From assembly GCA_947501605.1 (NCBI GenBank), contig CANMWZ010000005.1:64001-128000 (forward strand): a stretch of DNA of 64,000 bases, given 5' to 3'. Within the stretch, counting starts at the first letter, position 1, and every line of letters begins with the position of its first letter. The stretch is from Planctomycetota bacterium. GTDB taxonomy: Bacteria; Planctomycetota; UBA1135; UBA2386. The notes below the pieces were generated by a model, which saw only the letters and a list, made by a program, of their open reading frames with translations, had not been told where the DNA came from and made no database searches. The position numbers and the translations under genes are program-made. Shown here piece by piece: positions 1 through 64,000 of this stretch.

Positions 1-1224
1 GGTCGTGTCGTTGCCGTTGATGACGACGGTCGTAGGAGTCGAGGCCGGATCGAATGGGTCGGTGGACCAGACGACGAAGTCTGCGTCCATGCCGGCCTCG
101 AGGCGGCCCTTGCGCTCAGCGAGGCCGAGTAGCTTGGCCGGTTGCGAGGTGACTGCCGCGAGCGCTTGTTGGCGTCCGAGGCCGAAGCGGTGGGCGAACA
201 TTGCTTCGCGCACGAGTTCGGTGGCGTTGGTGTTGCTGCCGGTGGTGATGACGAACGGGATGCCTCGGTCCTGCAGGTGCTTCAGGGTCGCAAAGCGCGG
301 TTCGGCGCCGTCCTGGCCAGCCGAGCCGCCGACCGCGCTGGCACTCGGGGCGCCGACCATGACCCACACGCGCGCTTTCTGCAGTTCGTCGAGGACGAGG
401 TACGCGTCCTGGGCCTCGTCGATCACCGGCGTGTAGCCGAACTCATCGGCGAGTCGCAGCGCCGTGCGCAGGTCCTGCTCGCTGCGCGCCGTGGTCACCA
501 GCGGCAGCGATCCCTGCAAGACGCGGGTGAGCACCGACAGGTCGCGCTGTTCTTGCGTCGTGCGCGTCGTCTTGGTGCCGCCCTGGGTCTCGGCGATCTG
601 CTCCTTGGCGTCGAAGAACGCGCGCCGCGCCGACCAGATGACGCCCATGCGCGAAGTCGGGCGCCGGTAGTAGATGGAGTCGACGTTGCCGCCGCGGATC
701 GCGCGATTGCCCATCGACGGCTCGGCGCCGAGGACCAGGCGCAACGAGGCCTCGTCGCGCAGGACCATCGCCGCTGGGTCGCTGGCCCAGGTCTGCAGCA
801 CGACCGACAGGCCGCCCATCACGCTGCGGGTGCCCGGCATCAAGTGCACGGCAGTCACTCCAGAGTTGCGGGCGCGTGCGAGGGCAGGATTCTGCGGGTC
901 GAGGCTGTCGAGCACGCGCAGCGCTGGCGTGATCTCCGTGCTCTGCTCGTTGCCGTCGGCTTCGGCCACGCTGCCATCCCAGGCGGCGTCGATCAGGCCC
1001 GGCGTGATCACGAGGCCGTTGCACTCGACGATGCGGGCGCCGTCCGGGATCGTCGTGCTGGCGCCGCCAACGGTCTGCACGCGGCCGTTCTGGATCACCA
1101 GGACTGCGTCGGTGATGGGCGCGCGGTCCCCGGGCCACACGGTCGCGCCGCGGTAGACGACGGGCAGGTCTTGCGCGAACGCCGACGCGGCGAACAGGGC
1201 AACGGTGGTCGCAACGCGCAGCAT
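1..1224 (-). CDS. Secreted amidohydrolase-family protein (imidazolonepropionase-like fold), 3' end truncated by window edge
   Basis: Not in the ORF track because it runs off the edge. Hand translation: MLRVATTVALFAASAFAQ (signal peptide)...LVITPGLIDAAW...SGVTAVHLMPG...KGRLEAGMDADFVVWSTDPF. Its ATG overlaps the TGA of the upstream gene at 1224. Confidence 0.85.
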   Translation of the reverse strand, partial: MLRVATTVALFAASAFAQDLPVVYRGATVWPGDRAPITDAVLVIQNGRVQTVGGASTTIPDGARIVECNGLVITPGLIDAAWDGSVAEADGNEQSTEITPALRVLDSLDPQNPALARARNSGVTAVHLMPGTRSVMGGLSVVLQTWASDPAAMVLRDEASLRLVLGAEPSMGNRAIRGGNVDSIYYRRPTSRMGVIWSARRAFFDAKEQIAETQGGTKTTRTTQEQRDLSVLTRVLQGSLPLVTTARSEQDLRTALRLADEFGYTPVIDEAQDAYLVLDELQKARVWVMVGAPSASAVGGSAGQDGAEPRFATLKHLQDRGIPFVITTGSNTNATELVREAMFAHRFGLGRQQALAAVTSQPAKLLGLAERKGRLEAGMDADFVVWSTDPFDPASTPTTVVINGNDTT

Positions 1225-2450
1225 CACAGCGTCTCCTTGCTCTTCGGCGCCGGTTCGTTGGGCTTGGTCGCGCAAGCGCCGGCGGCGCCGAACAGCAACT
1301 GGCCGTCGCCGTAGACGGCGAGCAAACGGGAACCAAGGTCGAGGGGATCGCCGTCGAAGACGACGAAGTCGGCATCGCAGCCGCGGCGCAGCGAGCCGTG
1401 CGTCGCCGCCACGCCGCACAGTTCCGCCGGTGTGCGGGCGAGCGCAGCCAGCGCCGTCTTCTTGCTGCAACCGTGTTGCACCGCGAGCGCCGCGCTGCTG
1501 CGCGTCAAGCGAGGCGAACCAGCAAAGCAGAACGCCACGCCCCTGGCTTCGAAGCGAGCGGGGAGAGTCAGCATCTCATCGCGCAGTTCGGGGCGCAGCG
1601 GCGGCAGGATCACTGCCGCGCGCGCGGCGACGATCTCTTGGATGCAGTCAGAGGCCTCGTTGGCCCCGGCGATCACCGGCTCGATGCCGAGTTCTTTGCA
1701 GAGCGCCAGCGCCGCGAGGATCTCGGCGCGGGTGTCGGCATGCACGACGGCGCGGCGTTCGCCGCGCGCAACGGCGGCGAGCGCAACGGCCTCGGGCCCA
1801 GTCAGCGTGCCACTCTTCGCTTCGCCAAACGCGTTGCGCAACAAGTCGACTGCGCCCATCAGCGAAGTCGGCTGCCGCTCGGGATTGCGCGACGCGGCGA
1901 TCAGCGAGAACTTGGCGTAGATCTGTTCCAGGCGCAGCGAGCCCATGGATTGCGAGTCCTTGCCGCCGACCCCGGGCTCGACCAGCGCGGCGATGCCGCC
2001 GGCGACGTTGGTCGACGAGGGCGCGAGCGCGCAGCTCGTGAACCCGTGTTCGGGCAGTTGCCGCAGCATGGCGCCGGCTGGGTCAAACGCGTCGGCGGCC
2101 AGTAGGTCTGGCGTCAGCGCTACGGCGCGCTCGGCGAGGTCTTGTTCTTGGCCCAGCGTGCTGTGCGCAAGCACGAAGCCCGGCACGATCGTGGCGCGAT
2201 CGAACGCGACGATGGTGGCGCGGGCGCGGGCTTCTGGCGGGATCTCGCTGCCGAGCTGCGCCACCTTGCCGTCGCGGACCAACATCTCACCCGGTGAGAT
2301 CACGGTGTCCGGTGCGATGACCAGCGTGGCGCAGCGGACCAGCAGTTCTGGTGGTTGCTGCGCTTGCAGGGAGGCCGTCGCCGCGAGGGCCAGGAATACG
2401 AACGGCAGCAGCGCGCGGCCATTCGCCAGTGAATCTCGGGACGTCTTCAT
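1224..2450 (-). CDS. Secreted amidohydrolase-family protein
   Basis: Signal-like N-terminus, IVPGFVLAH, GSLRRGCDADFVVFDGDPL C-terminal motif. ATG at 2450 with AGGAG RBS, overlapping the upstream TGA (ATGA). Confidence 0.85.
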   Translation of the reverse strand: MKTSRDSLANGRALLPFVFLALAATASLQAQQPPELLVRCATLVIAPDTVISPGEMLVRDGKVAQLGSEIPPEARARATIVAFDRATIVPGFVLAHSTLGQEQDLAERAVALTPDLLAADAFDPAGAMLRQLPEHGFTSCALAPSSTNVAGGIAALVEPGVGGKDSQSMGSLRLEQIYAKFSLIAASRNPERQPTSLMGAVDLLRNAFGEAKSGTLTGPEAVALAAVARGERRAVVHADTRAEILAALALCKELGIEPVIAGANEASDCIQEIVAARAAVILPPLRPELRDEMLTLPARFEARGVAFCFAGSPRLTRSSAALAVQHGCSKKTALAALARTPAELCGVAATHGSLRRGCDADFVVFDGDPLDLGSRLLAVYGDGQLLFGAAGACATKPNEPAPKSKETL

Positions 2451-4342
2451 CGCGGCTCCTTGTTCGGCTGCGTCGATTCGTACTGCACCGCGCCGGCCGA
2501 CCACACCGCGAGCACGCGGCAGTCGCTCTGCAACAAGGGCCGGTCGCAGATCAACAAGTCCGCGAGCTTGCCCTGTTGCAGCGAGCCCACGTCCTTTTGC
2601 ACGCCGAGGATCTCGGCTGGCGTAAGCGTGATGGCGCGCAGTGCAGCGCTGGCATCGAGGCCGTTGCCGACCGCAGTCGCGGCCATCAGCGGCAGGGAGC
2701 TGGCGCGGCGGCCGCTGCCACTGGCGATTGCAAAGACGACGCCGGCGTCGTGGAGCGCCTTGGGCAGAGCATCCGGTGCGAACGCCGCGAACGGTTCCGG
2801 CAGTTCCGTGGCGAAGGTGCCGGTCAGCACGCAGGCGATCGAAGCCGCGGCGAGCTCCTTGCGGACGCTTGCCGCACCGATCATGTTCTCGAACACCAAC
2901 CCGGGCACCTTCTTCGTGCGCGCCACGGCGATGCAGGCGCGGACTTCGTCGGGGCGCACGAGGTGCACGCGCAAGGGCAACGTGCCATCGAGCACCTTGA
3001 GCAGGGTGTCCTTCACTGGGTCGCGTGGGTCGGCCTTCGGATACTTGGGCCGCTCGGGTGGCTTCTCGTCGCCCTTGGCGTCGGGTTTGGCGCCAGCGTT
3101 ATCGGGCTTGGCGCCGGTGGGGAGGCCCGCGGCCGGCTTTGGCTCCTGCGGCTTTGGCGCGTCGGGCTTTGGTTGGTCGGGCTTTGGCTCCTGCGGCTTT
3201 GGCTCGTCCGGTTTCGGCTGCTCTGGCTTCGGCTGCTCTGGTTTCGGTTCTGCTGGCTTCGGTTCCGCAGGCTTTGGTTGCTCTGGCGGTGGCGACTCGG
3301 GCTTGGGTTGGTCGGGCTTGGGCGAAGGTGCCGGCTCGTCGCCGCCGGGTCGGCCGCCGCGGCGGCCACCGCGGTTCCCGCGCTGCCCAGGACCACGTGG
3401 CGCCTCGCCGCCGCCTTCGGTCCCGTCCGGAACCTTGGCGTCGGGCTTCGGCGCGTCGTCCCCGCCTGCGGCCTTCGGCGTCTCGTTCTTCGCGGCGTCC
3501 GCCTGCGCGGGCTCGTCCTTCTTGTTCTTCTTCTCGTGCCAGGCGACGTAGTCGGCGAAGTCCTTGGTGTACTTCTCCAGCGCCTTCTGCTGCTCGTCGG
3601 CCTTCTTGCGATAGTCGTCGAGCCCTTGGAACGCACCGAAGGCGCCTTCGATCGCACGCTGGCGATCGAGTGGGTGGGTGCCGGTCGGCGGGGCCGCGAG
3701 CTGCAGGCCGACACCCGCTTGCTCTTTGCCCGGCATCACCGAGAACCCGTTCTGTTTCGGCCGCACGATGGCGCCGAGGCCGGACCACGGTGTGCCGCGG
3801 CTGTTGCTGACATAGGCCGTGGTGATGCCGCTCTGGACGATGCTGTCTTCGCGATCTTGGCGCCGGCCGAGGGCTTCGGCGATCGGTGTCGCGGCGTCGG
3901 CCGAGCTGTCGTTGCGCGCGGCGTCGTCAAGAAACGCGTCCGAGCTGGCGTCGACGAGGCCGGGGTAGATGTGGGCGCCATCGAAGCGCACGGTTTCGGC
4001 GCCCTCGGGGATCTCGACTTCGCCCTGCTTGCCGACGGCGACGATGCGATCGCCGCGCACCAACACGACGCCTTCTTCGATGTCGGAAGCCGCGACCGGG
4101 TGCACGTGACTCGCCAACACCGCGACCGTGCGGACCGGTCGGCGACCGCCGCGCCGGGCCGCGGGGATCGCGGCTGGTTCCGTCGCTGCGGGCACGACGT
4201 CGGCCGGAGCTACCGGTTGTTCCGCCGCAGGCGGTGCCGGCTCCTGCGGCTTGGTTGCATCGGGCTCCTGCGCCAGCAGCGCAGTGGTGCAGAGGGGCAG
4301 GAGCCAGGCGAACAGGACCGAGGACGTCAGGTTTGGCCGCAT
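2447..4342 (-). CDS. Secreted amidohydrolase-family protein with a Pro/Lys/Glu-rich insertion
   Basis: Signal peptide MRPNLTSSVLFAWLLPLCTTALLAQ; IYPGLVDAS; GSLQQGKLADLLI; internal PKPEQ-type repeats. Confidence 0.85.
   Translation of the reverse strand: MRPNLTSSVLFAWLLPLCTTALLAQEPDATKPQEPAPPAAEQPVAPADVVPAATEPAAIPAARRGGRRPVRTVAVLASHVHPVAASDIEEGVVLVRGDRIVAVGKQGEVEIPEGAETVRFDGAHIYPGLVDASSDAFLDDAARNDSSADAATPIAEALGRRQDREDSIVQSGITTAYVSNSRGTPWSGLGAIVRPKQNGFSVMPGKEQAGVGLQLAAPPTGTHPLDRQRAIEGAFGAFQGLDDYRKKADEQQKALEKYTKDFADYVAWHEKKNKKDEPAQADAAKNETPKAAGGDDAPKPDAKVPDGTEGGGEAPRGPGQRGNRGGRRGGRPGGDEPAPSPKPDQPKPESPPPEQPKPAEPKPAEPKPEQPKPEQPKPDEPKPQEPKPDQPKPDAPKPQEPKPAAGLPTGAKPDNAGAKPDAKGDEKPPERPKYPKADPRDPVKDTLLKVLDGTLPLRVHLVRPDEVRACIAVARTKKVPGLVFENMIGAASVRKELAAASIACVLTGTFATELPEPFAAFAPDALPKALHDAGVVFAIASGSGRRASSLPLMAATAVGNGLDASAALRAITLTPAEILGVQKDVGSLQQGKLADLLICDRPLLQSDCRVLAVWSAGAVQYESTQPNKEPR
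3130..3325 (-). repeat. Degenerate 15-bp coding tandem repeat (PKPxx pentapeptide, about 11-12 units)
   Basis: Translation PKPDQPKPESPPPEQPKPAEPKPAEPKPEQPKPEQPKPDEPKPQEPKPDQPKPDAPKPQEPKP; ggctttgg/ggtttcgg/ggcttcgg units recur on the + strand. Confidence 0.9.
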
Positions 4343-4542
4343 GCGTACTTGGGGCGAGGAGCGGGCGCAGCGAGGAGGGTGCGGTTCTACGGACTCCGGC
4401 GCGCTTTGCGTGAAGCCTTTTTTGTGCCGCGTCATCTCGCTGCCATGGCTCCTAGTTGGGGAGCCCGCGTCTGTCCAGTCCCGGCATCGAAGTGCCGAAT
4501 GCTCGCCGTTGTCCTGCGACTCGGCCGCTCTATGCTGCGATC

Positions 4543-4833
4543 GTGACCCTCGTCGAGGTGCAGTTCGAACCAGCGGGCAAGATCGTGTTCGTCAGTCCAG
4601 GCACGACATTGCTGGCGGCGGGCACGGCGGCCGGCATCGATATCCCGTGTGGCTGTCGGCGAGGGATGTGCGGAACGGATGCGGTTGCGGTCGCACCGCA
4701 AGAGGGGATGGAGCCGCCGGGACCTGTGGAGCGCTCCACGCTCGAGCGAATGGGCCTCGAGTCAGTCTTCCGGCTGTCATGCTCGGCGCGCGTTCAATCC
4801 GGCATCGTCCGTGTCGATCTCGATCGCTTCTGA
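4543..4833 (+). CDS. 2Fe-2S ferredoxin-like protein
   Basis: GTG start; TTLLAAG..AGIDIPCGCRRGMCGTD...RLSCSARV fer2 pattern. Confidence 0.85.
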   Translation: MTLVEVQFEPAGKIVFVSPGTTLLAAGTAAGIDIPCGCRRGMCGTDAVAVAPQEGMEPPGPVERSTLERMGLESVFRLSCSARVQSGIVRVDLDRF

Positions 4834-4856
4834 TGTGCTGATTCTGAGGCAATGAT

Positions 4857-5477
4857 TTGACCCAACCCAGCGAGCGGCGGCGTCCCGTCCGAGAAGGCCT
4901 CGGCTTCTTCGGTACCTTCCTTGGGCAACCTGGCTCGATCGGCGCGGTGCTTCCCAGTACGCGCTACCTCGCGCGCGCGTTGGTCGGACGGCTCGAACTG
5001 CAGTCCGACGAACTGGTCGTCGAGTTCGGACCGGGAACCGGTCCGATGACCGCGGTGATCCGCGAACTGCTGCCGCCGCGCGCCAAGTACGTCGGCATCG
5101 AGTTGGAAACGAAGTTCCACACCTTGCTGGTCAAGCGCTTCCCGACGATGACGTTCCATCTGGGCAGTGCCGGTGACTTGCCCGCGATCCTGCGCGAACA
5201 CGGCTTGCCCAAGGCCATGCGCATCATCTCAGGGCTGCCCTTCGCCAGCCTGCCGGCGAAGGTCCAGGACGCCGTCGTGAATGGAGTGGTGGAGTGTCTG
5301 CATCCGGCTGGCGACTTCCGCACGTTCCAGTACATGCACGCGTATGGCATGGCCAAGGCGCGCCGGTTCCGCTCGCTGATGGATGAGCGCTTTGCGAGCT
5401 TCGAGCGCATTGGGCCGATCCTGCGCAACATGCCGCCGGCCTACGTGCTGCGCTATTGGGCTCGGCGCGACGCCTGA
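4857..5477 (+). CDS. pmtA: Phospholipid N-methyltransferase (rhizobial PmtA-type SAM methyltransferase)
   Basis: IGAVLPST..LA, VVEFGPGTG, IISGLPF, FQY, N.PPAYV motifs. Confidence 0.75.
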   Translation: MTQPSERRRPVREGLGFFGTFLGQPGSIGAVLPSTRYLARALVGRLELQSDELVVEFGPGTGPMTAVIRELLPPRAKYVGIELETKFHTLLVKRFPTMTFHLGSAGDLPAILREHGLPKAMRIISGLPFASLPAKVQDAVVNGVVECLHPAGDFRTFQYMHAYGMAKARRFRSLMDERFASFERIGPILRNMPPAYVLRYWARRDA

Positions 5478-5538
5478 CCCTGAACGCTCTGCCTGCCGTA
5501 GATGAGGGGCACAGCGTGGGGTCTCGGGGCGCGAGCCG

Positions 5539-6657
5539 TCACGGAGTCGTGACCCGGATCGAGCTCGAGAACAACCACGGCGCACCGAGCTCGGTGAAGA
5601 CGACAACGCGGTAGACCCCGGCATCGGGGGCGCGCAGTTCCAGCGTCGTTCCCGTGCGCTCGACGACCACCGCCCCGTCCTTCAGTAGCTGAATGCGGCC
5701 CATGGCTGGCGTGCGCACGGCGATCGTCAACTCGGGCGCCGCTGCGACCGTCGCACCCGGAAGGTGCACGAGTGCCCCCTGCGTGGCGCGGAAGTCGAAG
5801 CCTGAACCCTCGTGGAACACATCGAACGACACGTAGGTGCGGCCGAGTTTCACCGCCTCGACGATCGCGGCTTCTTCGAGACTGCGCGCCAGCACGTGCG
5901 TGCTGATCGTGAGGAAGACCTCGGGGTAGTCGGCGATCGTCCCGCCGAGTGGACCTAGCACCTTGATGCTCGCGTGCGCGTCGCCGCCACCGACGGGCGC
6001 GAACGGGTGGCGTAGCTCCAGTTGCTCGTCCCACGCGGCGAACACCTTGGGGTCAGCGATCGCGATGTTCTCCATCAGGAAGCGAGAGGGCAGCAACAGC
6101 CCGCTGCTCAGCACCCACGCGGGGTTGGCGGTCATCGCTCCGGCGTGCAGGTTGACGATTTCCGCGCCGACGAGTCCGGGCACGTTCCAGTCCTGCCACA
6201 TCTCGGCGTGGCAGACGAGCAGGATGGCTCCCTGGCGCTGCGCTTCTTGCACCATTGCGGCGCAGTGCATCCAGCGCCGCAGCGGCCGGGTGAGCGGGAA
6301 TGCGATCACGGTGCCCTGCGGCGTGCGCAGTTCGCAGCCAACCAGGAACAAGGTGTTGCCGAGCATGCCGCGACGGCCGTCCGCGACCGACGCGTCGGTT
6401 TGGTGGTCGGTCATCACCACGAAGTCCGTGTGCGCGCGTTCGCACGCGGCCTGGATCTCCTCGAAGGTGCCTTTGCTGTCGTGCGAGAGGTAGGAGTGGC
6501 AGTGCACCATTCCTTTCCAGTCGAACAGCTTGGTGCCGTCGACGGGCAGCGGGCGTTGGCTGCGAAATCCACCGACTGGGCCTGTCATGGTCGTGAAGGC
6601 TGAGCACGACACAAGAGCCGGTAGCAGGCTCAGCAGCAGGCGAAGGAACGCGGGCAT
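5539..6657 (-). CDS. PHP-domain metallohydrolase (CehA/McbA-like), probable lipoprotein
   Basis: Lipobox-like LVSC; HCHSYLSHDS, MTDH, CH and GGGDAH metal ligands. Confidence 0.8.
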   Translation of the reverse strand: MPAFLRLLLSLLPALVSCSAFTTMTGPVGGFRSQRPLPVDGTKLFDWKGMVHCHSYLSHDSKGTFEEIQAACERAHTDFVVMTDHQTDASVADGRRGMLGNTLFLVGCELRTPQGTVIAFPLTRPLRRWMHCAAMVQEAQRQGAILLVCHAEMWQDWNVPGLVGAEIVNLHAGAMTANPAWVLSSGLLLPSRFLMENIAIADPKVFAAWDEQLELRHPFAPVGGGDAHASIKVLGPLGGTIADYPEVFLTISTHVLARSLEEAAIVEAVKLGRTYVSFDVFHEGSGFDFRATQGALVHLPGATVAAAPELTIAVRTPAMGRIQLLKDGAVVVERTGTTLELRAPDAGVYRVVVFTELGAPWLFSSSIRVTTP

Positions 6658-6770
6658 GTACGTTGGTCGGCTAGGACGGGGGCGCGGCACGAGTCGGGCA
6701 CAACCTAGTGCTCGCCATCGTCGGGGCCCAGGTTGCATTGGCACCAAGACACCGCCACCATGTTCGCCCC

Positions 6771-7394
6771 TTGTCCGTCTCACTCCGAGTCCTTTGCCTG
6801 ATACTGCCCCTGGCGTTGTCGCTCGGCGGTTGTGCGGGGCGGACGCCTCTGCCGCACGCCGGCTCGCGTCGTCCGTTGGCACTCACTCTGCCGCACGAGG
6901 GCGACCACATCACCGATGTGCGCGTGTACTACGCCATTCCCATCTTGCAGAAGTCGTTCTTCTGGGACGGCAATAGCGAAGTCGACAGTGCAGGTCTCAG
7001 GATCCGTCAGTTGTGGCAGGTCGAGAACGATGTTGCACTGGGTGTCGGGCTGGCGGCTACGAACTGGTTTCTCGGCGGTCCCGACGTGCAGTCGATCGAG
7101 GCCGAAGGCGTTGGCCGAGCCTACGTCTACCGCAGCGACGACGACAGCTATGGCGTGTTCTGCGACGTGACCGGCGGTTTTCAGCAAGCGACGGACTCCA
7201 TTCCACCCGGCGGCACCGAGTGGAACTTCACGTTTTCCTTCGGGCCCGGCGTCGTCGTGCCGCTGCAACGAGCGCTCGACCTGCAGACTGGACTCACGTA
7301 CCACCACATCTCCAATGCACTCGGTCGCGACAGCCCGCGCAACCCGAGCCAGAACGAGGCGCAGCTCTGGATCGGACTCGCGTTCCGGTTCTGA
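6771..7394 (+). CDS. Outer-membrane beta-barrel, lipid A 3-O-deacylase (PagL)/acyloxyacyl hydrolase-like
   Basis: Lipobox-like LGGC, PPGGTEWNF, catalytic YHHISNA, N-P-S-Q-N, C-terminal aromatic (LAFRF). Start uncertain (6708-6771). Confidence 0.75.
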   Translation: MSVSLRVLCLILPLALSLGGCAGRTPLPHAGSRRPLALTLPHEGDHITDVRVYYAIPILQKSFFWDGNSEVDSAGLRIRQLWQVENDVALGVGLAATNWFLGGPDVQSIEAEGVGRAYVYRSDDDSYGVFCDVTGGFQQATDSIPPGGTEWNFTFSFGPGVVVPLQRALDLQTGLTYHHISNALGRDSPRNPSQNEAQLWIGLAFRF

Positions 7395-7520
7395 CGAGCC
7401 CGCTTTGGAGGCCCATCAGCGGTAGCGCGTCGCAGAGACGCTGCGGCCCCGACTCGAGTGGTCGCCGAGGTTGCTGCGAAGGACCGTTGCCGCTGGCTCA
7501 GGACGCAACGTGCCCGTCGC

Positions 7521-9047
7521 TCAGTGCGCGCCCTTGTAGCTGCGACAGACGAAGATGTCGGCACTGAAGACCTCGATGCCGAAGCGATCGATGTGCACCT
7601 GCTCGACCATCTCGGCGGACACGAAACGGGCGCGCATCTCGCCGACCAGTGCAGCGCGTTCGCTCGCGCGCGGCAACACGAAGATGGCGTCCTGACCGAG
7701 GTGCTGCTGCGGCGCGTCCCAGTGATCGAACTGAAGTGCCGAGTGACCGAGCGCGTTTTGGGCGAGAACTGCCTCGACCCGCGGTTCTTCGGGATGCGCT
7801 TGCTCGTGCAATCGGAGCCCGTGCGTCAGTTGTGCCGCATCCTTGTAGTCAGCAGCAAAGAAGAACACGTTGCCCTCGGTGTGGTCCTCGGGGTCGATCT
7901 TCTCCTCCCACTTCTTGGCGCACGTCGCGATCTCGGTCCAGCCGGTCCACGACGAACCGCGATGCTGGGGCCACAGGGAGATCAGCGGCGCCAGCGCAAG
8001 CAGCGGCATGGTGCAGATTGCCGCGCGGCGCGCCGACAGTGACAGTCTGGGGCGGCGGTCCTGGACGCCGCTCTCGGACCACCACCAGGCAACACCGAGC
8101 ATCAGCGGCAGGTAGGCCGGCGCGATCCAGTTCGGCTTCACCTGCATCCACATGGCGTTGGCCAGGAAGAACAGCGGCATCGGCAGCCCAAAGGCGAGTA
8201 GCCACAGCGCCCTCGGGTCGCGCTCGCCGGTGCGGGACAGCGCGCGGCGCGCGAGCCAGAGTGTCGCGAACGGCAGCATCAGCGCGATCGCCGGGTGCAG
8301 CAGGCCGAACTGGCCGCCGACGAACTGAAAGAACCAGTGCGCTGACCAGCGGGTGTTGCCGAAGCGATGGGAGGTCTGGAAACGGAACGACTCGAAGTCG
8401 TTGTGGATGTTCCACAGTACGACAGGCAGGAACACGAGCAGCGCGGTGAGGACGGCGAGCCACGGTCCCGGTCGCCGCAACTGGCGCCGCATCGGCGCGT
8501 CGAACAGCAACACAAGGACGCCGCTGAGGCCGAGGAACGCAGCGGTGTATTTGCTCAGCAAGGCACAGCCGGTGAACACGCCGGCGAGAATCCACCAGCC
8601 GAGTTTGCCGTCGCGGGCGCGCCACAAGGCTGCCATGCTCGCGAGCCAGAACAGGCACAACGGCGGGTCTGGGTTGGCGAGGAAGCGGGTCGCGATCAGC
8701 ACCGGGGCGCAGCTGCTGAACAGCAGCCAAGCGCGGACCGCATTCGCACTCGCGCCGAAGGCGCGAAGCAGGTGCATACCGACCAGCAACGTGCCGAGGC
8801 CGCACAGCATCGTCAGCAGGCGCACGCCGATGGCGCCATCGCCAAGCAGCTGCGTCCCGGTCCAGATCAGCCAAGCGACCATCGGCGGGTGATCGTAGTA
8901 CGAGCAGTCGGGGTGCTGGGCGTAGGTCCAGTAGTAGGCCTCCTGCGCAAACACCGGCATCGACAGGCTGAGCCAGATGCCGGGGAGGCAGGCCAGGAGG
9001 ATCCAGCGGAGTTCGACGTGCTCGTGGTCAGCGTTCAACGCGTGCAC
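7521..9047 (-). CDS. ArnT-like/GT39 (PMT_2) integral-membrane glycosyltransferase
   Basis: EAYYW, YYDHPPMVAW, DPPL, LLSKYTA, P.V.WN..ND..SF.FQ; many TM segments. Confidence 0.85.
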   Translation of the reverse strand: MHALNADHEHVELRWILLACLPGIWLSLSMPVFAQEAYYWTYAQHPDCSYYDHPPMVAWLIWTGTQLLGDGAIGVRLLTMLCGLGTLLVGMHLLRAFGASANAVRAWLLFSSCAPVLIATRFLANPDPPLCLFWLASMAALWRARDGKLGWWILAGVFTGCALLSKYTAAFLGLSGVLVLLFDAPMRRQLRRPGPWLAVLTALLVFLPVVLWNIHNDFESFRFQTSHRFGNTRWSAHWFFQFVGGQFGLLHPAIALMLPFATLWLARRALSRTGERDPRALWLLAFGLPMPLFFLANAMWMQVKPNWIAPAYLPLMLGVAWWWSESGVQDRRPRLSLSARRAAICTMPLLALAPLISLWPQHRGSSWTGWTEIATCAKKWEEKIDPEDHTEGNVFFFAADYKDAAQLTHGLRLHEQAHPEEPRVEAVLAQNALGHSALQFDHWDAPQQHLGQDAIFVLPRASERAALVGEMRARFVSAEMVEQVHIDRFGIEVFSADIFVCRSYKGAH

Positions 9048-9124
9048 GCTAGTCGCGCGCAGTTTCGCTGCAAACCCGCAAGGCCGGTTCCGAGGTGCTC
9101 AGCGTCAATTTCCCTTGATGCGGA

Positions 9125-9415
9125 TCAGAGCCGAGGAAGTCCGCGTCGGGCGCGCACGTCCTCCTCGATCGCTTCCGTACGCCGGATGGTGTGTTCGAGC
9201 CGCTCCTCCAGGACCGTGATGCGCAGATGGAGGTTTTTCACACGGTGGCCTGCAAACAGCGCGAGCCAGCACAGCCCGAGCGTGAACGTGAGCAGCCCGA
9301 TCTCCGGCATCTGCCAGAGCGGCAGCAGGCGGGAGGCCTCCTGTTCGAGCAGCAGGCTGGCGATGACGAGGCTGGCCATCAGCAGGTGGAACTGGCGTTC
9401 GTGCAGCGTGTGCAT
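9125..9415 (-). CDS. Small hypothetical membrane protein (2 hydrophobic segments plus coiled-coil tail)
   Basis: 96-aa ORF with protein-like composition; TAGACT -10-like box 6 nt before the ATG. Confidence 0.6.
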   Translation of the reverse strand: MHTLHERQFHLLMASLVIASLLLEQEASRLLPLWQMPEIGLLTFTLGLCWLALFAGHRVKNLHLRITVLEERLEHTIRRTEAIEEDVRARRGLPRL

Positions 9416-9664
9416 GGGCGCAGTCTAGCAACCGGTCGAAGCGAGCATCCGGCTCCGGGCCGGCCCAGAGGGCCGAGTCCTGGTCGGCCGGCCGAGTTGC
9501 ACCGCCACCAGTTCGACATGGTCCTTGCGCCTGGGTCCTTGCGCCTCGGATCGCCGCGCCCTGGATGTGGCCTCGGCTCATGACCTCGCCATAGAACGGC
9601 TGCTGGTCGCCGATGGGATCGCACTTTGGCCTGGATGAGGGAGCAACCGATACAAAGGCCACGG

Positions 9665-11401
9665 ATGGCCGACGACACGAACAGCAGCAAGATGGCGATG
9701 ACGACGATCGAGGACCGAGCGCTGGCGTCCGGGTGTGCGGAGTATCTGCACGGCGCGTTCCTCGAGTACAACGCGCAGTTCCGCACGATCACGCGGCGCG
9801 CCAAGGCTCGCTTCGAGCGGCGCGACTGGCAGGGCGGGCAGCGCGATGCTGCCGAGCGGATCGACCTCTATGACGAGCACGTGAAGGCGTCGGTCGAACA
9901 CCTTCAGCAGTTGCTCGGCGAACGCTCGCGCGATCGGGGATTCTGGGTCAGTGTCAAGGCAACGTTCGTTGACGTGGTCGCGCACTATCCCGACGTCGAG
10001 TTCACCAAGACCTACTTCAGTTCGGTCACACGGCGAGTGTTCAGCACGGCGGGCGTCGACCCAGCGATCCAGTTCACCGGCGAGGAGACGATCCCGCTGC
10101 GCAACATCGACGGTCCCCTGATCGGTCGAAACTACTGCAACAGCGGTTCGCTGGAGGCGATGTTCGACACGTTGCTCGCCGACCACGAGTGGACCGTCAG
10201 TCACGCCGACCGAACGCGCTGTGCCAGCTACGTTGCCATGCAGGTCCGCGAGCACTACGCCCGCCATCTCCACGGCGACGCCGTGATCTGCGTCGATGTG
10301 CTGCCGGCGGTCTTCTACCGCGACACGCGGGCCTACGTGATCGGCAAGACCACGGGGTGGACCAACAGTTCCCCGCTCGTGATCGCCCTCGAACACACCG
10401 AGCGCGGCATCGCGGTCGACGCCGTGATTCAGACCGAGGAGGCCGTGGCGGTGATGTTTGGTTTCGCGCGGTCCTACTTCCACGTCGATCTGGAGCCAGT
10501 CGGGTCGGCCGTCGTGTTCCTCCGCAAGGTCGTGCCGCGCGAGACCGTGCACGAGCTGTTCACGATCCTCGGTCGCGCCAAACAAGGGAAGACCGAGCGT
10601 TTCCGGGGTTTGGAGCGGCACCTGCGCTTCTCGCGCGACAGCTTCGTCGTCGCCCCGGGCAAGAAGGGCATGGTGATGGCCGTGTTCACGCTGCCGTCGT
10701 ACGACGTGGTGTTCAAAGTGATCCGCGATCGCTTTCCCTTCCCCAAGGACACCTCGCACGACGAGGTGAAGCAGCACTACAAGCTGGTCGCCCGTCATGA
10801 CAAGGCGGGCCGCTTGGTCGATGCACAGGAGTTTCGCATGCTCCGCTTCGAGCGTTCGCGATTCGAGGGCAAGCTGCTCGATGAGTTGCTGACCGAGGCG
10901 GCGCGCACGACGCGCGTCGACGGGGACTCGGTGGTCATCGCCCATGCCTACATCGAGCGCCGCCTGCGGCCGCTCGATCTCTACCTGCGCGAAGTCGACC
11001 TCGACACCGCGATCCGCGCCGTTCTCGACTTCGGCCAGGCGCTGCGCGACCTCGCCGCGACCAACATCTTTCCCGGCGACATCCTGCTCAAGAACTGGGG
11101 CGTCGGGCGCACCGGGCGCGTGGTCTTCTACGACTACGACGAACTGTGTCTGCTCACCGACTGCGTGTTCCGCGACATGCCGGTTGCCGTCACCCACGAG
11201 GACGAGATGTCGGCCGAGCCGTGGTTCTCGGTCGGCGCCAACGACGTGTTCCCCGAGCAGTGGGCCGCCTTTCTCGGGATGACGCCGGCCCTGTTGGCGG
11301 CCTTCTGCGAGGAGCACGGGGAGTTGCTGACGGCCAAGTGGTGGCGCGGCATCCAGCAGCGGTTGCGCAAAGGCGAGGTGCTCGAACTGCTGCCCTATTG
11401 A
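9665..11401 (+). CDS. aceK: Bifunctional isocitrate dehydrogenase kinase/phosphatase
   Basis: APGKKGMVMAVFTLPSYDVVFKVIRDRF, HDKAGRLVDAQEF, NIFPGDILLKNWGV, RVVFYDYDEL, DVFPE. Start could be 9665, 9692 or 9698. Confidence 0.95.
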   Translation: MADDTNSSKMAMTTIEDRALASGCAEYLHGAFLEYNAQFRTITRRAKARFERRDWQGGQRDAAERIDLYDEHVKASVEHLQQLLGERSRDRGFWVSVKATFVDVVAHYPDVEFTKTYFSSVTRRVFSTAGVDPAIQFTGEETIPLRNIDGPLIGRNYCNSGSLEAMFDTLLADHEWTVSHADRTRCASYVAMQVREHYARHLHGDAVICVDVLPAVFYRDTRAYVIGKTTGWTNSSPLVIALEHTERGIAVDAVIQTEEAVAVMFGFARSYFHVDLEPVGSAVVFLRKVVPRETVHELFTILGRAKQGKTERFRGLERHLRFSRDSFVVAPGKKGMVMAVFTLPSYDVVFKVIRDRFPFPKDTSHDEVKQHYKLVARHDKAGRLVDAQEFRMLRFERSRFEGKLLDELLTEAARTTRVDGDSVVIAHAYIERRLRPLDLYLREVDLDTAIRAVLDFGQALRDLAATNIFPGDILLKNWGVGRTGRVVFYDYDELCLLTDCVFRDMPVAVTHEDEMSAEPWFSVGANDVFPEQWAAFLGMTPALLAAFCEEHGELLTAKWWRGIQQRLRKGEVLELLPY

Positions 11402-11494
11402 GACCGCCGCGTTCGCCGCAGCCGCGGCTTTCGGCGAAGGTCCCCGCCGCTCCGGTTCTTGGTCTTGCGATCCCGAGTGACATCGAACTCCGCG

Positions 11495-11760
11495 TCGGCA
11501 GAGCCATCGAGGTGAACGTCTGCGTTCGCGCCGCTGCCGGGGCGCCGATCGCGGGGGCCGAAGTCTGGCTTGGCGCCGCCGCTTTGCAGCAGGAGGCCCT
11601 GCGGCGCGACCGAGTTGCCGAGCTGTTGCGACTCGCCAAGGCGGGGACGGGATCAGGGGGCGGTCGCGGTCCTGTCACCGACGCCAAAGGCTGCGCCACC
11701 TTTGCCAAGGTCCCGATGCTGGCCGGGCTGAAGGTGCATGCCGCCGACGCTGTTGGTCGT
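11495..11760 (+). pseudogene. Possible remnant of a carboxypeptidase-regulatory-like (transthyretin-like) domain
   Basis: In-frame translation VNVCVRAAAGAPIAGAEVWL...VTDAKGCATFAKVP resembles the G.PI.GA.V...TD..G.F.F..LP pattern; no convincing start codon or signal peptide. Confidence 0.35.
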
Positions 11761-11892
11761 GACGGTGGGGCGCAGGTCGCACTCCCTGGCGCTGCGGATC
11801 GGGTGCGCTGCGACGGCGTGCTTCGCTGCGCAATCTTGCGATCCTGCATTTCGCGCGCGCCGCGCCGACAGGAGCCACGTAGCGTTCGCTGG

Positions 11893-12558
11893 GTGATCCC
11901 GCACGAACTCGTACGCACTGCCCAGATCCCCGGTGGAGGCGAGCTGCGTTGCTACCGCCATGACGACGCCTACCTGATCCGCGTCGACGGGATCGAGTTG
12001 ATGAGCAGTCGCGTCCACGGCTCGGAAGAAGAACTTGCGGAGCTGGCACTGAAGCGCCTCGGCCGGACGTCGCCGCGCGTGCTGATCGGCGGACTCGGCA
12101 TGGGCTACACGCTGGCTCGCACGCTGCAGCTCGTCGATGAGCACGCAGTCGTCGAAGTGGCGGAGATCTCGCCCGAGATCGTCGAGTGGAACCGCGACGT
12201 CTTTGGCCACTGCGCCGGCGATCCGTTGAAGGATCCGCGGGCCAAAGTTCTGATGAGCGACGTCGCCGAGCGCATCGGCAGCGTCAACGGGCTCTACGAC
12301 GCGATGCTGCTCGACGTCGACAACGGCCCCAACGGGCTCGTTCGACCTGACAATGATCGCATTTACAGCGCCAACGGACTCGAGCGCGCCCACAAGGCAC
12401 TGCGCCCAGGCGGCGTGCTCGCGGTTTGGTCCGCCCGCAGCGACGATCGCTTCGCCGATCGGTTGCGTCGGGGCAGTTTCGATGTGGTCGAGCACCGCGT
12501 GCGTGCCCGACGCACACGCGGCCCCGTTCGCACCATTTGGGTCGGGGCGAGGCGGTGA
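11893..12558 (+). CDS. Spermidine-synthase-like SAM-dependent methyltransferase
   Basis: ELMSSRVHGSEEELA, VLIGGLGMGYTL, LLDVDNGP, LRPGGVLAVWSA; GTG start. Confidence 0.85.
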   Translation: MIPHELVRTAQIPGGGELRCYRHDDAYLIRVDGIELMSSRVHGSEEELAELALKRLGRTSPRVLIGGLGMGYTLARTLQLVDEHAVVEVAEISPEIVEWNRDVFGHCAGDPLKDPRAKVLMSDVAERIGSVNGLYDAMLLDVDNGPNGLVRPDNDRIYSANGLERAHKALRPGGVLAVWSARSDDRFADRLRRGSFDVVEHRVRARRTRGPVRTIWVGARR

Positions 12559-12560
12559 CG

Positions 12561-12896
12561 ATGCCGAGGCAGACCTGGTCGGTCTACCTCGTTCGCAGGG
12601 CCGACGGCGCACTTTATTGCGGCATTGCCAAAGACGTGAAGGCGCGGCTCTCGACGCACGAGCGCGGCCTTGGCAGCAAAGCCCTGCGTGGGCGCGGTCC
12701 GCTGCGGCTCGTCTGGTCGCGACGCATCGGCACGCGGGCTCTGGCCCAGCGCATCGAGGCCGCGATCAAACGCTTGCCGAAGGTCGACAAAGAACGGCTC
12801 GCGGTCGAGCGCGCATTCGCAGCGCGCTGGCTTGCTCGGCAGCGGGTGGTCGGCGCGAACAACGCCAAAAGGGCACAGCCCGCGCCGATGTCGTAG
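12561..12896 (+). CDS. Stand-alone GIY-YIG nuclease (UPF0213/YhbQ-like)
   Basis: WSVYLVRRADGALYCGIAKDVKARL..H..G.GSKALRGRGP...E..IKRL; coupled to the upstream gene (alternative GTG at 12555). Confidence 0.9.
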   Translation: MPRQTWSVYLVRRADGALYCGIAKDVKARLSTHERGLGSKALRGRGPLRLVWSRRIGTRALAQRIEAAIKRLPKVDKERLAVERAFAARWLARQRVVGANNAKRAQPAPMS

Positions 12897-12905
12897 TCGC
12901 CGCGA

Positions 12906-13448
12906 TCAGACCTGCGCCGGCTCGTAGCCAGCCGCGATCCGCAACACGCCAGTCGCCGCGATCTCCTTCGCCGTGACGCCGACGCCTTGCACGTAGACGG
13001 CAATGCCGAGCATCGTCGGGCCGAGCGAGAAGGTCATGCCGCCGAAGTCGATGCCGGTGGCCACGACATAGTCGGTCTTCAACAGCGGCGGCAGCGACGG
13101 CAACTGGATCGTGTTGGGGGCTGCGGCGGCGAGCAGGATGCCGAGGAATGGCTTGTCTCCTTGGTTGGCCGCGAGCTTTGCGAACAGGTGACCATTGCGG
13201 ACGAGTCGCAGCGACACCGAGAACGGTGCGTCTGCGACCGGGTCGACGGGACGGATGTCGGGTTCGCTCGCGGCCACGTCGGCGACCGCCGCCACGGCGG
13301 CGTCGATCGGCCGCGCCGAGGGCACCTTCACGAGCGGCTCGTGCTGGCTGTTCTGCTCGGGCGCGGGCAGCGCGGCGATCTCATAGCGCTGGGCGCAGAG
13401 GGAGCTGGTCATCGAAGCGAGGAGGGCGATGGGGAGCAGGGTCTTCAT
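12906..13448 (-). CDS. Hypothetical secreted protein
   Basis: Signal peptide MKTLLPIALLASMTSSLCAQ; beta-rich C-terminal half ending LGIAVYVQGV...ATGVLRI. Confidence 0.7.
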   Translation of the reverse strand: MKTLLPIALLASMTSSLCAQRYEIAALPAPEQNSQHEPLVKVPSARPIDAAVAAVADVAASEPDIRPVDPVADAPFSVSLRLVRNGHLFAKLAANQGDKPFLGILLAAAAPNTIQLPSLPPLLKTDYVVATGIDFGGMTFSLGPTMLGIAVYVQGVGVTAKEIAATGVLRIAAGYEPAQV

Positions 13449-13548
13449 GGCTGGATCTCGTTGGTTTGGTGTAAGCAGTCCGCTGGGGACACGCTTGCCA
13501 AGGGGAGATCGCAGCGGCACCGCAGGGTGCTGTTGACGGTTCTTGGCG

Positions 13549-14286
13549 TCAGCCGCGGACGTGCAACGTAGCCAGCAGCGCGAGATGGTCGGAGGCAGTC
13601 GCCGCCGGTGCATGGCGTATGCGGTTCAGCTCACGGACCTCGACCTCACCTCGCACGTAGAGGCTGTCGAGGGCGCGCAACGGTGCATAGGCCGGAAACG
13701 TGGCCAGCGGGCGCTGTGGTCCGCGAAATCCGTTGGGCTCGAGCAAGCGCGGGCCGAGCGTGCCCCAGACATCGTTGAAGTCGCCAGCGACCACGATCGG
13801 GGTGCGCCGGTGCAGGCCTGCGAACGGGTGCGCGGCGAGAAACTGGACCAGTTGGCGGCGACGTTCGCGTTCGCCGAGTCCGAGATGGAGGTTGAAGGCG
13901 TGGAGTGCGCGCGTGCCGGCGCCGTCCAGCGCCAGGCGTACCTCGGCATGCAAGATCGACCGCTGCTTCTTGCCAGGCTGGGTGATGTCAATGTTCTCGG
14001 TCGCGACGATCGGGAAGCGGCTGAGCACGGCGTTGCCGTACGACCCGCGCCGGACGCCGAAGCGCACGTTGACGAAGTAGCTGCGGTGGGGGAGACCGAG
14101 GAGATCCCCGAGCACGTCGACTTGGCGTTCGCCGCGGTACCACGTGCCATCTTCGGCGACTTCCTGCAGCAGCACGAGGTCGGGCGCGCAGCTCGCGATC
14201 AAGTTGGCGGTGCGTGCGGGGTCGTAACGGCGGTCGAGACCCCCGGTGCACTTGTGGATGTTCCAACTGAGGACGCGGACGAGCAT
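13549..14286 (-). CDS. Endonuclease/exonuclease/phosphatase (EEP) family protein
   Basis: SWNIHK, LQEV, GNAVLSRFP, NLHLGL, AGDFN, SDHL motifs. Confidence 0.92.
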   Translation of the reverse strand: MLVRVLSWNIHKCTGGLDRRYDPARTANLIASCAPDLVLLQEVAEDGTWYRGERQVDVLGDLLGLPHRSYFVNVRFGVRRGSYGNAVLSRFPIVATENIDITQPGKKQRSILHAEVRLALDGAGTRALHAFNLHLGLGERERRRQLVQFLAAHPFAGLHRRTPIVVAGDFNDVWGTLGPRLLEPNGFRGPQRPLATFPAYAPLRALDSLYVRGEVEVRELNRIRHAPAATASDHLALLATLHVRG

Positions 14287-14311
14287 CGTGATACCAAGAC
14301 CCCGCTTCCGC

Positions 14312-14950
14312 TCAGTGGCAGCAGCCTCCTTGCGAAGCCAGGACACCACGCCACAGCAGCACGACGGCGGCCAGCAGCATGGCGAGGGTTTGAACGAGCT
14401 TCAGTGTGCGCGGTGACAGCCGCCGAGCCAAGGACGGAGCGTGCCACTGCGCCAGCACCAGGAGTGGCAGCGAGCCCAGTGCAAAGCCGAGCATGACGAT
14501 CGCCCCATTCGGCGCCGAGCCGGCGACCGTCGCCGCCGCGCATGCTGACCACAACAGACCGCATGGCAACAGCGGCGTGCAGACGCCGAGCAAGCCGGCT
14601 CGCAGCGTCGGCGACAGTCGGCGGCTTTTCGCAGTGGCTCGCGCCAGCAGTCGCGACAAGAACGGGATCTTCAGACTGCCGCGTTCGCCGACCAGTGCCA
14701 GCAGCACGAGGCCGATGGCGAGCACGTAGGCCACTGTCGCCGTCGGAACACCGACTTCGTGGCTGCCGAGCAAGGCGCCACTACCGCCAAGGGCGGTGCC
14801 GACTGCGGAGTACGACAGTGCTCGTCCCATCTGGTAGGCAGTGGTGGCTCGCGGACTGGCGCCGAACGCGATTGCAAGCGGCCCGCACATGCAGGCGCAG
14901 TGCACGGAGTTGGCGGCGCCGAAAATGAAACTCTCGATCAGCAGGGACAT
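14312..14950 (-). CDS. DsbD_2/TauE-like membrane protein associated with cbb3 oxidase biogenesis
   Basis: SVHCACMCGPL, Y..GR..SY, LLPCGLLW, ML.FALGS.P, C-terminal CCH. Confidence 0.88.
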   Translation of the reverse strand: MSLLIESFIFGAANSVHCACMCGPLAIAFGASPRATTAYQMGRALSYSAVGTALGGSGALLGSHEVGVPTATVAYVLAIGLVLLALVGERGSLKIPFLSRLLARATAKSRRLSPTLRAGLLGVCTPLLPCGLLWSACAAATVAGSAPNGAIVMLGFALGSLPLLVLAQWHAPSLARRLSPRTLKLVQTLAMLLAAVVLLWRGVLASQGGCCH

Positions 14951-14961
14951 TGGGTCGTCGC

Positions 14962-17385
14962 ATGCGCATTCCTGCCGCGACCGTGGTGGAACGTGAAGTG
15001 CCGGGCCGGATTTCGGCGAGTCTCCCGGTGGTTGCGAAGGCCGCGACGGTCAGGTGTAAGCACTGTGGCTTGGTTGTGTCGGAAGAACGGCGCAGTTCGC
15101 CCTTCTGCTGCGCCGGTTGCGAAGCGGTTGCCGGGCTTTTGCAGCAAGAGGGGCTGCAGCAGTTCTACCTACTTGGCGGTGGATCACTCGGGTCTGTCGG
15201 CTCAGTGCCTCGCAAAGCAGTGCTCGACTGGTTGCCCGAACAGGAGCAGAAGCATCGACTCGCGGACGGCACCGTGTGTCTGCCGCTCGATGTGCAAGGG
15301 CTGCGCTGCGCTGCTTGCGTCTGGTTGCTGCAAGAAGTCTGGAAGCGGCAGGTCGGCGCGCTCGCCTTGCGTGTCGATCCGTCGATGGGGCGCGCGCTCT
15401 TGGTGTATCGGAGCGAACACGGGACTGCTGGTGCGTTCCTCGAACGCACCGCCCGCCTCGGCTACCCGATGGCTCCGGCGACGCGGACGATGCAGCGCGA
15501 CACATCGCTGTTGCTGCGCCTAGGCATCTGCTCCGCGCTCGCGATGAACGCGATGATCCTGGCGGTGTCGCAGTACTGCGGTCTCGGCGAATCGGACCCG
15601 GCACTCGACCGCTTGTTCTCGTGGGTGGCACTCGCGCTGGCGACGGGCAGCGTCGTTGTGGGCGGCCCGGTGTTCTTCAAGGCGGCGATCTCTGGCCTGC
15701 GTACGGGTGTCGTGCACATGGACTTGCCGATTTCGCTCGGCCTCTTGCTCGCCTACGCCGGTTCGATCCACGGGCAGTTCACCGGCACCGCGATGTACTA
15801 CGACACGGTGGCGATGTTCACCGCGTTGATGCTCGGCGGGCGCTTCTTGCAGCAGCGTTCGCTGCAGCGCGGTCGCGACCAGGTCCTGGCCGACGACGGT
15901 GCTGAGCACTTGCGCGTGCGACGACTCGAACACGGCTCGATCGAGAGCTGCAAGGTCACTGCGGTCGAGGTCGGCGACGAACTCGTCCTCGCGCCGGGCG
16001 ACCTCGTGCCGGTGCGGTGCAGGCTGCTGACCGAGGCGAGCTGTTCGCTCGATTGGATCAACGGCGAATCGGAGCCGCGAGCGTTTGCCGCCAACGATTC
16101 CGTGCCGGCCGGGGCCTTCGTCGCCAGTCGCCGAGCCGTGCGCATGGTCGCCGAAGCGACCTACCTGGACTCGGGTTTGGCCGAACTGCTGTCGCAGCCA
16201 CCGCCCGATCGCGAGGACCCGCATGGTCGCGTGCGCTTCTGGCAGCGCCTCGCGCGCAGCTATGTCCTCGGCGTCCTGCTGCTGGCGGCTCTCGCGGCGG
16301 CCATGTGGTCTTGGATCGACCCGCAGCGGTCGCTCCCGGTCGCGATCTCGCTGTTGGTCATCACCTGTCCGTGCGCGTTCGGGCTCGCCGCGCCGCTGGC
16401 GTTCCATCTGGCGCTTTCTGGCCTGCGGCGGCAGGGCATCTTCGTTCGAACGCGCAGCTTGCTCGACAAGCTGGCGCGCGTACGAAAGGTCGTCTTCGAC
16501 AAGACCGGCACCGTGACGCACGGCGGCCTGAGTGCGAAGGTGGTGCAGCCGGCAGTGGGCTCCTGGCGTTCCGTGCTCCTGACCATGGCGGCGTCGAGCA
16601 ACCACCCGGCGAGCCAAGCGGTGCTGCAGGCGATGGCCAGCGAAGCGGCGCACGCGGGCACCGTCTTCGATGGCGGACTCCTGGTGGAGGAGATCCCAGG
16701 CGGAGGCTTGCAGGCGGAGGTCGCGGGTCGCGTCGTGCGCCTCGGGAGCCCCTCGTTCACGGGCATTGGGCCGATCAGCGAAGCGGGGCGGGAGTGCGTC
16801 CTGGCCAGCGCTGGCGAAGTCCTCGCTCGCTACGTGCTCGAGGAGGACTTCCGCATCGGGGTGCGCGAAGAGGTCGCGATGTTGCGGGCGCGCGGACTGC
16901 AGGTGCATCTGCTCTCTGGCGATCGCAAGGACCGGGTGGCGACCGCAGCGCATCAGCTCGGGATCGATGCTGCCGCGGCGCATGGCGAAATGGCGCCCGA
17001 GCAGAAGGCCGCGTTCGTGCGCGCACTCGACGACGACGACACGCTGATGGTCGGCGATGGCATCAACGATGCGCCTGCCTTCGCGGCGGCGTTCTGCGCC
17101 GGCACGCCGGCGATGGACCGGCCGGTGCTGCCGCATCGGGCCGACTTCTTCTTTCGCGGCGCCAATGCCGGCGCGGTCTCGGCGGTGCTTGCGCTCGCGG
17201 ATCGCTACCGCAAGGTCACGCGCACCAATCTCGCACTGGCGCTGCTCTACAACACGTCCACCGTGGTGCTCGCCTTCACTGGCCACATCACGCCGCTCGC
17301 TTGCGCGGTCCTGATGCCGCTCAGCTCCATTGCGCTGATCGCGCTCACGTCGGCGCGCCTTGCGCACGAAGGCGGTCGCCGATGA
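14962..17385 (+). CDS. ccoI: Cu-translocating P1B-type ATPase for cbb3 oxidase assembly
   Basis: N-terminal CKHC..FCCAGC domain, HMA CAAC, CPC, DKTGT, HP, GDGIND, YN and MPLSS. Start uncertain (14962 ATG or 15028 GTG). Confidence 0.92.
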   Translation: MRIPAATVVEREVPGRISASLPVVAKAATVRCKHCGLVVSEERRSSPFCCAGCEAVAGLLQQEGLQQFYLLGGGSLGSVGSVPRKAVLDWLPEQEQKHRLADGTVCLPLDVQGLRCAACVWLLQEVWKRQVGALALRVDPSMGRALLVYRSEHGTAGAFLERTARLGYPMAPATRTMQRDTSLLLRLGICSALAMNAMILAVSQYCGLGESDPALDRLFSWVALALATGSVVVGGPVFFKAAISGLRTGVVHMDLPISLGLLLAYAGSIHGQFTGTAMYYDTVAMFTALMLGGRFLQQRSLQRGRDQVLADDGAEHLRVRRLEHGSIESCKVTAVEVGDELVLAPGDLVPVRCRLLTEASCSLDWINGESEPRAFAANDSVPAGAFVASRRAVRMVAEATYLDSGLAELLSQPPPDREDPHGRVRFWQRLARSYVLGVLLLAALAAAMWSWIDPQRSLPVAISLLVITCPCAFGLAAPLAFHLALSGLRRQGIFVRTRSLLDKLARVRKVVFDKTGTVTHGGLSAKVVQPAVGSWRSVLLTMAASSNHPASQAVLQAMASEAAHAGTVFDGGLLVEEIPGGGLQAEVAGRVVRLGSPSFTGIGPISEAGRECVLASAGEVLARYVLEEDFRIGVREEVAMLRARGLQVHLLSGDRKDRVATAAHQLGIDAAAAHGEMAPEQKAAFVRALDDDDTLMVGDGINDAPAFAAAFCAGTPAMDRPVLPHRADFFFRGANAGAVSAVLALADRYRKVTRTNLALALLYNTSTVVLAFTGHITPLACAVLMPLSSIALIALTSARLAHEGGRR

Positions 17386-17579
17386 GCGTCGTCCCTGTTC
17401 TGCTCTTCTGCAGCTTGGTGCTCGTGGCCTGCTCGCTCGTCTTGTTCGTGGTCTCGGCGCGGCAGGGGGACTGCCACGAGTCGGACCGCATGTGCCTCTT
17501 GCCGCTCGAGGACGATTGCGCTGCTGCGCCGACTGTCGCGAGCCAAACCGTCATTCCTGTTTCGGAGAACGTTTCATGA
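17382..17579 (+). CDS. ccoS: cbb3-type oxidase maturation protein
   Basis: 65 aa, single TM; ATGA overlaps with both ccoI and ccoN. Confidence 0.75.
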   Translation: MSVVPVLLFCSLVLVACSLVLFVVSARQGDCHESDRMCLLPLEDDCAAAPTVASQTVIPVSENVS

Positions 17580-19957
17580 TTTCGTCGACCGTGACCGAGA
17601 CCAAGACGATCGTCTACGACGACGCCGTCGTGAGGGGCTTCGTCTGGGCGTCCGTAGGCTGGGGCATCATCGGCCTCTTGGTCGGACTGCTGTGCGCGCT
17701 GCAACTCAGCTGGCCCGAACTGAACTTCGACCTGCCGTGGCTGACGTTCAGTCGCATTCGCCCGCTGCACACCAACGCGGTGGTCTTCGCCCTGGTCGGC
17801 AACATGATGTTTGCCGGCGTCTATCACAGCTCGCAGCGCTTGTTGAAGACGCGCATGGCGAGCGATCTGCTCAGCAGGGTGCACCTGTGGGGCTGGCAGT
17901 TGATCATCGTCGGCGCGGCTCTGACCCTTCCTTTTGGTATCACGCAGGGCAAGGAGTATGCGGAGCTCGAGTGGTTTCTCGACATCCTTGTCGTCGTGGT
18001 CTGGGTTGCGTTCGCGAGCAACTACTTCTGGACCCTCGGGATCAGGAACGAAAAGAACCTCTATGTGAGCATCTGGTTCTATATCTCGACGGTGATCACC
18101 ATCGCGGTGCTCTACATCGTCAACAACCTCGCGGTGCCCGTGACGGGCACAAAGAGCTACGGCGTGTTCAGCGGCGCGCAAGACGCGCTCACACAGTGGT
18201 GGTACGGGCACAACGCCGTCGCGTTCTTCCTGACGACTCCGATCCTCGGGATCATGTACTACTATCTGCCGAAGGCGGCGGACCGACCGGTGTACAGCTA
18301 CCGGCTTTCGATCGTGCACTTCTGGGCCTTGGTGTTTCTCTACATCTGGGCTGGCCCGCACCACTTGCTCAACACCGCGTTGCCGGAGTGGGCACAGTCG
18401 CTCGGCATGCTGTTCAGCCTGATGCTCTGGGCGCCGTCCTGGGGCGGCATGTTGAACGGGCTGCTGACGCTGCGGGGTGCCTGGGACAAGGTCCGCACCG
18501 ATCCGGTTCTGAAGTTCTTCGTCGCTGGCGTGACGTTCTATGGGATGGCGACCTTCGAGGGGCCGCTGCTCTCGATCAGGGCCGTCAGCGCGCTCGGTCA
18601 CTACACCGATTGGATCATCGGCCATGTGCACAGTGGTGCGCTCGGCTGGAATGGCTTCATGGCCGCTGGACTGTTCTATTGGCTGGTGCCCCGCCTCTAT
18701 GGCACGAAGCTGCACAGCACGAAGCTCGCTGACTTGCACTTCTGGCTCGGCACTGCAGGGATCCTGCTCTACGTCGCATCGATGTGGGTTGCAGGCATCA
18801 CTCAGGGCCTCATGTGGCGAGCTGAGACACCGGATGGCGGCCTCATGTATCCCAATTGGGCGGAGATCGTCGTCAAGTCGCGCGAGATGTATGCGATCCG
18901 CTGGTTTGGCGGCACGCTGTTCCTCGTGGGCTGGATCCTGATGGCCTACAACCTCGTCTGCACCGCGGTGTCGGGGAAGGCGGCCACGGTGTCGACCGAG
19001 GTCACGGTGTTGCGCCACGGAGTTGCGGTCGGCGAGCCGTCGACCTGGGGCATCCTGACCAGTCGACCGGTGATCCTGTCGGTGCTCGGGCTCGCGTCGG
19101 CCACGATGTTCGCGCTCGACAATGTCGGAGCGGCAGTGGTGGGCCTGATTGCGACTGGCGTCGTGCTCATTGGCAGTGGGATGTTGCTCGCCCGCACGAC
19201 AGCGAAGGGCAATCACAGTTGGCACGACTTGATCGAGCGGCGGCCGCTCGCGTTCTGCCTGCTGACGCTGGTGGCGGTGTTGGTGGGCGGCCTCATCGAA
19301 TTGCTGCCGGGCCTCGTGCTCGACAAAGAAGTGCCAATGACCGCGCAGGGCGAAATGTGTGTCAAGCCGTACACGGCGCTCGAACTGACCGGTCGCGACC
19401 TCTACGTCCGCGAGGGTTGCTATGTCTGCCACAGCCAGATGATCCGCCCGTTCCGCAGCGAGCAGTTGCGCTACGGCCCGCCGAGCCGCCTCGAAGAGTC
19501 GATGTGGGACCATCCGTTCCAGTGGGGCAGTAAGCGCACTGGACCTGACCTTGCCCGGGTCGGTCAGAAGGGGCTCACCGAGTCGTGGCACTGGCAGCAT
19601 CACAGCGCCCCGCGGTCGATGGTGCCCGAGTCGAACATGCCGAACTACGTGTGGCTCTACGACCAGAGCGCGAGTGTCGAAGTGGCTGCCGACAAGATGC
19701 GCGTGCTCAAGAAACTCGGTGTGCCCTACACCGACCAGGAGATCGCGAATGCCGCAGTCGACTACCGAACCCAGGCTTCGATGATCGTCGACAATCTGGT
19801 GCGTCAGGGTGTCGTCATCGCGAAGAGCGGTCAAGACCAAGCACAGGCCAAGGAGGAGGTCCGCGATCTCGAGATCACGGCGCTCATCGCCTACCTCATG
19901 CGCCTTGGCAAGAACCTCGAACCGGCGGCTCGCGTCGTCGACACGGGAGGCCGCTGA
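17576..19957 (+). CDS. ccoNO: Fused cbb3-type cytochrome c oxidase subunits I and II
   Basis: RPLHTN, QWWYGHNAV, WAGPHHL, IGHVH (CcoN); EGCYVCHSQMIRP, WGSKRTGPDLAR (CcoO). Confidence 0.97.
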   Translation: MISSTVTETKTIVYDDAVVRGFVWASVGWGIIGLLVGLLCALQLSWPELNFDLPWLTFSRIRPLHTNAVVFALVGNMMFAGVYHSSQRLLKTRMASDLLSRVHLWGWQLIIVGAALTLPFGITQGKEYAELEWFLDILVVVVWVAFASNYFWTLGIRNEKNLYVSIWFYISTVITIAVLYIVNNLAVPVTGTKSYGVFSGAQDALTQWWYGHNAVAFFLTTPILGIMYYYLPKAADRPVYSYRLSIVHFWALVFLYIWAGPHHLLNTALPEWAQSLGMLFSLMLWAPSWGGMLNGLLTLRGAWDKVRTDPVLKFFVAGVTFYGMATFEGPLLSIRAVSALGHYTDWIIGHVHSGALGWNGFMAAGLFYWLVPRLYGTKLHSTKLADLHFWLGTAGILLYVASMWVAGITQGLMWRAETPDGGLMYPNWAEIVVKSREMYAIRWFGGTLFLVGWILMAYNLVCTAVSGKAATVSTEVTVLRHGVAVGEPSTWGILTSRPVILSVLGLASATMFALDNVGAAVVGLIATGVVLIGSGMLLARTTAKGNHSWHDLIERRPLAFCLLTLVAVLVGGLIELLPGLVLDKEVPMTAQGEMCVKPYTALELTGRDLYVREGCYVCHSQMIRPFRSEQLRYGPPSRLEESMWDHPFQWGSKRTGPDLARVGQKGLTESWHWQHHSAPRSMVPESNMPNYVWLYDQSASVEVAADKMRVLKKLGVPYTDQEIANAAVDYRTQASMIVDNLVRQGVVIAKSGQDQAQAKEEVRDLEITALIAYLMRLGKNLEPAARVVDTGGR

Positions 19958-20139
19958 TGTTGCGACAATGGTTGTCCGGTGCCTCGCTGCTCGACCTCCC
20001 GGTGGTCGCGATGTGCCTGTTCCTCTTCATCTTCCTTGGGGTGTTGTGGCGCGTACTGCGGCGTGACACCAAACCTGGCTACGACCGCATGGCATGCTTG
20101 CCGCTGCAGGATGACGTGGCCAACAGGAGCCTGTCATGA
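19957..20139 (+). CDS. ccoQ: cbb3-type oxidase subunit IV
   Basis: 60 aa, one TM, C-terminal A.LPL.DD; translationally coupled on both sides. Confidence 0.8.
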   Translation: MLRQWLSGASLLDLPVVAMCLFLFIFLGVLWRVLRRDTKPGYDRMACLPLQDDVANRSLS

Positions 20140-20723
20140 CTACTGGTGAACTGCGCGAACACGCGTTCGATGGCATTCAGGAGTTCGACAACCGTCTGCC
20201 CAACTGGTGGCTCTGGACGTTCTACTCCGCGTGCCTGTTCTCGATTGGCTACTGGATCTGGTTCCACACGCTCGGGGTCGGCGAATTGCCACCCGAGGCC
20301 TACATGACCGAGCAGCGCGCAGCGGCCGCGGTGATCGAGGCCGAGGCCGCCAAGAACCCCGTCACCGAGGCATCCCTCAACAAGTTGGCCAGCGAGCCTG
20401 CCGTCGTTGCTGAGGGCGAGAAGATCTTCAAGACCGCGAGTCTCTGTGCGCAATGCCACGGTCCGGACGCCAACGGCATGGTCGGTGGCGTCAACGGCGT
20501 GGGCCCGAACTTGACCGACAACCGCTGGATCCACGGCGGTTCGGCAATGGAGATCTACCGCACGATCAGCGATGGTTGGCCGGAGAAGGGCATGGCATCG
20601 TGGAAGGGCTTTGGCCCGATGTTCGTGCAGCGCTCCACCGCCTACGTGCTGTCGCTGCGTGGCAAGAACCTGCCGGGGAAGCCACCGGAAGAGGGTGCCA
20701 CGGAGTACGCCGGCGGGAAGTGA
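20136..20723 (+). CDS. ccoP: cbb3-type oxidase subunit III, short mono-haem form
   Basis: HAFDGIQEFDNRLPNWW N-terminal motif; a single CAQCH; GPNLTD..WIHGG; GM..W. Confidence 0.92.
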   Translation: MTTGELREHAFDGIQEFDNRLPNWWLWTFYSACLFSIGYWIWFHTLGVGELPPEAYMTEQRAAAAVIEAEAAKNPVTEASLNKLASEPAVVAEGEKIFKTASLCAQCHGPDANGMVGGVNGVGPNLTDNRWIHGGSAMEIYRTISDGWPEKGMASWKGFGPMFVQRSTAYVLSLRGKNLPGKPPEEGATEYAGGK

Positions 20724-20772
20724 GGACTGCGACCGAAAGTCGTCCGGATCCAGTGGCGTTCGTCGATCGAAC

Positions 20773-22266
20773 ATGACCAGCGAGCAGGAGCCCTCAGCGC
20801 GGCAGAGTTCTGACTCTGGAACGGTGCCGCGTCCGACGGTGAAGACGGCCGTCGGCCGCGCACGTCGCCCCGACCTCGACACGCTGTTCAGCATCAACGA
20901 GGACGGTTCGCGCAATGCGATCCAACCAGCGGATTGCAGCGGGCGCTTTCAGCAGCGAAAGCAGGCGTTGTGGTACGTGCTCATCGGTGTCTACCTGCTG
21001 ATGCCGTGGGTCCGCATCGACGGCTACCCGGCCATCCTGATCGACATCGCGCGCCGCCATTTCCATCTGTTCGGACACACGTTCAACGCCCAGGACTTCT
21101 GGCTGGCGTTCTTCTTCGTCAGCGGCCTTGGCTTCACGTTGTTCGTGGTCGCGGCGTTGTGGGGCCGACTCTGGTGTGGCTACGCCTGCCCACAGACCGT
21201 CTTTCTCGAAGGCGTCTTCCGCCGCATCGAACGGCTGCTCGAAGGCAACGCGCCGGCGCGTGTGCGCCTGGACAAGAGCAGTCTGAATGCTCCGAAGTTG
21301 CTGCGTCGCGGCGCCAAGTTCACGATCTACCTAGCGATCTCGCTGGTCATCGCGCACTCGCTATTGGGCTACTTCATGCCCGTCGAGGAGGTTGTCGCCG
21401 CGATGACGTCGGCGCCGGGTGAGCATCTGACTGCCTTCGTGTTCGTGTGGGCGTTGACCGCGATCGTCTTCGTCAACTTCACGTGGTTTCGCGAACAGAC
21501 CTGCATCGTCGTTTGTCCCTACGGGCGCCTGCAAGGCGCGCTCTACGATCAAGACACGTTGCTCGTCGGTTACGACGAGAAGCGCGGCGAGCCACGTGGC
21601 CGAGCGGGCACGGAGAGTGCCGGCGATTGCATCGAGTGCTTCCGCTGCGTCGCGGTCTGCCCGACCGGCATCGATATTCGCAACGGCACCCAGATGGAGT
21701 GTGTCGGCTGCGCCAACTGCATCGACGCGTGTGATGACGTGATGACCAGGCTGGGCCGCGACCGTGGCCTGGTGCGCTACGACACGCAGCGCGGGTTCGA
21801 AACCGGGCGTCGGAAGTTCTGGCGGCCGCGCGTCTTTGCCTATGCGTTCTTGTGCCTGTTGGGCAGCGCGGTGTTTGCCCGCTCGGCGCTTCGCCGCACG
21901 CCGTTTGAGGCCAACGTCATCCGGCCACCTGGCTCGGCCTTCGTGGTCGAAGATGGCAGGTTGCAGAACCTCATGCAGTTGCACCTGGTCAACAAGCTGC
22001 CGACCACGGCAGTCTTTCGCGTCACGGCAGAAGGCCCGGACGGCAGTGACATCACCATTTCGCAGAGCGAACTGCTGCTCGAGAGCCTGCATGACCAGCG
22101 GATCCCGGTGGTCGTGCAGATGCCGGTGAGTGCGTTTGTCGAGGGCGCGGAGATCACGTTGCGCGTGCGCGCTGAGAGCCAGGGCGCGGCCGGATCCGAC
22201 CAGCTGCCGGCGTCGATCGAGATGGTCACCAAGGCCGCGATCCTAGGACCGAGGCAGCGCCGGTAG
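20773..22266 (+). CDS. ccoG: Cytochrome oxidase accessory 4Fe-4S protein (cupric reductase)
   Basis: GRLWCGYACPQTVFLE, CPYGRLQ, CIECFRCVAVCPTGIDIRNG.QMECVGCANCIDAC. Confidence 0.95.
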   Translation: MTSEQEPSARQSSDSGTVPRPTVKTAVGRARRPDLDTLFSINEDGSRNAIQPADCSGRFQQRKQALWYVLIGVYLLMPWVRIDGYPAILIDIARRHFHLFGHTFNAQDFWLAFFFVSGLGFTLFVVAALWGRLWCGYACPQTVFLEGVFRRIERLLEGNAPARVRLDKSSLNAPKLLRRGAKFTIYLAISLVIAHSLLGYFMPVEEVVAAMTSAPGEHLTAFVFVWALTAIVFVNFTWFREQTCIVVCPYGRLQGALYDQDTLLVGYDEKRGEPRGRAGTESAGDCIECFRCVAVCPTGIDIRNGTQMECVGCANCIDACDDVMTRLGRDRGLVRYDTQRGFETGRRKFWRPRVFAYAFLCLLGSAVFARSALRRTPFEANVIRPPGSAFVVEDGRLQNLMQLHLVNKLPTTAVFRVTAEGPDGSDITISQSELLLESLHDQRIPVVVQMPVSAFVEGAEITLRVRAESQGAAGSDQLPASIEMVTKAAILGPRQRR

Positions 22267-22393
22267 TTGCGGCCGACCGGGGCGGGGCCGATCGGTGCGG
22301 GCCGGGGGTAGACCCCCGTTGCATCGCGCCACCGCCCAGGCTACCTTGCTCCGCCCTTTCCGCCAGAACCGCCGCAAGAACGGATCCGTCCGC

Positions 22394-22615
22394 ATGGAAC
22401 AGAGCCTCCCGCAAGAGTTGGTCAAGCAGGTCGCCGGCTCATTCCGGCTAACCACCCTGCTGCAAAAGCGCGTGCGTGAATTGGTCCGCGGCCAGAAGCC
22501 GTTGTTCGAGACGCGAGAGCGCAACTACATCAAGATCGCCAGCGAGGAGCTGAAGCGCGGCTTGATCGAGCTGGTCCCCGACGAGGAAGCAAACCAGCAG
22601 TTGCCCGAACTGTGA
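22394..22615 (+). CDS. rpoZ: RNA polymerase omega subunit
   Basis: KQVAGSFRLTTLLQKRVREL..G.KPL...IA.EEL..G.I, matching the planctomycete-style omega pattern. Confidence 0.8.
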   Translation: MEQSLPQELVKQVAGSFRLTTLLQKRVRELVRGQKPLFETRERNYIKIASEELKRGLIELVPDEEANQQLPEL

Positions 22616-22905
22616 CCGCCCCCCGCTGACGAAATCGTCGTTGCCCCTGCGGGGTGGCGTTCGCAGCGCGGCACCCGTCCCGCCCGCCTGCCAGTTGCGT
22701 GTGCCGCTCCAAGGGCGCCTGCGGTGCCCGAGCCCACTGGGCAGAAGCGGCAGCTAGGAGCGAGCCAACGGCGACGGCGAATTGAGACCGCTGCGCCGCG
22801 CCTCTCGTTACCTGTCGGCTTCCGTCCCAGGATGAGACCAGCGTGGGACCGCTCGGACCAAACCCCGACCACAGCGCGACGGGGCCGACTGCCGATATCG
22901 GGCAC

Positions 22906-23862
22906 ATGCATGCGCGCATCCGCCTGACCTTTGCTCCGGCCTTCTGGCTCCTGACTGCGCTCCTGCCTGCTCAGCAGGTCGGGACCAAGCCAAAGCCGAC
23001 GCCGTCCCCAGGCACGCAAAAGCCGATCGTTCCGGATGCGCCGAAGCCGGCGACCGAACCGATCAAGCCCACGACGCCGGTCGTCAGCGGTGAAGCGCCA
23101 ATGGACCGCGAGCTCGACGCCATGCGCCAGCAGCTTGTCGACGGCCGCGTCTTCCGCAGTCACGTCCGGGTGACCGTTCGCCTGAAGAACGGCAATCGCG
23201 TGAACGGCGTCGTCAAGGATGGCTTCGTCATCGAGCGCATCGATGGCATGCGCTTCGTTGGCGCTGAGGCCAGCGAAGAAGGAGCTGGCGTCCGCATCTA
23301 CACCTACAACGGCCGGCGCAACTACATCTTCATTGCCTTTGGCGAGATGGAGGAGTACCGGATCAACGCGCGACTCGACACGCAAGAGCTGGCCCTGTTC
23401 GAGCGCAAGGTGCGCGATGACGAGCAAGCAAGGCTGAAGCAACGTGCCGCGGTGGAAGGCTCACCGGCGGTGCCCGCGGTCGAGGGCGAGACCGCGCCCG
23501 ATTCGCTCCCGGTCGACCCGGCGCCAGCCGCCGAGCCAACGCCGACCACGGAGCCGATCGCGGCCACCGAGGCGCCGAAGGCTAAGCCGCCGTCGGTCAC
23601 CGACGAGCTGCAGGCCATGTTCACGCTGCTGCAGGACTACCCGCCTGCCGACGGTTGGAACGCGCAGAAGCGGGATGAGATCGCGCGCCGCAAGGCCGTG
23701 GTCGGCGCCAACCCGAGCGCGAAGGAACAGAAGTTCGTCGATTCCTTCGGTGCGTGGGAGCGGGCGTGCGCGGTCCTCGGTTCCAAGACCGAGGCGAAAG
23801 AGGCGCCGGCTGCTACCGAGTCGGCGGAGAAGAGCTCGCGCCGCGGCAAGAAGAACCGCTGA
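22906..23862 (+). CDS. Hypothetical secreted protein (Pro-rich linkers, beta domain with VRLKNG..V.G, helical C-terminal domain)
   Basis: Signal peptide ...WLLTALLPAQQ; protein-like composition; fills the gap between rpoZ and fabD. Confidence 0.75.
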   Translation: MHARIRLTFAPAFWLLTALLPAQQVGTKPKPTPSPGTQKPIVPDAPKPATEPIKPTTPVVSGEAPMDRELDAMRQQLVDGRVFRSHVRVTVRLKNGNRVNGVVKDGFVIERIDGMRFVGAEASEEGAGVRIYTYNGRRNYIFIAFGEMEEYRINARLDTQELALFERKVRDDEQARLKQRAAVEGSPAVPAVEGETAPDSLPVDPAPAAEPTPTTEPIAATEAPKAKPPSVTDELQAMFTLLQDYPPADGWNAQKRDEIARRKAVVGANPSAKEQKFVDSFGAWERACAVLGSKTEAKEAPAATESAEKSSRRGKKNR

Positions 23863-23934
23863 TCGCAAGGGCGCGGCGGAATCCGTCCACTCGACGCTTG
23901 ATCGACCGGGCCGTGGCGCAGGAAGCTCTGCGCC

Positions 23935-24852
23935 ATGCAGCGCGCATTCCTGTTCACCGGTCAGGGCTCGCAGTTCGCGGGCATGGGCAAGGACCTCGCC
24001 GAACGCTTCCCCAAGGCCCGCGAGGTCTTCGCGGCCGCGGACGAGGCCCTCGGCGAGTCGATCTCCAAGACGTGCTTTGAGGGCCCTGAGGAGGCGCTTG
24101 GACTCACGACCAACACGCAGCCAGCGACGTTGACGGTTGCGATGGCCGCCTTCGCGGCACTCGGCCAGAAGCCGGATCTTGCGGCGGGGCACAGCCTTGG
24201 TGAGTACTCGGCGTTGTGCGCGGCCGGTGCCTTTCAGTTTGCCGATGCCGTGCGCCTGGTTCGCGAACGCGGCAAGCGCATGCAGTCCGCCGTCCCGGTC
24301 GGGACTGGCGGCATGGTCGTCATGCGCAAGATGGGCCTCGACGAGGTGAAGGACCTGGTTCAGAGGGTCGACGCGGGACTTTGTGAAATCGCCAACGTCA
24401 ACGAGCCAGAGCAGATCGTGGTCAGTGGTGCCATCGCAGCGATGGACCAGCTGGTTGCCCTGGCGCCGCCGCGCAAGGCGCTGAAACTCAACGTCAGCGT
24501 GCCGTTCCACTGCTCGATGCTCAAGGCGGCGGCTGTGGGCTTTGCCGAGGTCCTGGGGCGGGTCGCGATGAAGGACCTCGCCTTCCCGGTGTGGTGCAAT
24601 GTTGACGCCACGCCCAACACGACGGCGGCCGCAGCGCGCAACGCGCTCGAACGCCAGTTCGCCGGCGCTGTCCTGTGGCAACAGACAGTCGAAGGCATGC
24701 TCGCCGCCGGCGTGCGCCACTTCGTCGAGTGCGGCCCGAAGCCGACACTCGTCAACATGGTGAAGCGCATCGCACTCGGCAAGGGAATCGACGGCGTCGA
24801 GACGGTCGCGGCGACGAATGCCGCGGAGATCGAAGCGCTCGCAACCAAGTGA
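23935..24852 (+). CDS. fabD: Malonyl-CoA:ACP transacylase
   Basis: FTGQGSQ, TQPA, GHSLGEY, VSVPFH. Confidence 0.96.
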   Translation: MQRAFLFTGQGSQFAGMGKDLAERFPKAREVFAAADEALGESISKTCFEGPEEALGLTTNTQPATLTVAMAAFAALGQKPDLAAGHSLGEYSALCAAGAFQFADAVRLVRERGKRMQSAVPVGTGGMVVMRKMGLDEVKDLVQRVDAGLCEIANVNEPEQIVVSGAIAAMDQLVALAPPRKALKLNVSVPFHCSMLKAAAVGFAEVLGRVAMKDLAFPVWCNVDATPNTTAAAARNALERQFAGAVLWQQTVEGMLAAGVRHFVECGPKPTLVNMVKRIALGKGIDGVETVAATNAAEIEALATK

Positions 24853-25841
24853 GCGACGGTATCTCGCCGCTGCGGCAAGCACTCTGGCCCTTCAGCCTCT
24901 GCTATGGAGTGGTCGCAGCACTGCGCAACCTGGCGTTCGACGCGCGGTGGCGGCGGGTGCACCGGGCCGCAACGCCTGTGCTGTCCGTCGGCAATCTGTC
25001 CGTGGGTGGCACCGGCAAGACGCCCACGGTGCTGTGGCTCTGTGAGCTGTTGCGCGCCCGCGGCGAACGCCCAGGCGTGCTGGCGCGCGGCTATGGTCGA
25101 GCGCCGGGGGCGAAGCTGAATGACGAAGGTGCGATGCTCCAGCGCCGCCTACCGTGGCTGCTGCAGGAGCAAGATCCTGACCGCGTTGCGGGTGCCGCGC
25201 GACTGTCGGCACAGGGGGCGTCGGTGATCGTGCTCGACGACGGTTTCCAGCACCGGCGACTTCATCGCGACCTCGATCTGGTCTGCGTCGACGCCGAGCT
25301 GCCGTTTGGCAACAACCAGTGCCTGCCATCCGGGGATCTGCGCGAATGGCCGGGGAGCCTGCGGCGCGCCGACCTCGTGCTGCTGACGCGCGCCGGTGCG
25401 TTGACGGCGCCGCAGCTCCTGGCGCGCGTTCGCCGCATGCGCCAACTGGCCAACAAGCCGTCGCTGCCGATCTACGCCTGTGATCACGCCCCCGTAGACT
25501 TGCTCCACCAGCCCGCTGGCACAGTGCTACCGCTGTCGCGACTCGACGGTGCAGCGGTCGTGCTGCTGACCGCGGTGGCCCGACCCGACAGCGTGCGGCG
25601 CACGGCCCAATCGCTGGGTGCCAACGTCGTCGACGAGATCCGCTACCGCGATCACCATCGCTTCACGCCCGCCGAACTCGCCGCCGCAGACGCCGCAGCG
25701 CGCACGCATTCGGCGTTGCTGCTGACGACCGAGAAGGACGATGCGCGGATGCTCGATAGCGCCCACGAGAGGTTCGTTTTGCGCATTGGGCTGCACTTCC
25801 TCGAGGGTGCGCCCACGGCTCATGATTTGGGACTGCCATGA
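24849..25841 (+). CDS. lpxK: Tetraacyldisaccharide 4'-kinase
   Basis: SVGNLSVGGTGKTP, RGYG, DE, LDDGFQH, TTEKD; GTGA overlap with fabD. Confidence 0.95.
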   Translation: MSDGISPLRQALWPFSLCYGVVAALRNLAFDARWRRVHRAATPVLSVGNLSVGGTGKTPTVLWLCELLRARGERPGVLARGYGRAPGAKLNDEGAMLQRRLPWLLQEQDPDRVAGAARLSAQGASVIVLDDGFQHRRLHRDLDLVCVDAELPFGNNQCLPSGDLREWPGSLRRADLVLLTRAGALTAPQLLARVRRMRQLANKPSLPIYACDHAPVDLLHQPAGTVLPLSRLDGAAVVLLTAVARPDSVRRTAQSLGANVVDEIRYRDHHRFTPAELAAADAAARTHSALLLTTEKDDARMLDSAHERFVLRIGLHFLEGAPTAHDLGLP

Positions 25842-26767
25842 GAATCCGCCTTCGCCACCGTGTGGTTTACTGGCTCGGGCGCACAGCGATCGGCCTCGCG
25901 GCGATCGTGCCGCAGTGGCTCGGTTACGGCCTTGCTGCGGCGCTCGGGCGGCTCTACTTCCGCTGCAGTCGTCGCCGGCAGGACTGTGCGCTGCGGTTCT
26001 TGAAGGCCGCATACCCGGATCGAGGGGATCGCGAATTGTGGCGTCTCGGCGCGGTTGCGACCGGCAATGTGTTCAAGGTCCCGATCGATATGGCGCGGTT
26101 GACGAGCCTGCTCGCGCGCGGCGGTTCGCTACGTTCGGTCGTGGACATGAACCTGCTCGAGGGCGACTTGCCGAAGCAGCCCTACTTGGGCGTGACAGCG
26201 CATCTCGGCAGTTGGGAGATCGCCGCCGTGACGATGGCCTACCTCGCGGGCAACGCTCACTCGGTCGCGCGCGTGTTCAAGAATCCGCTGCTCGAACGGT
26301 GGATCTTGAAGAACCGGAGCATGAGTGGGCTGCACGTTCATCCGCGTCGAGGCGGCATCAAGCCACTGGCGGCCGCGTTGCGCGAGGGTGGCGTCGGGCT
26401 GCAGGTGGTCGATCAGCACCAGCGCCTGCGCGGCGTGATCGCGCCGTTTTTTGGGCGGCTGGCGAGTTGTGAACGCGCGGCCGCGAGCCTTGCTTTGCGC
26501 AGCGGCTACCCGATGGTGGTAGGGGGGGCGGTGCGCGTGGGCAAGGGTTTCCGTTTCCGCATGGTGCACGCGCCGGTGTTCGTGCCGAGGGACACGGGCG
26601 ATCGCGACGCCGACCTGCTGGCGACGGTGGTTGCGATCAACGAGCGAATGGAGGGTCTGATCCGCGCGCACCCAGAGCAGTATCTCTGGATCCACGATCG
26701 CTATCGCACGAACCTCGAAACCGACACGGGCCTCGAAACCGACACGAGCCTCGAAACCGAGCAGTAG
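25838..26767 (+). CDS. lpxL: Lipid A late acyltransferase (LpxL/HtrB family)
   Basis: AHLGSWE, DQ, FFG, E..IR..PEQYLWIHDRY. Confidence 0.88.
   Translation: MRIRLRHRVVYWLGRTAIGLAAIVPQWLGYGLAAALGRLYFRCSRRRQDCALRFLKAAYPDRGDRELWRLGAVATGNVFKVPIDMARLTSLLARGGSLRSVVDMNLLEGDLPKQPYLGVTAHLGSWEIAAVTMAYLAGNAHSVARVFKNPLLERWILKNRSMSGLHVHPRRGGIKPLAAALREGGVGLQVVDQHQRLRGVIAPFFGRLASCERAAASLALRSGYPMVVGGAVRVGKGFRFRMVHAPVFVPRDTGDRDADLLATVVAINERMEGLIRAHPEQYLWIHDRYRTNLETDTGLETDTSLETEQ
26713..26760 (+). repeat. 18-bp tandem repeat, about 2.7 copies, at the 3' end of lpxL (LETDTG-LETDTS-LETE)
   Basis: cctcgaaaccgacacggg / cctcgaaaccgacacgag / cctcgaaaccga. Confidence 0.9.
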
Positions 26768-27031
26768 GGCTGCGCGCCGCGCCACGGTCGAAGGTCGTCG
26801 GGCGGCACGCGGCCATGGCGGGGCGATGCCGGTTCCCTCGCTCCGTCGCTCGCACACGGCGCCCGCTCTGGAGTTTGGCAGTGGCACTCGATCCTGCCCA
26901 CAGTCGCGTTGGTGGTGCTGGTCTGCACCTAGAGCGCGCTCGTCCGGTGTGCCTTCCGTCGATGCGCTGCGGTCAACTCACGCTCCATCGTGGACGCGCG
27001 GCCCTCCGTCGCGCACGATGCTGCGCTCGCG

Positions 27032-28003
27032 ATGAGCGTGTCCGACCAGAGCCCTGAATCGAGCCCCCGCCCCCTGCGCATCCGGCCGCTTGCCGAGCGC
27101 AAGAACCTCGTCGACAAGCGCGACTTCGCCAAGGTGCTGCCGCCGGCACCTGGGTTCTTGCAGTGGTTCGAGGCCCTTCCGGATATCTACGGCAGCAAGA
27201 ACCTGAAGAAGGTCGTCGACCGAATCGTCACCGCGCGCCAGCACGGCCGCGAGGTCGGCATGTCCCTCGGGGCCCACGTGCTCAAGGTCGGGCTTTCCCC
27301 GTTGCTGATCGACTTGATGCGCCGCGGCTTTGTGACCCATGTCGCGACCAACGGCGCCTCCGCGATCCACGACTGGGAGACGGCCTACCAGGGTGCCACC
27401 AGCGAGGACGTCGCCCAAAACCTGCCCGACGGCTCGTTCGGCTTTTGGCGTGAGACCTTCGCGGGCATCAACGGGGCGACCAAGCGGGCCCACCTGCGCA
27501 ACGAGGGCCTTGGCCTCGCGATCGGTCGCACGATCCTCGAGGGCGACTTGCCCTATCGGCACCTCTCGGTGTTCAGCGAAGCCGCGCGCCTTGGCATCCC
27601 GGCGACAGTTCATGTAGCCATCGGCTGCGACATCGTGCACATGGACCCGGAACTCGATGGCGCCGCACTGGGAGCCTCGACGCTGCAGGATTTCTGGATC
27701 CTCTGCGATTCCGTGGGCAAGCTCGACCAGGGCGTGTGGTTGAACATCGGCTCTGCCGTGATCATGCCCGAGGTCTTCCTCAAGGCCGTCTCGGCCGCTC
27801 GCAACCGAGGCCTCCTCGGCAACGACTTCACGACCTGCAACTTCGATATGTTGCAGCAGTACCGGGCGATGACCAATGTCGTGTCGCGGCCGCCCAAAGA
27901 GGGGCTCTCTGTGCTGGCCATGCATGAGATCGTGCTACCCCTTTTGCACCAAGCCATCCTGTGCACAGCCGAGAGCCGCGGGATGCCGATGGAGCTTCGC
28001 TGA
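27032..28003 (+). CDS. Deoxyhypusine-synthase-like fold protein of unknown function (GSU2086-like)
   Basis: GAHVLKVGL, HVATNGA..IHD.E, GSFG..ET, TVHVAIG.DI.H, N.GSAVIMPEVFLKA, HE..LPLL. Confidence 0.75.
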   Translation: MSVSDQSPESSPRPLRIRPLAERKNLVDKRDFAKVLPPAPGFLQWFEALPDIYGSKNLKKVVDRIVTARQHGREVGMSLGAHVLKVGLSPLLIDLMRRGFVTHVATNGASAIHDWETAYQGATSEDVAQNLPDGSFGFWRETFAGINGATKRAHLRNEGLGLAIGRTILEGDLPYRHLSVFSEAARLGIPATVHVAIGCDIVHMDPELDGAALGASTLQDFWILCDSVGKLDQGVWLNIGSAVIMPEVFLKAVSAARNRGLLGNDFTTCNFDMLQQYRAMTNVVSRPPKEGLSVLAMHEIVLPLLHQAILCTAESRGMPMELR

Positions 28004-29472
28004 TGGACGATTCTCGTCGCCTACGTCAACTCCTCCAGGGACTGCCCAACCCGAAGATCCTCGTGGTGGGTGACCTCATCCTCGATCGCTATGCCGACGG
28101 TCGCACCAGCCGCGTCTCTCCTGAGGCGCCTGTGCTGGTCTTCGAGTTCGACAGCGAACGCTACCTCCTGGGTGGTGCGTGCAACGTTGCTGCCAACCTA
28201 CGCAACCTTGGCGCTGTTACGTCGGTTCTCGGCGTGATCGGCGAAGACGAAGCGGGGCGGACACTGCGCACTCTCCTCGGCAACGACGGCATCGACACCG
28301 AAGTGCTCGTGGTCGATCCAAAGCGGCCAACGACGCGCAAGACCCGCTATGTGGCCAAGACGGCGCAAGTGCTGCGCGTCGACGAGGAGAGCCGGGCACC
28401 GATCAGCGGCTCAACTGAGGAAGGCCTGCTCGCCGTCCTCCAACGTCGTCCGTTCCCGTGGCAGAGCATTCTGCTGAGCGACTATGGCAAGGGCGTCCTG
28501 ACGCCGCGCGTGATCCGCGCTGCGGTCGATGCGGCCAAGACCGTGGGCGGGATCGTCATCGTCGATCCCAAGGGCAAGGACTACTCGATCTACCGCGGGG
28601 TCGATCTGTTGACGCCCAATCGCGAAGAGGCCGAGGCCGCAACGGCGATCTCGATCAAGGGCAAACCCGAACTGCACCAAGCAGCAAAGCGCTTGCGCGA
28701 AGTGACCGGGATCAAGACCGTCACGATCACGCTCGGCAAGGACGGCATCTTCTACGAGAACGAAGATGGCTCGCACCGCATCCTGCCGACCGAGGCTCGG
28801 CAAGTCTTCGATGTGACCGGCGCCGGCGACACCGTCGTCGCGGTTCTCACCTTCTGTCAGACCTGCGGCGTCTCGCTGCAGGACAGCCTCGCGTTGGCGA
28901 ACATCGCTGCCAGTATCACGGTCGGCAAGTTCGGCACTTGGGCGCCAAGTCGTCAAGAAGTGATGGCGCGTCTTGGTGAACACGGCGGCACCGGGCGCAA
29001 GATCCTGACCCGAGCCGAAGCCGCGGTGGTTGCGACCCGGCTCCGGACCGAGGGGCGCCGGCTGGTGTTCACCAACGGTTGCTTCGACATCCTTCACCCT
29101 GGCCACTGCGAGTACCTGCAGAAGGCTCGCACCTATGGGGATTCGCTCATGGTCGCGGTCAACAGCGACGACAGCGTGCGGCGGCAAGAGAAGGGACCGG
29201 GTCGCCCGATCAACCCGATCGACGACCGCATGGTGGTGCTCTCCGCGCTCGCCTGCGTCGACTACGTCGTGCCGTTTGACGAGGACACGCCAAAGGGCCT
29301 GATCGAGTTGATCACGCCGCAGGTGCTAGCCAAGGGCGAGGATTGGCGCGACAAGGGCGTCGTCGGCCGTGAGTGGGTGGAAACCCACGGCGGCCAGGTC
29401 GTCCTGGTGCCACTGCGGGCCGGCAACTCGACCACTTCGATCGTCGAGCGCATCCTGAAGACACCGAAGTGA
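28003..29472 (+). CDS. hldE: Bifunctional D-glycero-beta-D-manno-heptose-7-P kinase / heptose-1-P adenylyltransferase
   Basis: RVSPEAPV, LSDYGKG, DPKG, TPNREE, DVTGAGDT; FTNGCFDILHPGH, NSD.SVRR.KG..RP, STTSIV. Confidence 0.96.
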   Translation: MDDSRRLRQLLQGLPNPKILVVGDLILDRYADGRTSRVSPEAPVLVFEFDSERYLLGGACNVAANLRNLGAVTSVLGVIGEDEAGRTLRTLLGNDGIDTEVLVVDPKRPTTRKTRYVAKTAQVLRVDEESRAPISGSTEEGLLAVLQRRPFPWQSILLSDYGKGVLTPRVIRAAVDAAKTVGGIVIVDPKGKDYSIYRGVDLLTPNREEAEAATAISIKGKPELHQAAKRLREVTGIKTVTITLGKDGIFYENEDGSHRILPTEARQVFDVTGAGDTVVAVLTFCQTCGVSLQDSLALANIAASITVGKFGTWAPSRQEVMARLGEHGGTGRKILTRAEAAVVATRLRTEGRRLVFTNGCFDILHPGHCEYLQKARTYGDSLMVAVNSDDSVRRQEKGPGRPINPIDDRMVVLSALACVDYVVPFDEDTPKGLIELITPQVLAKGEDWRDKGVVGREWVETHGGQVVLVPLRAGNSTTSIVERILKTPK

Positions 29473-29576
29473 CTTCGGCGGAGCGGATCTAGTGTTTGCT
29501 CGGGTGGTGCGGGCGCGGCTATCCTGCGCAGATCCTCACGCCTTCACCTCCTCCTTCCCTCATTGGAGGCAAGCAC

Positions 29577-30089
29577 TTGGTCGTCGTTCCCCGCCGTCAG
29601 TTCATTCGCGACAAGATTCTCACCGACCGCAAGAGCTTGGCTCTGATCCTGAATGGCCTGCGCGCCCAGGGCAAGGTGGTTGTCCTGACGAACGGTGTCT
29701 ATGACTTGTTGCACGTGGGGCACGTGCGATGCCTCGAAGATGCTCGCTCTCGCGGCGACTTCCTCGTGGTCGCCGTCAACAGCGACGCCAGCACCGAGCG
29801 CGGCAAAGGCAAGGGCCATCCCGTTGTGCCCGCTGACGAGCGGATGGAAGTCGTTGCTGGCTTGGGCTTCGTCGACTACGTGACCACCTTCGACGAAGAC
29901 ACTGCCGACAAGTTGATCGAGCAGTTGAAGCCGTCGATCTACGCCAAGGGCACCGAGTACACGATCAAGACGCTGCCGGAGCGCGACACGCTGAAGAAGC
30001 TCGACATCAAGGCGATCTTCGTCGGGGACAAGAAGACGCACAGCTCGAGCAAGCTCGTGCAGAAGATCAAGAAGCGCAAGTTCGCCTGA
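29577..30089 (+). CDS. Stand-alone RfaE domain-II-like nucleotidyltransferase
   Basis: TTG start after a GGAGG RBS; TNGVYDLLHVGH, NSD.S, KG.EY, HSSS. Confidence 0.88.
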   Translation: MVVVPRRQFIRDKILTDRKSLALILNGLRAQGKVVVLTNGVYDLLHVGHVRCLEDARSRGDFLVVAVNSDASTERGKGKGHPVVPADERMEVVAGLGFVDYVTTFDEDTADKLIEQLKPSIYAKGTEYTIKTLPERDTLKKLDIKAIFVGDKKTHSSSKLVQKIKKRKFA

Positions 30090-30195
30090 TCGCGACCGCC
30101 GGCCGTGTTCTCGACCCGTAGTGGTGGGCTCCATACCACCGCGGTCTTCGCAGCTGCTCAAGCAGCATGCGAACGGGAGTCGAATGGCGTGAGCG

Positions 30196-31119
30196 ATGGC
30201 CGCCGGAATTGCCACGGAAACCAGACTCGGGCATCTGCCCGTGCCACTCTGCGGCCTCGCCGGTCGCGGCCCGTTGCAGTTCCCGCTGTACCTGCGGACC
30301 ACGGCGGAGACCTTGGTGCTCTATCGCGACACCAACGCGCAAATCGCCGAGGATCAGCTCGAGCGGCTGTTTCAGGAAGGCGTCCGCGAACTGTACATCC
30401 GGCCGACTGATCGAGGCGTCTACCTACACCGCGTCGAGGTCGGGCTCGCCGAGATCCTCAACGACAAGCGGGCGTCCGTTGAGCGTCGCGCGGACGTGTT
30501 GCACGGCGTCGCTGCGATGGTCGCTGACGAGGTGCTGTCGCAGCGGCTCGACCGGGACGGCCTGCAGCGAGTGCAGCGCATGCTGGTCGGCGCCAGCTCG
30601 CTGGTGTTGCGAGAGAAGGGCGCCTTCGGTGCGCTGCGCGGCATGCTCGGTGCGAGTCAGTCGCTGTCGCAACACAGTGTCAGCGTGTCGTTCTTGACGA
30701 TGGGGCTCGCGCGTCAGGTCATGGGCGCCGATCCGACGACGATGGTGCACGCTGGGCTTGGCGGCATGTTTCATGACATCGGTCGCGTCGGCAACGAAGA
30801 CCTCGACCACGACCCCGACCACACCGAGCGCGGCTACCAAACTCTGCGGCAGCTCGGGTTGCCCGTCGAGGTCGCGCAGGTGGCGTTGTCCCACCACGAG
30901 CGGTGGGATGGCACCGGTTTTCCACAGATGCTCCGCGGGCAGGCGATTCCAGCGATGGCGCGTCTGGTTGGCCTCGTCGACGTCTTCGACGAGGTCTACA
31001 GCACGCAAAAGACACCCGTCGGGGTGTTTGATGCGCTGCGCATCCTCGCCGAGGCCTACCGCGGCTGTTTCGAGGATGGCATCGCGATCCAGTTCGTCAA
31101 GCTGTTCCGCCAGGGCTGA
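30196..31119 (+). CDS. HD-GYP domain phosphodiesterase
   Basis: HS..V, FHDIG, H..RG, HHERWDGTGFP, IP..AR...VDVFD. Confidence 0.88.
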   Translation: MAAGIATETRLGHLPVPLCGLAGRGPLQFPLYLRTTAETLVLYRDTNAQIAEDQLERLFQEGVRELYIRPTDRGVYLHRVEVGLAEILNDKRASVERRADVLHGVAAMVADEVLSQRLDRDGLQRVQRMLVGASSLVLREKGAFGALRGMLGASQSLSQHSVSVSFLTMGLARQVMGADPTTMVHAGLGGMFHDIGRVGNEDLDHDPDHTERGYQTLRQLGLPVEVAQVALSHHERWDGTGFPQMLRGQAIPAMARLVGLVDVFDEVYSTQKTPVGVFDALRILAEAYRGCFEDGIAIQFVKLFRQG

Positions 31120-31237
31120 GCGGCGCCAGCAGAGGGTTGGCTCGCGCGCGAGCGGTGGTCATACTGGGCGCGAGCGGAAGGTGTTGCGCCGGGCTGTGGG
31201 ATCTCCCCTCTAGCCAGGGCTTCCACGCGAGGTGCCC

Positions 31238-33028
31238 ATGACTCTGCCCCGATTGCCTGCTCGCTTCGAACAGGTCGAAGAACTGTCGTCGACGCCACTC
31301 GAGCGCACGTTCCGCGCCGTCGACACGCTGCTGCAACGCGAAGTCCTGCTGCGGCTGCCGCCCGTCGAGGTGTGGAGCGGCTGGTCCGCCGATGTCCGCT
31401 TGCGGCTCCTGCGCGAGGCTCAGGCGCTCGCCAAGATCCAGCACGAAGGTGTCGCGTCCGTGCTGTGGGTCGAGGAGATCGAAGACGGGCTCCTCGTGGT
31501 GCAGAACCCGCCGGTTGGCGAACGGCTCGGCGACGCGCTGCAGCACGGGGCCATGACGGTCGACGCCGTGGTAGTCCTCGGCATCGAACTCGGGGAAGCC
31601 CTGGCCGCCGTGCACATGGCCAACGTGGTCCATCGCGGAGTTGGAGCGGATGCGGTGTGGATCCAGCCGAACGGCCGCGCGCGGCTCGGGGCCTTCCACT
31701 TCGCCAAGGCTCTCGACGCGCGCCTCGGCGGCTCGTCGCTGAATCACGGCTTGCGCAAGAAGCCGGGTGCCGTCGAGGAGGCCATGTGGCTGCCGCCCTA
31801 CTCGGCGCCGGAACAACTCGCGGGCAAGAGTGCCGATGCACGCGCTGACGTGTTCGCGCTCGGGTGCCTGATGTTCCGTTGCCTCACGGGCCACGATCCT
31901 CTGCTCGCGGTCGAAGGCGGCCAGATGCCCGATGTGCGGTCGGCGCGCAAGGACGTGCCGAAGGCGGTCGCGGACGTGGTCCGTCGTTGCATGTTGGTGG
32001 AGAAGACCGCGAGGTTCCCCACGGCCCAGGCGGTGGCCGAGGCGTTGGAAGCGGTGAAGGCGCCGGCGGGCGGGGGGGGCTCGGGTTCGCGTCGCGGTGT
32101 GCTGTCGGCGGTAGCCGCAGTGGTCCTGGTAGGGGCCGCGGCGCTGTGGTTCCAGGGCGGGGGCGGGGGCGGTCCCACACGCACCCCCCCTTCCTCAGAG
32201 CCAGGGGGCGAACCCGACACGTCCAAGGTGGTGTACTCGCGTAGCTATGCCAAGGGGCACGCGCTGCTGATCGGCATCGGGAAGGCATACGGCGGCTCGC
32301 ACTACCAGAAGCTGTCGACTCCGGTTGCCGAAGTGACAGCGGTGAAGCAGGCCCTGATTGCCGCAGACCCACGCCTGTGGACCGAGAGCAGTATCGAGAT
32401 CCTTCCCGAGGATCAGGCGACCCATCAAGTCATCACTTCGAAACTCGACCAGCTCAGGGCGAAGGCCGCCCCTGACGACTGCGTGTTTGTCTACTTCGCC
32501 GGCCACGGGGCGCGCCTGAGCGGGGACGCAGGTCTCGACGGCTTCTGGCTCGTGGCGAAGGACGTCGAATCTCCGATGCCCGAATCTGGTGGTTCGAAGG
32601 GCTACGTCGACGAGAAGGCGTTGACCAATCTCCGGGCGACCAAGGCCAAGCACGTCCTCGTCGTGCTCGATTGCTGCTATGCCGGCAAGGTGGGCGGGCT
32701 GTTCGTCGGTAAGCGCGCTGGAGGAAGGCCGTTGGCCGAGAGTCGGACGGATGCCGCGTCCACCGAGGTCGACTACTGCACGAAGCTGACTCGCCAGTTC
32801 TTGATGTCGACCGCGGAGGACAAGACCGCTTCGGACGGGATCGATGGCATGACGCCGTTCTGCCGCGCGCTGCTGGAACAACTCCGGCCCGGACGCGACC
32901 CGTACATCACCGCAACGGAGCTGCAGGTCCGCATCGCCAAGATGGTGGGCGAACGTCAGCGCCCCCTGCTCAAGAGCTTCGGCGGCAAGGAGGACGGCGA
33001 GTTCGTGTTCTTCCTGCCCGGGAAGTGA
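31238..33028 (+). CDS. Ser/Thr pseudokinase - TM helix - caspase-like (peptidase C14) fusion protein
   Basis: Kinase fold (REAQALAKIQH, YSAPEQ, ADVFALG, RFPTA) with degenerate catalytic motifs; TM VLSAVAAVVLVGAAALWF; C14 motifs ALLIGI, VYFAGHG, LDCCYAG. Confidence 0.9.
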   Translation: MTLPRLPARFEQVEELSSTPLERTFRAVDTLLQREVLLRLPPVEVWSGWSADVRLRLLREAQALAKIQHEGVASVLWVEEIEDGLLVVQNPPVGERLGDALQHGAMTVDAVVVLGIELGEALAAVHMANVVHRGVGADAVWIQPNGRARLGAFHFAKALDARLGGSSLNHGLRKKPGAVEEAMWLPPYSAPEQLAGKSADARADVFALGCLMFRCLTGHDPLLAVEGGQMPDVRSARKDVPKAVADVVRRCMLVEKTARFPTAQAVAEALEAVKAPAGGGGSGSRRGVLSAVAAVVLVGAAALWFQGGGGGGPTRTPPSSEPGGEPDTSKVVYSRSYAKGHALLIGIGKAYGGSHYQKLSTPVAEVTAVKQALIAADPRLWTESSIEILPEDQATHQVITSKLDQLRAKAAPDDCVFVYFAGHGARLSGDAGLDGFWLVAKDVESPMPESGGSKGYVDEKALTNLRATKAKHVLVVLDCCYAGKVGGLFVGKRAGGRPLAESRTDAASTEVDYCTKLTRQFLMSTAEDKTASDGIDGMTPFCRALLEQLRPGRDPYITATELQVRIAKMVGERQRPLLKSFGGKEDGEFVFFLPGK

Positions 33029-33132
33029 ATCTCTCGAAAGCGACCTGCGGTCGCGCCCCTCCTTCCCCTTCTCCTCGCGTGGGTCGCAAGACCGAGGGGA
33101 ATCAACGAGAGATCAGGATGGATGACAGGGGC

Positions 33133-33170
33133 GCGACGGCCGGTGTGGGAACGCCGGCCGTCGCATTTTT
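33133..33170 (+). terminator. Intrinsic terminator between the convergent pseudokinase-caspase gene and gdhA
   Basis: 13-bp stem GCGACGGCCGGTG / CGCCGGCCGTCGC, 6-nt loop, followed by ATTTTT. Confidence 0.8.
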
Positions 33171-33226
33171 ACTCGCATCGAGCGCGAACGGCGGCCAAGG
33201 AGACTTGCCACCGTTCGTCTTGTTGC

Positions 33227-34492
33227 TCAGCCGTAGATGCCGCGCATGCGCGTGACCGTCGCGACCCGGTCGATGCCGAGCATGTAGGCGGCGATGCGGT
33301 TGCTGACCGAGAAGCGCCGCGCCATGTCGACGACGGCGTTGAAGGACTCGCACATGATGTGCTCCATGCGGTCCTCGACTTCCTTCTGGGTCCAGAAGAA
33401 GGCCATGCGGTTCTGCACCCATTCGAAGTACGAGACCGTCACGCCGCCTGCATTGGCGAGGATGTCGGGTACTACGAAGATGCCCTTCTGATCGAGTATT
33501 TTGTCAGCACCCGCGGTGCAGGGGCCGTTGGCGCCTTCGGCGATGATCCGCGCCTTGATGTTCTGCGCGTTGCGCGAGGTGATCACGTTCTCGGTCGCGG
33601 CCGGCACCAGGATGTCCACTGGCAGCTCGAGCAGCTGGGCGTTGGTGATCGTCTCGCCGCAGTCGAGGCCTTCGAGGCGCTTGGTCTTGGCAAGGTGCGC
33701 GCTGATCGTCGCGAGATCGAGGCCCTTCTGGTTGTAGATGCCGCCAGCGATATCGCTGATCGCCACGATCTTCACGCCGATGCTGGCGAGTTGCAGGGCA
33801 GAGATCAGGCCGACGTTGCCTGAGCCCTGGACTGCGGCCGTGCAGTGCTCGGCCTTCATGGCGAGGTGCTTGAGCGCCTCGCGGACGCAAATCATCACGC
33901 CGCGGCCGGTCGCTTCGATTCTGCCGAGCGAGCCACCAAGGCTGATGGGCTTGCCGGTGACCACCGAGGGCAAGAACTTGCCCTGGTGCACCGAGTAGGT
34001 ATCCATGAACCACGCCATGATCTGGCCGTCGGTCCCCATGTCGGGAGCGGGGATGTCCCGATCGGGCCCGACGATGTCCATGATGCGGGCGACATAGCGG
34101 CGAGTGATCTTCTCGAGCTCACCCTTCGTCAGCTTCTGCGGATCGCAGATGATGCCGCCCTTGCCGCCGCCGAACGGCACGTTGACCACGGCACACTTCC
34201 ACGTCATCCACGCGGCCAGCGCTCGCACCTCGTCGATCTCGACGTTGGGGGCGTAGCGGATGCCACCTTTGGCCGGCCCGCGGGCGAGGCTGTGCTGCAC
34301 CCGGTAGCCGGTGAAGACCTGGATCGAGCCGTCGTCCATCACTACGGGGATGGCGACCGTGATCTCGCGATCCGGCGTGCGCAGGATCTGATAGAGGCCG
34401 GGTTCGAGGCCGAGCTTGCCGGCAGCCAGGTCGAACCGGGCGTGCATGGCTTCGAACGGATTCTCTTCGGCGGAGGCTTTGGTGTGGTTCAT
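33227..34492 (-). CDS. gdhA: Glu/Leu/Phe/Val dehydrogenase (glutamate dehydrogenase)
   Basis: [53 protein letters not shown]. Confidence 0.96.
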
Positions 34493-34554
34493 GCCGCGCG
34501 GGCGAGCAAAGGCTCTTGCGCCGCGAAAGTGAGCCGGGAAACCTATCCAACTCC

Positions 34555-35298
34555 ATGCAGGCCAGCAACAAGAGCGCGGCCGCGGCAGGCCTCACGCAAG
34601 CACGCGAGGAGTTCGCGCGCCTTGCCAACGCGGTGCTCGATGGCGCGATCGGCCGCACGGTCCGCTGTACGCCGAGACGGCGCACGGTGCTGCTGACGGT
34701 GGCCGGGCGCGTCTGCTTTGCCAAGGTGCGAGATGGGTATGGGCGCGCGGCAAAGGCCGAATGGCAGTGGCTGCACGATCTTCCGAAAGTTGGGATCGCT
34801 GTGCCGGAACCGCTCGCGTTGCTGCAGCGCGGCCGCCGCAGCGTGCTCGTCACTGGCGCCGCAGCGGGTCGGCCACTCGATGCAGCTTTCGCAGAGGCCA
34901 TAGCTCGCGGCGAGGACGCCGCGGTCGCGGATTTTGTCTGCGGGCCCGTGGCGCGAGCGGTGGCGGCGCTCCATGGCTCCGGGTTGGTCTATCGCGACCT
35001 GTACTGGAACCATGTGTTTGCCGACGGCTTGGCGCCCGGTTCGGGCCTCGTGTTCCTTGATGTCGAGCGCGTCTTCCGACCATGGTGGCGTCTTCAGCGC
35101 TGGCAGGTGAAGGACTTGGCGGGGCTGGCATCGTCGTTCCCGGGCCGCGTGCCGCTGCGGGTAGCAACGCGGTTTCTGCGCGTCTACCTGGGTTCGGCTG
35201 GCAGCGGCCCAAGGGGGCGCGCGCGCCGTCGGCGCTGGCTTCGGCTCGTGCACGCGAAGTCGGTGCGGATCCGGGCTCACGTTCCCAAGTACGGCTGA
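34555..35298 (+). CDS. Lipopolysaccharide kinase (WaaP/Kdo/InaA family)
   Basis: FAK, A..EW..L, GI.VPEP, LH..G..YRDLY..H, FLDVER, KDLA.L. Confidence 0.8.
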   Translation: MQASNKSAAAAGLTQAREEFARLANAVLDGAIGRTVRCTPRRRTVLLTVAGRVCFAKVRDGYGRAAKAEWQWLHDLPKVGIAVPEPLALLQRGRRSVLVTGAAAGRPLDAAFAEAIARGEDAAVADFVCGPVARAVAALHGSGLVYRDLYWNHVFADGLAPGSGLVFLDVERVFRPWWRLQRWQVKDLAGLASSFPGRVPLRVATRFLRVYLGSAGSGPRGRARRRRWLRLVHAKSVRIRAHVPKYG

Positions 35299-35339
35299 CC
35301 GCGGTGCGCACCCAAAGGCGCACACCGCGGTTGAGAAGT

Positions 35340-35703
35340 GCCTGGTCCCCGTAAGCCGGGTTCTGCTGTCTGCCCGAAGGCAGCGGCGACCATTTCTCTA
35401 GGAGCGTCCTCGCGGACGCCCGCCAACGACCTACCCGAGGATCTCGGCGCGGGCAGCGCGATCCTCCTATTCGGTCTTCCTCCAGGTGGGGTTTGCCGTG
35501 CCGGCTCGCTCCTGCGAACCGCGGTGAGCTCTTACCTCGCCGTTTCACCCTTGCCGTCGCTGTCGCCAGCCGTCCGGCGGTCTATTCTCTGTGGCACTTT
35601 CCCTGTCCTTGCGGACGGTGGGCGTTACCCACCACCTTGCCCTTGGGAGCCCGGACTTTCCTCCCGCAGCGCGAAGCTGCCGGCGGTCGCCCGGGGACCA
35701 GGC
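35340..35703 (-). ncRNA. rnpB: RNase P RNA (type A)
   Basis: Minus strand carries GAGGAAAGUCCGGGC, GAAAGUGCCACAGA, GGCAAACCCCAC and CAGAACCCGGCUUAC; the terminal P1 helix GCCUGGUCCCC / GGGGACCAGGC closes the molecule. Confidence 0.97.
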
Positions 35704-35709
35704 CGACGG

Positions 35710-35718
35710 ATGGTAGCA
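35710..35718 (-). promoter_or_regulatory. Extended -10 promoter of rnpB (TGcTACCAT)
   Basis: TACCAT lies 6 nt upstream of the predicted P1 5' end and is preceded by TG. Confidence 0.65.
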
Positions 35719-35882
35719 CCACGGGGTCCAACAGGAAGGCGCGAGGAAAATTCTCCCGAAGCCACGATCGGTTGAACCAGCCCTTGTGCGCAGAGCGTAG
35801 GGTTGGCTAGCGTCTGCGGCCCCGTAGCCTCGTTCGTCTGTCCCGTTCGACACCCTTGTCCCGCATCTTCGGAGGCGCCCCC

Positions 35883-36212
35883 GTGCCTGCCGTTCCTTGC
35901 ATCAGTTTGTTTCTGCTCTGTGCCGTACTCCCCGGCCAGGCCGAACCCCTCGCTTCGCAAAAGCTGACCCCCGTTGCCGCCGAAGCCTCGGCGTCGAGTG
36001 GGGCGTTTGCACCCGAAGTCATCCCGTCGTTGCCACTGCGATTTGACCCGGTCGTCGATCGTGAGCCGCGGCCAGCACCCGTTGCCCCGCCGGGGGATCG
36101 TTTCAGCGTGCCAGAGGCAGGCGTTCTGCTCTTGGTTGGGACGAGCCTTGTCTGGCTAGGTTTTGCCCGACGCCGGCCGAGCAGTGCTCCACCGCGCCGC
36201 GTCATTCGCTGA
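35883..36212 (+). CDS. Small PEP-CTERM-type sorting-signal protein
   Basis: Signal peptide-like N-terminus, Pro-rich middle, C-terminal VPEAGVLLLVGTSLVWLGFARRR. Start at 35856 or 35883. Confidence 0.7.
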   Translation: MPAVPCISLFLLCAVLPGQAEPLASQKLTPVAAEASASSGAFAPEVIPSLPLRFDPVVDREPRPAPVAPPGDRFSVPEAGVLLLVGTSLVWLGFARRRPSSAPPRRVIR

Positions 36213-36224
36213 CGAACGAGCGCT

Positions 36225-36686
36225 TCATTCGTCGCCGCGCGCGGGCCGTGGTGGAGTTCGCAGCTGCGCGCGATAGCGCTCCAGGATCACCAAGGCCGCG
36301 ATGCTGTCGGCAAAGTCCTTGCGTCGCGCCGCCTTCATTCCGAGTTCCTTGAGCCGCTCGTGCGCTTCGTCGGTCGAGTGGCTCTCGTCGATCGTCGCGA
36401 CCGGTATCGGTGCTACCGCGGCCTCGAGGCGGGCACGGAACTGCTGGGTTCGCGTCGCGCGCTGGCCCGCGCTGCCGTCGTGCAGCAGCGGCATGCCGAG
36501 GACTACGACCTGCGTGTCGCGTTCTCGGACCAGTTCGGCGATGGCGGCCGCGAGTGCGTCGGGTTCGCTTTCGTCGATTCGCGGAAGGGGCACACAGATG
36601 CTGCCGGTCCAGTCCGTCGCGGCCAATCCCGTGCGGCGTTCGCCATAGTCAACGGCGAGAAACCGCTTCTTGGCAGCGTCGCTCAC
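36225..36686 (-). CDS. ruvX: Pre-16S rRNA nuclease / Holliday junction resolvase-like YqgF
   Basis: LAVDYGERRTGLA, VVLGMPL, DES.ST, D..AA..IL. Confidence 0.93.
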   Translation of the reverse strand: MSDAAKKRFLAVDYGERRTGLAATDWTGSICVPLPRIDESEPDALAAAIAELVRERDTQVVVLGMPLLHDGSAGQRATRTQQFRARLEAAVAPIPVATIDESHSTDEAHERLKELGMKAARRKDFADSIAALVILERYRAQLRTPPRPARGDE

Positions 36687-37771
36687 AGCAAGTCGGCGAA
36701 GCCGTCCTGCTCGACCCGGCGGACCAACGTCTTCAGGTCGCCAGCTCGATCCTTGGGACAGACCATCACGGCATCGCCAACGGCGACCACGACGAGGTCG
36801 GTGACGCCGAACACAGCGATGGTTCGCTTCCCTTCCGCATAGAGGATGTTGCCGTTGCTCTCGCAGGCGACGCTGCGCGCGCCGCCACGCAAGACGGCTG
36901 TGTTGCCGTGATCGTCGGTCGTGCCGACGGCGGTGAGGGCCGGAAAGCTGCCGATGTCATCCCATTGCACGTTGGCGCGGACGACGGCCACGGATCGTGC
37001 TCGCTCCATGACGGCGTAGTCGATGGAGGTCTTCGGGGCGGCGCGGAACGCTCGGCGCACGGCAGCTGGCTTGTTCTGCAGCAAGGCGTTCAGCATCGCT
37101 AGAGCCGCTTTGCCGAGATCCGGGTTGCCGACGTTCATCGCATCGCGAATGGCGGGGATGGACCAGACGAAGATGCCGCTGTTCCACAGGAAGTTGCCGG
37201 CGGCGACGAACTGCTTTGCGGTCTCGAGGTCCGGCTTCTCGCGGAATCGCACCGCTGCCATCGCTTGCGGCTCGCTCGCGTCGAGCGGTTGCCCGCACTC
37301 GATGTAGCCGTAGCCAGTTGCCGGGTGGTCCGGCGTGATGCCGAACGTGACCAACGTCTTCTGGTCGGAGGCGATCTGGACGGCGCGCTGCAACATCGTC
37401 GTGAACGCGGTGATCGGCGTGATCAAGTGGTCTGCCGGCAGCAGGACCATGGTTGCTTCCGGGTCCTTCGCGGCGATGGTCGCGGTCGCCAGCGCCACGC
37501 AGGGGGCCGTGTCTCGCGCCTCGGGCTCGACCATGATCTGGTGGCGCGGGAAGCTGGGCATCACCTTCGGCAGCGCTCGGGCCTGAACCGGATTGGTCAC
37601 GATCCAGATGTTCTCGGGCGCGCACAGTGGCGCGAGCCGTTGCACTGTGGCTTCGATCAGTGTCAACCCACCGGCGAGCGGCAGAAACTGCTTCGGGCGC
37701 TTCTTGCGGCTTGCCGGCCAGAAACGGGTGCCGGAACCACCGGCCATGATCACTGCATGGAGTGTGGGCAT
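36683..37771 (-). CDS. manC: Mannose-1-phosphate guanylyltransferase
   Basis: IMAGGSGTRFWP.SR...PKQF, EP..RDTAP, PADH, GYGYI, FREKP, WNSGIF, SIDYAVME, WDDIGS. Confidence 0.93.
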   Translation of the reverse strand: MPTLHAVIMAGGSGTRFWPASRKKRPKQFLPLAGGLTLIEATVQRLAPLCAPENIWIVTNPVQARALPKVMPSFPRHQIMVEPEARDTAPCVALATATIAAKDPEATMVLLPADHLITPITAFTTMLQRAVQIASDQKTLVTFGITPDHPATGYGYIECGQPLDASEPQAMAAVRFREKPDLETAKQFVAAGNFLWNSGIFVWSIPAIRDAMNVGNPDLGKAALAMLNALLQNKPAAVRRAFRAAPKTSIDYAVMERARSVAVVRANVQWDDIGSFPALTAVGTTDDHGNTAVLRGGARSVACESNGNILYAEGKRTIAVFGVTDLVVVAVGDAVMVCPKDRAGDLKTLVRRVEQDGFADLL

Positions 37772-37779
37772 CGAGGCGA

Positions 37780-40700
37780 TCAGAAGTCGGAGCGAAGGGG
37801 GCGTTCGAGCCGCGGTGGCACAGGCTGCAGCCGTTGGCGTCGGGGGTCGCGCTGCGCAAACCAACGCTGTTCGGCTTGCACATCACGCACGTGGCCGAAC
37901 AGGTGGAAGCGCACGAGGTTGGAAGTGATCATCTGGATCACGGGCGGCAACAGCAGCATGTCGGCACCGCCGCCGAGGAAGCTGTCCGTCGTCACCGCCA
38001 CGTCGAGATAGCCTTCCATCGACATTTCGCCACCGCCGCGAAGCGTGATCAATGGTGACCGCAACGCCAAGTCCGAGAGATCGATCTTGCGATCGCGCAC
38101 GTTGAACTTTGCGGTCAGGTTCTCGAACCGAGGCCGGTTTTTTTCTGCCATCAAGGCGTAGATGGCGGTGAACAGAGGGACTGTCCCTAGGTTGCCATCA
38201 GCGATGGCAAGCTCGCCGCGTCCCTTCATGTCGACGAAGTCGAAACCGTCGAGACGCTCCAGTTCGATGTGGCCGCTGGTCGTGCCATGGAACGGCGTGG
38301 TGGTGAGTCCGCAGTGCACGAGGAACTCGCGCAAACTGACGCCGGCGAAGTTGAGGCTGGCAGAGAGTTGCCCTGGGCCGCCGTTCGAGTCGCCGAAGAC
38401 GTAGGTCAGCGCATCGGCTGCGGGGTCGCGTCCTTCGACGTTGCCACCGTGCAGCGAGAACTTGAGGTTCTGCAACGAGAAGTGGTCCGGCTCGACGATG
38501 AAGTCGGCGGTCGCGGTGCCAAACGGGTGGCTGAACAGCGACAGGGCGCCCTTGCTGAAGCTGCCGCGGATCGTGCCGCCGTCCTTGGTCACGCGACTCT
38601 CGGCGATCGCGAGGTTGCCGTTCACTTGTTGTAGGCGAGTGCCGAGAAGGCACTCGACGTCGAGTGCGTTGATCGAGCCTTTGAGGACCGTCTCGATGCG
38701 CTGGTCGGTGCCATCCTGGGGCAGCAGAAAGCGCAGCTGCAGGCCGTTGATGTCGATCGCGCCGCGCAGTTGCCGATCGAGCACTGCCTGCTTCATCGGA
38801 CCGACGAACAGCCGAGCAAACGTGTCGTCGAGCGGGAAACCCTGCGAACTGACGGTGAACGCGACCTCGGACCGAGCTTCCGTGGTCGACGGCCCGACAT
38901 AGCCATTGGAGCAGCTCACCAGCGCCGGTCCCATGCGCGCACGCAGGTCGGAAAAACGCAGCGCCCCATCGTGTACCTGGAGCTCGCCAGTGACCTCGGT
39001 CGCGGGCAGGGGCAGCATTTCTGCTGCGGATCGCACACCGCGTAGCAGCACGTCGTACTGGCGGTCAGACTTGCCGCCGCTGGTCTTCTGGCTCAGGACG
39101 AGGTCGACGATGCCCGATGGTCGCAACACGTCCCACGTGCCTTTGCCGACGGCACCGGTCCGCTCGAGTGTGAGGCCGAGTTCCGTGTCGAGTTCCAGCC
39201 CGCGAACCACTGCGGTCAGGTCCTCGCGATAGCCGTCCTTGCCGGTGTACAGCGTGCCCACGATCGCGAGTTCCGCTGGCGTCGCTCGCTGCGCTTGGAG
39301 CAAGCCACGCACCGCGTCGATCTGCACGTGGATCTCCTCGCCGCGACCATGCACGAACACTTGACCGCTTGCCTTCGCGACCGGCAAAGGAAACGAACTG
39401 GGCAGTGCGTGACCATCGTGTAGGTCGAGCGTCAGGTCGTAGAGCAGCTCGGCCTCGGCCTTGTTGCGACGCACATGCAGCACGGTGTCGGCGCGCCCGC
39501 TCGGTGCCAGTTCGCGCCATACGGCATCGAGCTTTGGCGCCAGCGTGGCGGTTGCCCCGCGCAGGTTCTCGTCGAGTGGGACGTTGGTGCCATCGATGCG
39601 CAGATCGATGCTGCCGAGTTCCAGTGCACCCTCTCGGTCCATCGGCGCCATGAGCTTGCCGCGCAGGTAGGCTTCACCGCCGGCGTAGCTGGCGCGGAGA
39701 TCGAGCTGCAGGCCTTCCGACCGAGCGATGATGTTGCCGGTCACGTTCTCGAGTGGCAGTGGAAAACCCTGCCACCGCGCTCGCGAGCCGAGCGGCGACA
39801 CAACGACCTGCCAAGTGCTCGCCTGGTCGCTTGTCGGTCGGATGCGCAGGCGAACGGACGCGGCGCCCTCTGGTGCAAACTGGTCGTACAGCGCGCCGTC
39901 GTCGCGCACGAGTTGCGCCAACGCCATCCGCAGCGCCGGCGTGAACTGAATCCGTGTAGCCTCGAGGTCGATGCTGACCTGCTCGGGGCCGGTGCTCTTG
40001 GGGTCAACGCGGCCTGAGATCGTGACTTCGCCACTGCCAGCCTCCGGAGCCAGTCGCGCGGTTACGTCTTCGATGCTGACGACGTTGTCGCGCAGGTGCA
40101 CGCGGCCCTCGGCGCCGACGACCGGCAGCGGAAATGCGGCCCGCGACTCGTCGGGGCCGAACCCGTGGTAGGACATCGCCACTCCGTGCAACTGCACATC
40201 AAGGTCTACGACCTCGTCGGAGTGGCCGTGCGCGCGCAAGTAGAGATCGAAGTCTGCGGTCCCGGCGGTTGGGCGCAGTCCATCGACGACGCTGCGGCCG
40301 GCCTGGAACGTCCGCAGTGCGGCGCGCACTGTGTCGTCGATCTCGACGTCGCGGCCAGTGCCGCGCACTTCGAGATGCGGATCGGTGAAGAAGCCGGAGA
40401 TCTTGGCCACAACCTCGGTCTGACCCGTGGGCAGGAGGCGCTGTCCGGTGAACTTCGCGGTGCCGCCGTCCTGCGTACTGATGACTCCGCGCACCGCCGC
40501 GCTGCGCAGCGGCACTGGGATCTCTGGCAGCGAGCAAGTCATGTCGCTGAACGTGAACGAACTGCTCGCGACTGCACCATCGGCGCCGTCGAGCGGCAAT
40601 TCGAGCTGTAGCACGAGTTCGTCGAGCTTGCCCGAGGCGACGTCGTCGCGCAGTTCGCTGCGCAACAGTGGTAGCAGACGCTGCAAGAAGGCGGCGTCGA

Positions 40701-41373
40701 CGGTCAGGTCGGCGATGCGGGCCTGAAGTCTGACGCGCTGCTGCTGCAGGTCGACTTCACCAATCACTTCCACGTCGACTTCGAGGTTCTTGCAGTGGGC
40801 GCTGCCGTGAAGGGTGCCGCGCCGCCGATCCGGGTTCCCGTCGTCGCCGAGCACTCGCTGCAGCTGCAACTCGACGTCGATGAACTCAAGATCCGGCACG
40901 CCATCGTCGACGCGGATCCGCGCGCTGCTGCGCGTGAGGCGCGCGGGCGTTACTTCGCCGATCCCAGCCGTGACGCCAGTTGCTGCCCGCTGCTCGCGCA
41001 GCAGTTTGGTGAGGTTTGGCGCGTGTGCCGCCGTGAGGTCGATGTCGACGCGCAGTCGGTCCATCTCGATCTCATGGAGTGCGAGCACGTTGCCCAACGG
41101 ATCGGTTTCGACGCCGAGTTGCACGGACTCGGCTGCAAGCAGGTTGCGGCCTTCGCGCTGCGGATCCGCGATCGTGATGTTCGACAGTGTCAGGCTGCCG
41201 CCGAACAGGTCCACCTGTGCGTTCTCGAGGTGGAAGCGCGTTGCCAGCAGTTGCTGCAGAAAGCTGCGTACGAGGCCCGTAGCCGCGCCGCTGCGTTGCA
41301 GCACGTACCAGGTGCCCAACATCAACGCTGCGACGATGGTCGCAGTCAGGATTGAGATGCGTCGCCAGCTCAT
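37780..41373 (-). CDS. AsmA-like/TamB-like large envelope protein
   Basis: About 1197 aa, N-terminal TM anchor, repetitive beta-strand pattern, AsmA_2-like C-terminus (L.SPLITL.G.G...G.LD). Confidence 0.75.
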   Translation of the reverse strand: MSWRRISILTATIVAALMLGTWYVLQRSGAATGLVRSFLQQLLATRFHLENAQVDLFGGSLTLSNITIADPQREGRNLLAAESVQLGVETDPLGNVLALHEIEMDRLRVDIDLTAAHAPNLTKLLREQRAATGVTAGIGEVTPARLTRSSARIRVDDGVPDLEFIDVELQLQRVLGDDGNPDRRRGTLHGSAHCKNLEVDVEVIGEVDLQQQRVRLQARIADLTVDAAFLQRLLPLLRSELRDDVASGKLDELVLQLELPLDGADGAVASSSFTFSDMTCSLPEIPVPLRSAAVRGVISTQDGGTAKFTGQRLLPTGQTEVVAKISGFFTDPHLEVRGTGRDVEIDDTVRAALRTFQAGRSVVDGLRPTAGTADFDLYLRAHGHSDEVVDLDVQLHGVAMSYHGFGPDESRAAFPLPVVGAEGRVHLRDNVVSIEDVTARLAPEAGSGEVTISGRVDPKSTGPEQVSIDLEATRIQFTPALRMALAQLVRDDGALYDQFAPEGAASVRLRIRPTSDQASTWQVVVSPLGSRARWQGFPLPLENVTGNIIARSEGLQLDLRASYAGGEAYLRGKLMAPMDREGALELGSIDLRIDGTNVPLDENLRGATATLAPKLDAVWRELAPSGRADTVLHVRRNKAEAELLYDLTLDLHDGHALPSSFPLPVAKASGQVFVHGRGEEIHVQIDAVRGLLQAQRATPAELAIVGTLYTGKDGYREDLTAVVRGLELDTELGLTLERTGAVGKGTWDVLRPSGIVDLVLSQKTSGGKSDRQYDVLLRGVRSAAEMLPLPATEVTGELQVHDGALRFSDLRARMGPALVSCSNGYVGPSTTEARSEVAFTVSSQGFPLDDTFARLFVGPMKQAVLDRQLRGAIDINGLQLRFLLPQDGTDQRIETVLKGSINALDVECLLGTRLQQVNGNLAIAESRVTKDGGTIRGSFSKGALSLFSHPFGTATADFIVEPDHFSLQNLKFSLHGGNVEGRDPAADALTYVFGDSNGGPGQLSASLNFAGVSLREFLVHCGLTTTPFHGTTSGHIELERLDGFDFVDMKGRGELAIADGNLGTVPLFTAIYALMAEKNRPRFENLTAKFNVRDRKIDLSDLALRSPLITLRGGGEMSMEGYLDVAVTTDSFLGGGADMLLLPPVIQMITSNLVRFHLFGHVRDVQAEQRWFAQRDPRRQRLQPVPPRLERPLRSDF

Positions 41374-41551
41374 GCGAGAGGGAACAGTGCGTTGCGGGTC
41401 GAACGCACAGCGTTCGCAGTGAGGTTGTAGCCTGCGCGCATGGTCCTCGTCGAGGCGCAGGATCGGAGGAAGAGCACTGAGGCTTCGAATCGCAGTGCAC
41501 GCGAAAACGTCGTGAACGGGCTCGGAGAGCCAGTTTCGACGCAGATTTCCT

Positions 41552-41579
41552 TTGACAGTGCGCGCGCAAAGGTCAAACT
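41552..41579 (+). promoter_or_regulatory. Putative sigma70 promoter for the histone-fold gene
   Basis: Perfect TTGACA at 41552-41557 with CAAACT 16 nt later; embedded in a TTTGAC-N15-GTCAAA inverted repeat. Confidence 0.45.
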
Positions 41580-41648
41580 CGCGCCCCATTCAGCGTTGGG
41601 ATGTTTCCACGCTGTCCGGTCAGAACCCTTTCACGAAGAGTCATTCCA

Positions 41649-41849
41649 ATGGCTGCCAAGAAGACCAAGAAGGCCGCTACCGGCGACCTCATCATCTCGA
41701 AGTCGCGCACCAAGGCCGCGGTCAAGAAGTGCAACGTCTCGTCGGACTTCTATCCGGCGCTCGACAAGGCCGTCCGCTCGCTGATTCAGATTGCTGAGTC
41801 GCGTGCGACCGGCAACAAGCGCAAGACGCTCCGCCCGCAGGATCTGTGA
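41649..41849 (+). CDS. Prokaryotic histone-fold protein (short alpha3 type) with a Lys-rich N-terminal tail
   Basis: MAAKKTKKAATG-DLIISKSRTKAAVKKCNVSSDFYPALDKAVRSLIQIAESRATGNKRKTLRPQDL; histone L2-alpha3 signature RKT....D; strongly biased (AAG, GCC, CGC) codons. Confidence 0.88.
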   Translation: MAAKKTKKAATGDLIISKSRTKAAVKKCNVSSDFYPALDKAVRSLIQIAESRATGNKRKTLRPQDL

Positions 41850-41894
41850 TCCTCGGAGGAGCCCGGCATCAAGCGCTCTCGGGCGTGAGGTGAC

Positions 41895-41927
41895 GAGAGG
41901 TCGGCCTGCTCACGCGGGCCGATTCTC
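41895..41927. terminator. Hairpin downstream of the histone gene, probable terminator between convergent genes
   Basis: GAGAGGTCGGCCTGC-TCAC-GCGGGCCGATTCTC; U-tract weak. Confidence 0.5.
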
Positions 41928-42127
41928 TGTACGGGGTGTTTCTCTGCGGGCCGGCGAGTTCCGTCGACGCCATGGTGCTCGCTACCGTGCTGCGGTCGGG
42001 CCCCGGCTACTTGGCCCCTGATTTTCTGGCCTGCTGCGGCCTGCTTGCCGCTGTCTGTCGTGCGGTTGCCTTGTGCGTGCTGCCGTTCGGCGTGCTGTTG
42101 TCTGGGGCGGCGACAGCAGCAACCAGT

Positions 42128-42805
42128 TCAACCGACGTACGAGCCGGTGAGATAGAGGGGCTCCAGTTCGAGTGGCGACACCTCCACCAGGCGCAGTTCG
42201 GCAGCAAACAGGGTCGAGGCCGAAACGTGCGGAATCGGCATCAGGACCGCGCCGGAGGCCGAAATCGTGGCCCCTATGCGTGCCTCGACCGCGGCGTCAA
42301 TCAGCACCACACAGTTGCGATCGAGCTGGCTGACAGCTTCGGCGTCGCTGGTGAGTCTTGGCGCATGCAGACTCTCGATCTGACCGCCGACGGCTCGGTG
42401 GGCGCCAAACTGCACGCGCTTCTGGCGACCGTCGAGCAGAACACAGATCTGTCGGTCGGCCAGCTCGGGGTTGGCGCGCAGAGCCGCCGCGGCCACGACC
42501 TCGAGGCCCTCGGCGGAGAGGATCCGGGCGCCCGAGAACGCAGCCAACGTGCGCGCGAACGTCACGGCGACGCGAAGACCGATGTAGGAACCAGGACCGC
42601 GATCGACGCGAAGTTCACGGACCTCGCTGGCGGCCATCCCCGCCTGCTGCAGCGCCTCTTGGACGAGCACGGCCAGATCGACGCGCTGGGCGATCGGGGC
42701 CCGCGTTTCCGACAGCGTGCCGCGACGTCCTACGGCGACGGCGAATGCCGTGTTGCCATCGACGTTGCCGCCGAGGATCGCGAGTGCATCCAGCTGTGGG
42801 CTCAT
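42128..42805 (-). CDS. tsaB: tRNA t6A biosynthesis protein TsaB
   Basis: GPGSYIGLRVAVTFARTLA, LDGRQ..V, LEPLYL. Confidence 0.85.
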   Translation of the reverse strand: MSPQLDALAILGGNVDGNTAFAVAVGRRGTLSETRAPIAQRVDLAVLVQEALQQAGMAASEVRELRVDRGPGSYIGLRVAVTFARTLAAFSGARILSAEGLEVVAAAALRANPELADRQICVLLDGRQKRVQFGAHRAVGGQIESLHAPRLTSDAEAVSQLDRNCVVLIDAAVEARIGATISASGAVLMPIPHVSASTLFAAELRLVEVSPLELEPLYLTGSYVG

Positions 42806-42815
42806 CGTGCGGAGC

Positions 42816-44168
42816 TCAGCCGAGCAATTCTGCGACGAGGTCGGCGAGTTCGCGACACAGGCGCTCGACGAGTTCGCCGTCGGCGGCCTCGATCATCACG
42901 CGGCAGAGCGGTTCGGTGCCCGAGTAGCGCAACAGGAGGCGGCCGTCATTGCCCAGGATGCGCTCGACCTCTGCCATGCGGGCAGCGAGAGCGGGGACCT
43001 CGGCGAACTTCGGCTTCTTGCTGACCGGCACGTTGATGAGCTTCTGCGGAAAGCGGCGGAATGAGGCAAAGGCGGCCGCCAGCCCGCGTTCCCGAACGCC
43101 CGGCAGCGACAACAGCCGCAGCGCCGTGAACACGCCATCGCCCGTCAGTTTGCCATCGCCGGCGAAGAGGATGTGACCCGATTGCTCGCCGCCGAGCGCA
43201 AGACCGCGTTCGCGCATCGCTTGCACGACATTGCGGTCGCCGACGGGGGTCACATGGACCTTGATGCCGGCGCTGCTGAGGGCGCGGTGAAGCCCGAGGT
43301 TGCTCATCACCGTCGCGGCCACGGTGGCGTGCGGGAGGTCGCCGTTCTGGTGCATGTGCATGCCGAACAGGCACAACTGATCGTCGCCGTCGCGGACGGT
43401 GCCGGTCTCGTCGACGAAGATGCCGCGATCGCCATCGCCGTCGAGGCAGATGCCGAGGTGGGCCCCGTGTTCGCGCACCGCATTGCGCACGAACTCGGGG
43501 TGAAGCGCGCCGACACCATCGTTGATGTTGAAGCCGTCGGGCTCGCACGCGACTTCGATGACCTCGGCGCCAAATGCGCGCAGGATGGTCGGCGCCAGCC
43601 CGGATCCGCCGCCGTGCGCTGCGTCCACGCACAGCTTCATGCCGGTGAGGTCCAGCGTCGGGTAGAGCTCGGCAAATTGGTCTTCGTAGGAGCGCAGCAG
43701 GTCGTGGCGCGGGCGCAAGCGCGGCGTGCCCGTCCGTTCGGGGCGCAACTCGCAGCTCAGCGATTCGAGTTCGCGCTCCTCAGCGTCGGCCAGTTTCGTG
43801 CCATCGTGGGAGAAGATCTTGATGCCGTTGTCGTGCGCGGGGTTGTGCGACGCGCTGATCATGATGCCGGCCGAGAACGGCTGCGTGCGGCAGAGGAAGG
43901 CCAGGGCCGGCGTGGTGCACAGACCGACGTCGGTCACGGCGACCTCGGCGGCGACGAGTCCTTGGGCGAGTGCCTCCAGGATCCACGGAGCCGACTCGCG
44001 CCCGTCATTGCCGCTGACGACGCGGATGGGGTCGATGCCTGTCTTCTGGAGCAGAACTCCGAGTGCGGCGCCGACTCGGCGCATGGTCTCGGGGTCGAGT
44101 GGTGCTTCGCCGGCGCGGCCGCGCAGGCCATCGGTACCGAACTGGGGGGGCTGGAACGACTCGCTCAT
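42816..44168 (-). CDS. glmM: Phosphoglucosamine mutase
   Basis: FGTDGLRG, ISASHNP..DNGIK, DGDGDR, VMSNLG, GGEQSGH, RYSGTEP. Confidence 0.95.
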   Translation of the reverse strand: MSESFQPPQFGTDGLRGRAGEAPLDPETMRRVGAALGVLLQKTGIDPIRVVSGNDGRESAPWILEALAQGLVAAEVAVTDVGLCTTPALAFLCRTQPFSAGIMISASHNPAHDNGIKIFSHDGTKLADAEERELESLSCELRPERTGTPRLRPRHDLLRSYEDQFAELYPTLDLTGMKLCVDAAHGGGSGLAPTILRAFGAEVIEVACEPDGFNINDGVGALHPEFVRNAVREHGAHLGICLDGDGDRGIFVDETGTVRDGDDQLCLFGMHMHQNGDLPHATVAATVMSNLGLHRALSSAGIKVHVTPVGDRNVVQAMRERGLALGGEQSGHILFAGDGKLTGDGVFTALRLLSLPGVRERGLAAAFASFRRFPQKLINVPVSKKPKFAEVPALAARMAEVERILGNDGRLLLRYSGTEPLCRVMIEAADGELVERLCRELADLVAELLG

Positions 44169-46105
44169 GGTGTTCGGATCAGTTCGACGGTGACCAGCTC
44201 CTCGAGCCCGAAGTCGGCAGCGTTGTCCCCGTCGCGAACCGAGTCGACCAAGTAGAGCCGCGCCCGAGCGAGGATCTTCTCGGGGTAGGAACTCTCGTCT
44301 TCGCGCGGCGGGATCCAGACCAACAGGCGAAGGTTGGCGCGGGCCCATTCGGCACGCGGGCCGGGCTCGAAGCCGACGAGCTTCGACAGCAGCGCGCCAC
44401 CGGCTTTGATGCGGACAGCCTTGGTCGGCGTATCGGGTCGATACTGGTTTCGCAGCTCGGGCGGCAGGGCTAGGTCGTCGACCAACACCGGCAGATCGAA
44501 GCTGTAGCCCTGCATCTCGGGCCGCAACTGCACGGTCAGCGAGCAGCGTTCGCGCAGGCGGAGACCGAGTTCTTCGAACTGGGGTTGCAGCGTGATCTGA
44601 GCCGGGATCTGGCGCGCACTCGACGGCGCCGCGAGCTGGGCGCGCATGGGGCGTTCGCCTTTGCGGGCGGCCAACTCCTCGTGGGCCCGGGCCGGTCCGA
44701 ACAACTCGACGGTCTTCGGCGTGAACTCGAAGGTGTCATCGCGCAGGCGTGCCCGCAGCCGCTCGTCGCCGTTGAACATCAGCTCGATCTGGTCGGCTCC
44801 GAGCTGGAGCGTTGTGACCTTGACGCGCACCACTTGGATACTCACGCGCGGTGGATCCATGACGATGGCGATCTTGCCGTCGACCAGGGCTCGGTGGGAC
44901 GGCTGAATGTCGGTGGCCGTGAACCCCGCCCTGTCGACCTTGTCCCACTCGACCTGCGGCAGCTTGACGCTGAGCTTCAGGCTGTCGCCATAGAGGTTCT
45001 CGATCGAGGTCTTCGGTCCCTCGAACGTCAACTTCACCGCGTCGATCGGCTCGCCGGTGCTGAGGTCGACGAACCCGGTGTGCGTCACCGTGTCGGTTGG
45101 GATGTTCACGAACAGTTCGTCGATGCCGGCGAGCTGAGGGAGCTGCTGGCCGATGCCGATCACGTCGAGTTTCATGGCGACGGTGTGCGACGCCGTGATG
45201 CGCTGGTCCATGGCCAGCCACAGCAAGATGGCGAGCCCGACGGCGGACAGCTTGCGCCACGGGTCGGCAGTGACCATCTGGCCCAGTGTGGTCACGATCG
45301 GGCGGCGCTGGGCAGCGCGCTCCCGGCGCTTCTGCGTGTTGAGCACGTCCTCCAGCTGTTTCTCGAGCGTCTCTTTGGTGATGGCGTAGCTGAGCTTGCC
45401 AGCGAGCGCGGTCGAGATCGTGCCGGTCTCTTCGGAGACGACGACGGCGAGTGCATCGGTTTCTTCGGACAGACCCAATGCCGCCCGGTGGCGCGTGCCA
45501 AGGCGCTTGTCCACCTCGGGGTTCTGACTCAAGGGCAGCAGGCAAGCCGCGGCGACCACTCGATTGTCGCGCAGGATCACTGCGCCGTCGTGCAGCGTGC
45601 TCTTGGGGTAGAAGAGCGATTCGAGCAACAGCGGTGAGAGTTCGGCGTCGAGATGGGTGCCGGAGTCCGCAATCGACTGCAGGGAGGCGTCGCGCTCGAT
45701 GGCGATCAGCGCGCCCATCTTGACCTTGCTCATGCTCTCAACGGCTCGCGACACCCGCTGGATGATCTTGGTCTCCTTGCGAAAGAGCCGGGCGAACACC
45801 TTCGATTCGCCGATGTGCACGATCGCCCGGCGCATCTCTGGGTGGAACACCACGATCAATGCAATGACCACGGACTGCACGATCATCTCGAACAGCTGCT
45901 TCAGCCGGTCCAGACCCATGAACTGGATCAAGAACAGGAACGATGCGACCCCGGCGACGCCGAGATACGCGAGGCCGCGGAGCACGTTGCTGCCGCGCGT
46001 TCGGCGCAGGAACCGCAGGCCGAAGTAGATCAGGGCGGCGAAGATCGCCACCTCGATCATCCGCTTCGATAGCTCCGCGAAGTCCGCCATTGCAATGCGC
46101 AGCAT
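44165..46105 (-). CDS. dacA: Diadenylate cyclase CdaA fused to a CdaR/YbbR-like extracytoplasmic region
   Basis: 3 N-terminal TMs, VFHPEMRR, GALIAIER, LHDGA, GTRHRAALG.SE.TDA...VSEETG; then TM WRKLSAVGLAILLWL and beta-rich YbbR-like repeats. Start 46105 or 46090. Confidence 0.9.
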   Translation of the reverse strand: MLRIAMADFAELSKRMIEVAIFAALIYFGLRFLRRTRGSNVLRGLAYLGVAGVASFLFLIQFMGLDRLKQLFEMIVQSVVIALIVVFHPEMRRAIVHIGESKVFARLFRKETKIIQRVSRAVESMSKVKMGALIAIERDASLQSIADSGTHLDAELSPLLLESLFYPKSTLHDGAVILRDNRVVAAACLLPLSQNPEVDKRLGTRHRAALGLSEETDALAVVVSEETGTISTALAGKLSYAITKETLEKQLEDVLNTQKRRERAAQRRPIVTTLGQMVTADPWRKLSAVGLAILLWLAMDQRITASHTVAMKLDVIGIGQQLPQLAGIDELFVNIPTDTVTHTGFVDLSTGEPIDAVKLTFEGPKTSIENLYGDSLKLSVKLPQVEWDKVDRAGFTATDIQPSHRALVDGKIAIVMDPPRVSIQVVRVKVTTLQLGADQIELMFNGDERLRARLRDDTFEFTPKTVELFGPARAHEELAARKGERPMRAQLAAPSSARQIPAQITLQPQFEELGLRLRERCSLTVQLRPEMQGYSFDLPVLVDDLALPPELRNQYRPDTPTKAVRIKAGGALLSKLVGFEPGPRAEWARANLRLLVWIPPREDESSYPEKILARARLYLVDSVRDGDNAADFGLEELVTVELIRTP

Positions 46106-46358
46106 CCATAGCGGCGTGGCAGCGCTGATGCCACAGCCGAACCTCGTCGATGCGTGTCTAGAAGTGGTTTCCTAGCCCGCTAGCGCTTCCCGAAGGCCCC
46201 GTCGATCGATGCCGGCGTCGCGAACTCGCCGCCCAATCACCAGGTTGCGCTGCGAGTCCGACTCTCGCCCTCGGCTGCCGTGGCTTGGCCGCGCGCGCTC
46301 GACCTTGGTGCCACGACAGAGTGCCGCGGACCGTCGCGGTTGCGCCGGCCCGCCGCGG

Positions 46359-48668
<2,310 letters not shown>

Positions 48669-48732
48669 GGAGTTCCCGGGTTTGGCGGGTCAGACGCCGC
48701 GATTGTGCCGGCGCGCGGACCCTTTAGATTCG

Positions 48733-49254
48733 TCAGAATGGAGTCTCCAGGGCAAGCACGATCTTCCTGGCAAGATCTTCCACCAGTTCGGTGCGTGCGG
48801 TGCCAAGGTCCTCGCCCAGCGGCGAGCGGAATTCGGCGCGGTCAATGACGGTGCGGTCGACCAGCTGTTTGCCGGTCCGCCGATCGGTCAGGAGGATGCG
48901 GACGACGACTTCCTGGGCCCCTTCGCGCACCGGGGCGCTGGTCCGGTCCCCCGACACCAGGGTCCGTTCGCGTTCCGAGGTGATGCGCAGCTCCAGGATG
49001 GCGTCGGCTGCAGCCGCGGAGCCGGGCAGGAGGTCGGAGGAAACTGACAGCTCGCGGCTCACGGCAGCGCCGAGTTCGACCTCTAGGCGCTGACGAAAGG
49101 TGTCGTTCTCGATCGCGCGCAGATGCACCGTGCGAATGCCGCGCTGGGGCAGGCCGCTGCCGGTGCTGTAGCCGCAACCGGCGACGAGTGCGGTGAGCAG
49201 CATCGCCGCGACAGTCACGCCGACACGAGGCGCAGGACGGTGGCGTGGCCTCAC
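48733..49254 (-). CDS. lptE: LPS assembly lipoprotein LptE-like
   Basis: Lipobox VAGC-GY, IRTV....END.F, LA..IV; GTGA coupling to bamD. Confidence 0.75.
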   Translation of the reverse strand: MRPRHRPAPRVGVTVAAMLLTALVAGCGYSTGSGLPQRGIRTVHLRAIENDTFRQRLEVELGAAVSRELSVSSDLLPGSAAAADAILELRITSERERTLVSGDRTSAPVREGAQEVVVRILLTDRRTGKQLVDRTVIDRAEFRSPLGEDLGTARTELVEDLARKIVLALETPF

Positions 49255-50180
49255 GGTTTGGTGCCTGTTGGCGGGCGCGGTGGCAGTTGCGCTGCCGGCT
49301 TCGGGTCGCCGAGTTCGTGCAACCGTTCGGTGGCGTCATCGGCGGCCCAGGTTCCGGCAAACTCGGAGGCCAGGGCGAGGTGCAGGTGCTCGACCTCGCC
49401 GGGTCGGTTGTCGACGCGTTGGTAGAACGCCGCGATGCTGAGATGGCGTTCTGCCCGCCAGTTGCGCAGGGTCTCCAACGCCACCTCGGCCTGGGCGCGG
49501 TAGTCGGGGTTCTCCGGGTTGCCTTGCAAGTAAACGTCGAGTTCGCGCGACGCGCTCTCCATTCGGTCGAGGTCGTAGTCAGCGCCGCGCAACGACAGGT
49601 AGATGCTCATCGCGAACTGGAAGCGTGCTAGCGGGGCCCACTCGCTCTCGGGGAAACGGCGCAGCAGTTCGCGGTAGCGCTCCTCGGCCAGCTGATAGTC
49701 GCGCTTCTCCAGTGCGAGCTTGCCGAGCAACTGCATGGCTTCTGGAAACTGTGGGCAGTTGGGGTAGCGCGTCGTGAGGTGCTCAAGACAGGTGCGAGCG
49801 CCGCGCTTGTCGGACCAGAAGAACAGAAACCCACCGTCGCTCAGGGCCAGTTGTTGGCCCGCCTCGAACTGAAGCGCGATGGCATCGTTGCGCAGTTCGC
49901 TGTGCGGGTGATTGTCGGCGAACTCACGCAGTGCGAGATACGCCTCCCAAGGATCCTTCTGCTGCAGGTGGATGCGCGCTCGGAGCACCGCGTAACGAGG
50001 TTGCCAGGCTTCGAGAAACGAGGTCTCTTCGTACTCGAAGAGCTGGTCCGCGGCGCCGTCGAGGTCAGAGTCCTCGAGTCGCTGCGCGACCTCCGTCATG
50101 ATTTGCTCGGCGACGGGCGCTTCGACCGGCGGCGCGCTGGCGCAGGCAGCGAGGCTCAGGACCAGGAGCACGCGGAACAT
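49251..50180 (-). CDS. bamD: Outer-membrane assembly lipoprotein BamD-like (TPR)
   Basis: Lipobox LAAC; TPR helices with YP/FP.S turns; AERHLSIAAFY near the C-terminus. Confidence 0.8.
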   Translation of the reverse strand: MFRVLLVLSLAACASAPPVEAPVAEQIMTEVAQRLEDSDLDGAADQLFEYEETSFLEAWQPRYAVLRARIHLQQKDPWEAYLALREFADNHPHSELRNDAIALQFEAGQQLALSDGGFLFFWSDKRGARTCLEHLTTRYPNCPQFPEAMQLLGKLALEKRDYQLAEERYRELLRRFPESEWAPLARFQFAMSIYLSLRGADYDLDRMESASRELDVYLQGNPENPDYRAQAEVALETLRNWRAERHLSIAAFYQRVDNRPGEVEHLHLALASEFAGTWAADDATERLHELGDPKPAAQLPPRPPTGTKP

Positions 50181-50199
50181 CCGCGCACGGTAGTGGGAG

Positions 50200-51003
50200 T
50201 CACGCGCCGGTGTCCACAGCCCGGATGCCGGTCGCTGCTGGCGCGAACACGTGGCGCCGCAGCCGGCAGCGGCGTTCGAGGGCCTGCGCGAGCCAAGCAG
50301 CCGGCAGTGCGGCAGCGCCGGTCGGCACTGGGCCGGGCAGTTCGGGCCAACTGCGGCCCGGCTGATCGCGCAGCACGCGGAGGAACGAGATCGCCCGCTG
50401 ACCGACGGCGCGACGGGGTGAGGCGGCATGAGCGCGGCAGCACAACGCACCCTGCACTTCGCCGCGAAAGGCCTGGGTCACCAGCGCGACTCCGCACTCA
50501 TTGCAGCAGTCGAAGTCCGGCAGCGCGCCGAGATGCGCCAACAACCGCAGCTCGAGCCCGAGGACGACGGTAGGTAGCGCGGTTGCCGGGCAGCGTTCGA
50601 GGAGCGTGAGGCCGCCCTCGATCAGGTCGAAGAGCTCGGGTTCGCCTCGCCCCGGGACGAGGGCGAAGTCACAGATTTCGACGAAGTGGCTGGCGGCGAG
50701 AAACCGAGCCGGCGCCCGCAGCCCGCGGCGTTCGCGCACAAGGTCGGCGCGGACCAGCGTTCGCAGGCCGTCGCGCGCGCCCGAAAGCTGCACTTCGAGG
50801 TCCGACAGGAAGTCGATCCGACCGAGCAGTGGGGAGGTCTCGCGATGAGCACCCTTGGCCAGCGCGTGCACGACACCGTGGTCGCGCAGCAACAGAGCTA
50901 CGATCCGGCTGGTCTCACGGAAATCGAACCGCTTCCAGACCAAGGCACGACCGCGGAAGCCGCGGCCTCTGCCCTCAGGCGTCGCGCTTGGCGGGCTCGT
51001 CAT
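50200..51003 (-). CDS. recO: DNA repair protein RecO
   Basis: F.ETSRIV.LL.RD.G....AKGA.R; ELRLL..LG..P; C..CG...C..H zinc finger. Confidence 0.92.
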   Translation of the reverse strand: MTSPPSATPEGRGRGFRGRALVWKRFDFRETSRIVALLLRDHGVVHALAKGAHRETSPLLGRIDFLSDLEVQLSGARDGLRTLVRADLVRERRGLRAPARFLAASHFVEICDFALVPGRGEPELFDLIEGGLTLLERCPATALPTVVLGLELRLLAHLGALPDFDCCNECGVALVTQAFRGEVQGALCCRAHAASPRRAVGQRAISFLRVLRDQPGRSWPELPGPVPTGAAALPAAWLAQALERRCRLRRHVFAPAATGIRAVDTGA

Positions 51004-52243
51004 TCGGCACCGTCACCCGCAATCGCTCGATGCGGCGATCGTCGCCGACCAGGACCTTGAACTCGACGCCGTCGATCACCAGGGACTCGTCGCGAGCCGG
51101 GATCCGATTGGCGTGGTGGATCACGAAGCCGGCGACGGTCTCCCAGTCGCCATCATCGGGCAGTTCGAGCTCGAGCAGGCGGTTGACTTCGTCGACCGAA
51201 AGGCGCCCCGGGATCTCGACGATGTGACCCCGCTCGACGATCTGCACGAGCTCGGGTTCGACCTCGCCGTCGGCGTCGTATTCGTCGTCGATGTCGCCGA
51301 CGATTTCTTCGAGCACGTCCTCCACGCTGACGAGGCCAGCGGTGGTCCCGTACTCGTCGAGCACGACGGCAAGATGGACCTTGTCCGCTTGCAGGCGACG
51401 CAGCAACTGCGGCACGGGCATCGACTCGGGCACAAACAGCGGTGCGCGGATCATGCTCTGCACCGGCGCGTCACCGGCAGCCTCGGCCTGCAGCAGCCGG
51501 AGGGCGTCCTTGACGAAGAACAGCCCGGTGATCTCGTCGACCTTGTCGAGGTAGACCGGGTAGCGCGAGAAACCCTGCTCGAGGGCCAGTTGGACGGCCG
51601 CGCGCAACGGCGTATCTGCTTGGATCGCCACGATGTCAGGACGCGGAGTCATGATCGTCGATACCTGCAGGTCCTTGAGGCCGACGATGTTGCCGATCCA
51701 AGCCTTCTCCTCGTCTGCGAGGGCATCCTCGTGTACCGAGTCGGACACGGCAGCCATCACTTCTTCGGCGATCTCTTCGGGGTCGTTGCTCGGCTCATTA
51801 CGAATGCGCAGCAAGCGCATGAAGCCGCTGGTCATCGCCAGCACCGGCAGGACCAAAGGCCATCGCAAAACGAGGTGGCCGCCGCGGAGCACCGGCAAGA
51901 TCCGCAGCAGGGTTGCCTCCGCTTGCGCATCGGCGACAGCCGACGGCAGTGAGCCGCACATCAGCAGGGCGAGCACGACCATCGCGCCCAGCGCCCAACC
52001 TTCGCTCTGGGCATCGACGCCTGTCTGCAACGACAGCAAGGCACCAACCAAGCCGCCGACCAAGTAGAAGCGGGCCACGACGCGGTACTCGCGTTCGCGG
52101 GCTTCGAGTTGGTCGACGAGCGCTTCGCCGGCTTCCCCAGGCTGGCGGGTCCTCAGCTTGGTGGGCGAGTACACCGCAAGGCTGCTGGAGCCCAGTGCGC
52201 CCAGAGTCGAGATGCAGAGGCAGCCCAGAGTCAGCGCCAGCAT
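50975..52243 (-). CDS. HlyC/CorC (CNNM-CBS-CorC) family membrane protein
   Basis: TM region, IMTPRPDI, FSRYPVY, VLDEYGTTAGLVSVEDVLEEIVGDIDDEYD, ETVAGFV. Start uncertain (the frame is open further upstream). Confidence 0.9.
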   Translation of the reverse strand: MLALTLGCLCISTLGALGSSSLAVYSPTKLRTRQPGEAGEALVDQLEAREREYRVVARFYLVGGLVGALLSLQTGVDAQSEGWALGAMVVLALLMCGSLPSAVADAQAEATLLRILPVLRGGHLVLRWPLVLPVLAMTSGFMRLLRIRNEPSNDPEEIAEEVMAAVSDSVHEDALADEEKAWIGNIVGLKDLQVSTIMTPRPDIVAIQADTPLRAAVQLALEQGFSRYPVYLDKVDEITGLFFVKDALRLLQAEAAGDAPVQSMIRAPLFVPESMPVPQLLRRLQADKVHLAVVLDEYGTTAGLVSVEDVLEEIVGDIDDEYDADGEVEPELVQIVERGHIVEIPGRLSVDEVNRLLELELPDDGDWETVAGFVIHHANRIPARDESLVIDGVEFKVLVGDDRRIERLRVTVPNDEPAKRDA

Positions 52244-52601
52244 GGCTGGCGAGACGGTTGCTTGCAGGGCCGCCGTGGGCAACTCGCCGCCGAGGCCGCC
52301 AGGAAGCACCGATGCGGAAGCGGCAGTCAGGAGGGCTTTCCGATGTGGCGCGGGCCCGACCGGACGGCCGGACCCGGAAGGACCGTCGGGTTCTGGACTC
52401 GGGCCATCGCCAGCGTCGTCGTCGGCGATGGGGCCGCGGAGAGTCGTGAGGTTATGCAAGGCGGGGGGAGCATAGGTTGGTGCCGCCTGTGGCTCCAGGG
52501 GCTGGGTGGGCCGGCCGCGGGCAGGGCGCGGTGTGGCGTCGATGGCGTGTCGATTTCGGTTCGCCCCACCGGCCAGGGTCGCCCTCAGCCCAAGACCTGG
52601 A

Positions 52602-54458
52602 TCACGCGTCGTCGTCATCGACCGAGAATCGATTGCGGCCCTGCGCCTTCGAGGCGTAGAGCGCCCGGTCGGCGCGCGCCAGAATGCCCTCTGCGGTGTC
52701 GCTGGCGCCGAGCGATGCCTGGCCGATCGAGACCGTGATCGGCAGGTTGACGCTGTGGCCGCGGGCCTCGATCTCGACGAACAAGCGCGCCGCCAGCAGC
52801 GAGGCCTCCTCGGCAGAGGTCTCGGTCAGTAGCACCAAGAACTCTTCGCCGCCGTAGCGGCTGATCGTGTCGGCACGGCGGAGGGTGTGACGCAGGACGC
52901 CGGCGGTCGCCCGCAGGGCGACGTCACCCTGCACGTGCCCGTAGGTGTCGTTCAGCTTCTTGAACTGATCGAGGTCGATCATCAGCACTGTCAGGTCGGT
53001 GTCGCTGCGCCGCGCGCGCGCGATGGCCTGATCGAGCGTTGCGATGCCCATGCGGCGGTTCCACAGGCGCGTGAGTGGGTCGACCAACGCCGACTGCGCT
53101 GAGCGGCGCGCGCGGCGGTCGAGCAGGAGGTTCTCGACGCGCATGCCGGTCGTCACCGCGAGCATCGTCAGCAGCTCGCTCGAACGTTCGGCCTGCACCG
53201 AGCGTCCGGAGATCGTGCGGTCGACGAGGAGGAACGACGGGGTGTGGAACTTGCGGTTGATCGGGACGACCAGCGCCTCGTTCGCGCCGATCCCGGCGAG
53301 CAGGCCGTCGCGTTCGCCGGCGGCCGCCAGCAGGACCGGTCGGCAGGCATGCAGCGCATCATGCAGCGCCGATTGGTCGGCCGGCGTGAGGCGAATGCTG
53401 TGGCGCAGCAGCGGAGCATCCCCGGAGGCTCCCGGCTGCTGGATCACCAAGGCGCCGGTTTTTCGAATCCAGTGCCCGACCATCGCGCGGTCGTAGTCGA
53501 GCACTGTAGTGGCGGTTTCGGCGCTGGCCGCGAGCGCGGCGCGGTAATCAGGGATCGGCCGGTCGCCGCCGAGCACGCGCAGGGCTAGGCGCGCGGCGTC
53601 GATGCAGGCTAGTTCGCCTTGGGCTTCGGCCGCTGTCGCGAAGTCGATCCCCGAATCGGCCGACGAGTCGGGTTCACGGCCCACGCCGTCGAGGTCGATT
53701 CCGATCGCGCGCAGATCGGCCGCAACGCTGTCGCGCAGCACCGAGCCGATCGCCGCCGCGCTGCGTTGCGCGAGTTGTTGCACGGCGTGGTCGGGTTCGG
53801 AAAGGCGCCCTGGGTGGGTGAAGCCTGCGAGTTCGGCCAGCAACTGCGCGGCCAGCAGGATCTGCGTCACTTCCGTCAGCTTCGCACCGGGCCCATCCTC
53901 AATGGCCGCGGCGGCCGCCGCGAGTCGATTGGCGACCGAATCCGGCAAACCCAGTCGGCGCCGGCGTTCGTCCGCGTCGGCCAAGGCGACCGAGTCGGTC
54001 GCCTTTGCCTGTGGTGCGCGCTGCGTGGCGAGCGCGAACCACAGCGGCAAGTCATGCAGCAGGCCGAGCAGGTGTGCTTCCTCTGGTGGCAGCGAGCCCG
54101 TTCCGTGCGCGAGCAGTTCGGCCGCCTTCGCGGTTGCCACGGCGTGGAGCCAGAGTTGGTGCAGCGGACCCGCGTCGACGACGACGCACGGGGGCGCCGA
54201 TGCGACCCGCAGCGCCAGTCGTTCGCCGATGGCTGCGACGATCGTCGCTACCGACCAGGTGTCATCGCTGCGGCCGTAGAGCGGGGCCGCCGCAAGACAC
54301 AGTGCCCGCACGGTGGCCAGTGGATCGACCCGGAGCAAGGTGGCGGCCGTCGGGCTCGGGTGCGCTTCACGCAAGTGCCCGCGACGCAGGTCGCGCATCG
54401 CCAAGATGGACGGCAGGCCCGCGAACGGGTCCGTCGTGCTGGAAAGCAGGGCTGTCAC
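52602..54458 (-). CDS. Diguanylate cyclase with N-terminal HDOD and GAF-like regions
   Basis: DPL..R.L..A, LWLHAVATA, GLLHD (HDOD); DPLTRLWNRR, DLDQFKKLNDTYGH..GD, RxxD I-site, GGEEF. Confidence 0.92.
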   Translation of the reverse strand: MTALLSSTTDPFAGLPSILAMRDLRRGHLREAHPSPTAATLLRVDPLATVRALCLAAAPLYGRSDDTWSVATIVAAIGERLALRVASAPPCVVVDAGPLHQLWLHAVATAKAAELLAHGTGSLPPEEAHLLGLLHDLPLWFALATQRAPQAKATDSVALADADERRRRLGLPDSVANRLAAAAAAIEDGPGAKLTEVTQILLAAQLLAELAGFTHPGRLSEPDHAVQQLAQRSAAAIGSVLRDSVAADLRAIGIDLDGVGREPDSSADSGIDFATAAEAQGELACIDAARLALRVLGGDRPIPDYRAALAASAETATTVLDYDRAMVGHWIRKTGALVIQQPGASGDAPLLRHSIRLTPADQSALHDALHACRPVLLAAAGERDGLLAGIGANEALVVPINRKFHTPSFLLVDRTISGRSVQAERSSELLTMLAVTTGMRVENLLLDRRARRSAQSALVDPLTRLWNRRMGIATLDQAIARARRSDTDLTVLMIDLDQFKKLNDTYGHVQGDVALRATAGVLRHTLRRADTISRYGGEEFLVLLTETSAEEASLLAARLFVEIEARGHSVNLPITVSIGQASLGASDTAEGILARADRALYASKAQGRNRFSVDDDDA

Positions 54459-54766
54459 AGGTCGCTCTCGGTCCTGTTCGGCTCCGCACGGCGGTGCGCT
54501 CAAGTCGATATGACGACGGCCGCGGCAGGCCGCGCCGCGATCGGACCGCAGCTTCCGTCGCATTCTCTAGAGCACCGATAAGAGGCGACGAAGTAACGGT
54601 TTGAGGCAGTCCTGTGTGGGGTTTCTGGGCACTCCCCGTGGCTTTGGCCCAGGCTTCGCTTGGAGCGGGCGCCATGACCCCCGCCGCGATGCTCCGCGTT
54701 CCCGAATCCGCCGTAGCTGGACCGGTATCCCGAGCCGAGACGTTGCTCGTTGTGCGAGGTCGCACG

Positions 54767-55447
54767 ATGGCAGAGATTCCCGGCTCGGCTGCGCCCCTGT
54801 GCCGTGAGTCGGCGCTGGCGACGTTGCTGATGGACGAGTTCCGTTGCACTCGCGACCGCGATGTGTTCGAGGCCTTGGTCGCGCTGGTCGCGCCCCAGCT
54901 GTTCGCTCGGGTTCGTCGCAAGCTGCGGACGCTCGACGCCGGCTTTGACCCACACGAGTTGCTGCAGGACGCGATCATCAACATCTACCGCTATCCCGAC
55001 CGCTTCGAGGCATCGCGCCCCGGCGCGTTTGCGGCGTGGTCGACCACGATCGTGGATAACGCGATCCGTCGCCAACTGCGCCAGCGCCGGTCGGGGGTGC
55101 CGCTGTGCCTGAGTCCGACCGAAGTGCTGACTCAGCACGCGTGCGATGGTTCGCTCGCACCCGACCAGCAGGCGCAGGATCACGAGGAATGCCAGCAGAC
55201 AGGTGCCGCCTTCGGGCTCCTGCTGCAGATCTACCTGCAGGCCTTCGCGCACCTCAGCGACCGCGAGCGCTACGTGCTCGAGCAGGTTGAAGTGCACCAG
55301 TTGCGCTACGCCGAGGTCGCGGCGCAACTCGGCGTCCGCCATGAGGCCGTCAAGATGGTGGTGTTCCGCGCCAGGAAGCGCGTGCACGACCGCATCGGCG
55401 CCTGGCTCGGTGCGGCGCTCGGCCACGCGGTCGAAGCTGCCGCCTGA
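54767..55447 (+). CDS. ECF RNA polymerase sigma factor
   Basis: ELLQD (sigma2), F.AW...I..N, LSDRERYVL, Y.EVAAQLG....AVK...FRARKR (sigma4). Start uncertain (54674-54767). Confidence 0.88.
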   Translation: MAEIPGSAAPLCRESALATLLMDEFRCTRDRDVFEALVALVAPQLFARVRRKLRTLDAGFDPHELLQDAIINIYRYPDRFEASRPGAFAAWSTTIVDNAIRRQLRQRRSGVPLCLSPTEVLTQHACDGSLAPDQQAQDHEECQQTGAAFGLLLQIYLQAFAHLSDRERYVLEQVEVHQLRYAEVAAQLGVRHEAVKMVVFRARKRVHDRIGAWLGAALGHAVEAAA

Positions 55448-55511
55448 ACCGCTACCGAGGGTCGCTCTGCGCTTGCACAAGCGCAGCCGATCCCGTCCGC
55501 TGGCCGAGATC

Positions 55512-56834
55512 ATGGCCACGCCGGTCGATCGTCTCTTCGTTCATTGCAAGCAGCTCGTCACCCTGACCGACGGGCCGTTCAGCGGCCCGCGCCGTGGCGC
55601 GGCGATGCAAGCACTCGGTGTGATCGACGACGGTGCCGTGGCCGTGCGTGACGGCTGCATCGTTGCGGTTGGTCCCACTGAGGCGATCGCGCGCGAGTAC
55701 GCCGCCGCCGACGAACTCGACCTGACGGGTTTCGTGGTCACGCCAGGATTCGTCGATTGCCACACGCATCCGGTCTTCGCTCGCACCCGCGAGCGCGAGT
55801 TCCACATGCGCTGCGCTGGGGCGGACTACATGGCGATTGCGCAACAGGGCGGTGGCATTCTCAGCTCGATGCGCGCCGTGCGCGAAACGGGCCTCGACGT
55901 CCTGACCGAGCTCACGACCGAACATCTGTGGGGTTTCCTGCAGCACGGCACCACGACTGTGGAAGCCAAGACCGGCTACGGGCTGTCGCTCCACGACGAA
56001 GAGAAGAGCCTGCGTGCACTCGGTGCGGCGATGGCGCAGGTGCCGTTGCGCTGCAAGCGCACGTTTCTCGGCGCCCACGAGTTCCCGCCGGAGTATCGCG
56101 ACAATCGCGAGGCCTACGTCGAGATCGTCTGCAAGGAGATGATCCCGCGCTTGGCCAAACTCGCGGACTACTGCGACGTCTTCGCCGAGCCGGGGGTATT
56201 CGATCGCGTCCAGTCGTTGCGCGTCCTGTCGGCGGCCCGCGCCGAGGGTCTGCGACTGCGGTTGCACGCCGACGAACTGCAGCCGATGGGTGGGGCAGAG
56301 TTGGCCGTTGAGCTGCGCGCCGACTCGGCCGATCACCTGGGCAAGATCTCGGAGCAAGGAATTGCCGCGATGGCGGCGAGCACGACGACGGCGGTGCTCC
56401 TGCCCGGTACTGGTTTTTTCCTCGGCAAGGACATCTACGCCCCGGCCCGGCGCATGATCGAAGCGGGCTGCATCGTCGCCATTGCGACTGACTTCAACCC
56501 TGGTTCGTGCCACACGCAGTCGATGACTCTGATCCACACCCTGGCGTGTGTGAAGCTCAAGATGACGCCGGCCGAAGTGCTCACTGCCTCGACGATCAAT
56601 GCGGCATTCTCGCTGCAACTCGATCGCGAAGTCGGCACGTTGCACCCGGGCAAGCGCGCCGACCTCGCCGTGCTCGAGCTTCCGAGCTATGAGGCAGTCG
56701 GCTACGCGTTCGGCGGCAACCCGGTGGTGATGACGATCGCCGACGGCGAACCTGTCTGCGTCAACACCAGCGATCGCTCGCCCGACCCGTTCACGGGCTC
56801 GACTCGATCCCGCGCGCCGCGAACCGACGACTGA
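55512..56834 (+). CDS. hutI: Imidazolonepropionase
   Basis: PGFVDCHTHPVF, GGGILSS, GTTTVEAKTGYGL, FLGAH, HADEL, SADHL, ATDFNPGS. Confidence 0.95.
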   Translation: MATPVDRLFVHCKQLVTLTDGPFSGPRRGAAMQALGVIDDGAVAVRDGCIVAVGPTEAIAREYAAADELDLTGFVVTPGFVDCHTHPVFARTREREFHMRCAGADYMAIAQQGGGILSSMRAVRETGLDVLTELTTEHLWGFLQHGTTTVEAKTGYGLSLHDEEKSLRALGAAMAQVPLRCKRTFLGAHEFPPEYRDNREAYVEIVCKEMIPRLAKLADYCDVFAEPGVFDRVQSLRVLSAARAEGLRLRLHADELQPMGGAELAVELRADSADHLGKISEQGIAAMAASTTTAVLLPGTGFFLGKDIYAPARRMIEAGCIVAIATDFNPGSCHTQSMTLIHTLACVKLKMTPAEVLTASTINAAFSLQLDREVGTLHPGKRADLAVLELPSYEAVGYAFGGNPVVMTIADGEPVCVNTSDRSPDPFTGSTRSRAPRTDD

Positions 56835-56835
56835 G

Positions 56836-57348
56836 TCAACTGCGATCGCGGTGCAGCACAAACGCGCCGCGGTCACCGCCGAGGGCCTCCTCTGCGCGCG
56901 CGCCCTCGCTGTCGGCATCAAACGGCGGGATCGACCACTCGCCGCGGAGCACGCAACCGCTGTCGTCGAGTTCCCCGTCATAGAAAACGCGGTGGCCTTC
57001 GAGTTCGGCTGACACCGACGCGTCCCCGAGCAGCAGGGTGAACGAATGGGTGCCGCTGTAGCGCTTGCAGAACGACACTCTGCGGCCGTCGACGTCGCCT
57101 TCGAGCGTCGATTCGGGTGGCAACACGGTCAATACCTCGACTGGCCGCGGCGGCGGTGCGTCGAGACCTTCTTGGTCAGTGGCCAGCTCGTCTTCCGAGA
57201 TCCACATCGTCTCTTCGTCGTGCATGGCGCCCATCAGTGAGTGCCCTTTGTGGACGACACGCATCGAGATCGCATGCTCCTTGCCGTTCTGCACGTAGTG
57301 GCCTTTCCAGGCGCCGGACAGGTCGAACGTGGTCACACAGCAGAGCAT
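56836..57348 (-). CDS. Hypothetical protein (probable small beta-barrel)
   Basis: LSGAWKGHY, F.KRY, V.YDG, L.GEW pattern. Start 57348 or 57336. Confidence 0.65.
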   Translation of the reverse strand: MLCCVTTFDLSGAWKGHYVQNGKEHAISMRVVHKGHSLMGAMHDEETMWISEDELATDQEGLDAPPPRPVEVLTVLPPESTLEGDVDGRRVSFCKRYSGTHSFTLLLGDASVSAELEGHRVFYDGELDDSGCVLRGEWSIPPFDADSEGARAEEALGGDRGAFVLHRDRS

Positions 57349-57367
57349 CCATCGACCGTCGATGGGG

Positions 57368-58135
57368 TCAAGGACCCGCGGCGCGAGCCATTGCCCCGGC
57401 GACTGCGGCTCGCAGCAACGGCTCTTCGACGGCGGTGAGCGCACGCGCGGCGCCAACAGCCAGATCGCCGAGTCCAAGTGGGCCGACGAAACTGCGGTGC
57501 AGTGCCAGTACGCCGGAGCCTATGGCGCGCACCATCTTGCGCACTTGGCGGTTGCGTCCCTCGTGGATGGCGATGCGGATCGAGCACTCGTAGGCCCCGC
57601 GCTCGACCAGTTCGACCTGCGCCGGCAAGGTCGGCCCGGCACCATCGCCGATGTCGAGGCCGAGCCGCATGCGTTCGAGTTGTTCGTCCTGCAGTTGGCC
57701 GGAGCAGCGGACTTCGTAGGTCTTCGGCAGTTTGCTCGCGGGCGCGAGGATGCCCCGTGCCAGTTCGCCGTCGTTGGTGAACAACAGCAGCCCAGTGGTC
57801 TCGAGGTCGAGGCGTCCGATCGGCGCCAACCAGTCGAGGTCTGGCGGCAACAAGTCGCAGACGGTGGGCCGGGCGCGGTGGTCGACGCGCGCGGTCACCA
57901 CCCCGGTCGGTTTGTGCAGCATCCACACCGCGCGCGGACGCGAGCGCAAGAGCTCGCCATCCACTCGCACTACAGCGCAACCGACGTCGATCCACGTGTC
58001 TGGCTCGCGAACGATGGCGCCGTTCACTTCGACGCGCCCCGCTGCCACTGCCGCGCGTGCCTGCGTGCGCGAGCACAAACCGGCGGCAACCAGCACGCGG
58101 TCGATCGACTTGTCGGAGCTCTGAGGCCCTGCCAT
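57368..58135 (-). CDS. RsuA/RluB-family rRNA pseudouridine synthase
   Basis: S4 domain (CSR..A....GRV.VNG), HKP.G, IGRLDLETTGLLLFTNDG, EGRNRQVRKM. Confidence 0.94.
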   Translation of the reverse strand: MAGPQSSDKSIDRVLVAAGLCSRTQARAAVAAGRVEVNGAIVREPDTWIDVGCAVVRVDGELLRSRPRAVWMLHKPTGVVTARVDHRARPTVCDLLPPDLDWLAPIGRLDLETTGLLLFTNDGELARGILAPASKLPKTYEVRCSGQLQDEQLERMRLGLDIGDGAGPTLPAQVELVERGAYECSIRIAIHEGRNRQVRKMVRAIGSGVLALHRSFVGPLGLGDLAVGAARALTAVEEPLLRAAVAGAMARAAGP

Positions 58136-58218
58136 GGCGAGAACGTTGGCCGCTGTCGCCCGGTGGCGCAACCACGCGCGTTGACTTCGCCGCCGCGCGT
58201 TAGCAGCATGGCTCGACC

Positions 58219-59124
58219 ATGGCTTCGCCCCTGCTCGAGTTCATCCCCAACTTCAGTGAAGGTCGCAACGCCGCCGTCGTGGACGCTATCGTCGCGGCGA
58301 TGGCCGCCGTGCCGTTCGCCAAAGTTCTGGGGCGCGAGATGGACCAGAGCCACAACCGCTGCGTGATCACGTTGGCAGGGCCGCAGGAGGCGATGGCCGA
58401 GGCGGCATTCCGCGGTTGCCGAGAGGCGATTGCGCGCGTTGACCTGCGCACGCACAAAGGCGAGCACAAGCGGATGGGGGCGATGGACGTCTGTCCGTTC
58501 GTCCCGCTCGCTGGGGCCTCGATGGCGGATGCAATCGCGACGGCGAAGGCGGTCGGCGCCCGCATCGGTAAGGAGCTGTCGCTGCCGGTGTTTCTCTACG
58601 CTGAGGCATGCACGCGCGAAGATCGCCGCGTGCTGGGCAACGTGCGCAACAAGGAGTTCGAAGGTTTGATGGCGCTGGTGGGCAGCGATCCGACCTATGC
58701 ACCGGACTTTGGTCCGGCCAGGATGCACGCATCCGCCGGCGGCCTGTCCGTCGGCGCCCGCAATTTCTTGATCGCTTACAACGTCAACCTCAAGACGCGC
58801 GACGTGCAGATCGCAAAGGACATCGCCAAGGCGGTGCGCGAGAAGGATGGCGGCTTGAAGCGGGTGCAAGCGATGGGTTTCTTCCTCGACGACAAGCAGT
58901 GCGCGCAAGTCAGCATGAACCTGCTCGACTTCCACGTGACATCGCTGCGCACGGTGTTCGATGCCGTCGCGGCGCGCGCGCGCGATGCCGGCGTCGAGGT
59001 GTTGGAGAGCGAGCTTGTTGGCTTGGCGCCCGCGGCTGCGATCGACCAAGGTCTCGCCAGGCACATTCGGCTGCCGAACTTCGACCGTGCGCAGCAGGTC
59101 GTCGAAGAGAAGCTGAAGGGCTGA
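58219..59124 (+). CDS. ftcD: Glutamate formimidoyltransferase (no cyclodeaminase domain)
   Basis: PNFSEGR, HNR.VIT, H.GEH.RMGA.DV.PFVP, GAR..LIAYNVNL, QVSMNL, SELVGL; TTGACT-N17-CAGCAT upstream. Confidence 0.93.
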   Translation: MASPLLEFIPNFSEGRNAAVVDAIVAAMAAVPFAKVLGREMDQSHNRCVITLAGPQEAMAEAAFRGCREAIARVDLRTHKGEHKRMGAMDVCPFVPLAGASMADAIATAKAVGARIGKELSLPVFLYAEACTREDRRVLGNVRNKEFEGLMALVGSDPTYAPDFGPARMHASAGGLSVGARNFLIAYNVNLKTRDVQIAKDIAKAVREKDGGLKRVQAMGFFLDDKQCAQVSMNLLDFHVTSLRTVFDAVAARARDAGVEVLESELVGLAPAAAIDQGLARHIRLPNFDRAQQVVEEKLKG

Positions 59125-59127
59125 GCG

Positions 59128-60270
59128 CTACTTCAGCGTGACCGGCACTTCGACCACCTGCTGGGCGCGATCGAGGGTGCGCAGCACCTTGACCGCGATG
59201 GTCTCGCCGCGTTTGCGCCCGCGAAGTTGCCGCTGCAGATCGGCCATCGACCGCACCGGTTGGTCGCCGACCGCCACCAGGATGTCACCCCAGGCGACGA
59301 CGCCGCCGGCGCCATCGAGCTGAAACGGCCGCATCCCTGCAGCCTCGGCACCAGCTCCCTTCTCGACGCCGAGCACGGGCACGCCCGCGGTGAACCCGGA
59401 GCCGCGATCCACGCGAACAGCCTCACCGATCGTGACGCCCATGTGCCGTTGCGCCGAGCGGCCATCCAACAAGGCCGGCACCACGTCGTTGATTGCGTCG
59501 ACCGGGACGGCAAAGCCGATCCCGGTGTTGGACCCGCTCGGGCTGTAGATCGCCGTGTTCATGCCGATCAAGCGACCGGCGCTGTCGAGCAGTGGACCGC
59601 CGGAGTTGCCTGGATTGATGGCGGCATCGGTCTGGATCAGCCCGCTCATCTGCGCGTTCTCGGTTGCGATCGTGCGGTCGAGGGCGCTGATGATGCCGGT
59701 GCTCAGGCTCGAGTCGAAGCCGTAGGGGTTGCCAATCGCGAGGACCAACTGGCCGACCTTGAGGTCCGCCGACGCACCGATCGGGATCGGTCTCAGGTGG
59801 GGCGGTGGCGCCACGATGCGAACCACAGCAATGTCCTGCTGCGGGCTCGTGCCGATCACCGCGCCGTCGTACAGCTCGCTGCCCAACGCCACCTTCAACT
59901 GGCTGCGCGATTCGACCACGGTCTGAACAACGTGGTAGTTGGTGACCACGGTGCCAGCGTCATCCCACAGGAAGCCCGTGCCCGAGCCCTCGGGGTAGCG
60001 AGCCATTCCCGCGATGGTGCGAGCGAGCTTCTCCGTGGTGATGTGCACGACGCTTGGCGCCGTCTGTTCGAAGATGCGGGTCGTCGTCTGTTCGAGCGCC
60101 ATCAGGTCGCCGCGCGGCTCGATCGTGCGGGGCATCGGGTTTGGTGCGCCTTCGAAGACGCCGTTCCGGTCGAGCACGAGCCAGGTGGCGAGGACGAAGG
60201 CGGCGCCGGCAAACGCCAGCGACAGAGGCGAACTGCGGCGGGTGCTCGTGTGGTGTTGCCAAGTCGTCAT
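59128..60270 (-). CDS. HtrA/DegS-like trypsin serine protease with PDZ domain
   Basis: TM anchor; GSGTGF, TNYHV, DIAV, QTDAAINPGNSGGPL; GDIL..V. Confidence 0.94.
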   Translation of the reverse strand: MTTWQHHTSTRRSSPLSLAFAGAAFVLATWLVLDRNGVFEGAPNPMPRTIEPRGDLMALEQTTTRIFEQTAPSVVHITTEKLARTIAGMARYPEGSGTGFLWDDAGTVVTNYHVVQTVVESRSQLKVALGSELYDGAVIGTSPQQDIAVVRIVAPPPHLRPIPIGASADLKVGQLVLAIGNPYGFDSSLSTGIISALDRTIATENAQMSGLIQTDAAINPGNSGGPLLDSAGRLIGMNTAIYSPSGSNTGIGFAVPVDAINDVVPALLDGRSAQRHMGVTIGEAVRVDRGSGFTAGVPVLGVEKGAGAEAAGMRPFQLDGAGGVVAWGDILVAVGDQPVRSMADLQRQLRGRKRGETIAVKVLRTLDRAQQVVEVPVTLK

Positions 60271-60297
60271 AGGCGACTGCTACGGATGAATCGTGGA

Positions 60298-63138
60298 CTA
60301 CGCTGGGTTGGGCCAGAGTTCTTTCCAGTTCGGCTGGCTTGCGCCCTGTTGGCCAGCCAGCAGGGCCAGCGCGCTCTGCGACAAGCACACTTGCTCGAGT
60401 GCCGTTTCAGCCAGCGCTTGGCCGCACGACTCGGCGATGCCTTCTGCATGCAGGCCGTGGTACTTGAAGATGTGAGCCGGGGTGCCTGACTTGCTGAACT
60501 TGACCACCGCACGCGCGATCTGGCGAACGCCGAGGATCGAGCCCAGGTTGTCGAGCAGACCGATCTCACCGTCGTGCACGGACACGATCGGGACGCGTCG
60601 ACCCGCGAGGTCGACGACATCGCCCGGAGCCAGCACGTCGCCGCCGCTCTTGCCGGCAGGGCGGAGGTGCAACGCGCCCGTCACCCCAAGTGTCGTGTGC
60701 AGGTGAGCAAAGCCATCTTTCCGGCCGAGCTCGCCGCACAACAGATCCGGCGACGTGACGACAAACACGTTGGCGTAGATGCCGCGTTGCAGCAACAGCG
60801 CGCTCGCCTGCGCGGCTTCGGGAACGAGGGCGCCCATGACGAACAGGTTGACGACATTTTCGCCCGCTTGGTAGCCGCGATAGCCACGCCAGTCGATCAA
60901 CGTGTAGCCGCCCTTCAGCACGTGGTCCTTGACCACGGCGTGGATCTCCGACTCGCTGCGGTGCGGGACCTCCGCTTCGTGGAGACCGCCGTCCGATGCT
61001 TCCAAACCGAGCATGGCGCCGTCGGGGATGCCGATCTTGAACCTCGTCTGCCGGCGCAACCACTTCAGCATCAGGTCCTGGTGCAAGGCTCGGGTGACGG
61101 CGCGGACGAGCACGCCGCTGCGGCCCTTGTTGTCGCCGGTGAAGTGGCGGCGAATCGCGTCGCAGAGAACCCACTCCAACTCGATCGCGAACGCCGGCTC
61201 CCAAGTGATCAGGTTGGGGATCTGGATGTCGCTCTTCCAACTGTGCTGCGCGCCCTCGGGCGCCAGCGTGATGCCGCTCGGCGTGCCGACGAGGATGAAC
61301 GAACTGCCCCAGTAGAGATTGTAGTAGAGCTGGTCGAGCGCGCGTTTGATGAAGAAGTCGTAGACCGTCATCATCGGCAGGAACGGGATGCCTGCGAGGT
61401 AGCCCATCTTGCCAAAGCTGCCGACCGCGGACATGCAATTGGACTCGGCGATCTCGAAGCGGATGTGGCGCGTCCAGGCCCCGTCGGTCGGCGAGAGTTC
61501 TGGACGGAGGCGCTCGCTGAGCTGCAGTTTCGACTCCCAGTTCTCCTCGTAGCGCGGACCGAAGATCTTCTCATCCATCGCCGGGTTGATGTTGGTGCTG
61601 GTCCCGACGTCAGGGGCCATCGTCATCATCAGGTCAGCGATTGGACCCCAACGCGCTTCGTCGGTGGTCGGGGCCTTGCCGGCCTTTTGGGCGCGACCAG
61701 CGGCCTGCAGTTCGTCGAACACGCCGATGCGCACGAGCTTGGAGGCAAGCTGGCCCCACATCCATTGGGTGTGCGTGATTGGCGACAGCTTGAGGTTGAT
61801 CTCCAGTCCCGCAGGCACGCCGCCCTGGTGATCGATCTGCTGCGCCACGCGAGCGCGGTTGCTGTGCGCGAGGGCTTCCAGGGCTTCGATGCAAAGGCGC
61901 ATGGTCTGGCCGCGTTGCGCGGCATAGCGCGCCGCCTCCGAGTCCTCGGGCAGGCGTTGGAAGGGGCGCTCCATCGTCAGCCCCTCGGCCGCCAGGATCT
62001 GCTGCACTTCGTCGTCGTCCGGTAACGCCGAGTGGTTGCCGTTGGCGGCGACGCAGCGCAGGCCGCGGCCCTTGACGGTGTGGGCGATGATCAGCGTCGG
62101 GGTCTGCTTGTTGACCTTGCTCTGCTCGAAGGCGGTGAGGATTGCCGCGTGATCGTGGCCGCCGAGGTCATAGAACAAGCGGACAACGTCGGCATCGTTC
62201 AGCGACTCGATCAGCTTCTTGCAGCCGGCGTCGGCCTCGATCACGGCTTGTCGCATTGCGGCGGCGTCGCGCTTCCAGACCAGTGCCTGGAAGTGATAGT
62301 CGGACAGCTTGTCCTCGAGGATGACGCGCAGTTTGTCGCCTGCGGGCTTCTGGAAGACCGACTGGCGGAAGGTGCCGTGCCGCAGCTGGATCACCTCCCA
62401 GCCGTTGGCCGCCGCGGTGCGCCCGATGCGGTCGGCGTCGGTGCCGTGCAGGCCACGGTTGTTGGGGATGCGCGTGCCGTCGAGGTTCTGGCGGTTGTAG
62501 TCGACGATCCACGTCACGTTGCCGAGTTCGCGTTCGGCGACTTCGGGCATGACCTCGAGCAGCGAGCCTTCGCGGAACTCACTGTCGCCCATCATGCACC
62601 AGAAGTGCGGCTCGTCGACCTCCCAGCCATGCTGGCGGGCGTAGCGATAGGCGAGCGCCAAGTAGACCGCGTTGACCGGCGGAATGCCGACCGAGCCCGA
62701 CGGCAGGAAGCGCCAATTGTCCGGATCCGCTTCGGCATGGTAGCTCTGGAACACCGGGGCCGAGTCGTGCGAGAAGCTGCGCAGCCGGTGCATCACCGCT
62801 TCGGCTTCGGCTTCCTCGAACCAATTTCCAGTCGCGTGGCGGAACAGCCCGAGCGCGTGGCTCAGCGAGTGGTCGACAGGCGATGCGTGCGGTTTGCAGC
62901 AGACGAAGTCGCCGGGCTCGCGGACCAGCAGGTGGAGCACCGAGAGGAAGTCGAGGCTCGACGCGCAAGCGGCCGGATGGCCGCCTACCTTGGGGTCGGT
63001 CTTGTCCGCGTCGGTCCGGTTGTTCGCCACGTGGATCATCGCCACCATGTGGGCGAAGGCGCGGCGGGAGATGCGTTCGATCAGTGCGAGGTCGGGCTTG
63101 GTCGCGGCTGACTTCATAGTCGTGGTGGGCAGAGCCAT
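60298..63138 (-). CDS. AceE-type (homodimeric) 2-oxoacid dehydrogenase E1 / transketolase-like ThDP enzyme
   Basis: KVGGH, HASP, QSY, GS.G, GDSE..EG...N.....N.Q.LDG, T.KG, TL..EG.QH, EPAF..E. Start 63138 or 63117. Confidence 0.85.
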   Translation of the reverse strand: MALPTTTMKSAATKPDLALIERISRRAFAHMVAMIHVANNRTDADKTDPKVGGHPAACASSLDFLSVLHLLVREPGDFVCCKPHASPVDHSLSHALGLFRHATGNWFEEAEAEAVMHRLRSFSHDSAPVFQSYHAEADPDNWRFLPSGSVGIPPVNAVYLALAYRYARQHGWEVDEPHFWCMMGDSEFREGSLLEVMPEVAERELGNVTWIVDYNRQNLDGTRIPNNRGLHGTDADRIGRTAAANGWEVIQLRHGTFRQSVFQKPAGDKLRVILEDKLSDYHFQALVWKRDAAAMRQAVIEADAGCKKLIESLNDADVVRLFYDLGGHDHAAILTAFEQSKVNKQTPTLIIAHTVKGRGLRCVAANGNHSALPDDDEVQQILAAEGLTMERPFQRLPEDSEAARYAAQRGQTMRLCIEALEALAHSNRARVAQQIDHQGGVPAGLEINLKLSPITHTQWMWGQLASKLVRIGVFDELQAAGRAQKAGKAPTTDEARWGPIADLMMTMAPDVGTSTNINPAMDEKIFGPRYEENWESKLQLSERLRPELSPTDGAWTRHIRFEIAESNCMSAVGSFGKMGYLAGIPFLPMMTVYDFFIKRALDQLYYNLYWGSSFILVGTPSGITLAPEGAQHSWKSDIQIPNLITWEPAFAIELEWVLCDAIRRHFTGDNKGRSGVLVRAVTRALHQDLMLKWLRRQTRFKIGIPDGAMLGLEASDGGLHEAEVPHRSESEIHAVVKDHVLKGGYTLIDWRGYRGYQAGENVVNLFVMGALVPEAAQASALLLQRGIYANVFVVTSPDLLCGELGRKDGFAHLHTTLGVTGALHLRPAGKSGGDVLAPGDVVDLAGRRVPIVSVHDGEIGLLDNLGSILGVRQIARAVVKFSKSGTPAHIFKYHGLHAEGIAESCGQALAETALEQVCLSQSALALLAGQQGASQPNWKELWPNPA

Positions 63139-63298
63139 TTCGGAAGCGCGGCCGTGGTGATCTGAGCGGCCGATTGCAGGTCGCAGAGGGTAGGCCGAGG
63201 GCCGCAGTCGTTCCACTTCGGCGTGCGGCGGCTAGCGGCTGTCTTGGGAGGGGCCTATGCGCGGAGGCTTGTTGCCCGTAACCTCCTCCGCCCCCTTC

Positions 63299-64000
63299 AT
63301 GGCCCTGCCCCGCGTTGCGATCCTGGGCCGACCGAACGTCGGCAAATCGAGCCTGCTCAACCGCATTGCCGGGCAGCGTGTTGCGATCGTCGAACCTACG
63401 GCGGGCGTCACTCGCGACCGCGTCGCCGTCATTGTCGAGATCGAGGGGCGCCGCTTCGAGCTGGTCGACACCGGCGGTCTTGGCATGGTCGATGAGGCCT
63501 TGCTGAAGGACCACATCGAGGCCCAGATCCAGGTCGCCTTGGAGACCGCGGACCTGATCTTGTTCGTAATCGATGGCAAGGAAGGGCGAGTGCCGGGGGA
63601 CGACCTCGTCGCCCGCCGCCTCCGGCAGTTGCAGAAGCCGGTGCTGCTGGTCGCAAACAAAGTCGAGAGCCGCCACGACGAGTTGGCTGGTGCGGCCTGG
63701 GAGCGACTGGGCTTCGGCGACGCGATGTTGGTCAGCGCCAAAGAAGGCTTCGGCGCCAGCGACCTGATCGCCGCAATCTTGCACCGGCTACCGCCGGCCC
63801 GCGAAGAGGAGTCGCTGACGCGCAATCGGCCACTGTCCTTCGCGATCGTCGGCAAGCGCAACTCCGGCAAGTCGACCTTGGTCAACAGGCTTTGCGGCGA
63901 AGAGCGATGCATCGTCTCGGAGCTTCCGGGCACGACCCGCGACTCGATCGACGTCGAGTTCGAACTCGACGGCAAGCGGATGATGGCGATCGACACGGCC
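63299..64000 (+). CDS. der: Ribosome biogenesis GTPase Der, truncated by window edge
   Basis: Not in the ORF track. MALPRVAILGRPNVGKSSLLN, GVTRDR, DTGG, NKVE; second G domain GKRNSGKS, GTTRDS, DTA. Confidence 0.96.
   Translation, partial: MALPRVAILGRPNVGKSSLLNRIAGQRVAIVEPTAGVTRDRVAVIVEIEGRRFELVDTGGLGMVDEALLKDHIEAQIQVALETADLILFVIDGKEGRVPGDDLVARRLRQLQKPVLLVANKVESRHDELAGAAWERLGFGDAMLVSAKEGFGASDLIAAILHRLPPAREEESLTRNRPLSFAIVGKRNSGKSTLVNRLCGEERCIVSELPGTTRDSIDVEFELDGKRMMAIDTA

Follow-up and report, generated by a model that had tools for sequence, protein, structure and literature searches.

What does a stand-alone gene for a protein of 66 amino acids do in a planctomycete, and what is the lysine-rich stretch at the start of its product for? 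The gene lies in a window of 64 000 nucleotides (assembly GCA_947501605.1, contig CANMWZ010000005.1, positions 64,001 to 128,000), and an earlier note, made from the letters alone, had read it as a bacterial histone-fold gene with a eukaryote-like tail. Here, the gene, its fold and class markers, the predicted self-assembly of its product, the variability of the tail, the conserved promoter and a hairpin in the mRNA leader were addressed by computation. The host is a planctomycete, as the note had supposed, considering that proteins 86–97% identical are found in Planctomycetota MAGs. The gene is a further member of the published family of bacterial face-to-face (FtF) histones, to which it adds one clean example.

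Gene, reading frame and start

The ORF was confirmed as a stand-alone gene, with a divergent gene upstream and a convergent gene downstream (Table 1). Its product has a computed mass of 7.2 kDa, a pI of 10.5 and 11 Lys. No second histone was found in the source genome (4.65 Mb, 91% complete), where a search at E up to 10 returned one match.

An alternative in-frame ATG at 41601 would give a product of 82 aa. This start was rejected because it is private to the source genome, being absent from all 19 family relatives, whose upstream frame was followed to the first stop or over at most 30 codons. In a single RNA-library contig, the A at 41601 is replaced by T, turning ATG into TTG. Database homologues start at the Met equivalent to that of the 66-aa form. 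Since no relative has the upstream ATG and the homologues begin at the same Met, the start at 41649 and the tail are considered real; a true start downstream of the tail, the possibility raised against the earlier reading, is not what the tail-bearing homologues show. The comparison of the core codons with those of five relatives revealed 7–14 synonymous and 1–5 non-synonymous changes. The gene is therefore genuine and under coding constraint.

Table 1. Features of the histone locus and its neighbours (window coordinates).
Feature	Position	Strand	Basis
AsmA/DUF748-like long protein, divergent upstream neighbour	37780-41373	-	Pfam DUF748, E 8.7e-10, below curated cut-off
-35 element TTGACA	41552-41557	+	sequence; conserved pattern
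-10-like element CAAACT (3/6 to TATAAT), spacer 16	41574-41579	+	function inferred
Leader stem-loop, start of predicted mRNA leader	41591-41614	+	folding, covariation
FtF histone gene	41649-41849	+	66 aa; translation matches the residues quoted in the earlier note; ends PQDL-stop
Tail, residues 1-12, four Lys, net +4	41649-41684	+	pLDDT, fold-alignment boundary, charge
Histone fold of the alpha3 (face-to-face) type, residues 13-66, with stop codon	41685-41849	+	profile, Foldseek, VIA-align, markers
GC-rich hairpin, probably terminating the transcript or protecting its 3' end	41895-41927	+	fold
TsaB-like (TsaD family) gene, convergent downstream neighbour	42128-42805	-	Pfam TsaD, E 2.6e-14

Fold and class markers

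In the AlphaFold2 model (mean pLDDT 80.5), helices span residues 18–24, 34–55 and 63–65. The three-helix histone fold is present, its best matches are histones, and the lengths of helix 2 (22 residues) and helix 3 (3 residues) are those of the alpha3 class of Schwab 2024 (short helix 2, helix 3 of 3–4 residues). The alpha1-L1-alpha2-L2-short alpha3 layout, for which the earlier note had pointed to Bd0055 of Bdellovibrio bacteriovorus (HBb), agrees with the helices of the model and with the structural match to HBb given below. The full-length helix 3 (about 10 residues) of nucleosomal HMf-type, Asgard and eukaryotic histones is absent, the chain stopping at L66, one residue past the clamp Asp.

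The matches point to two solved histones, the Thermococcus kodakarensis protein HTkC (PDB 9F2C) and HLp from Leptospira perolatii (PDB 9QT0-9QT2). A single-sequence search of the PDB returned HTkC with E 0.0017 and HLp with E 0.0038. When a profile of 110 homologues was compared with 177,635 PDB sequences, these values improved to 4.5e-8 (9f2c) and 5.4e-5 (9qt0), and no further match, HBb included, appeared below E 0.7. Foldseek ranked HTkC, HLp and then HBb, with rmsd 1.3–1.4 Å over 56–58 columns for the former two and no match reaching E 0.001. VIA-align gave tied Z scores for HLp (7.2), HTkC (7.0) and HBb (6.8), with rmsd 1.2–1.5 Å over 53–54 residues, compared with Z 5.1 or less for eukaryotic histone folds; superposition gave 1.2–1.5 Å on the same three structures as against 2.7 Å on the nucleosomal archaeal histone HPhA. 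These searches, which the earlier note had proposed as checks, bear out a histone fold of the short-alpha3 type. However, HBb, a dimer, ties with HLp and HTkC in these scores, so that a tetramer cannot be told from a dimer by shape alone; it is the sequence markers that decide the FtF class.

FtF histones have been defined by a predicted ring tetramer involving K11, R41 and N45 (numbering of a Haloferax protein) and by the motif RxTxxxxD, the marker set being K11, R41, N45, R47, T49 and D54 (PMC11390915). By spacing, these residues map to K22, R52, N56, R58, T60 and D65. Thus, the conserved Lys of helix 1 is present as K22, the RxTxxxxD motif as R58, T60 and D65, and the interface Arg and Asn, which the bacterial dimer histones are described as lacking (PMC11390915), as R52 and N56, with the C-terminus right after the motif. 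None of the six residues varies, and neither do K18 and R20, across all 82 non-redundant homologues (103 loci, less three without match, four dropped for no start and 14 collapsed duplicates). The chain ends one residue past the Asp in all 82 (79 DL, 3 DI), as is demanded by the FtF salt bridge to the terminal carboxyl described for HTkC (bioRxiv 10.64898/2025.12.06.692711).

Family databases were less informative. Neither Pfam (E up to 1) nor NCBIfam has a family for the protein, and a FabI match with E 0.085 was discarded as noise. The earlier note had placed the protein near the archaeal DUF1931/face-to-face histones; the face-to-face part stands, HTkC and HLp being the best matches, whereas DUF1931 (PF09123) matched neither the protein nor, at E 0.1, anything genome-wide. 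Some database entries are nevertheless named DUF1931. In the ESM Atlas, Myxococcota/Planctomycetota clusters were found at 0.93–0.95, and a further cluster, at 0.86 and with CBFD_NFYB_HMF in 17% of its members, is a lead only.

Predicted assembly and DNA contacts

A four-copy model scored 0.88, compared with 0.00 for the best of three controls; the runs shared no less than 97% of their contacts, with a partner pLDDT of 83 or more. Among proteins solved as pairs, 20 of 30 reach the mark used, as against 1 of 23 among those solved as single chains, figures that are rough for the present case. The cross-dimer contact, made with one neighbour, involves residues 51–52, 55–56 and 64–65, and was scored for one chain only. 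The model supports self-assembly, and its pass may stem from likeness to the solved FtF histones. The residues by which HTkC contacts DNA, K7/S8/K9/K11/K52/T53 (bioRxiv 10.64898/2025.12.06.692711), align with K18/S19/R20/K22/K59/T60. Judging from markers and homology, a tetramer that wraps DNA is likely.

The N-terminal tail

The tail is predicted to be disordered (pLDDT below 50 for residues 2–9). The alignment to the HTkC and HLp folds begins at residue 13, and the contacts made with confidence in the four-copy model include no residue below 13. In the 82 homologues, the tail, taken as the stretch before an xDL/xEL triplet, is 6–23 aa long (median 12), consists of 40% Lys and 31% Ala, and carries a net charge of +2 to +11. 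What is kept is neither its sequence nor its length: 78 of the 82 tails are distinct, lengths differ in 3001 of 3321 pairs, and mean pairwise identity is 0.47 for the tail and 0.76 for the core (0.70 and 0.93 in the 109 closest pairs). Ser and Thr are both absent from 20 tails. One Thr codon found in the tails of four genus relatives (proteins 90–97% identical) is missing from the source-genome copy. Position 4 is Lys in 68 tails and Arg in 9, and position 5 is Lys in 58; it should be noted that positions 2–4 are partly fixed by the start-finding rule used. These Lys-rich positions leave room for a fixed modifiable site. The charge of the tail shows no compensation for that of the core (Spearman -0.09, p 0.44).

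The close homologues keep a basic tail that is translated and, in the model of the present protein, disordered, and the earlier claim survives the possibility that close relatives lack it. 'Eukaryote-like', as the note had called it, is apt for the charge and the disorder, but not for a tail that is short, variable and often devoid of Ser and Thr. As for a regulatory tail, the basic disordered extension is there, whereas a conserved sequence or site register is not. Because charge is kept while sequence and length are free, an electrostatic role fits, and an electrostatic aid to DNA binding would fit better than a modification code. Nor is the tail a new feature: tails on bacterial FtF histones have been published, and are reported as common, mostly positive, without conserved sequence and H3-like (PMC11390915). 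In the literature searched, which largely excluded subscription journals, no test of the function or modification of a bacterial FtF histone tail was found.

In other families of the order, judged from the 17 of 20 regions for which a match was listed, the shortest tail has about 2 residues (L114) and the longest about 43 (L123), and the long ones are AKK/TKK-type repeats. Six of these loci (L108, L113, L115, L116, L121 and L123) encode a histone core with an H1-like Lys/Ala/Thr tail of about 20–43 residues, more striking than the one described here.

Lys-rich starts also occur elsewhere in the source genome, where 29 ATG sites, many of them internal, were listed. A stand-alone SWIB/MDM2-domain protein of 91 aa (L125:377-652 minus, G000:C9) has a MAAKK Lys/Ala start like that of the histone; SWIB matches are absent from all 14 control genomes and present in 48 of the 301 genomes of the phylum sample. 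A 68-aa ORF without Pfam family (L126:393-599 minus, G000:C6) is preceded by a purine-rich site and begins with a Lys/Ala-rich stretch. A 1055-aa ORF (L127:339-3506, G000:C22), which we take to be aconitase-like, ends in an H1-like Lys/Ala/Pro-rich tail of more than 100 residues.

Promoter, leader and expression

The putative promoter TTGACA of the earlier note is present and conserved. The pattern TTGAC(A/T), followed 16–17 nt on by a second element, occurs in 20 of 20 family loci (the gene's own and 19 others), compared with 45 of 20,000 random 130-mers; the second element is CAAACT in 14 of the 20 and fits xAxxxT in all of them. A further 39 of 76 loci, some of which duplicate family loci, show the pattern. 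A scan for consensus promoters called none, CAAACT being below its threshold.

The predicted leader contains a stem-loop that is absent from the earlier note. A central hairpin of at least 9 pairs was found in 29 of 33 leaders (9 of the 42 were excluded, being near-duplicates or distant from the family) and in 1423 of 3300 shuffles, with a mean z of -2.06. The hairpin of the source genome is modest (z -1.9 on 48 nt, -0.44 for the whole leader). No consensus pairs emerged when 32 leaders were put into one alignment, since they fall into three sequence groups that do not align; subgroups were then picked by eye. In a subgroup of 16 leaders, 95% of cells are paired with 9 two-sided changes, and in a subgroup of 9 leaders, 90% are paired with 11 two-sided changes; in both cases, 0 of 500 shuffles scored as high, a result that kinship among leaders alone can produce without any structure. 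A third subgroup of 6, which includes the source-genome copy, shows weaker covariation. In the largest group, G-U pairs outnumber A-C pairs by 25 to 5, which speaks for folding of the sense-strand RNA. The loop motif GCCGAGGGGG is nearly unchanged in 8 of 9 leaders of one of the three sequence groups (leaders L001-L103).

The stem-loop has no Rfam match at E up to 5, and a literature search on leaders of bacterial histone genes showed nothing relevant among the papers listed. Hairpins at the 5' end stabilise bacterial mRNAs; feedback of the histone on the leader hairpin would be a guess.

The downstream hairpin reported in the earlier note is a real fold with an energy of -24 kcal/mol, although it lacks a U-run and was not called by a terminator scan. 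Its z is -5.4 when a 40-nt piece picked by eye is taken, and -1.4 over all 91 nt of the stretch. In genus relatives, inspected by eye, a hairpin followed by a T-run is found at the same place.

The note had also read high expression from the codon usage. The bias exists: the CAI, with 20 ribosomal-protein-cluster genes as the reference, is 0.90, a value reached by 0.74% of 20,000 65-codon windows. However, the usage matches the majority codons of the genome and only weakly the ribosomal-protein signature, the ribosomal-versus-background score being reached by 8.1% of windows and 4.5% of amino-acid-matched draws, and the bias was therefore rejected as proof of high expression. The RNA evidence comes from four of 24 runs, the 14 of small share being left aside. 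RNA-library contigs from two studies are identical to most of the gene and its 3' flank (X3, 41691-42026; X5, 41681-41963), which indicates presence only; the set X1 spans intergenic DNA as well, and the gene body is not among the pieces of X6 that were listed. Since these data are contigs, their depth cannot rank the expression of the gene.

Distribution and genomic neighbourhood

In a species-level genome collection, relatives are encoded by 496 of 514 candidate stretches; Myxococcota, Eisenbacteria and Methylomirabilota are among the hosts in the 80 listed. A protein search gave 2157 relatives among 2162 candidates of 36–116 aa. Of 24 genomes of the family, 23 have the histone, as do 10 of 16 others of the order; in a sample of the phylum, 136 of 301 genomes had a match, and two large families had none (0/16 and 0/17). 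More divergent matches (E 1e-11 to 2e-4) were observed at G016:C72:28338-28523, G020:C20:29125-29349 and G032:C3:209231-209389; they are the sole copy in two genomes of the family and a second copy in one genome of the order.

Long forms, of 140–2000 aa, account for 52 matches among 7998 scored candidates. Inspection of 14 of the 52 showed 11 upstream start mis-calls, one frameshifted call, one C-terminal extension (P0151) and one fusion (P0159), and no conserved fusion to a reader or enzyme was seen among these 14. P0151 and P0159, in which the histone core is followed by a C-terminal extension or a further domain, are single sequences that may be frameshifts or real fusions.

Among 41 relatives, SWIB matches were found in 6 of 7 histone-negative and 12 of 34 histone-positive genomes. 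SWIB as a substitute for the histone was rejected on the phylum sample, where, counted by eye, 19 of 48 SWIB-positive genomes have a histone, compared with 136 of 301 overall. The source genome also encodes two small stand-alone SET-domain proteins (L129:1354-1932, G000:C39; L130:1405-1896, G000:C19).

By tblastn against 130 loci, of which 103 are histone loci with long flanks, the AsmA/DUF748-like neighbour recurs in 50 and the TsaB-like neighbour in 30. Further upstream, on the minus strand at about 35500-35800 of the window, there is what we take, from motifs in shadow ORFs, to be an RNase P RNA-like gene. Next to it, a 118-aa ORF (35856-36212, plus strand) without Pfam match has a signal-like start and a C-terminus with VPEA, a hydrophobic run and an Arg cluster, presumably a sorting signal resembling a PEP-CTERM variant.

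Role in chromatin

The description of the protein as a major chromatin protein was an inference of the earlier note, and three HU/IHF-family genes coexist with the histone in the source genome. The link that the note drew to the condensed nucleoids of planctomycetes is also weak. In one supplementary workbook of Hocher 2023, Pirellula, Planctopirus, Isosphaera, Thermogutta and Phycisphaera mikurensis appear in the genome list only and not in the histone table, and Gemmata does not appear in that workbook at all (PMC10627809); the Gemmata draft genome has been reported to contain no histone homologue (PMC3440768). Because these genera have no listed histone, an FtF histone is unlikely to be the cause of condensed nucleoids across the phylum.

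Proposed function and alternatives

In our judgement, the protein is probably an FtF histone that forms a wrapping ring tetramer, with a tail acting mainly by charge. The single-copy housekeeping gene would encode a chain that pairs into a histone handshake dimer, and two dimers would associate by way of the helix 2 end, loop 2 and the helix 3 stub (R52, N56, R58 and the free carboxyl of L66). The resulting ring-shaped tetramer would wrap about 50–60 bp of DNA without sequence specificity, beside HU/IHF. Its ring shape, wrapping and abundance are inferred from HLp and HTkC. As for a possible role of the tail, the charge of four floppy Lys/Ala tails may add affinity, grip flanking DNA or aid the packing of neighbouring particles, and selection would maintain that charge rather than sequence or length.

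Two other readings concern the tail. It could be a platform for regulated modification, on which dedicated enzymes methylate or acetylate the lysines and thereby adjust how DNA is wrapped or compacted; histone-tail control would then exist in an independent bacterial form. The source genome does encode one sirtuin, one HDAC-family protein and two SET-domain proteins, but all of these genes are on contigs other than that of the histone, and the sirtuin and HDAC families match in 10 and 9 of 14 control genomes, respectively. For SET, 21 of the 34 histone-positive genomes and 1 of the 7 histone-negative ones gave matches, these genomes being kin and hence not independent; the other 13 histone-positive ones gave none. 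The first lysines hold their distance from the N-terminus in most tails, and Asgard tails are abundantly methylated though not homologous to eukaryotic ones (bioRxiv 10.64898/2026.07.02.735847), so variability of sequence is compatible with marks. Against this stand the range of tail lengths within the order (~2 to ~43 residues), the Arg at position 4 of some tails, the tails devoid of Ser and Thr, and the published view, for ZZ histones, that a tail reader is unlikely for want of a conserved tail sequence (PMC11390915). On the whole, we regard regulated modification as unlikely. Quite unlikely, in our view, is that the tail is a generic Lys/Ala start or appendage of the nucleic-acid-binding proteins of this lineage, serving translation start, solubility or nucleoid localisation with little part in wrapping. 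The SWIB-domain protein with its MAAKK and Lys/Ala run, the other Lys-rich ORF starts and the Lys/Ala/Pro-tailed 1055-aa ORF would suit such an appendage, as would the existence of nearly tail-less homologues (L114 and one published homologue) and the fact that HLp wraps DNA by its core, its first 6–7 residues being unresolved (PMC12701072). Yet a net charge of +2 or more is kept in 82 of 82 close homologues, and the 20–43-residue tails of several order relatives would exceed the needs of a translation start.

The remaining alternative concerns the core: a dimer that bends or coats DNA as HBb does, and not a wrapping tetramer. The FtF Arg and Asn, missing in bacterial dimers (PMC11390915), are invariant here, HBb had no sequence-profile match, and the four-copy model shows a cross-dimer contact at the interface residues. 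The structure scores are tied, and the Lys of the RKT motif, linked to dimers and nucleosomal histones (PMC11390915), is present; however, HTkC too has RKT. We consider a dimer of this kind very improbable.

A wider conjecture, which we hold to be improbable as well, is that tail regulation arose separately in bacteria, with SET, sirtuin or HDAC-family enzymes writing and erasing marks on the first lysines, tail length (~2 to 43 residues) acting as a dial of compaction, and the leader stem-loop setting or feeding back on supply. Should the tails turn out to carry enzymatic marks, regulation through histone tails would have an origin in bacteria in addition to that in the Asgard/eukaryote line. 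The subfamily itself is a natural series with a nearly constant 55-residue core and tails of about 2 to 43 residues, which would make tail function testable in vitro.

Comparison with known histones

With the tailed nucleosomal histones of eukaryotes and Asgard archaea, the protein shares the histone fold and a disordered basic N-terminal tail. The fold scores are lower (Z about 5 or less, rmsd 2–6 Å), helices 2 and 3 are short here, and the tail has 12 aa as against 32–64 in eukaryotes and about 16–32 in Asgard archaea (bioRxiv 10.64898/2026.07.02.735847), with a sequence that is not conserved. With HBb it shares the alpha3-truncated fold (rmsd 1.5 Å over 53 residues), but identity is 24–26%, and HBb belongs to the bacterial dimer class described as having no FtF Arg and Asn (PMC11390915).

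HTkC is the best match by profile and by Foldseek and shares the motifs of helix 1, loop 1 and loop 2, although loop 1 is four residues shorter here. R45 of HTkC, whose mutant R45A behaves like a dimer (bioRxiv 10.64898/2025.12.06.692711), corresponds to R52, and RKT is common to both. HTkC, however, is archaeal and tail-less and is reported to have His at the position of the clamp Asp (bioRxiv 10.64898/2025.12.06.692711), whereas the present protein has Asp and a tail.

HLp shares the fold at 37% identity (rmsd 1.2 Å over 54 residues), and its interface residues R49/N53/R55 and RD clamp R55-D62 correspond to R52/N56/R58/D65 (PMC12701072). It is a tetramer in solution, protects 35–72 bp and wraps DNA by its core (Hu et al. 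2025, PMC12701072). Its N-terminal extension of about 7 residues, unresolved in the crystal structures (PMC12701072), compares with 12 residues and four Lys here. Leptospira is said to have no other nucleoid proteins (PMC12701072), in contrast with the HU/IHF genes of the source genome, and the HLp gene neighbours SMC and MAP rather than AsmA-like and TsaB-like genes.

Planctomycetota are among the main bacterial holders of FtF histones (PMC11390915), and Table S1 of Hocher 2023 contains eight rows with the IISK motif, listed rather than studied, of which four are labelled Deltaproteobacteria, Proteobacteria or bacterium (PMC10627809). Rows 271, 276 and 277 of the same table, from the complete genomes of Limihaloglobus and two Sedimentisphaera, are histones of 100 aa that have the FtF Arg/Asn motif and a tail of about 45 residues (PMC10627809); a literature search on Sedimentisphaera and histone returned nothing relevant. 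The eight IISK rows include a UBA1135 protein of 56 aa with no tail, others of 95–99 aa with tails of about 40 residues, and a UBA2386 planctomycete protein that, with 67 aa, the same NVSSDFY motif and a MAAKK tail, closely resembles the one described here (PMC10627809).
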